NCBI GenBank assembly: GCA_963796055.1
Contig: CAWCKH010000003.1
Coordinates: forward strand, 256,001 to 320,000
DNA from: an uncultured delta proteobacterium
GTDB taxonomy: Bacteria > Myxococcota > Myxococcia > Myxococcales > Myxococcaceae
Direction: 5' to 3'
DNA length: 64,000 bases
The position numbers and the translations under genes were made by a program. The notes under the pieces were generated by a model. It was not told where the DNA came from. It saw only the letters and a list, made by a program, of their open reading frames with translations, and did no database searches. This document shows positions 1-64,000 of this stretch, one piece after another. Every line of letters begins with the position of its first letter. Positions within the stretch are counted from its first letter, which is position 1.

Positions 1-1
1 C

Positions 2-622
2 GCGGTGGTGGCCATCGTGACCGCGCTCTCCGAGACGCGGGACTGCGGGGCGCTCGCCCGGGCCGCCCGGAGCATCGACAAGGTGGCCCAGCGGCTGAAC
101 CGCTACGGCGACATCGAGGAGGCCTCCGAGGTCTTCGACGTCTATGTGCGCCGGCTGGTGGGTCAGGCGGCAGAGGTGTGCACCTCCATGACCGACTTCC
201 GCACCGTCCGGCGCCCGCTCCGGGACACGCTGGTCAAGGCGCCGAAGCTCGGCGGGCTCACCTACCCCACCACGCCCGAGGCGGCGAACACCCGGATGGC
301 GGAGATCCTCCGCGACCGCTGCCTCACCGACGTGGCGGTGAGCGGGGCCAGCGACTGTCCGGACATCTTCGCCGGCTACGCCCGGCTCTGTGATCAGCCG
401 GAGACCCTCCCCAAGGAGCTCTCCGTGGCCACCCCGGTCAAGGGCAAGCCCGACGCCGGCAGCGCCCGGGACGCCCGCGCCGACAGCGGCAAGGAGGCGG
501 CCGCGGTCGCCGCCCGGCTCGCCGCCAACCGCCAGGCCGACGCCGGCGGATGCGCCGTCATGAAGGAGATCTCGGTCCGCTACCCCCCGCCTGGTGCCGG
601 GCTCTCCGGGTCCGCCAAGTAA
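2..622 (+). CDS. Hypothetical protein, C-terminal part (5' end outside the window)
   Basis: Frame open from the window edge to TAA at 620-622 with coding-like GC3 bias; no recognisable domain. Confidence 0.7.
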   Translation, partial: AVVAIVTALSETRDCGALARAARSIDKVAQRLNRYGDIEEASEVFDVYVRRLVGQAAEVCTSMTDFRTVRRPLRDTLVKAPKLGGLTYPTTPEAANTRMAEILRDRCLTDVAVSGASDCPDIFAGYARLCDQPETLPKELSVATPVKGKPDAGSARDARADSGKEAAAVAARLAANRQADAGGCAVMKEISVRYPPPGAGLSGSAK

Positions 623-798
623 CGCCCGGGCAGCGAGCGTTCCCACACCATCGTGTCCCGCGGGCAGCCGGACGGCGTCGTGGTGTCATGCGCCAGCGTG
701 GTCACGTGCCGGAAGCCGGCCCGGCGGGCGACGGCGACGCTGTGGACGTTGCAACGCTTGAGCCGGGAGGGCCGCTTCGCCGAGGCTCGGGTCCGTCG

Positions 799-1857
799 AT
801 GCCCTCTCCGCCCCAGCTCGAGCTGTTCGGCCCCGCGCCCGGCGTGGCCGCCGAGCCCGAGCGGCCTCCCGAGCCGCCGGCCCCCGCTCCCTTCACCGAG
901 GAGCTTCGCGCGCTCGGGGGGCGTCTGCCCGGCGACCTCCGGCTCGGAACGAGCTCCTGGTCCTTCCCCGGGTGGACGGGCCTGGTCTACGCCCGCGAGG
1001 CCGCCCCGGAGCTGCTCGCCCGGGAGGGCCTGCCGGCGTACGCGCGACATCCGCTGTTCCGCACCGTGGGAGTGGACCGGACCTTCTACGGACCCGTTCC
1101 GATCGAGACCTTCCGTGCCTGGGCCGCTGCCGTCCCGGACGACTTTCGCTTCCTGGTGAAGGGGCACGAGGCGCTCACCCTCCCCCGCTTCCCGCTCCAC
1201 GAGCGCTACGGGGCGCGACGCGGCGAGGACAACCCCACGTTCCTCGACCCGGCGTACGCGCGGGACGCCGTCGTGGCCCCACTGGTCGAGGGGCTGGGGG
1301 CCAAGGCCGGACCGCTCGTCTTCCAGTTTCCACCGCAGGACGTCCAGGCGTTCGGGGGTCCCTCGGCGTTCGCCGACCGGCTGCACGCGTTCCTGGCCGC
1401 GCTCCCGGCCGGTCCGCTCTACGCCGTCGAGCTCCGCAACCGCGAGCTGGTCACCGCCGAGGTGGGCGATGTCCTGGAGGACGTGGGCGCGGTCCCGGTC
1501 CTCACCGCCTGGGGAAACCTTCCTCCACTTCCCCAGCAAGCCTGGCGGCTGCGGGCGCGGGCAGCGAGCGCGCTGGTGGTGCGGTGGATGCTCCCGCCCG
1601 AGCTCGGCTACGAGGAGGCCCGCGAGCTCTACGCCCCCTTCGACCGGCCGGTGAACGAGAACCCAGCCGTCCGCGGCGACATCGCCGGGCTGGCGGTGGA
1701 GGCGCTCTCCGACGGCCGCCCGGTCTACGTCACCGTCAACAACAAGGCCGAGGGCAGCGCGCCGGTGAGCGTGGAGCGGCTCGCGGCGGCGGTGGTGGCT
1801 CGCCTGGCGTCCCCCCTCAGTCCTCCGGCCGGCCGGGGTTCCGGCGGCCGAAGATGA
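799..1857 (+). CDS. DUF72 family protein
   Basis: LRLGTSSWSFPGW, VGVDRTFY, FRFLVK, FQFPP, YAVELRN, VNNKAEG motifs; ATG at 799 (MPSPPQLELF). Confidence 0.85.
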   Translation: MPSPPQLELFGPAPGVAAEPERPPEPPAPAPFTEELRALGGRLPGDLRLGTSSWSFPGWTGLVYAREAAPELLAREGLPAYARHPLFRTVGVDRTFYGPVPIETFRAWAAAVPDDFRFLVKGHEALTLPRFPLHERYGARRGEDNPTFLDPAYARDAVVAPLVEGLGAKAGPLVFQFPPQDVQAFGGPSAFADRLHAFLAALPAGPLYAVELRNRELVTAEVGDVLEDVGAVPVLTAWGNLPPLPQQAWRLRARAASALVVRWMLPPELGYEEARELYAPFDRPVNENPAVRGDIAGLAVEALSDGRPVYVTVNNKAEGSAPVSVERLAAAVVARLASPLSPPAGRGSGGRR

Positions 1858-2296
1858 CCCACGCCACCATGCTGAACACCACCTCGCCGGCGCTGTTCTC
1901 CAGGGCGTAGCCGAGCTTGACGCTGCCGCGGTCGGGCTTGCTCCGCGATGGCCGGGCCTCGAGTACCTCGAGGGTGAGGGTGAGCGGGTCGTCGGGCCGC
2001 ACCGGCCGGAGCCACTTCAGCTCCTCCAGCCCCGGGGAGCCCATGCTGGTGCTGCCCTCGAGCAGGCCGTCCACCACGACGCGCATGCTGAGGCAGGCGG
2101 TATGCCACCCGCTGGCGACCAGCCCGCCGAAATGCGTCTTCCGTGCCGCCTCCTCGTCCAGGTGGAACGACTGCGGATCCCACTCCCGGGCGAAGCGGAC
2201 GATGTCCTCGCGGGTCAGCGTGCGGGGCGGGAAGGTCCTGCGCCATCCGGGCACCAGATCTTCGTAGCTCAGCCTGCGACCCTCACCCTTGGTCAT
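1817..2296 (-). CDS. MaoC family dehydratase (hotdog fold)
   Basis: DPQSFHLDEEAA..THFGGLVASGWHT and KWLRPVRPDD; AAGGAG RBS before ATG at 2296. Confidence 0.9.
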   Translation of the reverse strand: MTKGEGRRLSYEDLVPGWRRTFPPRTLTREDIVRFAREWDPQSFHLDEEAARKTHFGGLVASGWHTACLSMRVVVDGLLEGSTSMGSPGLEELKWLRPVRPDDPLTLTLEVLEARPSRSKPDRGSVKLGYALENSAGEVVFSMVAWVIFGRRNPGRPED

Positions 2297-2379
2297 CGAC
2301 GTGCTCCTTGGTGTGCGCACGCCCCCTCGTCTAGCGTGCGACGCCGCTCCGCGCCTGCTCCAGGGAAGGAAAGCTCTCC

Positions 2380-3270
2380 ATGTCGTCGCCGCATCGTCCC
2401 ATGCTCGGCATCATCGGTGGCACCGGAATGCCGGAGGCGCTGGGCTCGCTCGGACATGGCGAGCAGCACCGGGTGGACACGCCGTTCGGGCCGCCCTCGT
2501 CGCCGATCACCGTGGTGGAGCTCGGGGGTGCGCCGGTGGCTCTGCTCCCCCGGCACGGCGAAGGTCACCGGTTCCCGCCCGGACGGGTCCCCTACCGGGC
2601 GAACGTCTTCGCGCTCAAGGCGGTGGGGGTGACCCACGTCCTGGCCACCGCGGCGGTGGGCTCGCTCCGGGAGGAGATCCGCCCCGGCGAGCTGGTGGTT
2701 CCGGACCAGATCATCGACCGCACCTTCCGCCGCGAGCCGACCTTCTTCGACGACCTCGCCGTGCACGTGGAGCTCGCCCAGCCGTTCTGCGAGTCGCTGC
2801 GGAGGGTGCTGCTGTCCGCGCAGTCCGGCGTCCGGGTGCACGACGGCGGCACCTACGTGTGCATGGAGGGCCCGCAGTTCTCCACCCGCGCCGAGAGCGA
2901 CCTGCACCGGGCCTGGGGCGCCCACCTCATCGGGATGACCCTGGTGCCCGAGGCCAAGCTCGCCCGGGAGGCCGAGCTCTGCTACGCGGCGGTCAACCTG
3001 GTCACCGACTACGACTGCTGGCGCCCGCACCCCACGGAGCTGGGCGGACAGGAGCTGCTGGAGGAGATCATCGGGAACCTCCGGACCACGACGGCAGCCG
3101 CGATGGCGCTCCTCCGCTCGGCGCTCCCCGCCGTCCAGGCGCTGGCCGCCACCGGGTGCGGCTGTCAGAAGTCACTGGAGCGGGCCATCTTCACCTCCGG
3201 CACGCAAATCCACGAGGACACCCGCAGGAAGCTCGACGTCCTTCTCCGCCGCGCGCTCCGGAACCGCTGA
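2380..3270 (+). CDS. mtnP: S-methyl-5'-thioadenosine phosphorylase
   Basis: GIIGGTG, DTPFGPPS, LPRHGEGH, CMEGPQFSTRAES, IGMT..PEAKLAREAE, VTDYDCW. Confidence 0.92.
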   Translation: MSSPHRPMLGIIGGTGMPEALGSLGHGEQHRVDTPFGPPSSPITVVELGGAPVALLPRHGEGHRFPPGRVPYRANVFALKAVGVTHVLATAAVGSLREEIRPGELVVPDQIIDRTFRREPTFFDDLAVHVELAQPFCESLRRVLLSAQSGVRVHDGGTYVCMEGPQFSTRAESDLHRAWGAHLIGMTLVPEAKLAREAELCYAAVNLVTDYDCWRPHPTELGGQELLEEIIGNLRTTTAAAMALLRSALPAVQALAATGCGCQKSLERAIFTSGTQIHEDTRRKLDVLLRRALRNR

Positions 3271-3350
3271 GCAAGGTCGCTGGCGCGCCGCTGCGCAGTT
3301 CCTCAGGCGTCCCCCTGGTGCGGGGCGCTGAGCCTGGCCGGGCGGCGCCC

Positions 3351-4574
3351 TCACTCGTGCCGGAGCGCCTCGACCGGGTCGAGCTGGGCCGCGCGGGCCG
3401 CCGGCCATATCCCGAAGACCAGGCCCACCGCCGCGGCGAAGCCGATGCCTCCGGCGATGGTTGCCGGTTGCACCGCGGCGGCGAGCGGCGTGGCCATCGA
3501 GACCACCTTCGCCAGCCCGAGCCCGAGGAGCGTCCCGATCGTTCCGCCGATGGCCGACACTCCGGCCGCCTCGAGGAGAAACTGCACCACGATGGTCCTC
3601 CGGCGGGCGCCGAGCGCGCGCCGTACGCCGATCTCCCGGGTGCGCTCGCGCACCGAGACCAGCATCACGTTCATGATGCCGATTCCTCCCACCAGCAGGG
3701 TGATCAGCCCCACGCCCAGCGCCACGCCGTAGAGCGCGCCGGTGAGCTCGGCGTAGGTGTTCGCCAGCTGCTCGGGACGGTTGATGCTGAAGTCGCTCTC
3801 CTTCTCGGGGGCGATGGCGCGAGCGCGGCGGAGCGCGATCTCCACCTGGTCCTGGACCTGGAGGAGATCCACCCCGGGGGCACCGGCCACGCCGATGGTG
3901 AGCTGCCGCTTGCTTCCGAAGTCGGAGAGAAACGTCTTCAGCGGGACCTGGATCGCCAGATCCTGGTTCTGGCCGAGGATCTTCCCCTTGCGCGCCAGCA
4001 CCCCGATGACCCGAAATGGGCGATTGCCGATCCGGATGCTCTGGCCGAGAGGATTGGCGGTGGGGAAGAGCCCATCCGCCACGTCCGCGCCCAGCACTGC
4101 CACCGAGCTCGAGTTGTCGTTCTCCGGCCCGCTCAGGAAACGGCCCGCGGTGACCTCCCACCCGGCGACGGCAGGGAAGTCGGCGGTGGTCCCCTGGATC
4201 CGGACATTGGCCAGGGCGAGGCTGGAGAACTTCACCTCGTCGGTCTTGAAGGTCATCGGCGCCACCGCCACGACCTCCGGCAGCTCCCGGAGCTGCTCCG
4301 CCAGGGGCGGCGTCAGCTCACGGCGGTTCCGGTACTTGAAGAACTCTCCGCGCATGATCCACGGGAACTTGGTCACGTACATCGAGTTCCCGCCGAGGCT
4401 CGCCAGCTGCTGCGCGAAGGAGGAATTCAGCCCCTGGATGATGCCCACGATGGCCAGCAGGGTGCAGACGCCGATCCCGATGCCCACCGTGGTGAGCAGC
4501 GTCCGCAGGCGGTTGGCCCGCAGCGCCAGGACGGCGATCTTCCCGCCCTCCACGACGTCGATGCGCATCCCCAT
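3351..4574 (-). CDS. MacB/FtsX-type ABC transporter permease
   Basis: LRANRLRTLLT, VGGIGIMNVMLVSVRERTREIGVRRALGA, PAARAAQLDPVEALRHE. Confidence 0.92.
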   Translation of the reverse strand: MGMRIDVVEGGKIAVLALRANRLRTLLTTVGIGIGVCTLLAIVGIIQGLNSSFAQQLASLGGNSMYVTKFPWIMRGEFFKYRNRRELTPPLAEQLRELPEVVAVAPMTFKTDEVKFSSLALANVRIQGTTADFPAVAGWEVTAGRFLSGPENDNSSSVAVLGADVADGLFPTANPLGQSIRIGNRPFRVIGVLARKGKILGQNQDLAIQVPLKTFLSDFGSKRQLTIGVAGAPGVDLLQVQDQVEIALRRARAIAPEKESDFSINRPEQLANTYAELTGALYGVALGVGLITLLVGGIGIMNVMLVSVRERTREIGVRRALGARRRTIVVQFLLEAAGVSAIGGTIGTLLGLGLAKVVSMATPLAAAVQPATIAGGIGFAAAVGLVFGIWPAARAAQLDPVEALRHE

Positions 4575-4628
4575 GCCGGTCGAGGACCTCCGCTTCCGGG
4601 GAGCATGACGCCGATCGGCGCGGTCGAT

Positions 4629-4644
4629 TGCAACACCGGTGCCC
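4629..4644 (-). promoter_or_regulatory. Putative sigma-54 (-24/-12) promoter of the ABC permease
   Basis: Minus strand GGGCACCGGTGTTGCA matches TGGCAC-N5-TTGCA, about 55 nt upstream of the ATG. Confidence 0.6.
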
Positions 4645-4693
4645 GTCGGCGGCCCGGTCTGGCCCACTGGCTGCACGGGCGCGGCGGTCTGCC

Positions 4694-5620
4694 TTACCCT
4701 GGGCCTTGCATCCGGCTCCGGGTCGCGGCCCGGGTCTCCTCCAGCTCCTCCAGGCTCCGCGGCCAGTCCTCCTTGAGGAGGCGCGACAGCGACCGGTCTG
4801 CGAGCAGTCGGCCCCCGGTCTGGCAGGCGGCGCAGTAGTTGGTCTCGTTGTCGGCGTGGACGATGCGCTGAACGGGCGAGCCGCAGTCCGGGCAGGGCTT
4901 CCGGTACCGGCCGTGCACCGCCATGCCCTCGCGAAAGGCGGTCACCTTCTCCGGGAAGCCGCTCCCGGCCTCCTCGCGCAGCCTGTCGGTCCAGGTCCTG
5001 AGCACGGACCGCGTCACCTCGTGGAGCCGCCGGACCTCCGCGTCGTCCAGCCGCTGGGAGAGCGCCACGGGCGAGAGCCGAGCGGCATGGAGGATCTCGT
5101 CGGAGTAGGCGTTCCCGATGCCGCTGAACAGCCGCGGATCGGTGAGCGCTCGCTTGAGGGTGTGGTTCTCGCGCCGAAGGGCGGCGCCGAACTGCTCCAT
5201 CGTCGCCTCCATCGGGTCGATGCCCCCCCGATCGAGGGCACGCACCGCCTCCTCGCCGCGCAGCAGCCACAGCTGGGCTCGCTTCCTGGGGCTCGCCTCG
5301 GTCAGCACCAGGGTCCCGGTGGGAAAGTCGAAGGCGGCCAGGCCGACCCGGCCCGGCACCGGCGCCCCCCGTGGCTTCCAGTGCAGCCGCCCGGCGATCA
5401 TGAGATGCAGCACCAGGAAGAGTCCGTCCTCGAGCACGAACACCAGACGCTTGCCCTGCCGCCGCAGGGCGGTCACCCGCTTGCCGGTCGCCTCGCGGAG
5501 CGGTGGGTCCGCAGTGCGCACCAGCGCCGGCCCGCGCACCCGCACACCCTGCAGCGGCTGGCCGAGCACCCGGGGCCCGAGCGCCTCGAGGTAGACGGTG
5601 ACGTCAGGGTACTCGGGCAC
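4694..5620 (-). CDS. Fpg/Nei family DNA glycosylase/AP lyase
   Basis: N-terminal PEYPDV, HLMIAG, H2TH motif SGIGNAYSDEIL, zinc finger CPDC...YCAACQ. Confidence 0.9.
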   Translation of the reverse strand: MPEYPDVTVYLEALGPRVLGQPLQGVRVRGPALVRTADPPLREATGKRVTALRRQGKRLVFVLEDGLFLVLHLMIAGRLHWKPRGAPVPGRVGLAAFDFPTGTLVLTEASPRKRAQLWLLRGEEAVRALDRGGIDPMEATMEQFGAALRRENHTLKRALTDPRLFSGIGNAYSDEILHAARLSPVALSQRLDDAEVRRLHEVTRSVLRTWTDRLREEAGSGFPEKVTAFREGMAVHGRYRKPCPDCGSPVQRIVHADNETNYCAACQTGGRLLADRSLSRLLKEDWPRSLEELEETRAATRSRMQGPG

Positions 5621-6534
5621 TAGACCGCCCTCTTGGTGCCCGGAACGAAGAAGCTCGGGAGCGACTCGCCGAGGAAGGTCTTCAGGGCGCGGGCGGCGGC
5701 GTTGAGGTAGCCCTCACCCCGGTGCAGCAGCGCCACCTGGCGCTTCACTCCACCCTGCCCCACCTCCACCACCTCGAAGCCGCGGCCGGTCCGCTCCCGG
5801 GCCATGATCGACGGGAGCAGGGCGATGCCGAGCCCCCGCTCCACCATCCGCCGCATCGCCTCGGGGTTGTCCGTCTCCAGCACCACGTTCAGCGGCTCGC
5901 CGGCCGCCTCGGCCGCGGTCTCCAGCGCCCGCGTCCCGGCCACGTTGGGCATCACCACCAGCGGCAGGCGGATCACCTCGCGGAGCGCCACCGGCTTCCT
6001 GGCCTCGGCGAGGGGGTGCCCGCGGGGCACGGCCAGCACGAAGTCCTCGCTCCACAGCTTCTGCTGGACCAGATCCACCCGCCGCACCGGGAGCGTCAGC
6101 ACCGCCAGGTCCAGCTCGCCCTTCGCCACCCGGTCCTCGAGCCCCTCCGAGGTCTGCTCCACCAGCCGCAGCCGCACGTCGGGGTAGAGCTTGTGAAACC
6201 GGGGCAGGAGCTCCGGGAGCAGGTACGCGCCCACGGTGGGCAGCGTGCCGAGCGCCACCAGCCCGCTCGCCTTGCCGGTCAACGCGGTCAGCTCGCTCGC
6301 GCCCCGCTGCAGAGCGTCCAGCGCCCGCTGCGCGTGCACCAGGTACCGCTCACCGGCGGCGGTCAGCACCACCCCGCGCGGGGTCCGCACTAGCAGCCGC
6401 GTTCCCAGCTCCCGCTCGAGCGACTGGACCTGCCGGCTCAACCCCGACTGGGACATTCCCAGACGGCGGGCGGCGCTCACGAAGCGCTTCTCCTGCGCCA
6501 GGGTCAGGAAGGCGCCGAGCTGGTCGGTGGTCAC
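5620..6534 (-). CDS. LysR family transcriptional regulator
   Basis: HTH FVSAARRLGMSQSGLSRQVQSLERELG..LLVR plus substrate-binding domain; GTG at 6534 after GGAG. Confidence 0.93.
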   Translation of the reverse strand: MTTDQLGAFLTLAQEKRFVSAARRLGMSQSGLSRQVQSLERELGTRLLVRTPRGVVLTAAGERYLVHAQRALDALQRGASELTALTGKASGLVALGTLPTVGAYLLPELLPRFHKLYPDVRLRLVEQTSEGLEDRVAKGELDLAVLTLPVRRVDLVQQKLWSEDFVLAVPRGHPLAEARKPVALREVIRLPLVVMPNVAGTRALETAAEAAGEPLNVVLETDNPEAMRRMVERGLGIALLPSIMARERTGRGFEVVEVGQGGVKRQVALLHRGEGYLNAAARALKTFLGESLPSFFVPGTKRAV

Positions 6535-6595
6535 GTTCGCTCCAGGGTCCCATCCCGGGGCGACCCGCGCCCCGCGCAAGGAGAGTATGCGCGTG

Positions 6596-6610
6596 ATGCG
6601 CTCCCTGCAT
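6596..6610. promoter_or_regulatory. Putative LysR binding site (T-N11-A dyad)
   Basis: ATGC-N7-GCAT in the short divergent spacer between the LysR and MFS genes. Confidence 0.55.
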
Positions 6611-6639
6611 GGGAATTCTCTGGTTAAGACCGTTCCAGC

Positions 6640-8028
6640 ATGGAGACCTCGAGCACCCTTCCCTGGCAGGCCGCTGCCCCCGGTCGAGAGCGCCGGAGTG
6701 CCACCGCGGCGGTGCTCCTCGGCCTGGTGGTGAGCGCCTTCGAGACCACGGTGGTCACCACCGCCATGCCCACCCTCACCGCCGAGCTCGACGGCCGGGC
6801 GCTCTACGCCTGGGTCTTCACCGGGTTCCTCCTGGCCAGCACGGTCGGCGTGCTCCTCGCAGGGCGCCTCTCGGACCAGCTCGGCCGCCGGGGAACCTTC
6901 GTCGGCGGGATGGGGCTCTTCCTGCTCGGCTCGGTGCTCTGTGGCTTCTCCACCAGCGTCCCGATGCTGGTCGCCTTCCGGATCCTGCAGGGCCTCGGGG
7001 CCGGCGTGGTGCAACCCACCACCCTGACCATCAGCTCCGACCTCTACACGCTCGAGGAGCGGGCGGCGATCCAGAGCGTCTTCACCGGGGCCTGGGGACT
7101 GGCCTCGGTCATCGGGCCGGTGATGGGCGCGCTCCTCACCCAGCACCTCGGGTGGCGGAGCGTGTTCTGGGTCAACGTGCCGGTGGGGCTGCTGGCCGTC
7201 GCGCTCCTGCAGCGTTCCTACCGCGACCCGCCTCGCCGCGAGGCCCGGCGCCCGGAGCTCGGCGGCCCGACTCTGGGCGCGCTCTCCATGGCGCTGCTGC
7301 TCCTCGGGCTCGAGCCTGCGGCGCTCCCCACCCCGGTCGTCCTGCTGGTGCTGCTCGCCGCGGGGCTGACCGCCTGGTCATTCGTTCGCCAGCAGCGCCG
7401 GAGCGCCAATCCGCTCGTCCCGCCCGCGGTGCTCCGGGACCCGACGGTGCGCGCGGGGCTGCTGGGAGGGCTGATGGCGGGCGGCGTTCTGTACACGCTC
7501 AGCGCCTACGTGCCGCTGTGGATGTCGCACGGTGGGCACTCCGCGCTTGGCGCCGGCGTGGCCCTGGTGCCGCTCCTCGCCGGCTGGGCGCTGGGCAGCT
7601 CCTTCGGGGTGAAGCTGCTGCTCCGGGGCGGGCTGCGCGCCTCCGCGGGACTCGGCTTTCTCCTGGCAGGCGCGGGTGGCGCCCTGTTCGGGCTCGCGCT
7701 CTGGCACGGGGCTGCGGTGGGCTGGCTGTACGCCGCGCTGGGGCTTCTCGGCCTCGGGCTGGGCCCGGCGGCGAGCACCAGCATCCTCGCCCCCCAGGCC
7801 CGGGTGCGCTGGGAGCAGCGCGGAGCGGTCACCAGCGCGGTCTACGCCTGCCGGATGCTCGGTGGCAGCCTGGCCATCGCACTGGTCAATCTCCTGGCAG
7901 GCTCCGAGCCGAGACAGGTGCTGCTGGTGGTGGGCATCGCCGCGGCCGGCGCGCTGGCCATCGAGCGGCTCGCCCCCGGCGCCGAAGGCGGCGGACGCGC
8001 CGCGCTGGCCAGCCCCGTGCTCGACTGA
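6640..8028 (+). CDS. MFS drug-efflux-type transporter (DHA2-like)
   Basis: GRLSDQLGRR motif A, FRILQGLGAG, WRSVFWVNVPVG; many TM segments. Confidence 0.9.
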   Translation: METSSTLPWQAAAPGRERRSATAAVLLGLVVSAFETTVVTTAMPTLTAELDGRALYAWVFTGFLLASTVGVLLAGRLSDQLGRRGTFVGGMGLFLLGSVLCGFSTSVPMLVAFRILQGLGAGVVQPTTLTISSDLYTLEERAAIQSVFTGAWGLASVIGPVMGALLTQHLGWRSVFWVNVPVGLLAVALLQRSYRDPPRREARRPELGGPTLGALSMALLLLGLEPAALPTPVVLLVLLAAGLTAWSFVRQQRRSANPLVPPAVLRDPTVRAGLLGGLMAGGVLYTLSAYVPLWMSHGGHSALGAGVALVPLLAGWALGSSFGVKLLLRGGLRASAGLGFLLAGAGGALFGLALWHGAAVGWLYAALGLLGLGLGPAASTSILAPQARVRWEQRGAVTSAVYACRMLGGSLAIALVNLLAGSEPRQVLLVVGIAAAGALAIERLAPGAEGGGRAALASPVLD

Positions 8029-8036
8029 CCCGCTGC

Positions 8037-8362
8037 TCAGGGCCGCTCGAGCCAGGCCCCGCGGAGCAGCACCCCCGGCGGATGGCGGAGCACCGAGACG
8101 TCCTGCCGCGGATCTCCGTCGATGGACACCAGATCTGCCCGGGCCCCCGGGGCGACGGTGCCGATCTCCCCACCCGTCCCAGGAACTCCGCCGGCCAGCT
8201 CGTCGCCGCCCGGAGCGCATCGAGCGGAGTGAGTCCCGACGCCACCAGCTCCTCGAGCTCGTCGTGCAGCGACGTTCCGGGTTAGGTCGCGCCGATGCCC
8301 GAGTCCGTGCCGGCCAGGAGCCGCGCCCCGGCCGCATGCAGCGCTCCCACCAGGATCCGCCG
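8037..8362 (-). pseudogene. Amidohydrolase C-terminal remnant
   Basis: LVGALHAAGARLLAGTDSGIGAT*PGTSLHDELEELVASGLTPLDALRAAT then a frameshift to EIGTVAPGARADLVSIDGDP; in-frame TAA near 8283, N-terminus absent. Confidence 0.75.
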
Positions 8363-8593
8363 CGTGCACGAAGGCGATGCTGCCGGGGGCGAGCACCGGC
8401 CGCAGCGCCAGACCCTCGGTCGTGCCGTCCGGGCCTGCGTCCGGCACCGCCGTTCCTGGCCGCGAACCCGGACAGCTCACCAGGGCCAGTACGGGGAGCC
8501 AGCTGGAGGGGGAGCCGCATCGGGCGGGCACCGCGCCCCGGGACCGGTCTGCACTGGTGTCTTTGCACCCGTTGTGAGGGACTGCCCGAGCGC

Positions 8594-9709
8594 ATGGACC
8601 CGCTCGTCCTCGAGAAAGCCGCCATCCTCTGCTACCGGCTCTACGACGTGGCGGACGAGATCGACCTCGCGGTCGCCGAGTCGCTGCTCGCCCGGGACGT
8701 CCGCCGGCTGCGGCTGAGCCGCTCCGGGGCGGAGTACCTGCTGCTGCCCAACCCGCCCCTGGTGGTGGGGCTGGGGCGGCGCTCGCTCGCCCTCCCCGAG
8801 GGGCACGTTCGAGGTGGAGGCCCGCGCGCGTCTCTACGACTTCGGCGCGGCCTCCATCGTCCTCGCCGTGCCGGTGCCTCCGGGAACCGCGCTGGACGCG
8901 CTCGCGCCCCTGGCCGACCGTCTGTACGACGGGCCGGAGGTGAACGCCCTCGCCCTGGAGCTGGTGGAGGGGCTGCGCAAGGGGGTGGCACCGGCGATGG
9001 AGAACCCGCACCTCTGGAGCCAGGTGGAGAGCTACGCAGTGGTCTTCGTCGAGGCCTTCCGAGGCTCGCCCACCGCGCAGGAGGTGCTGCGAGCAAGCCG
9101 ACCTCGCCCGGCTGCTCCTCGGCGAGACCACGGTGCCCGAGCTCTCGGCTGCCGAGCGCGCCGACGTGACCCGCCGCCACTTCAGCTACGGGACCAGGGA
9201 CCTGGTGGTCGTCGACTGGAACGCGGCGTTCGTCTACGAGCCCTCGGGCTCGGAGGACATCCCGGACATCCTGGAAATCGCCAACGCCCAGCTGCTCGAG
9301 CTCCGCTACTACGACGAGATGCTGGACCGCAGGCTGGCGGCGGGTGAACGAGCGGCTGAAGCGAGAGCGTCGGCGGATCGGCTCGTTCTTCCGGAGCCCC
9401 TATCCCTCGCTCGCCCGGCAGGTGCAGCTCACCCTGCTGGAGATGAACGAGTTCATCGAGCGGGTGGAGAACTCGCTGAAGATCATCGGCGACTTCTACC
9501 TGGCGAAGGTCTACGAGTCCGCGGTGGAGCAGCTGCGGATCCCGGCCTGGAAGGCCTCGGTGACGCGGAAGCAGCAGATGCTGGGCGACGTCTACGGCTG
9601 GCTCAAGGGCGAGGTGGACACCGCGCGCTCGTTCACCCTCGAGCTGATGATCGTGCTGCTCATCGTCGTCGAGCTCGTCGTGGCCGCGAGCTCGCTCTTC
9701 CGACGGTGA
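8594..9709 (+). pseudogene. RMD1/DUF155-like membrane-tailed protein split by three +1 frameshifts (possibly sequencing error)
   Basis: Coherent protein across four segments: YRLYDVADEIDL / ARLYDFGAASI / DLVVVDWNAAFVYEP..LEIANAQLLELRYYD / ERVENSLKIIGDFYLAKVY..LELMIVLLIVVE; shifts near 8801, 9090, 9340. Confidence 0.7.
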
Positions 9710-9723
9710 GCCGGGGCCGAGGG

Positions 9724-10156
9724 CTAGCTCCCGCCGTCGCGGACCGCCGGATCGCTGCAGGCCACCGCCACGCCTGCATCCCCCGGCGGGGCAGACCAGG
9801 CAGGTCGCCCCCGACAGCCACTGCTCCTGCGCGGACCCGTACATCCCCGGGTTGGCCAGCAGCACTCCCTGCTGCGAGGGATCGACGGTGAAGCGCGGCG
9901 ACCCGGACCACTGCGGGAGGACCACCGCCTCCCCGTCCGCGGCCCACTCCGTCTCCCCGTTCAGCGGGGCATCACAGCCCAGGTCGCGCACCTCGGCGAG
10001 GTTGTTGGGGCTGCCGAAGAAGATGCTGGTCGCCCGGCCTGGCCGGTCCACGTGGAACCATCCCTCGAACCCGGTCGGGGGTGTGGTCGCCGCCCCGAAG
10101 AGGTTGCAGGCCCCGAGCAATCCCAGGACCAGGGCCAGCAGCAAGACGCGGCTCAT
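9724..10156 (-). CDS. Cys-containing lipoprotein, one apparent frameshift near 9790
   Basis: Lipobox LLGAC; ATG overlaps the MMPL stop (ATGA); natural-looking tail PPGDAGVAVACSDPAVRDGGS* lies in the shifted frame. Confidence 0.6.
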
Positions 10157-12711
10157 CCTCCCGGCACCTCCCGCGGCGCGCCGGACGGCAGCCGCGCCGT
10201 CCGTTCCTGCCGCACCCGCTCCCGCCACAGCATCCAGCTGGGGAGGGCGACCATCGCCGCCGCGAGGCAGCATACCTCGCCCAGCACTGCGATCAGCCCC
10301 AGCGAGCGCACCGCCTGGTTCACCGAGCGAAGCAGCGCCAGGTATCCGAGGCTGGTGGTGAGGCTGTTGAGCACCACCGCGCCGCCGGTCGAGCGCATCG
10401 CGGGGATGACGCCGCCGCCGTTCAGGATCCGCTGCATCACGTTGACCGCGTAGTCCACCCCGATGCCGAAGGTGATGGGGATGGCGACGAAGTTGAAGAA
10501 GTTGATCTTGATGTGCCCCAGGTAGAGCAGGAGCGCCAGCCACAGCAGCCCCACGCCCAGCGAGCCCACCACCTCCAGCGACGCCCTGCCGCGTCCGAAG
10601 GCGAGGAAGACGGTGAGGGTGGTGAGCGACAGCGACACCGCCGCAGCCTTGGGAATGTCCTTCAGCACCGCGTCCAGGATGTCGGCGAAGATGACCGCCC
10701 GGCCGGACCCGCGGATGACGTCGCCGTTGGGCAGCCGGGTGAGCCGGAAGCTGTCCGCCCAGCGGAGCAGGTAGTGCAGATCGTTGTCGTCCTTGCCGTT
10801 GGTGGGGGTGATGAACACCAGCCGCCCGCGCGTGCCGTCCACCTCGGAGAAGGGACGGGCCAGGTCCTCCGGGAGGTCGGCGATGGTGTAGGGCTTGAGG
10901 TTCTCCGGCGGGAGCAGCTCCTTCAGCTCCTTCCAGTCCGCGTCGGAGATGGCGCCCTGGCGGCGGGCCTTGAGGAGCTTTCTCCGGATGTCCTCGAGCA
11001 GGGGAATCTTCGCCGCCTGGTCCGGAGGGACGAAATCCTGAAGGGCGTGAACACTTTCGAACGGCTTGAGGTCCGGAGGGGCCGAGTCCCGCCGTTCCTC
11101 CAGAGCCTTCTTCAGCTCGGGCACCTCCTCCGGACTATTGGCCAGCACCACCATCCCGCTCTCGGTGTTGTTGCCCAGGACCTCGGCGGCCTTGGCGGCG
11201 ACCCGGTACAGCTCCTTTCCGCCACCCAGGTCGTTCTGCATGTGCCGCATGTCGTAGTCGATGGGGTCGGAGCGGAGCCAGAGGACGAAGGCCACCGCAC
11301 CGGCCGCGGCGAGGACCAGCGACAGGACGGCCATGGCCCGCGGCGCCTTCGAGACCAGGAAGACGAAGGGCCGCTCGTAGGCGGACGGGCGCTGCCGCCA
11401 GCGTTGGAACCAGTTGCGGGACTTCCCGCTCCCGTGGATGGGCCAGCGCCTGTCTTGCAGGACCAGCACCGCCGGAGCGAGGAAGTACGTCGCCAGCCAG
11501 CAGAGCAGCATCCCCGAGGTGCCGATGAAGGCGAAGTGCTTGAACCCGTGGAACTGGGTGACCGCGAGGCTCCCGTAGGCGGCGGCGGCGGCCAGGGCGG
11601 CGGTGAGCGTGCCCACCCAGGTGGCGAGGTGCGCCTGCCGGATGGCTGTCTCGAGGTCCGACCCCCGCCGGCGCTCCTCGAGGAAGCGGGCCACGTAGAG
11701 CACGCCGAAGTTGATGCCATTTCCGGCGATGATCGACACCAGGAACCCGGTGATGACGTTGAGATGGCCGATGGCCAGCCGGGTGAGACCGAAGGTCAAG
11801 GTCAGCCCGGCGAACATGGTGACCGCCATCGGCACCAGAACCCGGAAGCGGCGGTAGTAGATGAAGATGACGCCGAGGATGGCCACCACCCCGGTGAGGC
11901 CCACGCTCACCAGGTCGTCCAGCACCGCTCCGTACTCGTACAGCCCGGTGACCAGGTCGCCGGCGTAGCCGATCTTGATGCCTCGGGCCGCGGCGTCGGG
12001 GAGCGTCTTCTGGACGGCCTCCTTCACCCTGGCCAGCGCCTGGCGCGCGCGCTCGAGGTCCCCGGTGGTGGGGATGCCGGTCCGCACCAGCACCACCAGC
12101 GTCTTGCCGTCCTTCGACTCGAAGTAGCCGTCGGGGTAGCGGTCCTTGGCTGCCTCGAGGGTGGCGGACTTGCCGCCCAGGAACTTTTGTTTGAGTTCGG
12201 CGAGGGTCGGAGCCTTCTGCTCCTCGTCGTCGTCCTCGAGGCCGAGCGACAGCGCCTTGCCCACGGCCTTCTTGCGCTGAGCGTCCAGCTCCTTGTCGAG
12301 CTTCTGCAGGTCCTCGACGCTGGCGAACAGGCCCGAGCGCGGGAGCAGGAATTCCCGGGCGGTCTGGACGCCGTCCTCGGCGCTGACCACCCAGGGCGGG
12401 CCGATGGCCCGGAGCGGACCGAGGAGGGCGTCACCGGCCTTCCGGAGGGTTTCCCGGTCGGGCCCCTCGAGGACGACGAAGATGCTGGAGCTACCGGCCG
12501 TCCGCTCGGTGAGCCGCTTGAGCTCCAGAACGGAGGGCTGGTCGTCCGGAAGCAGCTGGTCGAAGCGGGTCCGCAGCTCCAGGCCGCGGGCGAGCCAGGC
12601 CCCGGTGCCGGTCAGGACGAGGCCGATCAGCAGCACCTGCCAGGGCGCGCGCAGCTGCCAGGCCGCGAGCCGCAGGAGGATCCGCTCGATGACGCTCGTC
12701 TGCTGGGGCAA
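10153..12711 (-). CDS. MMPL/RND family exporter (HpnN-like)
   Basis: Two repeats of periplasmic domain plus TM bundle; IIAGNGINFG..RFLEERR and PITFGIGVDYAVN..R; TTG start after GGAGGAG. Confidence 0.85.
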   Translation of the reverse strand: MPQQTSVIERILLRLAAWQLRAPWQVLLIGLVLTGTGAWLARGLELRTRFDQLLPDDQPSVLELKRLTERTAGSSSIFVVLEGPDRETLRKAGDALLGPLRAIGPPWVVSAEDGVQTAREFLLPRSGLFASVEDLQKLDKELDAQRKKAVGKALSLGLEDDDEEQKAPTLAELKQKFLGGKSATLEAAKDRYPDGYFESKDGKTLVVLVRTGIPTTGDLERARQALARVKEAVQKTLPDAAARGIKIGYAGDLVTGLYEYGAVLDDLVSVGLTGVVAILGVIFIYYRRFRVLVPMAVTMFAGLTLTFGLTRLAIGHLNVITGFLVSIIAGNGINFGVLYVARFLEERRRGSDLETAIRQAHLATWVGTLTAALAAAAAYGSLAVTQFHGFKHFAFIGTSGMLLCWLATYFLAPAVLVLQDRRWPIHGSGKSRNWFQRWRQRPSAYERPFVFLVSKAPRAMAVLSLVLAAAGAVAFVLWLRSDPIDYDMRHMQNDLGGGKELYRVAAKAAEVLGNNTESGMVVLANSPEEVPELKKALEERRDSAPPDLKPFESVHALQDFVPPDQAAKIPLLEDIRRKLLKARRQGAISDADWKELKELLPPENLKPYTIADLPEDLARPFSEVDGTRGRLVFITPTNGKDDNDLHYLLRWADSFRLTRLPNGDVIRGSGRAVIFADILDAVLKDIPKAAAVSLSLTTLTVFLAFGRGRASLEVVGSLGVGLLWLALLLYLGHIKINFFNFVAIPITFGIGVDYAVNVMQRILNGGGVIPAMRSTGGAVVLNSLTTSLGYLALLRSVNQAVRSLGLIAVLGEVCCLAAAMVALPSWMLWRERVRQERTARLPSGAPREVPGG

Positions 12712-12827
12712 TGCGCGAGCTCTCCTCCCGGGCGGGCACCCCACCGGCCGGGGGTGTCACGCCGACGGGCCAGGGTGCGCCACATAACCTGCGGCAACCC
12801 GGTTGACCAGCTTCGGCCGCAGCCGGC

Positions 12828-13747
<920 letters not shown>

Positions 13748-13751
<4 letters not shown>

Positions 13752-14359
13752 GGACGGCGACTCCTTCTAGGGTTGGATGCTGCCGCTCGGTGGCCGAGGA
13801 TCCACTCGGCGAAGTCTCGAAAGGCTCCGTGCCCACCCGGGACGGAGCAGATGTGGTTAACGAGTGCCAGCACGCTCGGCAAGGCGTCCGACGGGGCGGC
13901 GGTCAGCCCCTCGCGCGACAGGATCGTGAGCACCTCGACGTCGTTCACGTCGTCCCCGATGAAGCCCACCTCGGAGAGGGCGAGCCCCTCCTGCCGGCAG
14001 AGCGCCAGGACGGCCCCCGCCTTGTCCTTCACCCCCAGCAGCACGTGTCGCAACCCGAGCTTCTCGCCCCGACGGACGACGGCGGGCGAGCGCTCGCCGG
14101 TGACGATGCCGGTCTCGATGCCCGCGTTCCGGAGCCGCTCCACGCCCATCCCGTCGCGGATGCTGAAGCGCTTCAGCTCCTCGCCGCGCTCGGAGTAGTA
14201 CACGCCTGTATCGGTGAGCACGCCGTCGCTGTCGGTCAGCACCAGGCGGAGCCGCTCCGCCCGCAGTGCCAGCTCCGAGGGCCCGAGCGCCGGCTTCTGC
14301 ACCCGGGTCACCCGGGCGGCGGGGTCCACCCGGCGGGCAGTGCGCACCCGCTTCACCAC
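13748..14359 (-). CDS. KdsC/YrbI-family HAD phosphatase (KDO-8-P/KDN-9-P phosphatase-like)
   Basis: DSDGVLTD, KRFSIRDGMG, IVTGERS, FIGDDVND, GGHGAFRDFAE. Confidence 0.9.
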
Positions 14360-15174
14360 GCGGTGAAGCCTCCGTCCACCACCAGAGCCGCACCGGTCAT
14401 GTAGCGGCTGGCATCGCTGGCGAGGAACACCACCGCGCCCCGGTAGTCGTCGGGGCGCGCCATCCGGCCCAGCGGGGTGCGGCGGGCGTAGGCCTCGACG
14501 AACCAGGCGTCCTGGCCGGCCTCGACGCCGCCCGGGCAGAGCGCGTTCACCCGTACGCCGGCCGCCCCCCAGTAGGCGGCGAGGAACCGGGTGAAGGCCA
14601 GCACCGCGCCCTTGGTGGTGGGGTACGCGGCCGTCTTCCAGAAGGCCTGCGTCCCGTCGGGTTTCCGGTAGAGCGACTGGTCGGGCGCGACCAGCCCGTA
14701 GGTGGACGAGACGTTGACGATGCTCCCCTGCCCCGCCCTGGCCATCTCGCTCCCCAGCACCTGAGCGCAGAGGAAGGTTCCGGTGACGTTCACCTCGAGC
14801 GACTGGCGAAACAGCGCCACCGGGTAGCCCTCGAAGCGGGATTGCTCCGCCGCCTTGGCCGGGTCCTCGAACTTGTCGTTGATCGCCGCGTTGTTCACCA
14901 GCACGTCGATCCGGCCCGCGGCGGCGAGCACCTGGTCGCGGAGCGCCTGGACCGAGGTCTCGGAGGTGATGTCGGCGCCGATGCCCAGCGCGCCACGGCC
15001 GAACTCCGCCGCCACCCGCGCACAGGCCGCACCGTCGATGTCGGTGAGCACCACCCGGGCACCCGCATCGGCCAGGGCGCGGCAGTGCTCGCGGCCGAGC
15101 AGGCCCAGGGCGCCGGTGACCACCGCCACCTTCCCCTCCAGCGGGCGCTCGCCCGACGCTGTCTTCGGATCCAT
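14353..15174 (-). CDS. SDR family oxidoreductase
   Basis: VTGALGLLG, LVNNAA, NVSSTYG, YPTTK (YxxxK), VRVNALCPGG. Confidence 0.92.
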   Translation of the reverse strand: MDPKTASGERPLEGKVAVVTGALGLLGREHCRALADAGARVVLTDIDGAACARVAAEFGRGALGIGADITSETSVQALRDQVLAAAGRIDVLVNNAAINDKFEDPAKAAEQSRFEGYPVALFRQSLEVNVTGTFLCAQVLGSEMARAGQGSIVNVSSTYGLVAPDQSLYRKPDGTQAFWKTAAYPTTKGAVLAFTRFLAAYWGAAGVRVNALCPGGVEAGQDAWFVEAYARRTPLGRMARPDDYRGAVVFLASDASRYMTGAALVVDGGFTAW

Positions 15175-15330
15175 CGCGCTCAACGTTGTGTTCCCCGGGG
15201 GCCCGGCCTGCAAGTCCCCGAAGACACAGAGGTCTTCAGCCGGACCACCTCCGGAACGGGCACGTCTACCACGGATTCGGCCAAACGCCTCTCAGGATGC
15301 CTGCCGCACCTCGGGCGCGGGCGCTCCGCC

Positions 15331-16443
15331 TCATCGGCCCCGGTCCTCCCGTCCGGCCCGGGTGGCGAGGAGGAGGACCCAGCCCACCGCGATCCAGAAC
15401 ACCTCCTTGAACCGCTTCAGCAGAACGAACGCCGCTGCCCGGTTCACGGCGTCGGGGATACCGGCCTGGCGCAGGAAGGCCATGTACCCGGCGTCCTGCA
15501 CTCCCAGCCCGGCGGGGATGAAGAACGCCGCGCTCCGGGCGAACGAGACCACCGGCTCGAAGGCGAGCACCGCCTGGAAAGAGAGGTCGACTCCGAGCAG
15601 CCGCAGCAGCACCCAGCTCTCGCCGGCCTCGGCGAACCATCCGGCGAGAATCCACAAGAAGGCCACCACCAGCCCCCGGGCATGCGACCGGAGGACCATG
15701 CGCACGTGCTGGTCGGTGTCCATGAAGGCCACCTCGCGGGCGATCATCCACTTCTGGATCCGCGCCACCGGCACCCGGCGGAGCAGCTTCCACAGCCGCT
15801 CGGCGACCCGGCCGGAGACGAGCACCGCCACCATTCCCGCCGACACGAGCGTGCTGAGGATGCCCAGCCCGAACAGCAGCGGGCGAAGCACTGGGCCCTC
15901 GGGGGCCAACGCCCCGGTGACCACCGCCGCGGTGAGGAGGTACACGCCCTGGGTGCCAACCTGCAGCGCCTTCTTGACCGCCAGGCTTGCCGCGCCCTCG
16001 GCGACCTCCACCCCGAACCGCCGCGAAAGGAACCAGACCTTCAGGCCCTCGGCCAGGATCGGCCCACCGGGGAAGCTGAGCTGCACTGCCTCGGTGGACA
16101 GCCGGAGCCCGAGCAGTCGCCAGGTCGCCACCCGTGCCTCGAGGCCGCGGAGGATGGCGGCCCATCCGGCGGTGTCGAGGGTCACCGCCACGCCGTAGGG
16201 CACCACGGCGAGGAGCACCAGCGGCCCGACCTCGGCGAGCAGGCGCGCAACGTTGCGCAGGTCAGCCATCCACAGCACGCGGACGAAGAGCCCCGCCGAG
16301 ACGAGGAGCACCAGCAGGCGCAGGACGCGCTTCCAGGGGCCCGGCCTGGGCGGGACGAGCGCCGGGTCGATGGGCGGAAGGACGCTGGTCGCTGCCGCGG
16401 GCTTCGGGGTCTCGGCCGGGGGCGAGCCTTTGTCGAGACTCAC
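15331..16443 (-). CDS. Flippase-like membrane protein (lysylphosphatidylglycerol synthase TM/UPF0104-like)
   Basis: About 8 TM segments, PGGPILAE..KV, FFIPAGLGVQD, LLKRFKEVFW; GTG overlaps the upstream stop. Confidence 0.8.
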   Translation of the reverse strand: MSLDKGSPPAETPKPAAATSVLPPIDPALVPPRPGPWKRVLRLLVLLVSAGLFVRVLWMADLRNVARLLAEVGPLVLLAVVPYGVAVTLDTAGWAAILRGLEARVATWRLLGLRLSTEAVQLSFPGGPILAEGLKVWFLSRRFGVEVAEGAASLAVKKALQVGTQGVYLLTAAVVTGALAPEGPVLRPLLFGLGILSTLVSAGMVAVLVSGRVAERLWKLLRRVPVARIQKWMIAREVAFMDTDQHVRMVLRSHARGLVVAFLWILAGWFAEAGESWVLLRLLGVDLSFQAVLAFEPVVSFARSAAFFIPAGLGVQDAGYMAFLRQAGIPDAVNRAAAFVLLKRFKEVFWIAVGWVLLLATRAGREDRGR

Positions 16444-17318
16444 ACCGCCCACCGCGGCACGCGAGACAGGAGCCCCGGCGCGTCCACCTGGCGGGCGAAG
16501 AGCTCGAACGGCTCCCGGGGGATGCCGAGGTGCTCCAGCGCCGCCAGGGAGGTGTCCACCGGGGCGTCCGTGCGCAGGGTGGCGAGCGTCCGGTAGAGGA
16601 GCACATCCGCCCGCCGCTCGGCGAGCGTCCGCGCCAGCGTGTCGCGCGAGCGCACCGCCTCGGGCCAGGTGCGCGGGTCCGGGGGGATCGCCTCGAGGTG
16701 GCGGAACGCAGCGAGCACCGCCGCGGCGCCCTTCTCGCCGAACCCGGGCAGCCCCGGGATGCCGTCGGCGGTGTCTCCGACGAGGGCCAGCCAGTCCGGG
16801 ATGCTCTCGGGCCCGATGCCTCGAAGCGTCCGGAGCGCCGGCTCGTCGATGACCTTGCCACGCATGCGGTCCACCTGGACCACCTGGTTCCCCCGGAGGC
16901 ACTGCCCCAGGTCCTTGTCCGGGGTCAGGATGCGCACCTGCTCGACCTGCGGACAGAAGCGGGCAGCGCCGGTAGCCAGGGCATCGTCGGCCTCGAACTC
17001 CTGCATCGACCAGACGGTGATGCCGAGGGCGCGGGTCGCCAGCTCGGCGACGTCGAACTGCGCCAGCAGCTCCTCCGGGACGCCAGCCTCCGTCTTGTAT
17101 CCGGCGAAGAGGTCATTGCGGAACGAACGGATGGGATTGTCGAACGCCACCGCCAGGTGGGTGGGCCGCTCGGCGGGGTCGGCGAGCAGCGCCAGCAGCG
17201 ACGAGACCAGCCCCACCGTCGCCTTGAGGGCCGTGCCGTCAGGCGCCCGGTGAGGGGGCCGCCGGGAGAAGTGCGCCCGGAACAGCTCGTAGGTGCCGTC
17301 GACGAGGTGGAGCCGCAT
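16440..17318 (-). CDS. Stand-alone 5'-3' exonuclease/flap endonuclease
   Basis: LVDGTYELFRAH, FRNDLFAGYK, EFEADDALAT, TPDKDL, H3TH motif LVGDTADGIPGLPGFGEKGA. Confidence 0.92.
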   Translation of the reverse strand: MRLHLVDGTYELFRAHFSRRPPHRAPDGTALKATVGLVSSLLALLADPAERPTHLAVAFDNPIRSFRNDLFAGYKTEAGVPEELLAQFDVAELATRALGITVWSMQEFEADDALATGAARFCPQVEQVRILTPDKDLGQCLRGNQVVQVDRMRGKVIDEPALRTLRGIGPESIPDWLALVGDTADGIPGLPGFGEKGAAAVLAAFRHLEAIPPDPRTWPEAVRSRDTLARTLAERRADVLLYRTLATLRTDAPVDTSLAALEHLGIPREPFELFARQVDAPGLLSRVPRWAV

Positions 17319-18045
17319 GTTCGCCTCGACAGCGTACCCCTCCCGGGGACGATGACGCCGCCGCGACCAAGGGGGCCATCCAACCGCCGTAACGAAGGGC
17401 GCGCTCCTGCGACTGTCGTTGGGACGAGCGCTGGAAGCCACTCGCGGCGTGACCCGCGGCCCCGAAGGGTCGGGGCCGCCGTCGAGTCGCTCGGCGCGTG
17501 CTGCAGGGGCCCGGACGTCAGGCGACGCCCGGTGTGACTAGGGCCTGTCCTTGGAGATCGGGTTGTCGAAGTCCCTGGGCGTCTGCGCCAGGTGGAAATT
17601 CAGGACCTTGATGTCCGACTTTAGCTTCGCGACCTGTGCTTCCAGGCCTTCACCTGCTCGCCCTGCATGCCCTTGACCGACGACATGACCGTGGCCGCAT
17701 CCGCGTCATCATCGCCGCCTTGGCCTTCTCCATCTTGTCTTTCCAACGAGGGCAGAGCACGGCTCCGTGGCATCCGGGTGACACGCCGCAGCGCGACACC
17801 GGGCTCACCCGATCGACGGGAACCCGAAGAGCGCCCGGCATGGAGCACGGGCCAGGCCGAACACCCGGAAACGTTCGGGGGTCAACGGACGCAGAGCAAC
17901 CGAGATCCCCGGGCCCTCGCGCACCAGCGTTGCCAGAGACGCCACGTCTTGCACTCGTGGCGGATGTCCAGCGGGTGGCCCCTGTCCCGCGCCCGCGTCG
18001 AGCAGGCTGGTCCTCCCCCCGGTTCCTCGGCGCCGGCCCGCACCG

Positions 18046-20166
18046 CTAGACGGCGCGGAGCGGGATGCGGAGGAGCGGCTCGAGCACGGCGAGCTGTGCA
18101 TCGCGCACCGGTTCCCCGGGAGCCGGCTGGCGCCGAACGTAGGTCCCGTCCGGCTGGAGGTCACGGGCCCGGGTGTTGTCGGTCAGCGACGGCTCGATGA
18201 CCTCGCGGTGGATGCGCCCGCGCAGGTCCCGGTCCTCCACCGGGAACATCAGCTCCACCCGGCGGTAGAGGTTGCGCGGCATCCAGTCCGCCGAGGAGAG
18301 AAAGACCTGCTCGTGCTCTCCGGTCCCGAAGACGAAGACCCGCGAGTGCTCGAGGAAGCGCCCCACCACGCTGAACACCCGGATGTTCTCCGAGACGCCC
18401 GGGAGCCCGGGGCGGAGGCAGCAGATTCCGCGGATGCAGAGGTCCACGTGACAACCCGCCTGGCTCGCCTGGTAGAGGGCGTCGATGACCGCCAGGTCCA
18501 CCAGCGCGTTCATCTTGGCGTAGATGCGCGCCGGCTTCCCCGCCCGGGCGAGCTCGGTCTGCTCGGTGATCCTCCGCAGCACGGTGTCGGCGAGCGTGAC
18601 CGGAGCCACCGCCAGCTTGCGGTAGTGCGCCACCTTGGCAAACCCGGACAGAGCGTTGAAGACCTCCGAGACGTCCTCGCCCAGACCCTGATCGGCGCTG
18701 AACATCCCCACGTCGGTGTACAGCCGGGAGGTGCTGACGTTGTAGTTGCCGGTGGAGAGGTGGACGTAGCGGCGGATCTGCCCCTCCTCGCGGCGCACCA
18801 CCAGGATGACCTTGGCGTGCGTCTTGAGGCCCACCGAGCCGTAGAAGACGTGCACCCCGGCGTGCTCCAGCTGCCGGGCCCAGACGATGTTGTTCTGCTC
18901 GTCGAAGCGCGCCTTCAGCTCGATGGCCACCGCCACCTGCTTGCCGTTCTCGGCGGCGGCGATGAGCGCCTTGACGATCTCCGAGTTCGAGCCGGTGCGG
19001 TACAGCGTCATCTTGATCGCCAGCACCGCCGGGTCCTCGGCGGCGCGGCGAAGGAAGTGGAGCACCGGCTGAAACGAATCGTACGGATGGTGGAGGAGGA
19101 TGTCGCCCTGCCGCACCACCGCGAACGGGTCCTCCGCCTCGGCCAGCGCGTGGTTCAGCGTCTGGACGAACGGGACGTCGTGCAAGTCCGCGCGAGGCAG
19201 CATCGCCACTGCCATCAGCGCCGAGGCCCCCAGCACCCCGGACTCCTCGTAGAGATCGTCCTCCTCGATCTCCAGCTTGGAGAGGAGGAACTCGCGGATC
19301 CGCGCCGGCGTGTCGGGGTGCACCTCCAGCCGCACCACGGCGCCGAACTTCCGCCGGCGGATCTCCCGGTCGATGGTGACCAGGAGATCGTGCGCCTCCT
19401 CCTCCATGATCTCCATGTCCATGTCCCGGGTGATCCGGAACGGGTGGACCCCGAGGATCTGCATCCCCGGGAAGAGCTGGTCGAGGTTGGCGGCGATGAG
19501 CCCCTCGAGGGGGAGGAACTCCCCGGGGTGCGCGTCGTCGGGCGACTCGCTGAACCGCTCCAGGGGCACGAAGCGGGGGAGGATCTCCGGGACCTTCACC
19601 CGGGCGAACCGGCGCTCCCCGCTCTCCGGATCCGCCGCCTCCACCGCCAGCGACAGCGAGAGGTTGGAGATGAACGGGAACGGGTGCCCCGGGTCCACCG
19701 CCAGCGGGGTGAGGACCGGGAAGACCGACTCGCGGAAGTAGGCCTTGGCCCGCTCCTGGGCCGCCTTGCCCAGCGACTTCCAGTCGCGGATCCGGATGCC
19801 ATGCTCGGCGAGCGCCGGCAGGAGCTGCCGCTCCAGGAGATCGGTGGCGTCCTTCAGCAGCCTGCGCACCACTTCCCGGATACGGGCCAGCTGCTGCCGC
19901 GGGGTGAGCCCGTCGGGGCTGCGCTCGGCCTCGGCCTGCTCGAGCTGTTCGTGCAGTCCCGAGACCCGGATCATGAAGAACTCGTCCAGGTTGGAGAAGG
20001 TGATGGCCAGGAACTTCAGCCGCTCCAGCAGCGGCCAGTGCTGATCGGCCGCCTCCTCGAGCACCCGCTGGTTGAACGCCAGCCAGGACAGCTCGCGGTT
20101 GAAGTAGAGCGAGGGCTCCTTGGGCGTGGGACGGGCGGCGGAGGTGCTCGGTTGGGGGCGGGTCAT
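18046..20166 (-). CDS. ppk1: Polyphosphate kinase 1
   Basis: YFNRELSWLAFN, NLDEFFMIRV, LHHPYDSF, ELKARFDE, HLSTGNYN, GRFLEHSR. Confidence 0.96.
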   Translation of the reverse strand: MTRPQPSTSAARPTPKEPSLYFNRELSWLAFNQRVLEEAADQHWPLLERLKFLAITFSNLDEFFMIRVSGLHEQLEQAEAERSPDGLTPRQQLARIREVVRRLLKDATDLLERQLLPALAEHGIRIRDWKSLGKAAQERAKAYFRESVFPVLTPLAVDPGHPFPFISNLSLSLAVEAADPESGERRFARVKVPEILPRFVPLERFSESPDDAHPGEFLPLEGLIAANLDQLFPGMQILGVHPFRITRDMDMEIMEEEAHDLLVTIDREIRRRKFGAVVRLEVHPDTPARIREFLLSKLEIEEDDLYEESGVLGASALMAVAMLPRADLHDVPFVQTLNHALAEAEDPFAVVRQGDILLHHPYDSFQPVLHFLRRAAEDPAVLAIKMTLYRTGSNSEIVKALIAAAENGKQVAVAIELKARFDEQNNIVWARQLEHAGVHVFYGSVGLKTHAKVILVVRREEGQIRRYVHLSTGNYNVSTSRLYTDVGMFSADQGLGEDVSEVFNALSGFAKVAHYRKLAVAPVTLADTVLRRITEQTELARAGKPARIYAKMNALVDLAVIDALYQASQAGCHVDLCIRGICCLRPGLPGVSENIRVFSVVGRFLEHSRVFVFGTGEHEQVFLSSADWMPRNLYRRVELMFPVEDRDLRGRIHREVIEPSLTDNTRARDLQPDGTYVRRQPAPGEPVRDAQLAVLEPLLRIPLRAV

Positions 20167-20271
20167 CGGCTCGTCGTCTTTTCCACCGACCTGCTTGCCT
20201 GGCAACAGTGACAATCCCGCGGCGCCGCGCTTCCAGTAGGCTCGGAATTCGTCAGATGCGGGGGTTCTGCT

Positions 20272-20466
20272 TGGAGCCCGACGGTGTTCCGGGTGGAGGC
20301 AAATCTCCTCGCGGCCGTCGGTCGGTGCGAGGAGGCGCTGGACGCCGCCCAGCGCGCGCTGAACGTGCTTCCTCACCGCGCCCCACTGGAGCTCGTCGCG
20401 GCAGTCCACCGCGACCAGGCGCTCATCGGCAGCAGCTGCTCCCGGGGGACGGCGCCGGTCCGGTAG
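20272..20466 (+). pseudogene. C-terminal remnant of a paralog of the 20485-21945 gene
   Basis: WSPTVFRVEANLLAAVGRCEEALDAAQRALNVLP aligns with WNPGVFVARAAVLAPLGHCAEAVDAVQRALDVLP of the next gene. Confidence 0.75.
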
Positions 20467-20484
20467 CGTCACCCGCCACCCCGG

Positions 20485-21945
20485 ATGCGCCCGTTCCTCC
20501 TCGCAGCCCTCCTGGCCCTCGGGTGCGCGCACCGCCCACGCTCGCCGCCGCTCGACGGCTGGCGCGAGCTCCGCTCCCCGCACTTCCGCCTTCGCACGGA
20601 CCTGCCCGCCGCCGACGCGCGGACCACCATCGAGCGGCTGGAGACGCTCCGGGCCGCGCTCCAGTCGGTGTGGTCCGACGCCGACGCGGCGGACGCCCCC
20701 GGCACCACGCTGGCCATCGTCCTCCGCGACCGGGCAGAGCTGCGGACCTTCACCGAGTGGAGCGGGCTCGCCACCGTCACCCGGCGCGGTCCGCTGCTGA
20801 TCGCCTCGGGTCCGGACGTGGCCTTCGGTGACCTCTCGCCCCACCAGGCGCTCCTCGCGCACGAGGTGGCTCACGGGCTCAACCGGTGGTGGATGCCGGG
20901 GACGCCCCGCTGGTTCGACGAGGGTCTGGCGGCGTACCTCGAATCGGCCGAGCTCATCGATGCCGGGCGGGTCCGGCTCGGGGCCCTGCCGCGCGAGGAC
21001 CTCGAGCAGGCGCGCACCCGGCCACTGCTCCCGCTCGACACGGTGGTGGCGACCGCCTGGGAGATGGCGAGCCCCGGCGAGCTGCTCGAGGTCTACCGCT
21101 CGGCCCGGTTGTGGGTGCACGCCCTGCGCGCCCAGGAGCCCGGGCGCATGCGGACCCTCGAGGCGGCCGTTCACCGTGGCGTGCCCTGGCGGGTAGCCTG
21201 GTCGGACCTCCGCCAGGGCCTGGACACTGCGCCGCTGGAGGACGGGCTCCGGCGCGGGCTGCACGCCGGCGAGCTCCCCACCGAGCTCCGGCGGTTCCCC
21301 GTCCCCCCGTCGGGGGCGAACGAGCGCCCGCTCGCCCCGTGGGAGGTGCACCTCACCCGCGCGGAGCTGTGGGCCGGCGGGGCGACCTCGTTCGATCCCG
21401 AGGAGCGCGACCCCCGGGTTCGCGCCGAGCTCGAGGCCGCGGCCCGGTCCGCACCGGACGAGCCCCTCCCCCGGGTCCTCCTTGCCGAGTTCGAGACCGA
21501 TCCGGACCGCCGGCGTGCGCAGGCGGAGGCGCTGCACCGGGCGTATCCGCGGAGCCCCGACGCGGCGGTGCTGCTCGCCCGGGTCCTCCGCGACGAGGGA
21601 GGCCCGGTCGAGGGACGCCGGACCGCGATGCTCGATGCCGTGGCGCTTGCGCCGGACGACGTGGACGCGCTGACCGCGCACGCGCTGGAGGAGGCCCGGG
21701 TCGGCGAGCTCGCCCGGGCCTTCCAGAGCCTCCGCCGGGCCGAGGCGCTCGCTCCCTGGAACCCGGGCGTGTTCGTCGCCCGTGCCGCCGTCCTCGCCCC
21801 GCTCGGTCACTGTGCCGAGGCGGTGGACGCCGTACAGCGCGCCCTCGACGTGCTCCCCGACGCGGTCTCGCCCGTGGAGGTCGCGAGGCTGGTCGGGGAG
21901 CGCGCCCGGATCCGGGCGAGCTGCCGTTCGACGCAGGCCCCTTGA
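20485..21945 (+). CDS. Lipoprotein with HExxH gluzincin-like (DUF1570-like) domain and TPR-like C-terminus
   Basis: Lipobox ALGC, WRELRSPHF, LAHEVAH..PRWFDEGLAAY; helical TPR-like tail. Confidence 0.75.
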   Translation: MRPFLLAALLALGCAHRPRSPPLDGWRELRSPHFRLRTDLPAADARTTIERLETLRAALQSVWSDADAADAPGTTLAIVLRDRAELRTFTEWSGLATVTRRGPLLIASGPDVAFGDLSPHQALLAHEVAHGLNRWWMPGTPRWFDEGLAAYLESAELIDAGRVRLGALPREDLEQARTRPLLPLDTVVATAWEMASPGELLEVYRSARLWVHALRAQEPGRMRTLEAAVHRGVPWRVAWSDLRQGLDTAPLEDGLRRGLHAGELPTELRRFPVPPSGANERPLAPWEVHLTRAELWAGGATSFDPEERDPRVRAELEAAARSAPDEPLPRVLLAEFETDPDRRRAQAEALHRAYPRSPDAAVLLARVLRDEGGPVEGRRTAMLDAVALAPDDVDALTAHALEEARVGELARAFQSLRRAEALAPWNPGVFVARAAVLAPLGHCAEAVDAVQRALDVLPDAVSPVEVARLVGERARIRASCRSTQAP

Positions 21946-21978
21946 GCGCGGGGGGTGTAGAGTGCCCGGAGGCAACCG

Positions 21979-23658
21979 ATGCGCGCCCTCGCCGACACCG
22001 TCCGTTCCCTGCCCACCGGGGCGGCGCTGCTCGAAGACCCGGTCTGCAACCGCGGCACCGCGTTCACCTCCGAGGAGCGTGCCCGGCTCGGGCTGGACGG
22101 GCTCCTCCCCCCGGCGGTGGAGACCCTCGAGCAGCAGTGTGCGCGGGCGTACGAGGCCTACCGGCGCAAGGCAGACGATCTGGAGAAGCACATCTATCTC
22201 CGGGCGCTCCAGGACACGAACGAGACCCTCTGCTACGCGGTCCTCCGCCGCCACCTGACCGAGATGGTGCCGGTGGTCTACACCCCGGTCGTCGCCCAGG
22301 CCTGTGCCCAGTTCTCGCAGATCTACCGGCGGCCGCGCGGCCTGTTCCTCCCCTACCCGGCGCGCGATCGGCTGGATCTGCTGCTGGAGAACCGACCCCG
22401 CCGCGAGGTGGACGTGGTGGTGGTGACCGACGGAGAGCGGGTGCTGGGCATCGGCGACCAGGGCGCGGGCGGGATGGGCATCTCCATCGGCAAGCTCCAG
22501 CTGTACACCCTCTTCGGCGGCGTCGAGCCTTCGCGGACCTTGCCCGTCCTGCTCGACGCGGGCACCAACAACCCCGAGCGGCTGGCAGAGCCGGACTACC
22601 TCGGCTGGCGGCACGAGCGGGTGAGTGGCGACGCCTACTTCGACTTCGTCGACCGCTTCGTTCAGGCGGTGCGGCGCGTGCTCCCCGGCGTGCTGCTCCA
22701 GTGGGAGGACTTCGCCCGTGACCACGCCGCCCCGCTGCTCGAGCGGTACCGGGACACGCTCTGCACCTTCAACGACGACATCCAGGGGACGGCGTCGGTG
22801 GTGGTGGCCGCGCTCACCGGCGCTTTCAGCGTGACCGGCGCGCGCTTTCGCGACCAGCGCATCGTCATCGTCGGAGCCGGCAGCGCGGGGGTGGGGCTCG
22901 CCGCCTACCTCCTCCAGACGATGCGTGCCGAGGGGCTGTCGGCGGAGGAGGCGCACCGGCGGCTGCTGCTGGTGGACCGCGAGGGGCTCCTCCATGACCG
23001 GATGGCCGGGCTCACCGACGGCCAGCGGTCGTTCGCCCAGCCGTTCGAGGCGGTACAGGTCTTCCACCGCAACGCTGCCGAGGACATCCCGCTCGAGGCG
23101 GTGATGCGGGAGGCCGGAGCCACGGTGCTCCTCGGCGTCTCGGCGCGGGGCGGGCTGTTCAGCGAGGAGGCGGTGCGCGCCATGGCGGCGCGGGTGGAGC
23201 GGCCAATCATCTTCCCCCTCTCCAATCCGCTCGAGCGCTGCGAGGCCACGCCTGCCGACCTCCTCCGCTGGACCGATGGACGGGCGCTCATCGCCACCGG
23301 AAGCCCGTACGCACCGGTCAACCACGGCGGCGTCACCCGCCGCATCGCCCAGTGCAACAACGTCTACATCTTCCCCGCGGTCGGACTGGGAGTGCTCGGC
23401 GTGGGAGCGCGGCGGGTGACCGACGGGATGATGCTCGCCGCGGCGCGCGCGCTCGGAGCCCGCTCGCCTGCCCGGAAGGACCCGGCCGCTCCGCTGCTCC
23501 CTCCCCTCGAAGAGCTCCTGAGCCTCACCCCGGAGATCGCGCTGGCCGTTGCCCGGGAGGCGCAGGACTCGGGGCTGGCCCCGGCCGCCTCGGAGGACGC
23601 GGTCCGCGCGGCCATCGCCGCCCGGTTCTGGACCCCGCTGTACCGCCCGCTCGACTGA
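21979..23658 (+). CDS. maeA: NAD-dependent malic enzyme
   Basis: NRGTAFT, VYTPVV, VTDGERVLGIGDQG, QWEDF, FNDDIQGT, GAGSAG, PLSNP, QCNNVYIFP. Confidence 0.92.
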   Translation: MRALADTVRSLPTGAALLEDPVCNRGTAFTSEERARLGLDGLLPPAVETLEQQCARAYEAYRRKADDLEKHIYLRALQDTNETLCYAVLRRHLTEMVPVVYTPVVAQACAQFSQIYRRPRGLFLPYPARDRLDLLLENRPRREVDVVVVTDGERVLGIGDQGAGGMGISIGKLQLYTLFGGVEPSRTLPVLLDAGTNNPERLAEPDYLGWRHERVSGDAYFDFVDRFVQAVRRVLPGVLLQWEDFARDHAAPLLERYRDTLCTFNDDIQGTASVVVAALTGAFSVTGARFRDQRIVIVGAGSAGVGLAAYLLQTMRAEGLSAEEAHRRLLLVDREGLLHDRMAGLTDGQRSFAQPFEAVQVFHRNAAEDIPLEAVMREAGATVLLGVSARGGLFSEEAVRAMAARVERPIIFPLSNPLERCEATPADLLRWTDGRALIATGSPYAPVNHGGVTRRIAQCNNVYIFPAVGLGVLGVGARRVTDGMMLAAARALGARSPARKDPAAPLLPPLEELLSLTPEIALAVAREAQDSGLAPAASEDAVRAAIAARFWTPLYRPLD

Positions 23659-23794
23659 CCTTCCAGCGGCAACAGCCGGAAGCCTGCCACCGATAAGTGG
23701 GACCGAGGTACAAGCGGCCCGTGGCGCGCCGGGTTCGCTGCAGTGGCGCCTCGATGTTCGGCATAGGAGCGTTGGCCAGGGAGGTTCGGACCAG

Positions 23795-25255
23795 ATGGCG
23801 CACGGGACGACGACGGAGAAGGCAGGGACGCTGGTGGAAGGTGGGAAGTACCGCATCGAGACCGATTCGATGGGCGCGGTGCAGGTGCCGAACGAGCGGC
23901 TGTGGGGCGCGCAGACCCAGCGCTCGCTGCACCACTTCTCCATCGGCGACGACCGGATGCCCCAGGCGGTCTACCGGGCCTACGGCATCGTGAAGAAGGC
24001 CGCCGCGCGGGTGAACGCCGAGCTGGGCCGGCTGCCGAAGGACAGGGCCGAGCTCATCGACCGCGCGGCCGACGAGGTCATCGCCGGCAAGCACACCGCC
24101 GAGTTCCCGCTCTTCGTCTGGCAGACCGGCTCCGGCACCCAGTCGAACATGAACGTGAACGAGGTCATCGCCAATCGCGCCATCCAGCTCGCCGGCGGCA
24201 CGCTGGGGACGCAGGCGCCGGTGCATCCCAACGACCACGTGAACATGTCCCAGTCGTCGAACGACACCTTCCCCGCGGCGATGCACGTCGCGGTGGTGCT
24301 CGAGCTGGCCAATCACCTCATCCCCAGCATCGAGGCGCTGGTGAAGGTGCTCTGGGCCAGGGCTCGCGAGTGGGCCGACGTGGTGAAGATCGGCCGGACG
24401 CACCTCCAGGACGCGACCCCGCTCACCGTGGGCCAGGAGTGGAGCGGCTACGCCACCCAGATGGAGGACGCGCTGGCCGAGGTGAAGCACGCGATGGAGC
24501 GGCTCTACCCTCTGGCGGCCGGCGGCACCGCGGTGGGCACCGGGATCACCGCGCCACCGGATTTCGGCGAGCGCATTGCCAGGGAGATCGCCCGCCTCAC
24601 CGGCCATCCGTTCGTCACCGCCCGGAACAAGTTCGCCGCCATCGGCTCGCTCGACCCGATGGTGGGCGTCAGCAGCGCGCTGCGCAACCTGGCGGTGCCG
24701 CTGATCAAGATCGCCAACGACGTCCGCTGGCTGGGGTGCGGGCCGCGGGCCGGGATCCACGAGCTGAACCTTCCGGCCAACGAGCCCGGCTCGTCGATCA
24801 TGCCGGGGAAGGTGAACCCCACCCAGGAGGAGGCGGTGGTGATGGTGGGCATCCAGGTGATCGGCAACGACACCGCAGTGGGCTTCGCCGGCTCGCAGGG
24901 CAACTTCGAGCTGAACGCGATGCGGCCGATCATCCTCAAGAACGTGCTGCACTCCTCCACCATCCTCGCCGACGTGTGCGACCGGTGGCGGGAGCACAGC
25001 CTAGAGCAGATCACCCTGGACCGCGCCCGCATCGACCGCTACCTGGGCGAGTCCCTGATGCTGGTGACCGCGCTCAGCCCGGTCATCGGCTACGACAAGG
25101 CGGCGCACATCGCCCACGAGGCGCATCAGAAGGGCATGACCCTCCGGGAGGCGGCGCTCGCCTCGGGGCACGTCACCGCCGAGCAGTTCGACAAGGTGGT
25201 GGTGCCGCGTTCGATGGTGGGCAACCCTCGCCGGGACGTGGGGCTGGAGAAGTAA
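23795..25255 (+). CDS. fumC: Class II fumarate hydratase
   Basis: RIETDSMG, WQTGSGTQSNMNVNEV, KIGRTHLQDATP, GSSIMPGKVNPTQ. Confidence 0.96.
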   Translation: MAHGTTTEKAGTLVEGGKYRIETDSMGAVQVPNERLWGAQTQRSLHHFSIGDDRMPQAVYRAYGIVKKAAARVNAELGRLPKDRAELIDRAADEVIAGKHTAEFPLFVWQTGSGTQSNMNVNEVIANRAIQLAGGTLGTQAPVHPNDHVNMSQSSNDTFPAAMHVAVVLELANHLIPSIEALVKVLWARAREWADVVKIGRTHLQDATPLTVGQEWSGYATQMEDALAEVKHAMERLYPLAAGGTAVGTGITAPPDFGERIAREIARLTGHPFVTARNKFAAIGSLDPMVGVSSALRNLAVPLIKIANDVRWLGCGPRAGIHELNLPANEPGSSIMPGKVNPTQEEAVVMVGIQVIGNDTAVGFAGSQGNFELNAMRPIILKNVLHSSTILADVCDRWREHSLEQITLDRARIDRYLGESLMLVTALSPVIGYDKAAHIAHEAHQKGMTLREAALASGHVTAEQFDKVVVPRSMVGNPRRDVGLEK

Positions 25256-25257
25256 GC

Positions 25258-25566
25258 CTACCGGTGCTGCGCGTCGTGCTTCTGCGCGTAGATCCGGCGG
25301 CTCACCCGGTTCTGCTGCCGGTTGATGCTCCGGCGCTCGGCCGGGGTGAGCGTCCCGCCGTTGGCCGCGCGGTCACGGGCAACCTCGTTCTGGATCCGGC
25401 CCTCCTGCCTCTCGAGGCGCCCGGTCTCCCGCGGGGTGAGCTGACCGCTCTCCACGCCCTCGGCGATGCGCTCCTGCTGGCGGTTCTCGCGCCGATCCAC
25501 CTCGGCGGCCACCGCCAGCGAGGACAGCGCGCTCACCACCAGAATCGTCTTGATCATCGTCTTCAC
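25258..25566 (-). CDS. Small secreted Arg/Gln-rich helical protein
   Basis: Signal peptide, then two G-x-LT-P-x-E repeats; start uncertain (25566 GTG or 25557 ATG). Confidence 0.75.
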   Translation of the reverse strand: MKTMIKTILVVSALSSLAVAAEVDRRENRQQERIAEGVESGQLTPRETGRLERQEGRIQNEVARDRAANGGTLTPAERRSINRQQNRVSRRIYAQKHDAQHR

Positions 25567-25684
25567 CGGTTCGTCTCCTGACATCGGGCCGGCGTCGTGC
25601 AGTGCCCGCTCGCAGGGTTCGAACCCGGGCCACGCGCGACGGTTGCGGGCGGCCCGGGGTGGTCACCGGTGACCCCTCGGGCGC

Positions 25685-26971
25685 TCAGCGCCCGGGTGGG
25701 ACCACGACCACTCCTTCCTTCATCACGAAGCCGACGTGCTCGGTGGCGGTGATGTCCTTCAGCGGGTCGTCCTTCATCCCCACCAGGTCCGCATACGCGC
25801 CGGGCGCGGTCGTGCCGAGCTCCGACTCCTTGCCCAGGAGCGATGCCGCGACCACCGTCCCCGCGCGCAGCGCCTGCCAGGGCGACATCCCCAGAGCGAC
25901 GTAGCGCTTGAACTCCTCGGCCTGATTCAGCTTGTCCCAGGGGAACCCGCCGGCGTCGGTGCCGAGGGCGATGGGCACGCCCGCGGCCAGCGCGCGCCGG
26001 AATGACTCGTCCGAGGCCTTGGCGATTGCCCCCCAGATGGGGTTGAGCTTGCTCCGGGGAGCGTCGACGTAGGCGATGACGGTCAGCGTCGGCGACAGGA
26101 ACACCTTCTTCTTCGCCATCTGCTTCACCGTCGCTTCGTCGAGGACCTGCCCATGCTCGATGGAGTCGACGCCGGCGGCCAGGGCGATGGCGTGGCCGGT
26201 GGGCGTGATGCTGTGCGCGGCGACCCGCCGGTTGGTCCGGTGCGCCTGGTCCACGATGGCGTTGAGCTCCTCCTGGGTGAAGTTGGGGAGGCTGCGGATC
26301 TGCCCGTCGGGCCGCTTGTAGTAACCACGATCGGCGTAGACCTTGATCCAGTCCGCCCCGTGGGCGATCTGGTCACGCACCGCCTTGCGGCAGGCATCGG
26401 CTCCGTCGCAGAGCTGGACCCCCTTGGGCATGTCCAGCTCCCAGGAGTAGCTGGTGCCCCCGAGCCCGTAGGCACCGGTGGGCGCCAGCGCCTTGGTGGC
26501 CACGAAGAGCCGGGGGCCCACGATGACGCCTCCCGCGACCGCCTTCTTCATGTCCACGTCGGCGAACCCGGAGCCCTCGTTGCCGATGTCCCGGAGCGTG
26601 GTGAACCCGTGCTCGAGCGCGATGCGCATCGCCCGGCTCGCCCGCAGCGCCCGGTAAGGGAGCGACTCCTTGAGGAGCTGCTCGTCGTACTCCACGTCGG
26701 TCGGGTCACCCTGCAGCATCACGTGGGTGTGGGTGTCGATGAAGCCGGGGCAGACCGTCAGCGCCGAGGCATCGACCACCTGCGCACCCGCCGGCACGAC
26801 GTCGCCCACCGACTTGATGCGGCCGTCCTGGATCACCACCACTGCACCGGTGCGCACCTTCTGATTCACCGGATCCAGGAGCCGTCCGGTCCGGACCGCG
26901 ATCACCCCGGGCTGCTGCTGTCCGAGCGCAACGCCGCACAGCAGCGTTGCCACCCACCCCACGATCCGCAT
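25685..26971 (-). CDS. Exported metal-dependent amidohydrolase (Xaa-Pro dipeptidase-like)
   Basis: Signal peptide, PGFIDTHTH, GFTTLRD, GADWIKVY, VAAH, SIEHG, ALGTDAG. Confidence 0.9.
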   Translation of the reverse strand: MRIVGWVATLLCGVALGQQQPGVIAVRTGRLLDPVNQKVRTGAVVVIQDGRIKSVGDVVPAGAQVVDASALTVCPGFIDTHTHVMLQGDPTDVEYDEQLLKESLPYRALRASRAMRIALEHGFTTLRDIGNEGSGFADVDMKKAVAGGVIVGPRLFVATKALAPTGAYGLGGTSYSWELDMPKGVQLCDGADACRKAVRDQIAHGADWIKVYADRGYYKRPDGQIRSLPNFTQEELNAIVDQAHRTNRRVAAHSITPTGHAIALAAGVDSIEHGQVLDEATVKQMAKKKVFLSPTLTVIAYVDAPRSKLNPIWGAIAKASDESFRRALAAGVPIALGTDAGGFPWDKLNQAEEFKRYVALGMSPWQALRAGTVVAASLLGKESELGTTAPGAYADLVGMKDDPLKDITATEHVGFVMKEGVVVVPPGR

Positions 26972-27059
26972 GTGCCCTCACCTTCCCTGGTCGAGGAAAT
27001 TCCCGGGGAAGAGTGTGGCACGCCGCTCCGCACCAGGGCGCGAGAACCGCGGCGCGGGG

Positions 27060-27743
27060 TCACTCCGGTGTGGCCTGGACGATGAAGCGGCGGGGCGCCG
27101 AGCCCACGAAGTAGAACGGGTAGCAGGTGACCAGCGTGAGCCGGGACTCACGGCTCGGGGCGAGCACCTGGGTGTCGCTCGGGGCCACGATCGAGAACCG
27201 CTGCACGCGGAACCGCCGCACCTCCGCCGGGAGGGCCAGCTCCACCACGTCTCCCTCGGCGATGTCCTTCAGCACCCGGAAGAAGCCGTCACGGTGCCCG
27301 GCGATGCCCACGTTCCCCGCCTCGCCCGGGCGGGAGGTCCCCTCGATGTGGCCCACGGCGCGATCGAGCGTCCATTCGTCGGTGCCAGCGAGCACCGGAA
27401 CCTCGAGCCCGAGCCGCGGGATCCGGAGCAAGGCGAGCGGCGGTGGCGCCGGCCGGGTCAGGGCACGTGCATACGCCCGGATGCGGCCTGCGTCCCAGAG
27501 GCTCTGGTCGACCTCGACCGGCGGAGCCCCTCGGCGGCTGAGCGGCGAGGCCGCCGCCGCCGCTCGGGCAGTCTCGTGGAAGGCGGCGATCGAGCCGCGC
27601 TCGGAGGCCCAGGCCAGGCCGCGGGCCATCGCCCAGGTCCCGCCGAGCACGACCGCCATCGCCCAGGCGACCCGCTCGAGCAGATGAAGCCGGCGACGCC
27701 AGGAGCTTCGGCGGTCCATCTCCATCGTCGCCCCGTGGAACAC
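27060..27743 (-). CDS. Sortase (class D-like)
   Basis: N-terminal membrane anchor, LRIPRLGL, GNVGIAGHRDGFF, TLVTCYPF...R giving the His-Cys-Arg triad. Confidence 0.93.
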   Translation of the reverse strand: MFHGATMEMDRRSSWRRRLHLLERVAWAMAVVLGGTWAMARGLAWASERGSIAAFHETARAAAAASPLSRRGAPPVEVDQSLWDAGRIRAYARALTRPAPPPLALLRIPRLGLEVPVLAGTDEWTLDRAVGHIEGTSRPGEAGNVGIAGHRDGFFRVLKDIAEGDVVELALPAEVRRFRVQRFSIVAPSDTQVLAPSRESRLTLVTCYPFYFVGSAPRRFIVQATPE

Positions 27744-27761
27744 CGCCGCTTCCCTGCTTCG

Positions 27762-28466
27762 CTAGCGGAGTACCCGCGCGGCGCGCAAGGTCAGGGCGAT
27801 TCCCCCGCAGACCAGGGCGAGCAAGCCCACCAGAGGCAGCGGGCTGGCGGTCTTGGGCATCGCGGGCGCAGCGGCCACCGTGGTCGACGGCCCGGGCTCG
27901 GCCGGAGCCGATGCGTGGGCGACCACCGAGCGCTGGCTGGTCGTCGTCGGCGGGAGCGTGGTGACGAAGGTGCCGCTGAGCCTCTCGCCCTTCTTCACGG
28001 TGCGGAGCGGGACCTGCTTGCCATCCTTGGCGAAGTAGACGTCGTTCCCGTCGGGGTCCTTGAAGTTGTAGCTCTTGAGCTCGCCCTTCTCGTCCTTCAG
28101 CACGATGCCGCCCGGGGCGACCTGCATCACCGTCCCCTTGGCGACCCGGGTGACGGTCACATTGCGGGTGGTGACCTTGTCGGTGATGACCGCGCCGACC
28201 TGCATGCCCGGCTTGATCTGGTCGACACCGACCGACTTGCCATCCACCTGGAAGGTGAAGCCGTCGGGCAGCGTGTACTCGTGCTCGCCGTCCGCCTCTT
28301 TGAGGACGACCTTGTTTCCCGCCACCGACTCGACGGTGCCCTGCTTCACGGTTTGCTTCACCGACGTGGACTCGGCGCTGGTGGCGGCGCCCGCGGCCTG
28401 GGCGAAGGCAACGGGACTGACCGCGAGCGAGAGCAGGCAAGCTGCGATTCGCGACTGAACTGACAT
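27762..28466 (-). CDS. Secreted beta-rich protein with LPXTG-like sorting signal (MPKTAS)
   Basis: Signal peptide (AFA-Q), duplicated small beta module, P/A/T linker, MPKTAS + hydrophobic stretch + basic tail RAARVLR. Confidence 0.85.
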   Translation of the reverse strand: MSVQSRIAACLLSLAVSPVAFAQAAGAATSAESTSVKQTVKQGTVESVAGNKVVLKEADGEHEYTLPDGFTFQVDGKSVGVDQIKPGMQVGAVITDKVTTRNVTVTRVAKGTVMQVAPGGIVLKDEKGELKSYNFKDPDGNDVYFAKDGKQVPLRTVKKGERLSGTFVTTLPPTTTSQRSVVAHASAPAEPGPSTTVAAAPAMPKTASPLPLVGLLALVCGGIALTLRAARVLR

Positions 28467-28730
28467 GGACTGGACCCTCCCCTGGACTCGGATGACTTGG
28501 AAAGACCTTCGGAGGCTTACGCCGGCTTGAATCCAGGAGAGATAGCCCTTTTGGAGTGGGTTATGTTTGACCCGCCCATCGGATCAGGCAATCCTGCTGG
28601 GCCGTTCCCTCCGGTGGCTGGCCGCGCCGCGGCCGACAGGTCCGGTACGGCTACGGTTTTCTGCTGGAAACACCCCTCGCCCCTGCGCTGGGCCTGGCCG
28701 CCGTCCACCGGCCCTAGACTCAGAGGGGCG

Positions 28731-29303
28731 ATGACGCGCCTCCGCCAGACGCTCACCGGACTCGGCCTCCTCCTCGTGCTGTCCGGCTGCGACCTCCTCG
28801 ACCCGAACGGCGGGAACGGCGGGGGGCCAAAGCCCTCCGACCCGACGACTGACCTGGCGAGGGTGGCGCTGCAGGCGCACGACCAGGTCCGCAGCAGCGC
28901 CACGCCGGCCCCGAATCCCGCCCTCCCGGCGATGCAGTGGTCGAGCGAGGTCGAGGCCGTCGCTGCCCAGTGGGCTGCGCACTGCGTCTACCAGCACAAC
29001 GCAGGGCGCGGGAACCTCGGGGAGAACATCGCCGCCAGCTCGCCGGGCTACTGGCCCACCATCGCGGAGGTGGTGCAGGCCTGGGCCTCGGAGGCGACGG
29101 ACTACGACTACGCGTCCAACAGCTGCGCCGCCGGGAAGGTGTGCGGGCACTACACGCAGCTCGTCTGGCGGAGCAGCACGTTGCTGGGCTGCGCCTACGC
29201 GCGCTGCACCGAGAACTCGCCCTTCCCCGGCGTGCCCACCTGGGACTTCTGGGTCTGCGACTACAGCCCTCCGGGAAACTGGGTGGGCGAGCGACCGTAC
29301 TGA
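28731..29303 (+). CDS. CAP/SCP (PR-1-like) domain lipoprotein
   Basis: Lipobox LSGC, AHDQVR, LGENIA, CGHYTQLVW, WVCDYSPPGNWVGERPY. Confidence 0.92.
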   Translation: MTRLRQTLTGLGLLLVLSGCDLLDPNGGNGGGPKPSDPTTDLARVALQAHDQVRSSATPAPNPALPAMQWSSEVEAVAAQWAAHCVYQHNAGRGNLGENIAASSPGYWPTIAEVVQAWASEATDYDYASNSCAAGKVCGHYTQLVWRSSTLLGCAYARCTENSPFPGVPTWDFWVCDYSPPGNWVGERPY

Positions 29304-29395
29304 CAGCAGGAACCTCACCAGGGCGCGCGCCTTTCCCTGGAAAGCCGCGCCCGCTCGCGTAGCATCGCCGGCCCGCTGAACTGCTGGAGGTCCTG

Positions 29396-31099
29396 GTGCG
29401 CCTGCTCTGCACGCTGCTGGTCCTCGCCGTCGGTTGCGCCGGAGGCTCCTCGTCGCCTCCGCCCGGGGCCGCCACCTCCGCGGCCCCGAAGACGCCGCCG
29501 CCCCCGCCACCGGTTCCCGCCTCGGTGCTCGCCCTCGCTCAGGGCGCCCAGCCGTTCGATGGGCTGGGGACACTGAGCCGCCGGGTGTCGACCGCATCCC
29601 CCGAGGCCCAGCGCTACTTCGACCAGGGCCTGCGCCTGGCGTACGGCTTCAACCACGACGAGGCCACGCGCTCCTTCGCCCGCGCCGCCGAGCTCGACCC
29701 GGGCTGCGCATCGTGCCTGTGGGGCGTGGCCTGGACACTGGGCCCCAACTACAACGTGCCGATGCTCCCCGATCGGGCGCAGGCGGCGTGGGCTTCGCTG
29801 CAGGCAGCGGGCGAACGCGCGAGCCGTGCCGGGCCGGTGGAGCAGGCGCTCATCAGCGCGCTCGCCACCCGGTACCGGGGACCCGAGCCGGTGGATCCGC
29901 CCGGACAGCAGCCGATGAACGAGGCCTTCGCCACGGCGATGCGCGCGGTGGCGAAGGCGCACCCGGAGGATGACGACGTGCAGGTCATCTTCGCCGAGTC
30001 GCTGATGGACGTGAACCCCTGGCACCTGTGGACGCTGGACGGGAAGCCGGCGCCCGGCACCGAGGAGATCGTGGCCACGCTGGAGCGCGTGCTGGGCCGC
30101 AATCCCCAGCACCCCGGCGCGAACCACTACTACATCCACGCGGTGGAGGCCTCGGCGAACCCCGGGCGGGCGGTCCCCTCGGCGGAGCGGCTCGCAGCGC
30201 TGATGCCGGCGGCCGGGCACATCGTCCACATGCCGGCGCACATCTTCCAGCGGGTGGGCCGCTACGCCGAAGCCTCCGAGGCGAACCGACGCGCCATCCG
30301 CGCCGACGAGGCCTACCTCGCCAGGACCAGTCCGCCCGGCTACTACCCGATGTACCTGGGCCACAACCACGGGTTCCTCGCCTACTCGGCGTCGATGCTG
30401 GGCCGATCCGAGGAATCGCTCCGGGCCGCGCGCGCGGCGACCGCGGCCATCCCTCCCGAGATGCTGGAGATGATGCCCGGCATGGACTTCTTCGCCTCCG
30501 AGCCGCTGCTGGTGATGGTGCGGTTCGGGAAATGGAAGGAGCTGCTCGCCGAGCCGCGCCCTGAGGCGAAGTACCCCACCCTCACCGGGCTCTGGCTGCA
30601 CGCACGGGGGATGGCGCTGGCCTCCACCGGAAAGACCCGCGAGGCCGCGGCGACGATGCGCGAATTGCGCGCGCTGGCCACCCGGCTGCCTCCGGATCTC
30701 ATGGCCGGTCAGACCCCCGCGGCGGCCATGTGCCGACTGGGCGCCGACGCCATCGAGGCGCGCATCGCCGAGCGGGCACGCAAGTGGAAGCCGGCCATCA
30801 CCGCCTGGCAGCGAGCCGTCGTCCAGGAGGACGGCTTCGCCTACGACGAGCCGGCGGACTGGTTCTACCCGATGCGCCACTACCTCGGCGCGGCGCTGCT
30901 CGACGCCAGGAAGCCGAAGGAGGCCGAGGCCGTCTACCGGGAGGACCTCCGGCGCAACCCGAACAATGGCTGGGCCCTGTGCGGGCTCGCGTCCTCGCTC
31001 TCCGCTCAGGGGAAGAAGGACGAGGCAACCGCGGTGCGGGCGAGGTTCGAGGGGGCGTGGAAGGACGCCGACATCAAGCTGACCCGCAGCGCGCTCTGA
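29396..31099 (+). CDS. TPR-like repeat lipoprotein
   Basis: Lipobox AVGC, AQRYFDQGL..YGFNHDEA, HPGANHYYIH, GHIVHMPAHIF, AEAVYREDL..PNNGWAL. Confidence 0.8.
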   Translation: MRLLCTLLVLAVGCAGGSSSPPPGAATSAAPKTPPPPPPVPASVLALAQGAQPFDGLGTLSRRVSTASPEAQRYFDQGLRLAYGFNHDEATRSFARAAELDPGCASCLWGVAWTLGPNYNVPMLPDRAQAAWASLQAAGERASRAGPVEQALISALATRYRGPEPVDPPGQQPMNEAFATAMRAVAKAHPEDDDVQVIFAESLMDVNPWHLWTLDGKPAPGTEEIVATLERVLGRNPQHPGANHYYIHAVEASANPGRAVPSAERLAALMPAAGHIVHMPAHIFQRVGRYAEASEANRRAIRADEAYLARTSPPGYYPMYLGHNHGFLAYSASMLGRSEESLRAARAATAAIPPEMLEMMPGMDFFASEPLLVMVRFGKWKELLAEPRPEAKYPTLTGLWLHARGMALASTGKTREAAATMRELRALATRLPPDLMAGQTPAAAMCRLGADAIEARIAERARKWKPAITAWQRAVVQEDGFAYDEPADWFYPMRHYLGAALLDARKPKEAEAVYREDLRRNPNNGWALCGLASSLSAQGKKDEATAVRARFEGAWKDADIKLTRSAL

Positions 31100-31115
31100 G
31101 CCTTGCCCGGGGCCG

Positions 31116-31712
31116 TCAGCGACCGCTCAGCATGAGGGCCAGCACCGTGGCGACCTCGGCATCCGGCCAGCTGGCGAGGATGGTGGGCAGGGTCACCCCC
31201 ACCTGGATGATGTTCCCCCCGCAGTTCCTCGGGCCCACGTACGCCTGCCCCTGGAAGCGAATGTCGTAGCCGCAGCGGCCAAACGCGCCGTTGATGCGCG
31301 CCTTGCTGACGGTGGCCGTGGACGGGGGGCCGAGGATGAGCCCGTTGACGGTCATCCCGTCCGGGCCCTGGCTGACGTGGAGGTTGAACGGCCCCTTGCT
31401 GACGATTCCGTCCGCCCCGTCGGCGGTCACGGTCACGTTCACGTCACGGCCGAACGCCGTACCCCGCCAGGCGGTCGTGCCCGACGGGTCGGGATAGCGA
31501 CCCAGGTTGACGTCTGGACCCTGGATGCCCGTCGGAGTGACCAGGGCCACGATGGGGTTCCGGATGCCGGTGAGGACGAACCGGCCGCTCTCGGGCATCG
31601 CCTGCGCCTCGGGCGGCAGGACGTCGGGCGGCGGAAGCGGCTCCTCGTGCGCACAACCCGCGAGCAGGCTGGTCAGGACCACGACCAGAGTGGAGAGGAC
31701 GATGGGCCGCAT
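31116..31712 (-). CDS. Hypothetical lipoprotein
   Basis: Lipobox LAGC; beta-rich; co-oriented with neighbours. Confidence 0.7.
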   Translation of the reverse strand: MRPIVLSTLVVVLTSLLAGCAHEEPLPPPDVLPPEAQAMPESGRFVLTGIRNPIVALVTPTGIQGPDVNLGRYPDPSGTTAWRGTAFGRDVNVTVTADGADGIVSKGPFNLHVSQGPDGMTVNGLILGPPSTATVSKARINGAFGRCGYDIRFQGQAYVGPRNCGGNIIQVGVTLPTILASWPDAEVATVLALMLSGR

Positions 31713-31721
31713 GGAGCGGAC

Positions 31722-32087
31722 CTAATCACCGTCGCGCCGATCGACCACGGCGTTCAGCAGGGCCCGTGTCATAGTGATGACCAGCGCTCCGAGGAACGCC
31801 GGGACGAACCCGTCCACGTGCAGCCCCAGTCCGAGCGACTGCGCCAGCGCACCGGTCACCCACAACAAGATGGCGTTGATCACCAGGGCGAAGAGTCCCA
31901 GCGTGAGGAAGGTCACCGGGAGCGCGAGCAGCCGGAGGATGCTTCCCAGCAGCGCATTCACCAGTCCGAAGAGCAGCGCGACCAGCAGGAGCCCCGGCAG
32001 CGGACCCGCATAGCTCAGACCGTTGACCAGCCGGGTGGCGACCCAGAAGGCGACGGCGGTCACCAGGAGGTGCAGCAGAAACCGCAT
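31722..32087 (-). CDS. 4-TM 'phage holin family' (YvlD/DUF360-like) membrane protein
   Basis: GLVNA..ILRLLALPVTFLTLGLFALVINA, VDGF..AFLGALVI. Confidence 0.85.
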   Translation of the reverse strand: MRFLLHLLVTAVAFWVATRLVNGLSYAGPLPGLLLVALLFGLVNALLGSILRLLALPVTFLTLGLFALVINAILLWVTGALAQSLGLGLHVDGFVPAFLGALVITMTRALLNAVVDRRDGD

Positions 32088-32103
32088 GACCCCTCCTCGA
32101 CGT

Positions 32104-32394
32104 TCAGCCGACGGTCGGCCGGACGGTGACCAGATCCTGCTCGTCCGGGTGACGCTCCAGCCACTTTCGCACGAAGGGACAGGTCGGCACGACCTTCACC
32201 CCGCTCTGGCGTGCCCAGGTGAAGGCTGCCTTCGCCAGCTTTCCGCCGATTCCTTGGCCGGCAGCTTCGTCGGGCACCTGCGTGTGCAGCAGGTCCACCG
32301 TGCGCTCGTCGAGTCGCCGGTACCCGAGCTCCGCGGTCCCGCCGCTCACCTCGAGGAAGAAGCGGTGCCGATTCGGGTCGTGCTGGACGTCCAT
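32104..32394 (-). CDS. YjdJ-like GNAT acetyltransferase
   Basis: HTQVP....GQGIGGKL, KVVPTCPFV. Confidence 0.88.
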   Translation of the reverse strand: MDVQHDPNRHRFFLEVSGGTAELGYRRLDERTVDLLHTQVPDEAAGQGIGGKLAKAAFTWARQSGVKVVPTCPFVRKWLERHPDEQDLVTVRPTVG

Positions 32395-32479
32395 CGGAGC
32401 CCTCCTGGCGGGCACCGACCCTCGAACAGCGGCCGCCCGGCGTCAACCCGCGACGCCGCGACCGGGCCTGAAGGAGGCC

Positions 32480-33052
32480 TCACCTGCCCGGCGGAGGCGA
32501 GGCGTCGGCGGAGGCGCTCGCGGGCGGTGTGGGCTGGGCGACCCGGTTCTTCACCGCGGGCAGGGTGCGCAGATAGGCGAAGATCGCCTTGAGGTCCTGG
32601 TCGCTGAGCTTCCCGATCATCTCCCAGGGCATCGGCGGGAGGATGGGCCGGCCCCGGCCCATGTGCCGGCCGGTCCGCATGGTGTCGAGGAAGTTCTGCT
32701 CGGTCCAGGCGCCCAGGCCGGTCTCCCGATCCGGGGTGAGGTTCGCGGTGTAGCTGATGCCCCACGGGCCCGACCAGGCGGTCATCGTCCCGACCGTCGC
32801 CGCCATCCACGGACCCTGGAGCACGGGGGCCGGGCTCACCTGCATCTGCTCCGGATGACCCGAAAGCAGCCGCTCGGTGTCGAGCTCCGGGCCCTTCGCT
32901 CCCAACTTCTTCGGGGTGTGGCAGTCGTGGCACCCGCCGAAGTTGACCAGGTATTCGCCCCGCTTCACCTGGGACGTCGGGGCACTGGCCGGCGCTGCGA
33001 GGGAGAGGGAGGACATCGAGAGTGCAGTGATCACCATCGTCTTCGGGGTCAC
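32480..33052 (-). CDS. Exported c-type cytochrome (one CxxCH)
   Basis: Signal peptide, RGEYLV..GGCHDCHTP, ANLTPD..TGLG.W, PPMPW, DLKAIFAYLRTLP; GTG overlaps the upstream stop. Confidence 0.88.
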   Translation of the reverse strand: MTPKTMVITALSMSSLSLAAPASAPTSQVKRGEYLVNFGGCHDCHTPKKLGAKGPELDTERLLSGHPEQMQVSPAPVLQGPWMAATVGTMTAWSGPWGISYTANLTPDRETGLGAWTEQNFLDTMRTGRHMGRGRPILPPMPWEMIGKLSDQDLKAIFAYLRTLPAVKNRVAQPTPPASASADASPPPGR

Positions 33053-34065
33053 GGGGTTCTCCTGTCTGCGAGTGAGTGAATCCAGCGCTCGAGCAGCGCG
33101 AGCGCCTCCCGGTCGGGCTTTTCGGTCCCGAGCGGGGGCATCTGGTCCAGCGGGTCGCGGGCGCCCATCCGGCGGAAGAGCACGCTGTGCTCGGGGTCGC
33201 CGGGCTCGAGCCGCACCTGCGCGCCCCCCACCGGCCGGAGCGCCTGGACGGCCATCGCCGAGGCGCGGGTGCGCTCCACCGACGCCGGACCCTGGGAGAG
33301 CTCCTGGAGCAGGTCGAGCCCGATGCCCGCCAGTGGTCCGTGTCGATTGTGGCAGACGCCGCAGTTGGCGTGGAGGTAGCCCAGAGCGGCGCGCTCGTCG
33401 GCCGAGGCGGCCGGGATGCCCGGCGGCGTCGTCCGGAGCGCAGCAGGGAGACCCCGGAGGAGCCCACGACCGAGCAGGTCGTCCAGGTCCACCTCGGCCT
33501 CGGCGCTCCGGGCGTGCGGAGCACCCGGATCGCGGTCCGGGGACAGCTGGAGCGCGGTGAAGCCCAGGACCGGGTTCGGCTGGCCCTCGTGGCAGGCCTT
33601 GCAGTCGGCGGTGCCGGGAATGGCCCAGCGACCGCCGCCGGCGAGCGCCACGCCCGCCCGCACGCCTCCCGCGGGCGCGAGCACCGCGTCCGAGCCGTCC
33701 TCGGTCCACACGTAGGTGGCGAAGCGCCAGCCCGCCGAGGTCCGCTCGAGCATCCGCGTCTCCAGCCGGCGCCCCAGGGCGAACTCCTTCCACAGCCGTG
33801 TCCCCACCGGGAACACCCAGCGATCCGGATCCCGGGCGTCGATGCGGGTGCCGCGGGGGAGGCGGATCCACCGGCGCTTCTCGGCACCATCGCTCCACAG
33901 CGGGTACTGCGGGCTGAAGGCGAGGACGTCGGCGGCGATCTCCTCTCCGCGCCCCGGCGCATAGAGTCCGGTGTCGCGGAGGTGCGCCGGCAGCGAGCTG
34001 GCGGCGCGCGCCGCTGGAACGAGCGTGGTGACCGCCAGGACGAGGAAGGGATGTAAACGCGCCAT
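33049..34065 (-). CDS. Exported dihaem c-type cytochrome-like protein (SO2930-like)
   Basis: Signal peptide, PLWSDGAEKRRW, FPVGT, LETR, CKACH, YLHANCGVCH, QMPPLG. Confidence 0.8.
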   Translation of the reverse strand: MARLHPFLVLAVTTLVPAARAASSLPAHLRDTGLYAPGRGEEIAADVLAFSPQYPLWSDGAEKRRWIRLPRGTRIDARDPDRWVFPVGTRLWKEFALGRRLETRMLERTSAGWRFATYVWTEDGSDAVLAPAGGVRAGVALAGGGRWAIPGTADCKACHEGQPNPVLGFTALQLSPDRDPGAPHARSAEAEVDLDDLLGRGLLRGLPAALRTTPPGIPAASADERAALGYLHANCGVCHNRHGPLAGIGLDLLQELSQGPASVERTRASAMAVQALRPVGGAQVRLEPGDPEHSVLFRRMGARDPLDQMPPLGTEKPDREALALLERWIHSLADRRTP

Positions 34066-34103
34066 CGGTGGCGCGCGTTGTGCCAGCGAGCTCGGGGGCC
34101 CGT

Positions 34104-34122
34104 TCCCTAAACAGTCCCTAAA
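34104..34122. promoter_or_regulatory. Direct repeat with 11-bp period, possible regulator site
   Basis: TCCCTAAA at 34104 and 34115, about 40 nt upstream of the cytochrome pair. Confidence 0.45.
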
Positions 34123-34151
34123 TCGGTCTCAACGGACCATGGGTGGGTTTT

Positions 34152-34910
34152 CTACCGGCCGTGGCGTCCTGCCCCGCCGTGGAACCGCGCAGCCCCGGCC
34201 AGGGTCTCGCCCGAGGCGAGCGTCCGCTGACCGTGGAGGACCTCGTTCTCCAGCGCCTGCTGGGCCTCGAGCTCGAGCGACTCGAGCAGGGAGAGGCGGT
34301 CGTTGCGCAGGCAGGTCTGCGGGAGCGCCGCCAGCTCCCGGGCGAGATCCAGCGCGGCCCGGAGCGCCTGGCCCTCGGGGACCACGCGGTTCACCAGCCC
34401 CATGGTCCACGCCTCCTGCGCCTTCACCGGCCGTCCGGTGAGGACCAGGTCCAACGCCCGGCCCAGCCCGATGATCTGGGGGAGGCGCACCGTGCCGAGA
34501 TCCACCAGCGGCGCGCCGAAGCGCCGGCAGAACACGCCGAGGGTGGCCTCCTCGGAGGCGACGCGGAGGTCGCACCAGAGGGCGAGCTCGAGCCCGCCGG
34601 CAACCGCATACCCCTCGATGGCGGCGATGACCGGCTTCCCCAGCCGTAGCCGCGTGGGGCCCATGGGGCCGTCTCCCTCGGGACGGAAGGGGCGAGGCTC
34701 GCCCTCGGCCAGCGCCTTGAGGTCGGCACCCCCGCAGAAGTGGCCGCCGGCACCGGTGAGGATGGCGACGGAGAGCGATGGGTCGCCGTCGAAGGCCCGG
34801 AATGCCGAGGCGAGTGCCGCGGCGGTGGTGGCGTCGACGGCGTTCCGGCGCTCGGGCCGGTCGATGGTGACGACGAGGACATCTTCGTGGTGCTCGATCC
34901 GGATGCTCAT
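34152..34910 (-). CDS. Enoyl-CoA hydratase/crotonase family protein
   Basis: IDRPERRNAV, FCGGADL, KPVIAAIEGYAVAGGLELAL. Confidence 0.92.
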   Translation of the reverse strand: MSIRIEHHEDVLVVTIDRPERRNAVDATTAAALASAFRAFDGDPSLSVAILTGAGGHFCGGADLKALAEGEPRPFRPEGDGPMGPTRLRLGKPVIAAIEGYAVAGGLELALWCDLRVASEEATLGVFCRRFGAPLVDLGTVRLPQIIGLGRALDLVLTGRPVKAQEAWTMGLVNRVVPEGQALRAALDLARELAALPQTCLRNDRLSLLESLELEAQQALENEVLHGQRTLASGETLAGAARFHGGAGRHGR

Positions 34911-34984
34911 GCCGGCGGAGTGTTGCCCCGGCCGGCCCACGAGCACCAGCCCGGTGGGGGGGAGGTCACCTCCCCGCACGATGC

Positions 34985-35923
34985 TCAGCCGAAGGTGTAG
35001 ACGAACTGAACCTGGGTGATGCTGTCGAACGTCCGCAGGAAGATGCCCGGCGGATTCGCCGCGCTGACGCCTTTCGGGAGCGTGGCCAGGTTCGGCTTGG
35101 CGTCGTAGCGCCCCGTCCAGCTCACGTTGAGCGACAGCCGGTCGTAGACCTGGGCGGTGAGGCCCACCACCCCGTTCACCCGGTGGTCCTCGAAGGCCGA
35201 GACGTGGTCGATGTTCACCGGATCGGGCGCGCCGGACTCCTGGTTGATGTTGACCAGGTACTCGGCCCCGGCGGCGAGCTTGGTGGCCCTGGAGATCTCC
35301 CAGACGTAGGCCAGCGCCGCCCGGAGCGAGTGGATGGAGTACCCGTCCCCCACGTACGGCTGGAGATAGGTGAAGTCGTAGCCGATCTCACCGGTGACGC
35401 TGTGCGCGCCCGCCTTGATCACCAAGGTGCTCACGCCGAGCTGGATGCCGCCGAACAGCTTCTTCCCGGCGGCGTAGTCCGAGGCGATGTTCCCCAGGAC
35501 GTACACCGAGGTGTCGCCGGGCGCGTCCTTGTGGATGAGCCACTGGTCGAAACGGGGCGTGACGTTCCACAGACGGGCCGAGAGCGTGCTGTCGGTGCCG
35601 AGAGCGTCGAGCGAGTCGATGACCGGCGGCGTCTTCGGACCCACCACGTAGACCCGGGATTTCGAGAACGCGTAGGCCGCGGTCAGCGAATAGCGCTGCC
35701 AGACCGCGTCGCGGGTGACCTTCAATCCGGCGCTCAGGCTGGTGGAATCCGAGTTTCCGGCCAGCCAGAGCAGCCCTGCCTTCGCCTCCGCCCGCCATCC
35801 GGTCTGCTTGGCGTCCTCCTTCGCCTTTTCGGCGGAGCTGAAGGTCGGCGCAGCGGCGGTGTCCTGCGCCAGCGCCGGTCCTGCGATCAGCAGGGCGCAG
35901 AGCCCCGCCAGTTGCACGCGCAT
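34985..35923 (-). CDS. DUF481-like outer-membrane beta-barrel protein
   Basis: Signal peptide, W..EAKAG....GNS, alternating beta strands, terminal FVYTFG. Confidence 0.7.
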   Translation of the reverse strand: MRVQLAGLCALLIAGPALAQDTAAAPTFSSAEKAKEDAKQTGWRAEAKAGLLWLAGNSDSTSLSAGLKVTRDAVWQRYSLTAAYAFSKSRVYVVGPKTPPVIDSLDALGTDSTLSARLWNVTPRFDQWLIHKDAPGDTSVYVLGNIASDYAAGKKLFGGIQLGVSTLVIKAGAHSVTGEIGYDFTYLQPYVGDGYSIHSLRAALAYVWEISRATKLAAGAEYLVNINQESGAPDPVNIDHVSAFEDHRVNGVVGLTAQVYDRLSLNVSWTGRYDAKPNLATLPKGVSAANPPGIFLRTFDSITQVQFVYTFG

Positions 35924-36004
35924 CGTCGCACCCCTCCCTCGAAATTCCCGGGCTCTCCCCCTAGCGCGAAAGCCAGCGGTGCCGCCCTGCGAAAATTCGG
36001 TTCT

Positions 36005-36021
36005 GCTGAACACTTGAGCAG
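36005..36021. promoter_or_regulatory. Putative Myxococcus-type LexA (SOS) box
   Basis: Reverse complement CTGCTCAAGTGTTCAGC matches the recalled M. xanthus consensus CTRHAMRYBYGTTCAGS at 15/17 positions; directly upstream of the helicase. Confidence 0.55.
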
Positions 36022-36052
36022 TCATCAGGGGACGGCTAGCGTGGTGCGCCGG

Positions 36053-38071
36053 ATGCTCGACGGGCTCAACGAACGGCAGCGCGAGGCGGTGCTCCATGGC
36101 GACGGGCCGCTCCTGGTGGTCGCCGGGGCCGGGACCGGAAAGACCACCACCCTCGCCCACCGGGTGGCGCAGCTCCTCCAGCGGGGCGTCCCGGCCGAGC
36201 GCGTCCTGCTCCTCACCTTCGCGCGCCGCGCCGCGGCCGAGCTGCTGCGTCGGGTGGACGGGCTGCTCGGCCGGGCGGCGACGGACCGGCCCGCGTCGTC
36301 CCGGGTGTGGGGCGGGACCTTCCACTCGGTGGCCACCCGGCTGCTGCGCCAGCATGGTGAGCGCATCGGCCTTCACCCCGGCTTCACCATCCATGACCGC
36401 GGCGACTCGGAGGACCTCCTCGAGGTGCTGCGGGCAGAGCTGGAGCTCGGCCGCGGCAAGCGGCGCTTTCCGCGGAAGGCCACCTGCCTCGACGTCTACA
36501 GCCGCTGCGTCAACTCCCGCGCCTCCCTCGAGACGGTGCTCGCCCGTGGCTTCCCCTGGTGCACCGAGCAGCGCGACGGGCTGAAGCTGCTCTTCCGCAC
36601 CTACGTGGACCGCAAGGCCGAGCAGCGGGTGCTGGACTACGACGACCTCCTGCTCTTCTTCCACGCGCTCCTCGGAACCGAGGCCGCCGCTCAGGCGGTT
36701 CGCGCGCAGTTCGACCACGTGCTGGTGGACGAGTACCAGGACACCAACGCGCTCCAGGCCGAGCTGCTGGACCGCCTCTGCCCGGGCGGGCGGGGGCTCA
36801 CCGTGGTGGGCGACGACGCGCAGGCCATCTACGGATTTCGCGCGGCCACGGTGCGCAACATCCTCGACTTTTCCGCGCTCCACCCCGGCGCGCGGACCGT
36901 GGTGCTGGCCGAGAATTACCGGAGCTCACCGGAGCTGCTCGAGGCCACCAACCGGGTCATCGCCCAGGTCCGGGAGCGACACCCCAAGGAGCTCTGGTCC
37001 CGCAGGAGCTCCGGCGAGCGCCCCGAGCTGGTCACCTGCACCGACGAGGCGGAGCAGACCGAGTACGTGCTGGGGCGTATCCTCGAGCGGCGCGAGCAGG
37101 GGCTCGACCTGCGCCGGCAGGCGGTGCTCTTCCGGGCCTCGCACCACAGCCTGCAGCTGGAGGTCGAGCTCGGCCGGCGCGGCATCCCCTTCCACAAGTA
37201 CGGTGGGCTTCGCTTCGTGGAGACCGCGCACGTGCGAGACCTCCTGGCCTTCCTCCGGCTGGTGGAGAACCCCCGCGACCTCGTCGCCGGGACGCGGGTG
37301 CTCGGGCTCCTTCCCGGGGTGGGTTCGCGCACCGCCCGCACGCTGCTCGATCCTGTCCAGCGCACCGGCAGCTTCGAGGGCTGGGAGGACGCGCGGATCC
37401 CGGCGGCGGCCCGGACCCACTGGCCGTTGCTGGTCGCCCTCTGCCGCGAGCTGGCCGCGCCGCACGCCCCTCCCCTGCCCGCCCAGCTCCACCGGATCCA
37501 GTCCTTCTATCGCCCGCTCTGCGAGGAGCGCTACGACCACGCCGCGGCCCGGCTCCGGGACCTCGAGCAGCTGGAGCAGCTCGCCGCCGGGTTCGCCGAC
37601 CGCAACGCATTCCTCGGGGAGCTGACGCTCGAGCCGCCGCGCTCGACCCAGGACCTCGCCGGTCCGCCCTCGCTGGACGACGATCACCTGGTCCTCAGCA
37701 CCATCCACTCGGCCAAGGGCCTGGAGTTCGACGCGGTCTATGTCCTCCACGCCGCCGACGGGAACATCCCCTCGGACCTGACCACCGGAAGCCCCGAGGA
37801 GATCGACGAGGAGCTGCGGCTGTTCTACGTGGCGCTGTCCCGGGCGAAGCGGCACCTCTCGGTCACCTTCCCTCTCCGCTGGTTCGACCGACCGGCCGGG
37901 GTCGGCGGCCGTCACGCGTACGCGCAGCTCACCCGGTTCCTCCCGCCGCCGGTCGCCGCTGCGTTCGAGCTCCGCACGGCGTTCCCCGAGGCCCCCCGTC
38001 CCGCGCTCCCGGCCACCGACGCCTTCCTGCTCCCCGAGGTGCGCGGCGCGCTCCGGGCCTTGTGGAACTGA
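36053..38071 (+). CDS. UvrD/Rep/PcrA family ATP-dependent DNA helicase
   Basis: LNERQREAV, AGAGTGKT, TFHS, LVDEYQDTN, VGDDAQAIYGFR, NYRS, STIHSAKGLEF, EELRLFYVALSRA. Confidence 0.95.
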   Translation: MLDGLNERQREAVLHGDGPLLVVAGAGTGKTTTLAHRVAQLLQRGVPAERVLLLTFARRAAAELLRRVDGLLGRAATDRPASSRVWGGTFHSVATRLLRQHGERIGLHPGFTIHDRGDSEDLLEVLRAELELGRGKRRFPRKATCLDVYSRCVNSRASLETVLARGFPWCTEQRDGLKLLFRTYVDRKAEQRVLDYDDLLLFFHALLGTEAAAQAVRAQFDHVLVDEYQDTNALQAELLDRLCPGGRGLTVVGDDAQAIYGFRAATVRNILDFSALHPGARTVVLAENYRSSPELLEATNRVIAQVRERHPKELWSRRSSGERPELVTCTDEAEQTEYVLGRILERREQGLDLRRQAVLFRASHHSLQLEVELGRRGIPFHKYGGLRFVETAHVRDLLAFLRLVENPRDLVAGTRVLGLLPGVGSRTARTLLDPVQRTGSFEGWEDARIPAAARTHWPLLVALCRELAAPHAPPLPAQLHRIQSFYRPLCEERYDHAAARLRDLEQLEQLAAGFADRNAFLGELTLEPPRSTQDLAGPPSLDDDHLVLSTIHSAKGLEFDAVYVLHAADGNIPSDLTTGSPEEIDEELRLFYVALSRAKRHLSVTFPLRWFDRPAGVGGRHAYAQLTRFLPPPVAAAFELRTAFPEAPRPALPATDAFLLPEVRGALRALWN

Positions 38072-38096
38072 GGGTCAGTGTTCACCTTGAGCGTGG

Positions 38097-39248
38097 GTGC
38101 GGCTCCCACGGGCGATCACCGGACGCTGGACGGAGCCGCGCGAGCGGCGCGACCGAACGCCCCTGCGCCGGAGCAGGAGAATCCTCCTCGGCGTGGGCCT
38201 GGGGTTGCTGGGTGCGCTGGCGCTGTTCCTCGTCGTCCTGGCGCTCGCCCTTCCGGGCTACGCGAGGAACAAGACACGAGAAGCGCTCGAGGGGATGGAG
38301 GGCGCGCGGGGGGACTTCCAGGACGTCCAGGTCACGCTGTTCCCGCTCCGCTACACCATCACCCGGCTGAAGATCACCCGGAAGGACGCCCTGCTACCCG
38401 ACCCGGCCCTCTACGCCGAGCGCCTGACCGTCACTCTTCGCTGGGGGAGCCTGCTTCACGGTGTGTTCCGAGGGACGGTGGACGGCGAGCGGGTCAAGCT
38501 CGTGCTCGAGGAGCCGAAGCCGGGCCCCGACACCCCGCTTCCCTCGCTGTCGGAGCTCGTGCCAGTGCGGGCGGTGGTCGAGCGTGCCCAGCTCCGCGAC
38601 GCCGAGGTGCTCTACGCCTGGGTGCGCAAGGAGGGCTGGCCGATGATCTGGAGCCACGGCATCGAGGCCACCCTGGGGAATCTCGGCTCCCGCCCGGGGC
38701 TGGTTGATGGGCCGGTGGTGGTGGCCGCGCGCGGCCACATCGCGCGCAAGGGAACGGTGTGGTTCACGGTGAGCGCCGACCCCTGGGCCGAGCGCCTCAC
38801 CTTCGCCGGGAGCGCTGGAGCGAAGGACTTCGACCCATCGCAGCTCAACGCCTACTTCTCTCCGAAGAAGGACATCACCCTCACCCCGGGCAGCTATGCG
38901 ATGAAGATGAGCTTCCGTTGCGACCAGGGGAAACTGACCGGCGCCATCGACCCGCATCTCGTGGGGAGCGAGGTCCAGTCCGACGGGGACGCCGGCAGCG
39001 CGATCAAGGCATTCTTCGGGAAGATCGCTCTCGCCACGTCCGGTCCCACCGAGGGCACCCGATCCAGCGGGGTGATCGCCATCCGCGACGACCTCACCGA
39101 CCCGAAGCTGCAGCTGCCGCCGCGGCTGGAGAAGGTGATCGAGAACGGGTTCTCCCTCGGCCTCCAGGAAGAGCTCAAGCGACACTACGCCGGGAAGACC
39201 GAGGCGAGCAGCAAGCAAGAGCCGACGCCGCTGAAGGCAAAGAAGTGA
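38097..39248 (+). CDS. Membrane-anchored periplasmic protein (DUF748/AsmA-like, tentative)
   Basis: Basic N-terminus, one TM helix, beta-rich body. Confidence 0.55.
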   Translation: MRLPRAITGRWTEPRERRDRTPLRRSRRILLGVGLGLLGALALFLVVLALALPGYARNKTREALEGMEGARGDFQDVQVTLFPLRYTITRLKITRKDALLPDPALYAERLTVTLRWGSLLHGVFRGTVDGERVKLVLEEPKPGPDTPLPSLSELVPVRAVVERAQLRDAEVLYAWVRKEGWPMIWSHGIEATLGNLGSRPGLVDGPVVVAARGHIARKGTVWFTVSADPWAERLTFAGSAGAKDFDPSQLNAYFSPKKDITLTPGSYAMKMSFRCDQGKLTGAIDPHLVGSEVQSDGDAGSAIKAFFGKIALATSGPTEGTRSSGVIAIRDDLTDPKLQLPPRLEKVIENGFSLGLQEELKRHYAGKTEASSKQEPTPLKAKK

Positions 39249-39255
39249 CTCCCGC

Positions 39256-40512
39256 TCAGAAGCCGTAGAGGACCGCCGTCTCCACCCGGAACGCGGTCGC
39301 GGTGGGATTCTCCACCCACTGGGTCGCCCACCAGCTGAGCTCCAGTCCCACCCGGAGCCCGCCGATGATGCGGAAGATGACGTTGCCGAAGACTTCGGTG
39401 TTCGTCCGCCGCTCGTTCGCCGCGAGATCCTGATCGAACGGATCGTCGGTGCCGAAGCCCGCGTGCACCGTCCAGCGGGCGCCGAGCTGCTGCCTGAGCT
39501 GTACCCAACCGCCCCGGGCGCGGATGGGGACCTGCTTCACCGGGTCCACGGTCTGGAAGATGGCCCCGGAGTAGTCGCCCAGGAGCTGGCCGATGAAATA
39601 CTCACCCTCGATGAGGGTGCTCTCGCCGAGGCGCAGGGAGCCGTCGGCGACGAAGGACCAGCTGGCGTACTGCTTGACGTCGCTCGGGGTGCCGGTGCCG
39701 GTATCCTGGAGCACGACCTGGCGGCGTCCATAGTGTCCGGCCACGCCGAGCTCGAAGAGCCGCGGCCCCTCCTCCCGCCGGGGTCCGAATGCGAGGCCGA
39801 GGTGTCCCTGGAAGTCGGGCAGCCCGACCTGGGTGGCCTGGATGGTCCCGCTCACCTGGAAGGTCTGCACCGCCTGGGCGATCGCCGACTGGAAGATGAG
39901 CTCGACCACGTCGGACACCGGTTGGCGCCACTCGACGCGGATCTGCGGCCGGTAGTCCCCGATGTCCCCGGGGATGAACGAGAGCGGGTAGAAGTTCAGC
40001 GTGGCCGCGGCGCGCGGAGAGATGATGTCCGAGGCCTGTCCGGCGAGCAGCCGGAGCCGGGTCCAGGTGGCCTCGAGGTACAGGTCGCGGACCAGCGGAA
40101 GGAAGGCGTTCTCGTTGAGGTACGGAGCGTTGCTCCGGAAGTCCATGTCGAACTTCGCCTGGAGCTGCACCGCCCCGAACCTCGGCGGGGTGGCGGCCAC
40201 ACCGAGGAAGGTGTTTCCGGGCGAGACGTTGAACTGCCCGGTGGTCGAGGCGGAGGGGATCTGCACGAAGCCGGGAATGCTGCCCACCACCATGGTGGCG
40301 CTGTTGTAGTTGGCGTTGACCACCAGCTCGCCGGAGAACGACCACCGGATGCCGAGCGCCTCCACCGAGGTCGCGGAAGCCGCCGGGTCCGGCGTGGCAG
40401 TCACTGGAGTGGAGGCCGGCCCCTGGAGCGCCGCGGCCCGGGACGGCGTGGGCGCCTGCGCGAGCGAGGGCGCCGCGCAGAGCAGCGCGACGAGGCGCGC
40501 CCATCCCGCCAC
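39256..40512 (-). CDS. Outer-membrane porin-like protein (DcaP-like); start approximate
   Basis: Signal peptide, KFDMDF, LLAGQ, RPQIR, terminal VLYGF. Confidence 0.65.
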   Translation of the reverse strand: MAGWARLVALLCAAPSLAQAPTPSRAAALQGPASTPVTATPDPAASATSVEALGIRWSFSGELVVNANYNSATMVVGSIPGFVQIPSASTTGQFNVSPGNTFLGVAATPPRFGAVQLQAKFDMDFRSNAPYLNENAFLPLVRDLYLEATWTRLRLLAGQASDIISPRAAATLNFYPLSFIPGDIGDYRPQIRVEWRQPVSDVVELIFQSAIAQAVQTFQVSGTIQATQVGLPDFQGHLGLAFGPRREEGPRLFELGVAGHYGRRQVVLQDTGTGTPSDVKQYASWSFVADGSLRLGESTLIEGEYFIGQLLGDYSGAIFQTVDPVKQVPIRARGGWVQLRQQLGARWTVHAGFGTDDPFDQDLAANERRTNTEVFGNVIFRIIGGLRVGLELSWWATQWVENPTATAFRVETAVLYGF

Positions 40513-40583
40513 CAGGCTCCGGTCCAGGTCCCCTCCTCCCGAGCGCCGGCACTTCAGCGGAGATGGGGGCCGGGAGGCAACGG

Positions 40584-42023
40584 CTACGAGGCCTCGGCCT
40601 CCTCTTCCTCCTCCTCGTCCTCCGGATGTGGCACCTTCACCACCGTGACGGTGCAGGGGGATTCGGCCACCACGTGCGCCGAGACGCTGCCCAGGTAGCG
40701 CCGGAGCGGCGAGGCGCCTCGCGCGCCGATCACCACGTGGTCCACCCGGTTCTCCCGCACGAAGTCCAGCAGCACCGCGGCAGGGTAAGGCCCCTCCAGC
40801 ACGTGATAGGTGAGGCGCTCCTCGGCCAGCCCGAGCGGACGCGCCCAGTCCTTCAGCTCGACCAGGCGCATCACCCGGAGGTTCCGCCCCTCCTCGTCGA
40901 CGGTGACGTCCATCGCCAGACGGGAGGTGCGCAGGACCGTGACGCATGCCAGCCGGGCCGCGGGGTGCATGCTCAGCACCCGCTCGCTGGTGGTGCGGAT
41001 GCTGCTGAGGAGCGCGTCGCTGCTGGCGAGCAGATCGAGGGCAACCACCACCACCGGCGAGCGGGCGATCTGCACCGCGGTGGACTGCCTGGCCTCGCCC
41101 TCGGCCCCCAGCGTACGCACCCAGCGTCGGGTGACGGTGAACGCCCCGTCCTGCCGGAGCTTCCTGGCGCGCTCGGACAGCGGCACCTGGCCGGGGTTGC
41201 GGAGCGCGAGCAGCACCTGGGCCGCGCTCTGGTAGCGCTCGCGCGGGTCGGGCTCGAGGCAGCGAAGGATGATCTCCTGGAGGTAGGCCGGACAGCTCGC
41301 GTTGCGCGCCCGCGGAGGAACCGGGTCGCGATAGAGACGCTTCCGCAGGCCGGTGATGCTGGTGGGGAACCCGAAGGCCCGCTCACCGGTGATCAGGTGG
41401 TAGAGCACCGCCCCCAGGGCGAAAATGTCACTCCGCGGGTCGTTGCGGATCCGCAATACCTGCTCCGGCGAGATGTAGGGCGCGGTTCCCATCGGCAGCC
41501 GGAATTGCTCTGCGAGCAGATCGGGCAGCCGGTCGTGGCGGGAGAAGCCGAAGTCGATCAGCACCGCCTCGCCGGTGTCGCGGAACATCACGTTGCTCGG
41601 CTTGAGGTCCAGGTGGATGACGTGCTGGCGGTGCAGCGAGTGGAGCGCGGTGGCGATCTGCCCGCCGATCCGCGTCACCTCCTCGGTGTCCAGCGGGGTC
41701 CGCTCCAGTCGTGCACGCAGCGAATCACCGCGGATGTACTCCATCACGATGTACGGATGCGCCGAGAAGTCGCCGGAGCCGAAGAACAGCGGGACGTGCG
41801 GGCCCTGGAGAGTGGGCATGATCATCTGCTCCACCTCGAAGCCCACCATCGCCGTGGGGTCATCGCCCTCGCGGAGCAGCGGCATCTTCATCACCAGCGG
41901 AGGCTGCCCCGGGGCCGACACGCGCCACAGCGCCGCCATGCTCCCCTGGTGGATCCGCTCCTCGAGGGTGTAGCCGTCGATGACCGCCCCGGGCTCGATG
42001 CGCAGAGCGCGCGGCGCCTCCAC
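40584..42023 (-). CDS. Ser/Thr protein kinase fused to a universal stress protein (USP) domain
   Basis: VMK, HLDLKPSNV, LIDFG, GTAPYISPEQ, SDIFALG; USP motifs VVIGARG..LGSVSAHVVAESPCTVTVV. Confidence 0.92.
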   Translation of the reverse strand: MEAPRALRIEPGAVIDGYTLEERIHQGSMAALWRVSAPGQPPLVMKMPLLREGDDPTAMVGFEVEQMIMPTLQGPHVPLFFGSGDFSAHPYIVMEYIRGDSLRARLERTPLDTEEVTRIGGQIATALHSLHRQHVIHLDLKPSNVMFRDTGEAVLIDFGFSRHDRLPDLLAEQFRLPMGTAPYISPEQVLRIRNDPRSDIFALGAVLYHLITGERAFGFPTSITGLRKRLYRDPVPPRARNASCPAYLQEIILRCLEPDPRERYQSAAQVLLALRNPGQVPLSERARKLRQDGAFTVTRRWVRTLGAEGEARQSTAVQIARSPVVVVALDLLASSDALLSSIRTTSERVLSMHPAARLACVTVLRTSRLAMDVTVDEEGRNLRVMRLVELKDWARPLGLAEERLTYHVLEGPYPAAVLLDFVRENRVDHVVIGARGASPLRRYLGSVSAHVVAESPCTVTVVKVPHPEDEEEEEEAEAS

Positions 42024-42025
42024 GT

Positions 42026-42769
42026 TCAACCCCCCAGCTCGAGGCGGGCGCCCAGGTCCCCGGGTAGGCCGGCGGCTCGGATCTTCCGCGCTGCACGCTC
42101 GGTGTCGTACGGCACCCGGTGGAACACCAGGACGTCGGCCACGTCGTCGAGCATCGCGTAGCAGGCGGCGGGGTTCCCGTCGCGGGGCTGACCCACCGAA
42201 CCGGGAATCACCAGCCAGCGGTGGAAGGTGGTCAGCTTGATGGGAGTCCCGGGGACGGGCCGGAACGCGCCCACCGAGCCGTCCGCGGCCAGGTGGTAGA
42301 GCGCCGGGGTGTGGGTATGGCCGCAGAAGATCTCCCGCGCCTTCACCGCACGAAGGCTCCGCGCCGCATCGGACGCCGACAGCACGTAGATCCACTGCGC
42401 CGGGTCCGTGGCACTGGCGTGGATGAGCAACCGGTCGCCACGCTCGATGGTCAGCGGGAGCCCGGCCAGGAACCCCAGCTGCTCCGGGGTGAGATGCTCC
42501 CGGGTCCAGGCCACCGCCCGCGCTGCGTCGGAGACCATCGACGGAGGCGCCCCGCGGGTGGCGGCCTCGTCGTGGTTGCCCTTCAGGGCCAGCGCCCCGG
42601 TGGCCACCGCGGCCTGCACCCGCTCCACCACCGCCCCGGGATCCGCCCCGTACCCCACCAGGTCGCCCAGGAAGACGAGCTGCTCTGCCCCCTGCTTCCC
42701 GGCGTGCTCCAGAACCGCCTCGAGCGCCTCGAGGTTCGCGTGGAGGTCAGTGAGGAGGGCCAGGCGCAT
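42026..42769 (-). CDS. Metallophosphoesterase (calcineurin-like)
   Basis: TDLHAN, LGDLVGYG, KGNHD, CGHTH, PGSVGQPRDG. Confidence 0.92.
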   Translation of the reverse strand: MRLALLTDLHANLEALEAVLEHAGKQGAEQLVFLGDLVGYGADPGAVVERVQAAVATGALALKGNHDEAATRGAPPSMVSDAARAVAWTREHLTPEQLGFLAGLPLTIERGDRLLIHASATDPAQWIYVLSASDAARSLRAVKAREIFCGHTHTPALYHLAADGSVGAFRPVPGTPIKLTTFHRWLVIPGSVGQPRDGNPAACYAMLDDVADVLVFHRVPYDTERAARKIRAAGLPGDLGARLELGG

Positions 42770-43014
42770 CGGGTCCACTTTCGTTCCGTCCGGGCTCGGT
42801 GTCATCCGTCTCCGGAACCGAATTCTCCCGTCCTCCTCGACTCTGAGACACCCTGGACCAGGATCGGCAGAAGGAAGGGAACAAGCTGCTCGGGTTCGGG
42901 CTGGGCGTGGGCGCGTGGGGAGTGGCGAGCGGCGTGCTGCTTGGGGCGGTGTGCCCGCTGTGCGTGGTGACCGCTCCGGCGCCGGTCGGCGCCGGCCTGA
43001 GGATGGCCATGCGG

Positions 43015-43281
43015 TCACCGTCGGGTCGGCGCCTTCCGTGGCCATATCTGGGCCACCGCGAACAGCGCCGCGACTGTGATCAGCGAGGCACACAGCACCG
43101 TGAACTCGAACGTGACCGGAACGTACGCGGGGATGGAGGCGAAGGGCGTCCCGCCCACGTTCGGCGGAGGGGACACCGCCGAGGTCCACCAAGCGTAGAA
43201 GAGCATCGTAGTGAGCCCGGTGAGCCCGGCAAAGAGGCAGACGTGGCTCAGCCGCGAGCGGCGCAGCCCCATGGCGGCAGG
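43015..43281 (-). pseudogene. Fragment of DUF3341/ActD (alternative complex III subunit D-like)
   Basis: AMGLRRSRL..GLTG..WWTSAV...NVGGTPF.S.PAYVPVTFEFTVL; both flanking parts of the protein are missing. Confidence 0.7.
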
Positions 43282-43534
43282 CTGTTCCCGGGTGAGGTTG
43301 GCGACGAATGGTCTTGCTGTCGGGCTCACGCGACCCCCTGGATGCGACGGGCCGAAGCAAGCGACGGGCCATCCCCAGCGAGCGCAAGCGTTCCAGCGCC
43401 AAGGGAGCGTGCGGCGAGGGTCGCCACGAACAACCGCGACAGAGGGTCACGGCTTGCATCCACCTCGCAGCCCGGCGCATCGTTTGCGCACGTGGGCCCG
43501 CGGTCCGCCGGTTTTGGGTCACCGGGCGTCCCCG

Positions 43535-44200
43535 ATGCTCCTCTTCCAGAAGCGCTTCCACGCAGGCCTCGTCGACGGGTCGATCCGCCTCACCTTCCGC
43601 CGCTGGCAAAAACCGCACGTCCGCCCGGGTGGGCGCTACCGTTGCCATCCCATCGGCGTGCTGGAGGTCGAGCAGGTGAACCGGATTCCCCTCGCGTCGA
43701 TCGGCGAGGACGACGCGCGGATGGCGGGCTTCTCCTCCCGGGAGGAGCTGTTGCGCTTCATGGCCGAGGGTCCGGGTGGGCCGATGACACCCGAGACCGA
43801 GGTTTGGCGCATCACCCTCCACCACGGGGGCGACGGCGACCGCGTGGAGATCGCTCTCGAGAGTCGCCTCACGCTCGAGGACGTGGAGACCCTCGGGCGT
43901 CGGCTCCACCGACTCGGGGCCTGGGCTATCCCCACGCTGCGGCTGATCGGCCGGCGACCGCGCGTCGCCGCCTCGGTGCTCGCCCGAAGCCTCGGGCGGG
44001 AGCGTGACCCGTTCAAGATCGACGTCCGGAAGTTGAAGCGTCTCGGGCTCACCCAGAGCTTCGAGGTCGGCTACGAGCTGTCGCCCCGCGGCCGGGCGTT
44101 CCTGGAAGCGCTCCCGCGTCGGAAGCCGGCGGCAGGGCGTACCGTGACGGGGCGCCATCGTCCAGCGTCATCCGCACGTTCGAGCCGACGTCGCCGGTGA
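43535..44200 (+). CDS. Conserved protein with ASCH/PUA-like N-terminus and winged-helix-like C-terminus
   Basis: DGSIRLTFRRW..PHVRPG, DDARMAGF, FKIDVRKLKRLGLT.S.EVGYELSPRG. Confidence 0.7.
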   Translation: MLLFQKRFHAGLVDGSIRLTFRRWQKPHVRPGGRYRCHPIGVLEVEQVNRIPLASIGEDDARMAGFSSREELLRFMAEGPGGPMTPETEVWRITLHHGGDGDRVEIALESRLTLEDVETLGRRLHRLGAWAIPTLRLIGRRPRVAASVLARSLGRERDPFKIDVRKLKRLGLTQSFEVGYELSPRGRAFLEALPRRKPAAGRTVTGRHRPASSARSSRRRR

Positions 44201-44417
44201 GCCTCGCCCTGACCACAATGAGCCGCCAGAAGGGCATCGCGACCTCGCGCAGCGGCCCGACCGCTCGGAACCCACGCGCACGGAGCCCATGCCGTCCAAC
44301 CGCTCGAAATTCCCATGCCGTCCGGGGGGGCACATCGCCTCGACGCAAACGGTGCGGCACCCTTCCGCCCAGGCCGCAGTCCCCGCGCCGGCCTGACCCC
44401 ATTCGCCGGTACAGCGG

Positions 44418-44433
44418 AGGCACCGCGCTTGCA
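44418..44433 (+). promoter_or_regulatory. Putative sigma-54 promoter of hemN
   Basis: AGGCACCGCGCTTGCA matches TGGCAC-N5-TTGCA; ends 15 nt before the ATG. Confidence 0.5.
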
Positions 44434-44447
44434 CGACCGCCCCGCCG

Positions 44448-45842
44448 ATGGAGTCCCGACGCCAGGCGGTCCGGACCGCAGCCCCGGCGGGGATCGACCA
44501 CGCCCTGCTCGAACGCTACGGCGCCGTTCCGGTCCCGCGTTACACCAGCTACCCGCCAGCGAACCACTGGGAGTCGAGGTTCGGCGAGGCCGAGGGCCGC
44601 GAGACGTTCCGGAGCGCCGGAGGCCGGCCCGCCTCCCTGTACGTTCACGTGCCGTTCTGCCGGAAGCTCTGCTACTACTGCGGCTGCAACATGCTGGTCA
44701 CCCGGAGCGAGTCGCTCGTCGAGCGATACCTCCGCGCGCTGGAGCTGGAGCTCGATCGGATCACCGCTCTGCTCCCCGCCCGGCCCGAGGTGGTGCAGGT
44801 CCACCTGGGCGGCGGGACCCCGACGTACCTCGACCCGGACCAGCTCGCCCGGCTCGCCGACACCATCCAGGCCCGCCTGCCCTGGAAGGCCGGCATCGAG
44901 GCCTCGATCGAGATTCACCCCGCCGTCACCAGTGTCGAGCAGATCCGCACCCTGGCCCGGCTCGGCTTCAACCGCGTCAGCATGGGCGTGCAGGACTTCG
45001 ACCCGGCCGTCCAGCGCCGCATCAACCGCAAGCAGTCCTTCGAGGAGACCCGGGAGCTCATCCAGGAGAGCCGGGAGCGCGGCTTCGTCAGCGTCAACGT
45101 CGATCTCATGTACGGGCTGCCGCTGCAGACCGTGGACCGGTTCCAGCGCACCCTGGACCGCGTCGAGGAGCTGCGGCCCGACCGCATCGCCCTCTTCGGC
45201 TACGCGCACGTGCCGTCGATGAAGAAGCACCAGCGGCTCTTCGAGCCCGGGGAGCTGCCCGGGCCCGCGGAGCGGCTGGCGCTGCTCGAGACCTCCATCC
45301 AGCGGCTGCTCGCCGCCGGATACGCGCACGTGGGGCTGGACCACTTCGCGCTGCAGGGCGACGAGCTCTGCCGCGCCCGCGCCGCCGGCACCCTCCGCCG
45401 CAACTTCATGGGCTACACCACCTGTGCCGACAGCGACGTGCTCGCCTTCGGCCCCTCCGCCATCTCGGAGGTGTCCGGCACCTACGTACAGAACGCCCGC
45501 GAGGTGCACGACTGGGCCACCATGCTCGAGGCGGGCCGGCTTCCGGCGGTCCGCGGCCACCGCCCGAGCGCCGAGGATCGGGCCCGGAGCGCCCTGATCA
45601 TGGAGCTCTTCTGCAGCCTTGAGGTCGACCTGGAAGCGCTCCGCGCCCGCTTCCCCGGAACCCTCCAGGACCTGGGTGCGGAGACCCGCGACCTCGCCGG
45701 GCTGGAGCGTGATGGGCTGGTGGAGCGGGAGGGCGCTCGGCTCCGCGTCACTCCCCGGGGTCAGCTGCTCCTGCGTACCGTGGCCGCCCCGTTCGACACC
45801 TACCACCGGGCCGACGCCCGGCTACATGCCCCTGCTCTATGA
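44448..45842 (+). CDS. hemN: Oxygen-independent coproporphyrinogen III oxidase (radical SAM)
   Basis: PRYTSYP, LYVHVPFCRKLCYYCGC, HLGGGTPT, RVSMGVQDF, DLMYGLP, GLDHF, RRNFMGYTT. Confidence 0.93.
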   Translation: MESRRQAVRTAAPAGIDHALLERYGAVPVPRYTSYPPANHWESRFGEAEGRETFRSAGGRPASLYVHVPFCRKLCYYCGCNMLVTRSESLVERYLRALELELDRITALLPARPEVVQVHLGGGTPTYLDPDQLARLADTIQARLPWKAGIEASIEIHPAVTSVEQIRTLARLGFNRVSMGVQDFDPAVQRRINRKQSFEETRELIQESRERGFVSVNVDLMYGLPLQTVDRFQRTLDRVEELRPDRIALFGYAHVPSMKKHQRLFEPGELPGPAERLALLETSIQRLLAAGYAHVGLDHFALQGDELCRARAAGTLRRNFMGYTTCADSDVLAFGPSAISEVSGTYVQNAREVHDWATMLEAGRLPAVRGHRPSAEDRARSALIMELFCSLEVDLEALRARFPGTLQDLGAETRDLAGLERDGLVEREGARLRVTPRGQLLLRTVAAPFDTYHRADARLHAPAL

Positions 45843-45934
45843 CCGCCGAATCTTCCGCTTCCTCAACGAGCTCCCCACCGTCCTGATGATCGTCATCGTC
45901 ATCATTGGTGATCGTGAAACCGTTCGCTCGCTGA
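45839..45934 (+). pseudogene. hemJ: Scar of protoporphyrinogen oxidase HemJ (C-terminal helix only)
   Basis: RIFRFLNELPTVLMIVIVI then a frameshift to LVIVKPFAR*, matching the HemJ end (FR..NE.PT.LM..IV...V.KPF); an ATG overlaps the hemN stop. Confidence 0.7.
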
Positions 45935-46024
45935 GTAACCGAATCGCCTGCCAGGTGTTGGACCCGGTGTGGATGAGGGAGTAAGGCAGATTCGTCGAGG
46001 GGAGCCGAGAGCGGGGCACGGACC

Positions 46025-46786
46025 ATGACCAGCCGCTTGAGCCGCTGGACGACGCTGCTGGTCACCTTCGCGGGGATCGGGTTGCCCTGGCTCTTCGCCC
46101 GGAAGGCGCTGGACCCGAACGATCCGGCTGCCCAGGCGGTCTCCTTCCTCCCCGCCCCGTACGCCTTCATCATCTGGGCGCCCATCTACACCGGATTCCT
46201 CATCTTCGCGGTCTGGCAGGCGCTCCCCGCCCAGGCGGGCAACCCACGCGTCGCGGCGATCCGCCCCTGGCTGATGCTGACCGCAGTGCTCAACGCCGCC
46301 TGGATCGGCGCGCTGGCCCTTCGCCATCCGGTCTGGACCGTTCCGATCATCTTCCTGATGCTGGCGGTGGCGATCAAGATGCACGTGGTGGGGCGGATCG
46401 GAGGCGCGAACACCGGACCGGCCGAGGCCTGGCTCCGGCTCCCCGTCTCGCTCTACGTCGGATGGCTGGTGGTGGCCACGTTCGTCAACCTCTCCACCGA
46501 GCTGGCCCGGATGGGGTGGGATGGCTTCGGATGGAGCCCGGTGACCTGGGGAATCTTGATGATCGTCGCCAGCTCGATCGTCGGGCTGGTGATCCGCTTC
46601 CGGCTCGACGACCCGATGATCGGCGCGGCCTTCGTCTGGGCGTACCTGGCCATCGTGGTCCAGCAGCAGGAAGCGCCACTGGTGGCGCTGTTCGCCGGCA
46701 TTGCTGCCGCGCTCTCCCTCTTCTCGCTCTTCGTCCGGGACCGGCAGGCTCCACGCTCGACCCGGAGCGAGTGCGCCGAGGTCTAG
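46025..46786 (+). CDS. Tryptophan-rich multi-TM protein (TspO/MBR-like)
   Basis: PAPYAFIIWAPIY, LNAAW, SLYVGWLVVATFVN, VWAYLAI. Confidence 0.7.
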   Translation: MTSRLSRWTTLLVTFAGIGLPWLFARKALDPNDPAAQAVSFLPAPYAFIIWAPIYTGFLIFAVWQALPAQAGNPRVAAIRPWLMLTAVLNAAWIGALALRHPVWTVPIIFLMLAVAIKMHVVGRIGGANTGPAEAWLRLPVSLYVGWLVVATFVNLSTELARMGWDGFGWSPVTWGILMIVASSIVGLVIRFRLDDPMIGAAFVWAYLAIVVQQQEAPLVALFAGIAAALSLFSLFVRDRQAPRSTRSECAEV

Positions 46787-46801
46787 CCCCGGGGCACGGA
46801 C

Positions 46802-47302
46802 CTAGGGTCGGTCGAGATCCCGCCCGAACCAGGCGCTGCCGTGCGGATTCTCGTTGTAGCGGGGAATCCGCGCGTAGCCCGCCGAGAGGTAGAGCGCCGC
46901 CGCCTCGGTGAGCGGCGCCGCGGTGTCGAGGACGAGCCGCCGGGCCCCGAGGCCCCGCGCCACCTCCTCCACCCCGGCGAGCAGCGCGCGCCCGAGCCCA
47001 CGTCCGCGGAACTCTGGAGCGAGGAAGAAATGCTTCAGCTCCAGCACCCCTGCACCCATCGGCCGGAGGCCCGCGCAGCCCGCTGCCCTCGCCTCGTGCC
47101 ATCCGAGCACCACCGCCGCGCCGGGACCCCGGAAGTCCTCCGGCCAGCGCGAGGCGATCTCGACCTCCGCCGAGGCCAGCCGGTCACGCAGCTCGCGGAA
47201 GTAGGCCTCCAGCAGCCGCCCTGCTTCGGGCGCGTCCGGATCGACGGCGGAGACACGCAGCGGTGGGGACCCGATCGCCACGCCCCGAGGATTAATCGCC
47301 AC
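46802..47302 (-). CDS. GNAT family N-acetyltransferase
   Basis: ELKHFFLAPEFRGRGLGRALL, LVLDT, AAALYLSAGY, PRYNEN. Confidence 0.88.
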   Translation of the reverse strand: MAINPRGVAIGSPPLRVSAVDPDAPEAGRLLEAYFRELRDRLASAEVEIASRWPEDFRGPGAAVVLGWHEARAAGCAGLRPMGAGVLELKHFFLAPEFRGRGLGRALLAGVEEVARGLGARRLVLDTAAPLTEAAALYLSAGYARIPRYNENPHGSAWFGRDLDRP

Positions 47303-47354
47303 CGGCGAGCACAGTCCGCGGCTCGGGCGGCGAGAACAGCCCCGGAGCGGCGGT

Positions 47355-48377
47355 TCAGGCCAGCGAGTCCATCACCTCGTCGAGCACCTTCTTCGGTGGC
47401 CGGACCCGCTCCTGGGGCAGGGTGGCCAGGGGCGCATCGGTGACCCCGAGCAGGTCGTAGAAGCTGGGCAGCTCGGTGTTCACGTACAGCACCCCGGTCA
47501 GCACCTCCTGCTGGGCGTGCGAGGTCATGATGCGGGTCACGGCCGCGAGCTTGTCGCGCGGGTCGTACCCCTCCTCCACCTTGCGCAGCTGCAGCCGCGA
47601 GCCGTCGTGCATCTTCACCGAGAGGGTCGTGCCCGGGTCGTACTCCACCGCGATGTCCTCGTACGAGGGAATGAACGACAGCTCGTGGATCGGCTCGTCG
47701 TGGTCCTTCATGTACGAGTACGACTTGGTGGACCCTTCGTGGTCGTTGAAGGTCACGCAGGGCGAGATGACGTCCAGCACCGCCGTCCCCCGGTGCACCG
47801 TGGCCGCCTTGAGCATCGCCGACAGCTGCTTCTTGTCCCCGGAGAAGCTCCGACCGACGAAGGTGGCCCCCAGCTGGATGGCGAGTAGACAGGTGTCGAT
47901 CGCCGGGAGCTGGTTCACCACCCCGGACTTGGAGGTCGAGCCCGCGTCGGCGGTGGCGCTGAACTGCCCCTTGGTGAGCCCGTACACTCCGTTGTCCTCG
48001 ATGATGTAGACCAGCGGCAGGTTCCGCCGGACCAGGTGCACGAACTGACCCACGCCGATGGACGCGGTGTCCCCGTCGCCCGAAACCCCGAGGCCGATCA
48101 AGGTGCGGTTGGCGAGCAGCGCCCCGGTCGCCACCGAGGGCATGCGCCCATGCACCGCGTTGAAGCTGTGCGCCCGGCTCATGAAATAGGCCGGGGTCTT
48201 CGACGAGCAGCCGATACCGGACAGCTTCGCCACCCGCTCGGGGGCGATGCCCAGCTCGTACATCGATTCCAGAATTCGCTCGCTGATCGCGTTGTGCCCG
48301 CAGCCTGCGCAAAGCGTCGTCTTGCTGCCCTTGTAGTCGGCCTGGGTCAGCCCCAGCCGGTTGGTCTTCTCGGCCAT
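47355..48377 (-). CDS. 2-oxoacid:ferredoxin oxidoreductase beta subunit
   Basis: LCAGCGH, SGIGCSSK, HGRM, SGDGD, NGVYGLTKGQ, SPCVTFN. Confidence 0.94.
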   Translation of the reverse strand: MAEKTNRLGLTQADYKGSKTTLCAGCGHNAISERILESMYELGIAPERVAKLSGIGCSSKTPAYFMSRAHSFNAVHGRMPSVATGALLANRTLIGLGVSGDGDTASIGVGQFVHLVRRNLPLVYIIEDNGVYGLTKGQFSATADAGSTSKSGVVNQLPAIDTCLLAIQLGATFVGRSFSGDKKQLSAMLKAATVHRGTAVLDVISPCVTFNDHEGSTKSYSYMKDHDEPIHELSFIPSYEDIAVEYDPGTTLSVKMHDGSRLQLRKVEEGYDPRDKLAAVTRIMTSHAQQEVLTGVLYVNTELPSFYDLLGVTDAPLATLPQERVRPPKKVLDEVMDSLA

Positions 48378-48379
48378 GG

Positions 48380-50179
48380 TTACCGGCCCTCCCGGGCCGC
48401 GATCTCGTCGGTCACGCTGCGCGCGTCCAGCGGCAGCCCGGGGATGTGGGCCACCGGGCGCAGCCTGGTGGTCAGCTCCGCCGGCAGGTCGAGCTTCAGC
48501 AGCGCGGCCAGCTGGCCGTCGCGGTTCTGCTCCACCACGTAGACTCTCGGATGCCGCTCGATGAACGCCTTCACCGCGGGCGAGAACGGGTAGGCGAGCA
48601 ACCGCAGGTAGTCGGTTCGCAGGCCCTTCTCCCGGGTGAGCTGGTCGCGCGACTCGATGAGCGCGTGGTGACTCGAGCCGTAGCCGATGATGCCCACCTC
48701 GGCCCCGGCCTCGTCCACCATCGGCGCGGGGAGCTCCCGCCGGGCGGTGTCCATCTTCCGCTCCAGCCGGTTGAGGTTGTTCACCCAGTCGTCGGTCCGC
48801 TCCGAGTACTGGGCCTTCTCGTTGTGGCCTGTCCCGCGGGTGAAGTACGCCGCCGCCGGGTGGTCCGTGCCGGGCAGCGTCCGGTAGCCAATGCCGTCGC
48901 CGTCCACGTCCCGGTACCGCTCGAAGCCTCCCAGCCGCTCCAGATCCTCCCTGGAGAGCACCTTGCCCCGGGCGATGGGCTTGTCCGGGTACGGGAAGGG
49001 CTCGGACATCCAGTAGTTCATCCCCAGGTCCAGGTCCGACATCACGAACACCGGGGCCTGGAAGCGCTCGGCGATGTCGAACGCCTCCACCCCGAAGCGG
49101 AAGCACTCCTCGACCGAGCCGGGGAACAGCAGAATCTGCCGGGTGTCGCCGTGGGAGAGGAAGGCAGTGGACAGCACGTCGCCCTGCGAGGTCCGGGTAG
49201 GCAACCCCGTCGACGGCCCCACCCGCTGCACGTCCCAGATGACCGCGGGGATCTCCGCGAAGTAGGCCAGGCCGGCGAACTCGGACATGAGCGAGATGCC
49301 CGGCCCCGCGGTGGCGGTCATCGCCCGCGCGCCCGCCCAGCCCGCGCCCACCACCATGCCCACCGCCGCCAGCTCGTCCTCGGCCTGCACGATGGCGAAG
49401 GTGCTCTTGCCGTCCGGCCCCTGACGGTAGCGCCGCATGTAGCCGATGAGCGTCTCCACCAGCGAGGACGAGGGGGTGATGGGATACCAGGTCACCACCG
49501 TGACCCCGCCGAACATCGCCCCCAGCGCCGCGGCCGCGTTCCCGTCGATGATGATCTTCCCCCGGTTGGCGTCCATCCGGCGAATCTGGAACGGGTCCTT
49601 CTTCTCCAGCGAGGACTTCGCGAAGTCGAATCCGGCCCGCGCCGCGCGCACGTTCAGCTCGGCCGCCTTGGCCTTCTTCCGGAACTGCTTGGTGATCGCC
49701 GCCTCTACCTCGCCCATCTCCAGGGACAGGAGATCTGCCACCACCCCGACGTAGGCCATGTTCTTGAGCAGCTTCTTGAGCTTTGCGTCCCCGGTGACCG
49801 GCTGGATCACCTTGTCGAACGGCACCGGGTAGAAGGCGAGGTCGGAGCGGAGGCCGCCGAGCTGCAGCGGCTCGTCGAAGACCACCGCCGAGCCGGGGCG
49901 CAAGGAGAGCACGTCCTCGTGCGCGGTCTCGGAGTTCATGGCCACCAGGAGATCGGTCTCCTTCTTCCGGCCAATCCACCCGTCCTTGCTGGCGCGGATG
50001 GTGTACCAGGTGGGCAGCCCGGCGATGTTCGAGGGGAAGAGGTTCTTCCCGGACACCGGCACGCCCATCTGGAACAGGGTCCGGAGCAGCACCATGTTCG
50101 CGCTCTGCGAGCCGGACCCGTTCACGGTCGCGACCTGCAGGCTCATGTCGTTGATCACCGCCGATGCGGGCTGGCTCAT
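48380..50179 (-). CDS. 2-oxoacid:acceptor oxidoreductase alpha subunit (gamma-alpha fusion)
   Basis: NGSGSQSAN, WYPITPSS, QAEDELAA, TAGPGISLMSE, QRVGPSTGLPT, VVEQN. Confidence 0.94.
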   Translation of the reverse strand: MSQPASAVINDMSLQVATVNGSGSQSANMVLLRTLFQMGVPVSGKNLFPSNIAGLPTWYTIRASKDGWIGRKKETDLLVAMNSETAHEDVLSLRPGSAVVFDEPLQLGGLRSDLAFYPVPFDKVIQPVTGDAKLKKLLKNMAYVGVVADLLSLEMGEVEAAITKQFRKKAKAAELNVRAARAGFDFAKSSLEKKDPFQIRRMDANRGKIIIDGNAAAALGAMFGGVTVVTWYPITPSSSLVETLIGYMRRYRQGPDGKSTFAIVQAEDELAAVGMVVGAGWAGARAMTATAGPGISLMSEFAGLAYFAEIPAVIWDVQRVGPSTGLPTRTSQGDVLSTAFLSHGDTRQILLFPGSVEECFRFGVEAFDIAERFQAPVFVMSDLDLGMNYWMSEPFPYPDKPIARGKVLSREDLERLGGFERYRDVDGDGIGYRTLPGTDHPAAAYFTRGTGHNEKAQYSERTDDWVNNLNRLERKMDTARRELPAPMVDEAGAEVGIIGYGSSHHALIESRDQLTREKGLRTDYLRLLAYPFSPAVKAFIERHPRVYVVEQNRDGQLAALLKLDLPAELTTRLRPVAHIPGLPLDARSVTDEIAAREGR

Positions 50180-50262
50180 GGACCTCCTCGTCCAGGTGGC
50201 TTGCTGGCTACAGTCGCACCGCGAGGCAAGCCGGGCAAATAGAGTGCGGCCCTCGGTCGACG

Positions 50263-50532
50263 CTAGCGCGGCCTGGACCCTGAGTGCGGCCCGGTCGAAC
50301 GCACGGCCCGGGTGTGCGATTCCCCACGCAACCCCAGCTTGCGTTCGGCCCACCGCGTCGCGCCAAACACCGCGGCCCAGAGCGCGAGCCCGGCGGCCAC
50401 CCGTGGGCCCGCCCAGCGGAGCGCCGGTCCGCGGCGGCGCCGCTCCCGGCTCGCCAGCCAGGTGAAGAGCGCGAGCAGGCCAATCCACACCCCGGTGGCC
50501 ACCGCCCAGGCAATCGCGTCGTCTCGCTCCAT
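50263..50532 (-). CDS. Small hypothetical membrane protein
   Basis: Two hydrophobic segments (MERDDAIAWAVATGVWIGLL...). Confidence 0.4.
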   Translation of the reverse strand: MERDDAIAWAVATGVWIGLLALFTWLASRERRRRGPALRWAGPRVAAGLALWAAVFGATRWAERKLGLRGESHTRAVRSTGPHSGSRPR

Positions 50533-50706
50533 GCGCCCCGCACGCACCGTGCCACAGTCCCCACCCCCCGGCGCCACTGGTCGTGGGGACGGTGGTACAC
50601 GAGTCCACCTCCGGACCCAGGGGGACGGGCGCTGGTGGACGCCGGGTCGAGCAGCGCCGGCTGCAGAGGACTTGCAACGCACCCGCGATTTGCACGAAGG
50701 GGGGGC

Positions 50707-52851
50707 ATGCACATCCGCCACCTCGCGGCGCCGGCCCTGGCACTCGCCCTCGCCTGCGCCTCGAACGCGCCGCGCTCCACCCCTGCTGTCCCGCCCGCCG
50801 CTGCCGGTGCCGATGCTGCCCGGAGCACCCCGGCCGACGCCGGCACCCACGGGATCGACGTCGCCGGGATGGACCGCTCGGTCGCTCCGGGGGACGACTT
50901 CTTCCTCCACGCCAACGGGACCTGGGTGAAGGGCACCGACATTCCCGCCGACGCGAGCCGGTGGGGGACGTTCAACATCCTCAACGACCAGTCGATGCAG
51001 CGCACGCGCACGGTGCTGGAGGCCGCGGCCAGCGGAAGCGCCCCGGCAGGCTCCGAGGAGCGGAAGGTGGGCGACCTCTACGCCAGCTACCTCGACGAGG
51101 CGACCGTCGAGGCCCGCGGGCTCGAGCCGCTTCGCCCGAATCTCGCCGCGGTCGCCGCCCTCAGGGACAAGGCCGCGCTGGCCCGTGCGCTGGGCGCGGA
51201 CCTCCGGACCGACGTCGATGCGCTCAACGCGACGCACTACCACACCAGCCGGATCCTGGGATTCTGGGTGGCGCCCGACCTGAACCAGCCCACGGTGTAC
51301 GTCGGTTACCTGTTCCAGGGCGGACTCGGCATGCCTGACCGCGAGTACTACCTGTCCGCCAACCCCAAGATGGTCGCCACCCGCGACCGGTACCGAGCAC
51401 ACGTCGTGCGGGTGCTCCAGCTCGCGGGAATCGAAGGCGCGGAGCAGAAGGCCGGCCGCATCCTCGACCTCGAGACGCGAATGGCCAAGGTGCATGCCAC
51501 CCGCGCCGAGTCGCTCGAGGTTCGCAGGGCGGAGGCCTGGAAGCGGACCGAGTTCGCCGCGCAGGCTCCGGGGCTCGACTGGCGATCGTTCTTCTCCGCC
51601 GCGGGACTGGAGCAGCAGCAGACCCTGTTCGTCTGGCAGCCGGCCGCGGTGACCGGGCTCGCGGCGCTGGTGAAGCAAGTCCCGCTGTCGACCTGGAAGG
51701 CATGGATGACGTTTCACGCCATCGACCGCCAGGCCCCGCTCCTGCCGCGCACCTTCGTCGACGAGAACTTCGACTTCTACGGCAAGACGCTGGCCGGAAC
51801 TCCCGAGCTGAGCGCCCGGTGGAAGCGGGCGGTGGAGACGGTCAGCGAGATCCGCTCGAAGCAGGTGGGCTTCCGCGAGGAGGCCGCGATGGGGGACGCG
51901 GTCGGCAGGCTCTACGTGGCTCGCTACTTCCCCGCTTCGGCCAAGGTGCAGATCCAGGAGATGGTGCGGCAGATCATCGCCGCCTTCGATCGCCGCGTCG
52001 AGGCGCTGGACTGGATGGCGCCGGCGACGAAGGCACACGCCCGCGAGAAGCTCAAGACGCTGGTGGTCGGCGTCGGGTATCCGGATCGATGGGTGGACTA
52101 CTCGGGTCTGGAGATCTCCACGGATGACCTGGTGGGTAACATGCAGCGGGCCAGCCTCTTCGACTACCGCCGTCACCTCGCCCAGCTCGGCAAGCCGGTC
52201 GACACGGCGGACTGGTGCATGGAGCCGCAGACGGTCAACGCGGTGAACCTGCCCCTGCAGAACGGGCTCAACTTCCCCGCGGCCATCCTCCAGCCGCCGT
52301 TCTTCGACCCCGAGGCCCCGGCGGCGGTGAACTATGGCGGGATCGGCACGGTCATCGGCCACGAGATCAGCCACAGCTTCGATGACCAGGGGGCAATGTT
52401 CGACGCCCAGGGCCGGCTCCGGAACTGGTGGACCCCGGCAGACTTCGCGAAGTTCGAGGAGTCCGGGGCCCGGCTCGCCGCCCAGTTCGAGGCCTACCAC
52501 CCCTTCCCCGACCTGCACGTCAACGGCAAGCAGACCTTGGGCGAGAACATCGCCGACGTCGCGGGGCTCGCCGCCGCACACGACGGCTGGCGCGCGTCCC
52601 TCGGAGGCAAGGAGGCCCCGGAGGTGTCCGGGTTCACCGGCGAGCAGCAGTTCTTCCTCGCCTATGCACAGAACTGGCGAGGCAAGACCCGCGAACCGCT
52701 GGCCCGGCAGATGCTGATCGCGGACGGACACGCGCCCGGGCACTACCGCGCCCTCACCGTGCGGAACATCGACGCCTGGTATGCCGCCTTCGCGGTGAAG
52801 CCGGGCCAGCAGCTGTACCTGCCGCCGGAGCAGCGGATCCGCGTCTGGTGA
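50707..52851 (+). CDS. M13 (neprilysin/PepO) family metallopeptidase, lipoprotein
   Basis: Lipobox ALAC, PGDDFF.HANG.W, VNAVN, NYGGIGTVIGHEISHSFD, GENIAD. Confidence 0.94.
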   Translation: MHIRHLAAPALALALACASNAPRSTPAVPPAAAGADAARSTPADAGTHGIDVAGMDRSVAPGDDFFLHANGTWVKGTDIPADASRWGTFNILNDQSMQRTRTVLEAAASGSAPAGSEERKVGDLYASYLDEATVEARGLEPLRPNLAAVAALRDKAALARALGADLRTDVDALNATHYHTSRILGFWVAPDLNQPTVYVGYLFQGGLGMPDREYYLSANPKMVATRDRYRAHVVRVLQLAGIEGAEQKAGRILDLETRMAKVHATRAESLEVRRAEAWKRTEFAAQAPGLDWRSFFSAAGLEQQQTLFVWQPAAVTGLAALVKQVPLSTWKAWMTFHAIDRQAPLLPRTFVDENFDFYGKTLAGTPELSARWKRAVETVSEIRSKQVGFREEAAMGDAVGRLYVARYFPASAKVQIQEMVRQIIAAFDRRVEALDWMAPATKAHAREKLKTLVVGVGYPDRWVDYSGLEISTDDLVGNMQRASLFDYRRHLAQLGKPVDTADWCMEPQTVNAVNLPLQNGLNFPAAILQPPFFDPEAPAAVNYGGIGTVIGHEISHSFDDQGAMFDAQGRLRNWWTPADFAKFEESGARLAAQFEAYHPFPDLHVNGKQTLGENIADVAGLAAAHDGWRASLGGKEAPEVSGFTGEQQFFLAYAQNWRGKTREPLARQMLIADGHAPGHYRALTVRNIDAWYAAFAVKPGQQLYLPPEQRIRVW

Positions 52852-52859
52852 GCGGGCGC

Positions 52860-53612
<753 letters not shown>

Positions 53613-53624
53613 GGGAGCAGCCGA

Positions 53625-54392
53625 CTACATCGTGAGGCCGCCGTCCACGTCCAGGGTGCGCCCGTTGAAGTAGTCGCACTCGATGCAGAAGCGCACCCCG
53701 AGCCAGATGTCCTCGGGGTCGCCGATGCGGCCGACCGGGATGGCCGAGACCAGGGCCTCGCGCGCCCGGGCGTTCATCCCCCGGGTCATCGGGGTGTCGA
53801 TCATCCCCGGGGCCACCGCCGCGGCCCGGATGCCGAACGGCGCCCACTCGCGGGCCCAGGTGAAGGTGTTCGCGGCCAGGGCGGCCTTGGCCGCCACGTA
53901 ATTCGACTGCCCCCGGTTTCCGTGGCGGGCGATGCTGGAGATGCTGACCACCACCCCGGGCCGGGTGCCGGTCTCGACCATCTTCCGCACCGCCTCGCGG
54001 ACCAGGAGCGTGGCCCCGGTGAGGTTCACCGCCAGGACCGCGTCCCACTGCTCCTTGGACAGCACGGTCACCTCGCCGGTGTGCCGGTCCTTCTTCACCA
54101 GCAGCCCGTCGCGGAGGATGCCGGCGTTGTTCACCAGCGCGTTCAGTCCCCCCATCGCCCCGTGCGCCCACTCCACGAAGGCCTGGACGTCCGACTCCTG
54201 CGAGACGTCGAGCAGACGGGCGTGGAGCTTGCCGCCGGTCCCCCGCGCGAGCTCCAGGGTGTCCGCCAGGCCCTGCGGGTTCAGGTCCCCGATGGCGACC
54301 TCGGCGCCCGCCTGGCAGAGCCGGAGCGCAAAGTTGCGCCCCAGCCCCTGGGCTGCGCCCGAGACGATGCACTTCACCGAAGCGAGGTCCAT
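53625..54392 (-). CDS. FabG-like SDR oxidoreductase
   Basis: SGAAQGLG, NNAGILRDG, GQSNYVAAK, VAPGMIDT. Confidence 0.9.
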   Translation of the reverse strand: MDLASVKCIVSGAAQGLGRNFALRLCQAGAEVAIGDLNPQGLADTLELARGTGGKLHARLLDVSQESDVQAFVEWAHGAMGGLNALVNNAGILRDGLLVKKDRHTGEVTVLSKEQWDAVLAVNLTGATLLVREAVRKMVETGTRPGVVVSISSIARHGNRGQSNYVAAKAALAANTFTWAREWAPFGIRAAAVAPGMIDTPMTRGMNARAREALVSAIPVGRIGDPEDIWLGVRFCIECDYFNGRTLDVDGGLTM

Positions 54393-54552
54393 GCGGCCGC
54401 TCCCCTCCCGGAGCACGGTGCGCCGACATCTCCCATCCGGACTCCCGGACGGAGGCGGCGAGGCCAGGTCTCCGCCGCCAACGGACTGTACGGCCTCGGG
54501 TCCAGGCGGGACAGAAATTCCGGGGGTCTCTGGCCTACACTCCGCCCTCTCC

Positions 54553-55161
54553 ATGCGCCGGCTCATGTTCGTGGCCCTCGCGGTGCTGGCGGCCGGGGGG
54601 GCCTGGTGGCTGAGGAAGCAGAGCGTCACGTCGTCCTACGGCGCCTACAGCGACGCCCAGCTGCAGACGCTCGAGGCCGGCTATCGCGCGGCGATGCACC
54701 CCGCGCCGGGACCGGGGATCAGCACCGTGACGGGCCGCGAGGCCACGCTCGACGCCGAGCTCTCCCTGGTGGTGCTGGAGAAGGAGCAGCACCGCCGGCT
54801 CGCGCTCCGGGGGTTGGCGCTGGTCGCGGTCCTGGCCAGCGTCGGAGCGCTGCTCCTCGGACGGCGCGAGGGCCGAAGGGCGCGGGGAGAGGAGGCGCGG
54901 CTGCTGAAGGCGATGGGAGATCCGGCCGCGCTGCTCGAGGGAGAGCGGCACAAGGCGGCCCGGCTGCTGGGGGTGACGCTCGAGGCTCCCCTGGAGGTGG
55001 TGGACGCCGCGCTGGCCGCGCAGCTCGCGGCCCGCGACCTCGGCCGGCTGGACGGGCTCGCACCCGATCTCCGGCGGCTGGCGCTCGACCAGCGGGAAGC
55101 CCTCCAGCGCGCCCGAGATCTGCTGATCACCGGATCGGCCGGCGGCCCGCCTCAGCAGTGA
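54553..55161 (+). CDS. Membrane protein with degenerate DjlA-like J-domain
   Basis: Two TM segments; C-terminal AARLLGV..EAPLEVV..A...L..RDLGRLDGLAPDLRRLA..QREALQRARDLL. Confidence 0.55.
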   Translation: MRRLMFVALAVLAAGGAWWLRKQSVTSSYGAYSDAQLQTLEAGYRAAMHPAPGPGISTVTGREATLDAELSLVVLEKEQHRRLALRGLALVAVLASVGALLLGRREGRRARGEEARLLKAMGDPAALLEGERHKAARLLGVTLEAPLEVVDAALAAQLAARDLGRLDGLAPDLRRLALDQREALQRARDLLITGSAGGPPQQ

Positions 55162-55514
55162 GCCCGGAGCAGGCTCAGCAGCTCGCGCACGCTGGGCGGC
55201 TTCTTCAGCACCGACACCGCGTCGAGCCCGCGGGCGTGGTGCTCGAGGTCCCGGTACGCCGAGAGCACCACCACCGGGATGGAGGCCAGCCGCGAACTGC
55301 TGCGCTGGGCCTCGCGGAAGGCCGCCCCGTCCATCACCGGCATCATCAGGTCCAGGAGGATGACGCAGGGGAGCTCCGCGGCGCGGGCCAGGAAGTCGAG
55401 CGCGGCGGCCCCATCGGCCATCCCCACCGCGGAGAACCCGTGCTCCTCGATGATCTCCACCAGCGCCTGGCGGATGTCGGGGTCATCCTCGACCACCAGG
55501 ACGGTGTGACTCAC
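55152..55514 (-). CDS. Single-domain response regulator (CheY-like)
   Basis: VLVVEDD, ILLDLMMPVMDG, IPVVVLSA, LKKP; GTG overlaps the kinase stop. Confidence 0.92.
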   Translation of the reverse strand: MSHTVLVVEDDPDIRQALVEIIEEHGFSAVGMADGAAALDFLARAAELPCVILLDLMMPVMDGAAFREAQRSSSRLASIPVVVLSAYRDLEHHARGLDAVSVLKKPPSVRELLSLLRAHC

Positions 55515-56680
55515 CGGACGCTCCTGGCATCGATCGCCCTTGGGAGCCGGATGACGAAGTGCGCTCCCTTCGTGCCCAGGTGTGCGAGGTGGATCCCGCC
55601 CCCGTGCGCCTCGACAATCTGCCGGGACACGTAGAGGCCCAGACCCAGCCCTCCGAAGTGCCGCATCGGAGCGCCGCGCTCGAACCGCTCGAAGAGCCGC
55701 TCCCATTCCGACTCGGGGATGCCCGGCCCTGCGTCCGACACCCGGAGCGTCACCTCCCGCTCCGCTCCCTCGAGCACCAAGTCCACCGGCGTCCCGGCGG
55801 CGTACTTCAGCGCGTTGGCGAGGAGGTTGGTGACCACCTGCTCGATGCGCAACCGGTCCCAACAGCCCTGGAGCGAGCCCGGGGCGTGCACCGTCACCAC
55901 CGAGCCGGAGCGGAGGGCATGCTCCCGGAAGCGCTCCACCACCTCGTGTACCGCCTCCGTGAGATCGAACGGAGTCGGGCTGAGGCTGAAGCTCCCGGTG
56001 GTGATCCGGGAGACGTCGAGCAGCGTGTCCACCAGGGTGACCAGCCGCTCGCCGCTCCGGCAGGCCCGCTCCACCTTGGCCCGGACACGGGCATCCATTC
56101 CCTCCGGCCGCTCGAGCAGGCTCTGGAGCTGCAGCTGCACCGCGCTCAGCGGGGTCCGCAGCTCGTGGGCGGCGATGGAGAGGAACTCGTCGCGGAGCCG
56201 CACCGCCTCCTCGGCGTGCGCCAGCCGGAGCTGCTCCTGCTGGGCCCGGAGCCGCTCGGTCAGGTCGCGGGTCACCTTGGCGAAGCCGATCAGCCGGCCG
56301 GCATCGTCGACGAGGGCGGTGATCACCACGTCGGCCCAGAAGCGGGTGCCGTCCTTGCGCACCCGCCAGCCCTCGCTCTCCACCCGGCCCTCGCGCGCCG
56401 CTTCGGAGAGCAGCCTCGCGGGCAGTCCGCGGGCGATGTCCTCTGGCGTGTAGAACCGGGACATGTGCTGCCCGATGATCTCCTGGGCGGTGTAGCCCTT
56501 GGTGTGCTCGGCCCCGGCGTTCCAGGTCTCGATCCGGCCCGTGGGGTCGAGCATGAAGATGGCGTAGTCCTTGACGCTGGAGACCAGCGCCCGGAACCGC
56601 TCATCGCCCGAGCGAGAGCTCCCCGCCTCCGGTTCCCCGGGAACGGGGAAAATCTCCGTCTGCGGCGGGGGGGATGTCAT
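55511..56680 (-). CDS. PAS-domain sensor histidine kinase
   Basis: PAS (DYAIFMLDP..WNAGAE, RKDGTRFWA), AAHELRTPL, NLLANALKY, DAGPG, GLGLGL. Confidence 0.94.
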   Translation of the reverse strand: MTSPPPQTEIFPVPGEPEAGSSRSGDERFRALVSSVKDYAIFMLDPTGRIETWNAGAEHTKGYTAQEIIGQHMSRFYTPEDIARGLPARLLSEAAREGRVESEGWRVRKDGTRFWADVVITALVDDAGRLIGFAKVTRDLTERLRAQQEQLRLAHAEEAVRLRDEFLSIAAHELRTPLSAVQLQLQSLLERPEGMDARVRAKVERACRSGERLVTLVDTLLDVSRITTGSFSLSPTPFDLTEAVHEVVERFREHALRSGSVVTVHAPGSLQGCWDRLRIEQVVTNLLANALKYAAGTPVDLVLEGAEREVTLRVSDAGPGIPESEWERLFERFERGAPMRHFGGLGLGLYVSRQIVEAHGGGIHLAHLGTKGAHFVIRLPRAIDARSVR

Positions 56681-56785
56681 CCGAGGGTCAACGCTCAAGA
56701 TTGACACCGAACACGCTCCAGCGCTCCTTCCCGGCGAGGCGCTGCGTTCAGTCCACGGCAGATTGCCCTCGACTCGCGTTTCCGG

Positions 56786-58144
56786 TCAGGGTGCTCCCTC
56801 GGCCCCGGTGCGAGGGGGCCAGACCGCCCCAGGGGGGCCGGGGCGTCCGGCCTCCTCGTCGCTCCGGACCAGGTCGGCCCGGGACGAGCCCCTCGGAAGC
56901 CGGAGACGGACCCGCGTCCCCACCCCGAGCTCCGACGAGAGGGACACCGAGCCGCCCAGCGCGCGCACGTAGCTGTCGACGATCGCCAGCCCGAGCCCGT
57001 GGCCCGTGCCCTCGGAGGTTCCCCGGAAGAACGGCTCGAACGCACGGCGCGCGGCGCTCGCCTCCATCCCCACGCCGTTGTCGACGATGTCCAGGGTCAT
57101 CCATCGTGGGTCGATCCGGCTCGATACCTCCAGGTGGCACGCACGCTCCGCGGCGCGGTACTTCAGGGCGTTTCCGAGGACGTTGCGGAGAATCTGCCCC
57201 AGCACCTCGGGCGCGCAGCGCACCGTCCCCTCCTCGAGCTGGAGCCGGAGCTCAGCCTGGGCCGCGGCGCCCAGCTCCTCGAGTGCCTCGTGTACCGCGC
57301 CGGGCACCTCGGTGTGCCCCTGCGGAAGGCGCCCCGAGCGGGAGAAGGCCAGCATCGCCTCGATGAGGGCGGACATCCGGGACGCGGAGCCGACGATCCG
57401 GGAGGCGAGGCGCGCGTCCGCCTCGTCCCTTCCGGAGCGGACGATGAGGCTCGCCAGGTTGTGAATCGGCACCAGCGGAGTGCGCAGGTCGTGGGCAGCG
57501 CGGGCGGCAAACGCCTCGAGCTCGTGGTTCTTCGACTCGACCAAGTCGAGACTGCGCGCCGTGGCCTGGCGTTCCCGGGCCATCGAGCGGAGCCGCGAGG
57601 CCGCGACCTGGATCACCACCAGCAGCACCACGGCTCCGGCCAGCGTGTCCACCAGGATCTGCCGCCGTCCCAGGCCGAGGAGGCGGGTCCCGATCGCCTC
57701 GGCCTCGATCCGGTTGATGGCGATGAGGCGGTTCACCGACTCGACTGCGGTCCGCGTGTCGCGCCCGAGTGCCTCGCGGTCTCCCCGCGCGCGGTCGCGG
57801 GAGAGCGCGTCGGTGAGTCCGCGGAGCGTGAGCCACTCGGGGCGCTCACCCTCGAACGTCGCCAGCGGCTCGTAGGCCTGCACGTCGCGGGCGAGCCACT
57901 CCAGCGCCTGCAGCCCGCCCGGGTTGCTCGCCGCTTCCGATGCCTGCGCCGGGGCCAGGCGCAGCAGCTGCCAGCGCATGTCGTCGGCCAGCTCCACGGA
58001 ACGCAGCGCGTTGGCCGACAGCGCCTCGGTGCCCCGCGCGGTCGCCGACGCCACCCAGGCATCGACCAGGCCCACCAGGAGAATCACCCCGGCGACGACT
58101 CCTACGGAGAAGATGCCGCGCCTCGGCTTGCGCAGCTCGAGCAT
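56786..58144 (-). CDS. Membrane-bound sensor histidine kinase
   Basis: Two TM segments, AAHDLRTPL, NVLGNALKY, DNGVG, FEPFF, GHGLGL. Confidence 0.9.
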   Translation of the reverse strand: MLELRKPRRGIFSVGVVAGVILLVGLVDAWVASATARGTEALSANALRSVELADDMRWQLLRLAPAQASEAASNPGGLQALEWLARDVQAYEPLATFEGERPEWLTLRGLTDALSRDRARGDREALGRDTRTAVESVNRLIAINRIEAEAIGTRLLGLGRRQILVDTLAGAVVLLVVIQVAASRLRSMARERQATARSLDLVESKNHELEAFAARAAHDLRTPLVPIHNLASLIVRSGRDEADARLASRIVGSASRMSALIEAMLAFSRSGRLPQGHTEVPGAVHEALEELGAAAQAELRLQLEEGTVRCAPEVLGQILRNVLGNALKYRAAERACHLEVSSRIDPRWMTLDIVDNGVGMEASAARRAFEPFFRGTSEGTGHGLGLAIVDSYVRALGGSVSLSSELGVGTRVRLRLPRGSSRADLVRSDEEAGRPGPPGAVWPPRTGAEGAP

Positions 58145-58302
58145 GGCCTCCACGTACCACCGCTCACCCGCGCACCGATCCACGGCGCCGCGTCCACAGG
58201 CGACCGGCCGTCGAAAATCCGATGAAGTCCGGCCCAGGCGCAACAGGGTCACAGCTCACAGCGGTGGCCCCGGCCCGGGCGGCTACACTCCCCGGGAAGT
58301 CG

Positions 58303-59568
58303 ATGCGAACCTCCCGGGCCGCGCTCATCCTCGCCGTCCTCGTCTGGGCTCCCGCACGCGCCGGGGACGACGAGGAGCTCCTCCGCGAGGCGGAGCGGAT
58401 GGTGCGCATGCAGGGCGGCGGGGCCGCCTCGGTCGAGGAGCTGCGTGCGCTGGTCGCCGAGACGCTCCCCCGGGTGGGAAAGGTGATGCGCCTGCCGGTT
58501 CCGGCGCGGATCGACCTCAAGGTGGTCTCCCGGCAGCAGGCGCGCGCGGCGCTGCTGGAGGTCCTCCGCCGCGACTACCCCGGAGATCTCCTGGAGCGTC
58601 TCTCGGAGGCCCTGGCCGCCGTGGGGCTGGTCGCGCCAGGAACGGACCTCCGCGCCGAGGCACAGGCGCTGTACGGCGCGAACGTGTCCGGCTTCTACGA
58701 TCCGCGCCAGCGGCGCCTCTATCTGCTGTCGGATCAACCGCTGGCCGCGCAGACCCTCGTCGTCGCCCACGAGCTGGCGCACGCCGTCCAGGACGAGGCC
58801 ATCCCACTCGACGCCGCCTCGCGGAAGGTGCGGGCCTCGGAGGACGCACAGCTGGCGCTGTCTGCGGCCATCGAGGGCCAGGCCCAGGAGGTGGCGGCGC
58901 TGGTGCTCGCCGGGGACGCCGGAGCCGGCGACGAGGGACTCGAGCTGGGCAGCTTCCTCACCGACGCTGCCGCTGCGAGCGCGGCGATGGCCGCCGGTCA
59001 GGCCTCGGTCCCGTGGCTCGGGCTCCAGCTGTCGTTTCCCTACGCCCAGGGGGCACGCCTGGTGGCGGCGATCCGGACCCCGCAGGACCCGGGCGCGACG
59101 TCGCTCCTGCACCGCTTGCCGCGGTCCACCGCGCAGGTCCTCGACCCGGCGCTCTACCGCGCGGACGAGCGTCCCCGGGAGGCCCGCCTCGACCTCGCCG
59201 CCCGCATCCCGGGGAGCGCGGCGGTCTACGCCACCACGCTCGGGGCGGCCAACCTCAACCTCTTCGGGGAGCTGCACGGCGGCGGCGAGCTCGGCCGGGA
59301 CTGGCGCGGAGACCGGCTGGAGACCGTCCGCCAGGGGAGCCAGCTCTGTGCCGCGTGGGCGGTGGCCTTCGCCTCGCCCGAGGGCGCGGAGCGCCTGGTG
59401 AAGGCCTGGGGCGGAGCGCTCGGGGGCGGAGCCGGCCAGGCCGTGACCCAGCCGGACGGGTCGCGCTCCGTCGTCCGGCAGAGCGGGAGCGTGGCCGTGC
59501 TGCTGCAGAACGTGCCGCCCGCATTGGTCAACGCGCTGGTCTCGGCGGCGGCCGGCGCGTTCCGGTAG
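58303..59568 (+). CDS. Exported zinc metalloprotease-like protein
   Basis: Signal peptide, GFYDP, AHELAHAVQD...AAIEGQA, FPYAQG, PRSTAQVL.P, W.GD. Confidence 0.75.
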   Translation: MRTSRAALILAVLVWAPARAGDDEELLREAERMVRMQGGGAASVEELRALVAETLPRVGKVMRLPVPARIDLKVVSRQQARAALLEVLRRDYPGDLLERLSEALAAVGLVAPGTDLRAEAQALYGANVSGFYDPRQRRLYLLSDQPLAAQTLVVAHELAHAVQDEAIPLDAASRKVRASEDAQLALSAAIEGQAQEVAALVLAGDAGAGDEGLELGSFLTDAAAASAAMAAGQASVPWLGLQLSFPYAQGARLVAAIRTPQDPGATSLLHRLPRSTAQVLDPALYRADERPREARLDLAARIPGSAAVYATTLGAANLNLFGELHGGGELGRDWRGDRLETVRQGSQLCAAWAVAFASPEGAERLVKAWGGALGGGAGQAVTQPDGSRSVVRQSGSVAVLLQNVPPALVNALVSAAAGAFR

Positions 59569-59949
59569 CTACTTGCCGCCCTTGGCCGGGGCGGAGAGCT
59601 GGCGGACGTAGGCCACCACGGACTGGACCTCCGCCGGCGACAGCTTGGTCGCGGGCATGTCCTTCGACAGGCCCTTGGCCGGACCGCCGCCGGTGATGAC
59701 CCCGGCCAGGAAGTCGTCCGAGCGCTTGGAGAGCGCGGCGCGGTCGGTCAGGTCCGAGGGCTTGGTCGTGTAGTAGGCCGCGTCCTCCCCGTCGCCCTTC
59801 CCGGTGACCCCGTGGCAGCTGGCGCACTGGCGGTCGTAGATCGCCTTCCCCGCTGCCGGGTCGGGCTTCGCCGCCCCTGCAGCCGTGGCAGCGGTGGCGC
59901 CGAGGACCGCGGCCAGTGCGGTGACCCGCATCGAGTTCCGGACCTCCAT
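59569..59949 (-). CDS. Class I monohaem cytochrome c, exported
   Basis: Signal peptide, GKAIY..QCASCHG..GKGDG, distal MP, VVAYVR; GGAG RBS. Confidence 0.9.
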   Translation of the reverse strand: MEVRNSMRVTALAAVLGATAATAAGAAKPDPAAGKAIYDRQCASCHGVTGKGDGEDAAYYTTKPSDLTDRAALSKRSDDFLAGVITGGGPAKGLSKDMPATKLSPAEVQSVVAYVRQLSAPAKGGK

Positions 59950-60010
59950 GCGACTCCTCCTGGCCCCCCGGGGGGCGACGCCGCGCGAGACTAGCCTGCC
60001 GGAGCGCGCA

Positions 60011-60421
60011 CTACGGCCTCGCGGTGGGCTTCCCTGCGTCTTTCCAGCCCTTCAGCCCGGGCGCGAGGACGCTCACCCGGGTGTAACCCGCCTCGACCGC
60101 CCGACCGGCGGCCGTGTGCGAGGCCGTTCAATGCCTGTTGGAGCAATAGAAGACGAGGGGCGCGTTCCGGTCCGCGGGAAGCTCCGTCCTGAGATCGTAC
60201 GCCTCGAACGAGCTCAGCAGCCTCGCGCCGGGGATGACCCCGTTCTTCTCGCGGAACTCCGCGTCGTTGGCGTCGAGGACGGTGACCGGGCTCCTGGCGT
60301 CCTTCTGCATGGACTCGAGCTCGGGCACCTCGATGAACCGGAACTTCTCCTTGGACTCCGAGGCGATGGTCAGCCCCGGGGCGAGCACGAGGCCCAGGGC
60401 CAAGAAAGCGAAGCGCGTCAT
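60011..60421 (-). CDS. Exported rhodanese-like protein, probable selenoprotein (Sec98, TGA at 60128-60130)
   Basis: Signal peptide; VLDAN..GVIPGA..LVFYCSNRH-TGA-TASHTAAGRAVEAGYTRVSVLAPGLKGWKDAGKP completes the rhodanese fold; TAG at 60011-60013. Confidence 0.85.
60089..60127 (-). promoter_or_regulatory. Bacterial SECIS-like hairpin
   Basis: Directly 3' of UGA: stem CGGCCGCC/GGCGGUCG around loop GGUCG, alternative lower stem GCCUCG/CGAGGC; loop starts 21 nt after UGA. Confidence 0.75.
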
Positions 60422-60581
60422 GGTCCCCGCGGTGCTAGCCACCGGCGCCACCGGTGGGCAAGCCAATTTCGCGCACCGTCCCGCCGTCCATCCGGTACGA
60501 CCTCGTCCGACCCCGGATGGAGGTCGGCTGTTCTGCGGGCCAGCTGGCGAGTAGGCGAGCTTCCGCTACAGTGTCGACAAG

Positions 60582-61070
60582 GTGACCCGGCCCCTGACCC
60601 GTCGGCTCGCTCCGCTCCTCGTCATGCTCGGTGGATGTGGTGTCGCCGCGCCGGAGATCGACCCGGCGGCCTCCTGCACCCTGGGCTCCGTCCCCGTGCT
60701 GCTCGAGCAAGGCGTCGCCCTCCGCGGTTCGGCCGAGGCCAGCTGCCGGACGTTCGCCTCGATTCTCGAGGACTACCGGGCGACGTTCGAGGAAGCCTGG
60801 GGGGCCGCCGCGCTGCAGGAGGAGGGGTGGACGGTGCGGGTGCGCGCCGGCAGCGCAGCAGATGCGGAGGGGCACACCGGAGTCACCTACCACCACTCGA
60901 GGGTCGTCGACGTTGCCGAGGTTGCGCTGGAGACCTTTCCTCACGAGCTTCGCCACGTGCAGCTGGGGCGGGGCTCCGACGACCACCACGGCTGGTGCAG
61001 CAGCTTCGCGCCGTGGGAGGAACGGGTGCTCGGCGTGGACGAGCGGGCGTATCTCGGGTGCCCGCCGTAG
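60582..61070 (+). CDS. Small lipoprotein with HExxH motif
   Basis: Lipobox LGGC, FPHELRHVQL..DDHHGW; several Cys. Confidence 0.65.
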   Translation: MTRPLTRRLAPLLVMLGGCGVAAPEIDPAASCTLGSVPVLLEQGVALRGSAEASCRTFASILEDYRATFEEAWGAAALQEEGWTVRVRAGSAADAEGHTGVTYHHSRVVDVAEVALETFPHELRHVQLGRGSDDHHGWCSSFAPWEERVLGVDERAYLGCPP

Positions 61071-61077
61071 TCCTTCT

Positions 61078-61254
61078 TCAGCCCGCGGTGTGGGAGGTGG
61101 GCGCCACCACCGAGGCGTAGGTGCCGGCGGTCACGAAGTTACGGACAATCGCGCCCGAGCCGCCGAGGCCGATGACGGCGAAGATGGCGCCGGCAACGAG
61201 CAGGCCGAGCGAGTGGCTGTGGCGGGTGGCGCTGAAGAGAGTGGGGGTATTCAT
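61078..61254 (-). CDS. Small single-TM protein (58 aa)
   Basis: GGAG RBS, one hydrophobic helix, upstream sigma-54-like promoter. Confidence 0.55.
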   Translation of the reverse strand: MNTPTLFSATRHSHSLGLLVAGAIFAVIGLGGSGAIVRNFVTAGTYASVVAPTSHTAG

Positions 61255-61292
61255 GGGAGGCTCCGGGGTGAAGCGAGGCACCCATCCCCCAC

Positions 61293-61308
61293 TGCATCGG
61301 AGCTGCCA
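61293..61308 (-). promoter_or_regulatory. Putative sigma-54 promoter
   Basis: Minus strand TGGCAGCTCCGATGCA with exact GG-N10-GC spacing, about 40 nt upstream of ATG 61254. Confidence 0.5.
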
Positions 61309-61561
61309 GCCCCAGAATCAAGGGAATCCAGGTACTTGACTCGCCTGCTGTCGCCTCCTCGGTGACGCCGGACGGTCCCGCTGTTGCGCCGGGTGTTTCA
61401 CCGCCGGCGTGGGTCGTCAGCGGCTGAGCAATCCTCAGGGCATCGGCACGAGGTAGGTCAGGGGCGCTCCGGCCGACGCAACGTCTCGCTTGGCCTGAAC
61501 CCGGGCTGGAGCGCTCGTCGGCTCCGCCCGGGTCTTCCGGTTCCGTGCGGGAGGGGTGGGT

Positions 61562-62386
61562 TCAGCCCTTGATGAACGCCAGCAGGTCGGCGTTGATCGT
61601 CTCTGCCTGCGTGGTGGGCATTCCGTGCGGGAAGCCCTTGTAGGTCTTCAAGGTCCCGTTCTTCAGAAGCTTCGCCGACAACGGCGCGGAATCGGCGTAG
61701 GGGACGATCTGATCGTCGTCTCCGTGCATCACCAGCACCGGGACGGTGATCTTCTTGAGATCCTCGGTGAAGTCCGTCTGGGAGAAAGCGACGATTCCGT
61801 CGTAGTGCGCCTTCGCTCCGCCCATCATTCCCTGACGCCACCAGTTCTGGATGATGGCCTCCGAGGGCTTCGCCCCGGGCCGGTTGAATCCATAGAACGG
61901 ACCCGCCGGGAGGGCCCGATAGAATTCGGAGCGATTGGCGGCGAGCTGGGCCTGGAGATCGTCGAACACCTGCATGGGAAGACCGCCTGGATTGGCAGCC
62001 GTCTTCACCATCAGCGGTGGCACGGCGCTGCAAATGGCCGCCTTGGCGACCCGGCTCTGACCGTGCCGGGCCAGGTAATGCACCACCTCGCCTCCGCCGG
62101 TGGAGTGGCCGACGTGCACGGCATTCTTCAGATCCAGGTGCGCGGTCAGCGCCGCCAGATCGTCGGCGTAGTGGTCCATGTCGTGGCCCTCGCCGGTCTG
62201 CGTGGACCGACCGTGACCGCGACGATCGTGGGCGATGACCCGAAAGCCACGGCTCACGAAGAACAGCATCTGCGCGTCCCAGTCATCGGCCGACAGCGGC
62301 CAGCCATGACTGAACACGATGGGCTGCCCCTTGCCCCAGTCCTTGTAGAAGATGTCGACGCCGTCCTTGGTGGTGACCTTGCCCAT
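61562..62386 (-). CDS. cpo: Non-haem chloroperoxidase/perhydrolase (alpha/beta hydrolase)
   Basis: [44 protein letters not shown]. Confidence 0.92.
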
Positions 62387-62616
62387 GGCTCGTTCCTTGG
62401 ATTTGGGTTGGCGCGCGTGAATCCCAGCAGCGCAGTGGCCAGATGCAGGCCGGCGAACGCCTCCGCCACCTGATTCACGCTCCAAGGTCCGAGACGTCTC
62501 GAATCCGTCGCTTCTAGAGTCGAACGCGAATCACGACACCGTGTCATTTCTCGTGCCACGCAAACGGGCGGGTTGGTGCCGAGGAGTGTTCTCGCTTCCC
62601 GGGACCCGGAGGCCGG

Positions 62617-63024
62617 TCAGAGGTAGCGGCTCTCACGGGGAGCCTCCTCCCAGCGATTCTCCCGTCCGTTCTCGTACCGGACGGGTAACGCGGCGAGCTC
62701 GTCGGGACTGAGATCGTCGAGACAGGCGACGTTCACCGCATAGAAAGCGCCCCCCAGCGCCTCGTGCGCTCCAGTACCGAAGGTCTTCACGCCGCAGTGC
62801 CGGCAGAAGTGATGGACGATCTCCCCCCGACCGAAGCGGTACTCGCTGAGTGCATCCTTGCCCGATTCCAGACGGAAGGCGGCGGCGGGGATCACCGCCT
62901 TCCAGAAGCGCGACCTGCTACAGATCGAGCAGTTGCAGCGGCTGGTCCCGCGGCTCCAGTCGATGGAGGAGACGAAGCGGACCGCGCCGCAGTGACAGCC
63001 TCCCCGATGCTCTCGTGGCGACAT
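62617..63024 (-). CDS. GFA/CENP-V family zinc protein
   Basis: GGCHCGAVRF, RCNCSIC, HHFCRHCG, VNVACLD; GAGGAG RBS. Confidence 0.92.
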   Translation of the reverse strand: MSPREHRGGCHCGAVRFVSSIDWSRGTSRCNCSICSRSRFWKAVIPAAAFRLESGKDALSEYRFGRGEIVHHFCRHCGVKTFGTGAHEALGGAFYAVNVACLDDLSPDELAALPVRYENGRENRWEEAPRESRYL

Positions 63025-63206
63025 CGTTGACTCCTCAAGGTCGTGTTTGTTCTGAGACCCCGAACAACCCGCGTATTCATCGGTCTCTCCTTCGGCGCCC
63101 GGGCAGCAGCCTGGGCAGACAAGGCTTCCCCCGGCAGCATGGCTCTCGCTCGGCACAGTAGCGCCGGCTGAAGACCGAGGCGGCACCGGGCCCGGCGCCT
63201 TATGGC

Positions 63207-64000
63207 CTCGAGTGCGGCGTGCTGGCCCACGGCTTGGCCAGGCTTGCCTGTAAGTCCTGCCGCGACGAGGTGCTGGTCCCCTTCTCGTGCAAGACGCGCG
63301 GGGTGTGCCCGTCCTGCAACGCTCGACGGGCGCAGGACACGGCCATCCACCTGACCGAGCGCGTCCTCCCGCAGGCTCCCTACCGCCAGTGGACGCTCTC
63401 CGTGCCGATGGAGGTGCGCCTTCTCCTGGCGCGTGACGCGCGGCTTCTCTCCGAGGTGCTCGGCCTCTTCGTGCGTGCGCTCTTTACCCTCCAGCGGCGC
63501 ACGGCCCGTCGGCTGGGCATCGGGAGGCCCCTCGTCGGTGCGGTGGCCTTCGTCCAGCGCTTTGGCTCAACCCTCCAGCTGACGCCGCACCTCCACGTCC
63601 TCCTCCCCGATGTCGTCTTCGAGGAGGTCCCCGGGAGCGGGACACGGCTTCGGCTCTGTGGCCTACCACCGCCCAGTGACGAGGAGGTGGAGAGCCTGGC
63701 CGCCACCGTTGCCCGCCGCGTCCTTGAGCCACTCCGCAACGGTGGCGCCGTGGAGGAACACGAGGTCCCTTCTGATGAAGCGCAGGACCTCCTTTGGCTC
63801 GAGGCAGTGCAGCCGCGACGGAGACGCACCTCGTCCTCCCGCCGGTGGCCTTCCTTCGCCGTCTCGCCGCGCTCGTCCCGCCCCCGAAGTCCAACCTCGT
63901 CCGCTACTTCGGCGTCTTTGCTCCCAATGCCAGAGTACGCGCTCGCGTCGTCCCTACGCCTTCGTCTCAGCCCGACCCGTCCGGCGCCGCATCCTGCCCG
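63207..64000 (+). mobile_element. Degenerate IS91-family (HUH/Y2) transposase, 5'-truncated and internally deleted, runs off the window
   Basis: LECGVLAHG..CKSC..VPFSCKTRGVCPSC, YRQWTLS, QRFGS.L..PHLHVL, then a jump near 63820 to LRRLAALVPPP.SNLVRYFGVFAPN. Confidence 0.85.

Follow-up and report, generated by a model that had tools for sequence, protein, structure and literature searches.

An apparent stop codon in a rhodanese gene, predicted to encode an exported protein, is almost certainly read as selenocysteine (Sec), and the gene would on this evidence be whole. The window analysed here is a 64,000-nucleotide stretch of contig CAWCKH010000003.1 (positions 256,001 to 320,000) from an uncultured member of the Myxococcaceae, whose genome assembly spans 5.53 Mb and is 98.5% complete. 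Standard gene calling ends the product with ...LVFYCSNRH after 97 codons, at TGA 60130-60128, and it is this 97-aa product that the databases list, a truncation by standard annotation that the original prediction, made from the DNA alone, had anticipated. The same prediction described a 136-aa frame containing Cys93, Sec98 and 38 codons past the TGA, which was found as claimed; the strand, absent from the claim, is the minus strand. The features that define the gene are as follows.

60011..60421, minus strand: full rhodanese selenoprotein gene, from ATG at 60421 to TAG at 60013-60011, 136 aa, with TGA as the putative Sec98 codon
60128..60130, minus strand: in-frame TGA, the putative Sec98 codon (of 86 distinct family genes, 46 have TGA here and 40 a Cys codon)
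60143..60145, minus strand: Cys93 codon (TGC) at the canonical rhodanese catalytic position (Cys in 86/86; aligned with the FYC of solved rhodaneses)
60038..60322, minus strand: rhodanese domain PF00581, residues 34-128 (Pfam profile, AlphaFold2 model and structure match)
60014..60127, minus strand: read-through tail of 38 codons that would complete the fold (translation, model and pN/pS)

The C-terminal part of the rhodanese domain had been said to lie beyond the TGA, and the profile scores agree: the read-through protein reaches 43.5 bits on the Pfam Rhodanese model (residues 34-128; cut-off 22.2), against 20.2 bits, under the cut-off, for the 97-aa stump. Both the profile and an AlphaFold2 model built from a 54-row alignment (mean pLDDT 88.8) leave the stump without the C-terminal third of the rhodanese fold, and in the model the tail supplies a helix (100-110), a strand (116-119) and a second helix (122-128). 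Across 11 close orthologues pN/pS is 0.16 over the final 26 codons, which places the read-through tail under purifying selection.

The search for orthologues covered 150 further genomes from this family, one of which was left out of the counts, leaving 149. At least 41 of these 149 carry the TGA form among the matches listed, and the TGA stands five codons past the Cys in every one of 42 TGA genes fetched. Within the genus, eight of ten genomes contain a full-length orthologue with a single TGA, 74-88% identical over nearly the whole length, and the remaining two assemblies are 75% and 68% complete. A base-call error at the TGA is ruled out, because the same TGA recurs in 41/149 other family genomes. 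Named relatives are labelled as Myxococcaceae, other Myxococcota and one Binataceae, and a sample of the phylum gave matches in 26 of 121 genomes, the 28 matches comprising seven TGA forms (five of them outside the family) and 21 Cys forms. Collapsing duplicates and removing L075 and L076, both distant rhodaneses with a single Cys, together with the unparsed locus L077, left 86 distinct genes; 46 of them have TGA at position 98 and the other 40 have Cys, never Trp, and position 93 is Cys in all 86. The residue that the original prediction had held decisive, with Trp, Arg or another residue counting against it, is therefore Cys or TGA throughout this set.

An unrooted quick tree (85 rows, 116 columns) contains five changes between Sec and Cys, three of them forced by strong branches. 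Other residues of the loop differ between the two forms: His102 is present in 46/46 Sec forms vs 16/40 Cys forms, and among Sec forms Arg or Lys occupies position 96 in 41/46 and Ser position 101 in 43/46. The enrichment of His102 and Arg96 may reflect ancestry, because about half of the Cys rows come from one clade. Five loci (L109, L110, L111, L151 and L154) carry a third Cys three residues past position 98, in place of the usual Ser101 (C-x4-U-x2-C), and L152 is an all-Cys version of that motif. A Sec form (L017) and a Cys form (L078) lie about 1 kb apart and convergent in one genome (G050:C87:66652-68454), and several other genomes also contain both forms. In some Cys forms the rhodanese domain follows a PDZ-like region (assigned by eye) or N-terminal stretches rich in Cys, His and Lys, and tandem domains occur too (fused and tandem proteins P0204 and P0218; P0137, P0154, P0225 and P0258).

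Directly past the UGA, the GC-rich hairpin with a GGUCG loop was found as it had been described.

60094..60114, minus strand: candidate bacterial SECIS with an 8-bp stem and GGUCG loop (loop 60106-60102), supported by folding, covariation and a drop in synonymous rate

Counted from the U of UGA, the stem pairs nucleotides 17-24 with 30-37 and the loop occupies nucleotides 25-29, 21 nt past the codon. The published bSECIS model calls for a loop of 3-9 nt, a stem of 4-16 bp and a G in the first two loop positions, with a spacing of 16-37 nt and a minimum free energy of at most -7.5 kcal/mol (PMC13188914). The hairpin falls inside all four constraints, with a 5-nt GGUCG loop, 8 bp, 21 nt and a folding energy between -21.9 and -26 kcal/mol (-26 kcal/mol for 51 nt). 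Set against shuffled sequences in this 71% GC genome, z is -2.30 for 51 nt, -1.75 for 42 nt, -1.63 for 91 nt and -0.47 for 61 nt; by folding energy alone the hairpin is weak, modestly better than shuffles.

By comparison across TGA and Cys rows, the hairpin is in excess of chance, because 94.1% of stem cells are paired in 19 distinct TGA rows (0/500 shuffles as high) vs 55.0% in 35 Cys rows (498/500 shuffles as high). Two stem pairs have changed on both sides among the 19 distinct TGA rows, the five core stem pairs are complete in 44/46 TGA genes vs 0/40 Cys genes, and the loop reads GGTCG in 39/46 TGA genes. Codons fixed by the stem are GCC in 20/20 and GCG in 20/20 TGA genes, against 16/35 and 11/35 among Cys genes. 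In the 11 close orthologues pS over the 12 SECIS codons is 0.072 vs 0.385 upstream and 0.446 downstream, an approximately fivefold lower rate of synonymous change across the hairpin; the rows are related, and these pairing and synonymous-rate figures are descriptive. Among the five distant TGA forms of the phylum sample the pairing register is shifted in two and the loop begins with C in three.

The genome search for selA, selB, selC and selD, set beforehand as a possible refutation, recovered all of them above cut-off (selA 417 bits, selB 307.5, selD 386.3 and tRNA-Sec 70.4). Of 59 tRNAs found, tRNA-Sec is the only one with a TCA anticodon, and TGA terminates many ordinary genes of the same genome. 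The genome's SelD (L005, G000:C4:58620-59549, minus strand) appears to be a selenoprotein itself, with an in-frame TGA in a U-x-x-K motif. Across the family, selA is present in 39 of the 41 TGA-bearing genomes and the other two contain both selB and tRNA-Sec, whereas, of nine genomes that lack selA and contain stop-free forms only, the three tested have neither selB nor tRNA-Sec. Taken alone, selA co-occurrence is weakly informative, because 133 of the 149 genomes carry selA. Two genome-wide UGA/SECIS scans were set aside as surveys: one returned 122 candidates that were mostly ordinary gene ends and missed SelD, and the length filter of the other lost even this rhodanese gene.

Insertion of Sec at codon 98 through SelB, tRNA-Sec and the GGUCG hairpin is, on this body of comparison, very close to certain. 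The opposing view, in which the TGA truly ends a shortened gene or pseudogene, arose by sequencing error or is read as Trp or Cys, is scarcely credible. It can draw on the 97-aa database product and on the modest z-score of the hairpin taken alone, but it would have to accommodate the same TGA in 41/149 other family genomes and in five genomes of other families, purifying selection past a codon at which the stump still lacks a third of its fold, homologues with Cys and never Trp, and a genome in which the one TCA-anticodon tRNA found is tRNA-Sec and TGA ends many ordinary genes.

The gene is, as far as homologues can tell, one member of a widespread myxobacterial subfamily that is cut short in databases. 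When the best 120 of 162 matches in protein databases were examined, 116 ended exactly four residues past the Cys; the rest were three full-length Cys forms and one protein without the motif pattern. The stumps are named 'hypothetical protein' or 'rhodanese-like domain-containing protein' by NCBI. A systematic annotation error would be corrected, a 97-aa stump, often a 'hypothetical protein', in NCBI, JGI and ENA sets, and it spans at least 41 of the 149 sampled family genomes. Farther out, 263 of the 1.84 billion representatives searched matched the profile at E <= 1e-30, and among the best 150 of these distant representatives C-x4-C was present in 157 of 158 parsed loops, with two unparsed proteins likewise C-x4-C. 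In the tandem proteins P0136 and P0148 both Cys residues have been lost together in one domain.

Rhodanese selenoproteins are already known as a predicted kind, and the stand-alone exported C-x4-U form appears, from sequence comparison, to be new. A 2026 review counts 119 selenoprotein families, with five rhodanese forms (UxxS, UxxG, CxU, UxxG and, for TsoB, UxxxxU) that are all catalogued as predicted and none as verified (PMC13188914). The string CxxxxU is absent from the available text of that review and of PMC9312934, rhodanese or sulfurtransferase selenoproteins are listed without a C-x4-U motif in the available parts of PMC2398784 and PMC1976440, and the available part of PMC1794560 gives 11 selenoproteins for Anaeromyxobacter dehalogenans, none of them a rhodanese. 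The letters 'rhodan' do not occur in the main text of PMC12013277, PMC13326102 or PMC1914089, and one rhodanese table entry, with no motif given, appears in the portion available of PMC5029168. Literature on rhodanese CXXXXC motifs and on myxobacterial or Anaeromyxobacter selenoproteins likewise does not describe the form, which is undescribed in the literature searched, though the original TsoB paper, BSepDB and older supplements may include members. A C-x4-U rhodanese would be no surprise to a selenoprotein specialist; what the catalogue would gain is a stand-alone C-x4-U loop that links C-x4-C rhodaneses of unknown function, such as BH2092, with the U-x4-U of TsoB.

TsoB (NF045694, 'rhodanese form 5') is the closest of the catalogued forms, a rhodanese with two chalcogen residues at the same x4 spacing, and gives this protein its best NCBIfam match (38.9 bits, with residues 24-134 aligned to model positions 40-157); all 54 aligned family members match its model. 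TsoB is, however, a 572-position fusion with two Sec residues and a cut-off of 805, whereas the protein described here is a stand-alone 136 aa with Cys first and one Sec, and its gene ends at TAG with no DsbD-like fusion. The U-x4-U motif is not seen in the family, since the first position is Cys in 46/46 Sec forms; positions in the two proteins are equated from the published motif and the range matched by the HMM. TsoB itself was not found over cut-off in one and then two genomes searched, and a TGA at L128 was rejected as a TsoB candidate, lying upstream of an unrelated MoeB-like frame. The LYCAU rhodanese-related (seleno)protein (NF041203, 'form 3', CxU) is also small and has a catalytic Cys followed by Sec in the loop, but its Sec lies two residues past the Cys, vs five here, and the score here is 32.9 bits against a cut-off of 115. 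Residues 98-101, U-T-A-S, would fit the bare 'UxxS' label of form 1, a comparison made by label only (PMC13188914).

Of the solved rhodaneses, BH2092 of Bacillus halodurans (PDB 3nhv, 3o3w) has a C-x4-C loop according to its alignment with family member P0254 and matches this protein with Z 14.5, rmsd 3.4 and 116 residues aligned, but it contains Cys only, is about 20% identical and is a structural-genomics entry whose title gives no function. TIGR03865 (PQQ-dependent catabolism-associated CXXCW motif protein) is rhodanese-like and has by name a second loop Cys; the spacing differs, and the 33.5 bits scored here do not reach its cut-off of 128. No PQQ enzyme occurs among the neighbours scanned. 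The GlpE model gives 15.3 bits vs a cut-off of 102. PspE of E. coli and Sud (PDB 1qxn) are single-domain rhodaneses among the structure matches, neither of which contains Sec; Sud is periplasmic. PspE, also periplasmic, uses its one Cys to transfer sulfur from thiosulfate and depends on an external thiol as acceptor (PMC2593051; PMC10215317).

The protein is predicted to leave the cytoplasm, and its gene may have a promoter of its own.

60362..60421, minus strand: predicted Sec-pathway signal peptide, about residues 1-20 (heuristic; cleavage probably after Ala20)
60432..60461, minus strand: promoter-like site (by eye), TTGCCC at 60461-60456, 18 nt, TAGCAC at 60437-60432
59569..59949, minus strand: monoheme cytochrome c gene, downstream (PF00034, 51.1 bits)

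The signal peptide is a call from visual inspection and hydropathy: the N-terminus has a basic start and a hydrophobic core (9-residue hydropathy up to 2.82), and the region is of low confidence in the AlphaFold2 model. Among 99 close homologues of 94-99 aa, the core is present in 98, the basic start in 97 and a strict A-x-A in 82, with a twin-arginine motif in none; by the same kind of heuristic, a lipobox-like motif occurs in 30/46 Sec forms and in none of the gene's own clade. These heuristics support export of the rhodanese selenoprotein. The second promoter element, TAGCAC, ends 10 nt before the ATG, with no Shine-Dalgarno sequence; by eye, a CTTG element lies at a similar distance in 11/11 close orthologues and a TAGCA-like second element in most, and a consensus promoter scan upstream of the gene returned 0 sites. 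A short-leader promoter belonging to the rhodanese gene is therefore at best weakly suggested.

The downstream cytochrome c gene was considered as a partner and rejected, since it is kept in close relatives only: it follows the rhodanese gene in all close orthologues and is a neighbour in 19 of 66 loci searched, every one a close orthologue, and it does not recur beside Sec forms that are more distant. It may have its own promoter; at 59950-60010 in the window a TAGGCT/TAGTCT element is present in 11/11 close orthologues, followed in most by an AGGAGG site. No neighbour that could indicate an operon-based function recurs across genera, nor does any sulfur-metabolism or Dsb gene recur beside the gene across genera. 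Three further neighbours are conserved within the genus: an HExxH metallopeptidase-like surface protein at 57940-59568 on the plus strand (87 bits on NF038145, below its cut-off), a lipoprotein-like ORF with HELRH at 60582-61070 on the plus strand, and a 67-aa ORF at 61078-61281 on the minus strand, the latter two with no family match.

Membership of the rhodanese domain family is indicated by a profile score over cut-off, a rhodanese fold and a Cys at the first loop position. The model aligns with GlpE 1gn0 over 105 residues (Z 15.7, rmsd 2.1), and other structure matches besides BH2092 (above) are Sud (Z 13.5), the As/Sb reductase 2j6p (Z 13.3) and PspE (Z 10.8), with Cdc25 phosphatases likewise among them. 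As far as the model can tell, the fold does not choose the chemistry, since the As/Sb reductase and Cdc25 phosphatases match equally. Cys93 had been placed at the usual catalytic position, with Sec98 in the same loop, and both the alignment to solved rhodaneses and the invariant Cys uphold this. The active-site loop is two residues longer by alignment than that of the single-Cys solved matches 6mxv and 2hhg, and is not the short Cys-x4-Arg type loop of thiosulfate sulfurtransferases of the GlpE/PspE type.

In the mechanism proposed, the GGUCG hairpin would recruit SelB and tRNA-Sec and so place Sec at codon 98, and signal-peptide cleavage would leave a domain of roughly 116 aa in the periplasm, many relatives being predicted lipoproteins. 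A sulfane-sulfur substrate (polysulfide, persulfide or thiosulfate) would load sulfur onto the Cys93/Sec98 pair; Sec98 would then resolve it, releasing sulfide or handing the sulfur to an acceptor, and the Cys93-Sec98 selenenyl-sulfide so formed would be re-reduced by DsbD-fed periplasmic thioredoxin-like proteins. His102 and the basic residue at position 96 might tune the selenolate or bind an anionic substrate. The net result would be a rhodanese with a built-in resolving residue, acting as a sulfane-sulfur reductase or transferase and not as a plain carrier. An exported redox rhodanese of this description, with a self-resolving Cys93-Sec98 selenenyl-sulfide on sulfane-sulfur substrates and DsbD-linked re-reduction, is on balance probable.

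Internal resolution of the sulfur is proposed because rhodaneses pass sulfur to dithiols, releasing sulfide and giving a disulfide (PMC2593051), and the loop here has a second Cys or Sec. DsbD-linked re-reduction is proposed because in TsoB a rhodanese with this spacing is fused to a DsbD-like part; two DsbD-like matches are present in the genome, on other contigs, and no DsbD fusion was found in three matches to longer family forms out of 7999 scored candidates, a weak test. The lengthened loop, unlike that of tested thiosulfate sulfurtransferases, counts against a sulfurtransferase reading, as does the lack of such activity in many rhodanese domains (PMC9369223). A more specific proposal, tentative and rather doubtful, is that the uncatalogued exported Cys-x4-Sec rhodaneses are self-resolving, DsbD-fed, Se-dependent enzymes that reduce polysulfide or persulfide in the cell envelope of myxobacteria and Binatota. 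Geobacter has a periplasmic selenoenzyme for polysulfide reduction, a multiheme cytochrome (PMC13510729), which could serve as an analogy only. If the polysulfide or persulfide reductase proposal is true, the rhodanese fold would have been turned into a thioredoxin-like Se-S redox cycle, and what selenium contributes could be tested directly on the naturally occurring Cys and Sec versions, which in places lie 1 kb apart in one genome. The small, soluble, well-modelled protein, with its natural Cys and Sec orthologues, should in any case be an easy system for the function of rhodanese selenoproteins.

The same Cys/Sec pair might instead move electrons and not sulfur, in a periplasmic thiol-disulfide or peroxide oxidoreductase in which Sec98 attacks and Cys93 resolves. 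Nucleophiles of redox motifs often sit just ahead of a helix, and in the model Sec98 directly precedes helix 100-110; the two loop residues are strictly paired, TsoB ties the same spacing to a DsbD-like part, and catalogued selenoproteins are mostly homologues of thiol oxidoreductases (PMC13188914). Such an enzyme would nevertheless have a rhodanese fold with Cys at the sulfur-carrying position, and a thioredoxin or Dsb gene is never a recurring neighbour, which makes this an unlikely account, if a plausible one.

A role for the pair at the cell surface in binding or reducing soft metals or metalloids (As, Sb, Hg, Cu or selenite) is improbable. The rhodanese-fold As/Sb reductase match, the third Cys in three variants (C-x4-U-x2-C) and the Cys/His-rich N-terminal extensions on some Cys forms all point that way, as does a weak match to the chromate-resistance rhodanese ChrE model; the ChrE score of 16.8 bits is, however, far under the cut-off of 120, and no metal-resistance gene recurs, with one ArsA-type ATPase in 1/61 neighbours scanned. 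It is very improbable that Cys93 alone carries sulfur, as in PspE and Sud, and that Sec98 merely guards it against over-oxidation through a reversible bond. PspE, a periplasmic single-domain rhodanese, indeed manages with one Cys (PMC2593051; PMC10215317), but Cys or Sec at position 98 in 86/86 genes and the retention of a costly SECIS suggest a role in every turnover.

A second hidden selenoprotein gene may be present in the same genome, outside the window. At about 1768666-1769682 on the plus strand (G000:C4; L120:841-1854), a DedA/VTT membrane domain is fused to a C-x-U rhodanese with a hairpin past the UGA; of 13 genus genomes 12 have a match, and each of these retains the TGA. The fusion scores 79.7 bits against NF041203 (cut-off 115) and is not named in Table 1 of the review, in the text available (PMC13188914). 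A DsbD-like gene in divergent orientation is about 0.3 kb away from it, and a single short ORF separates the two.
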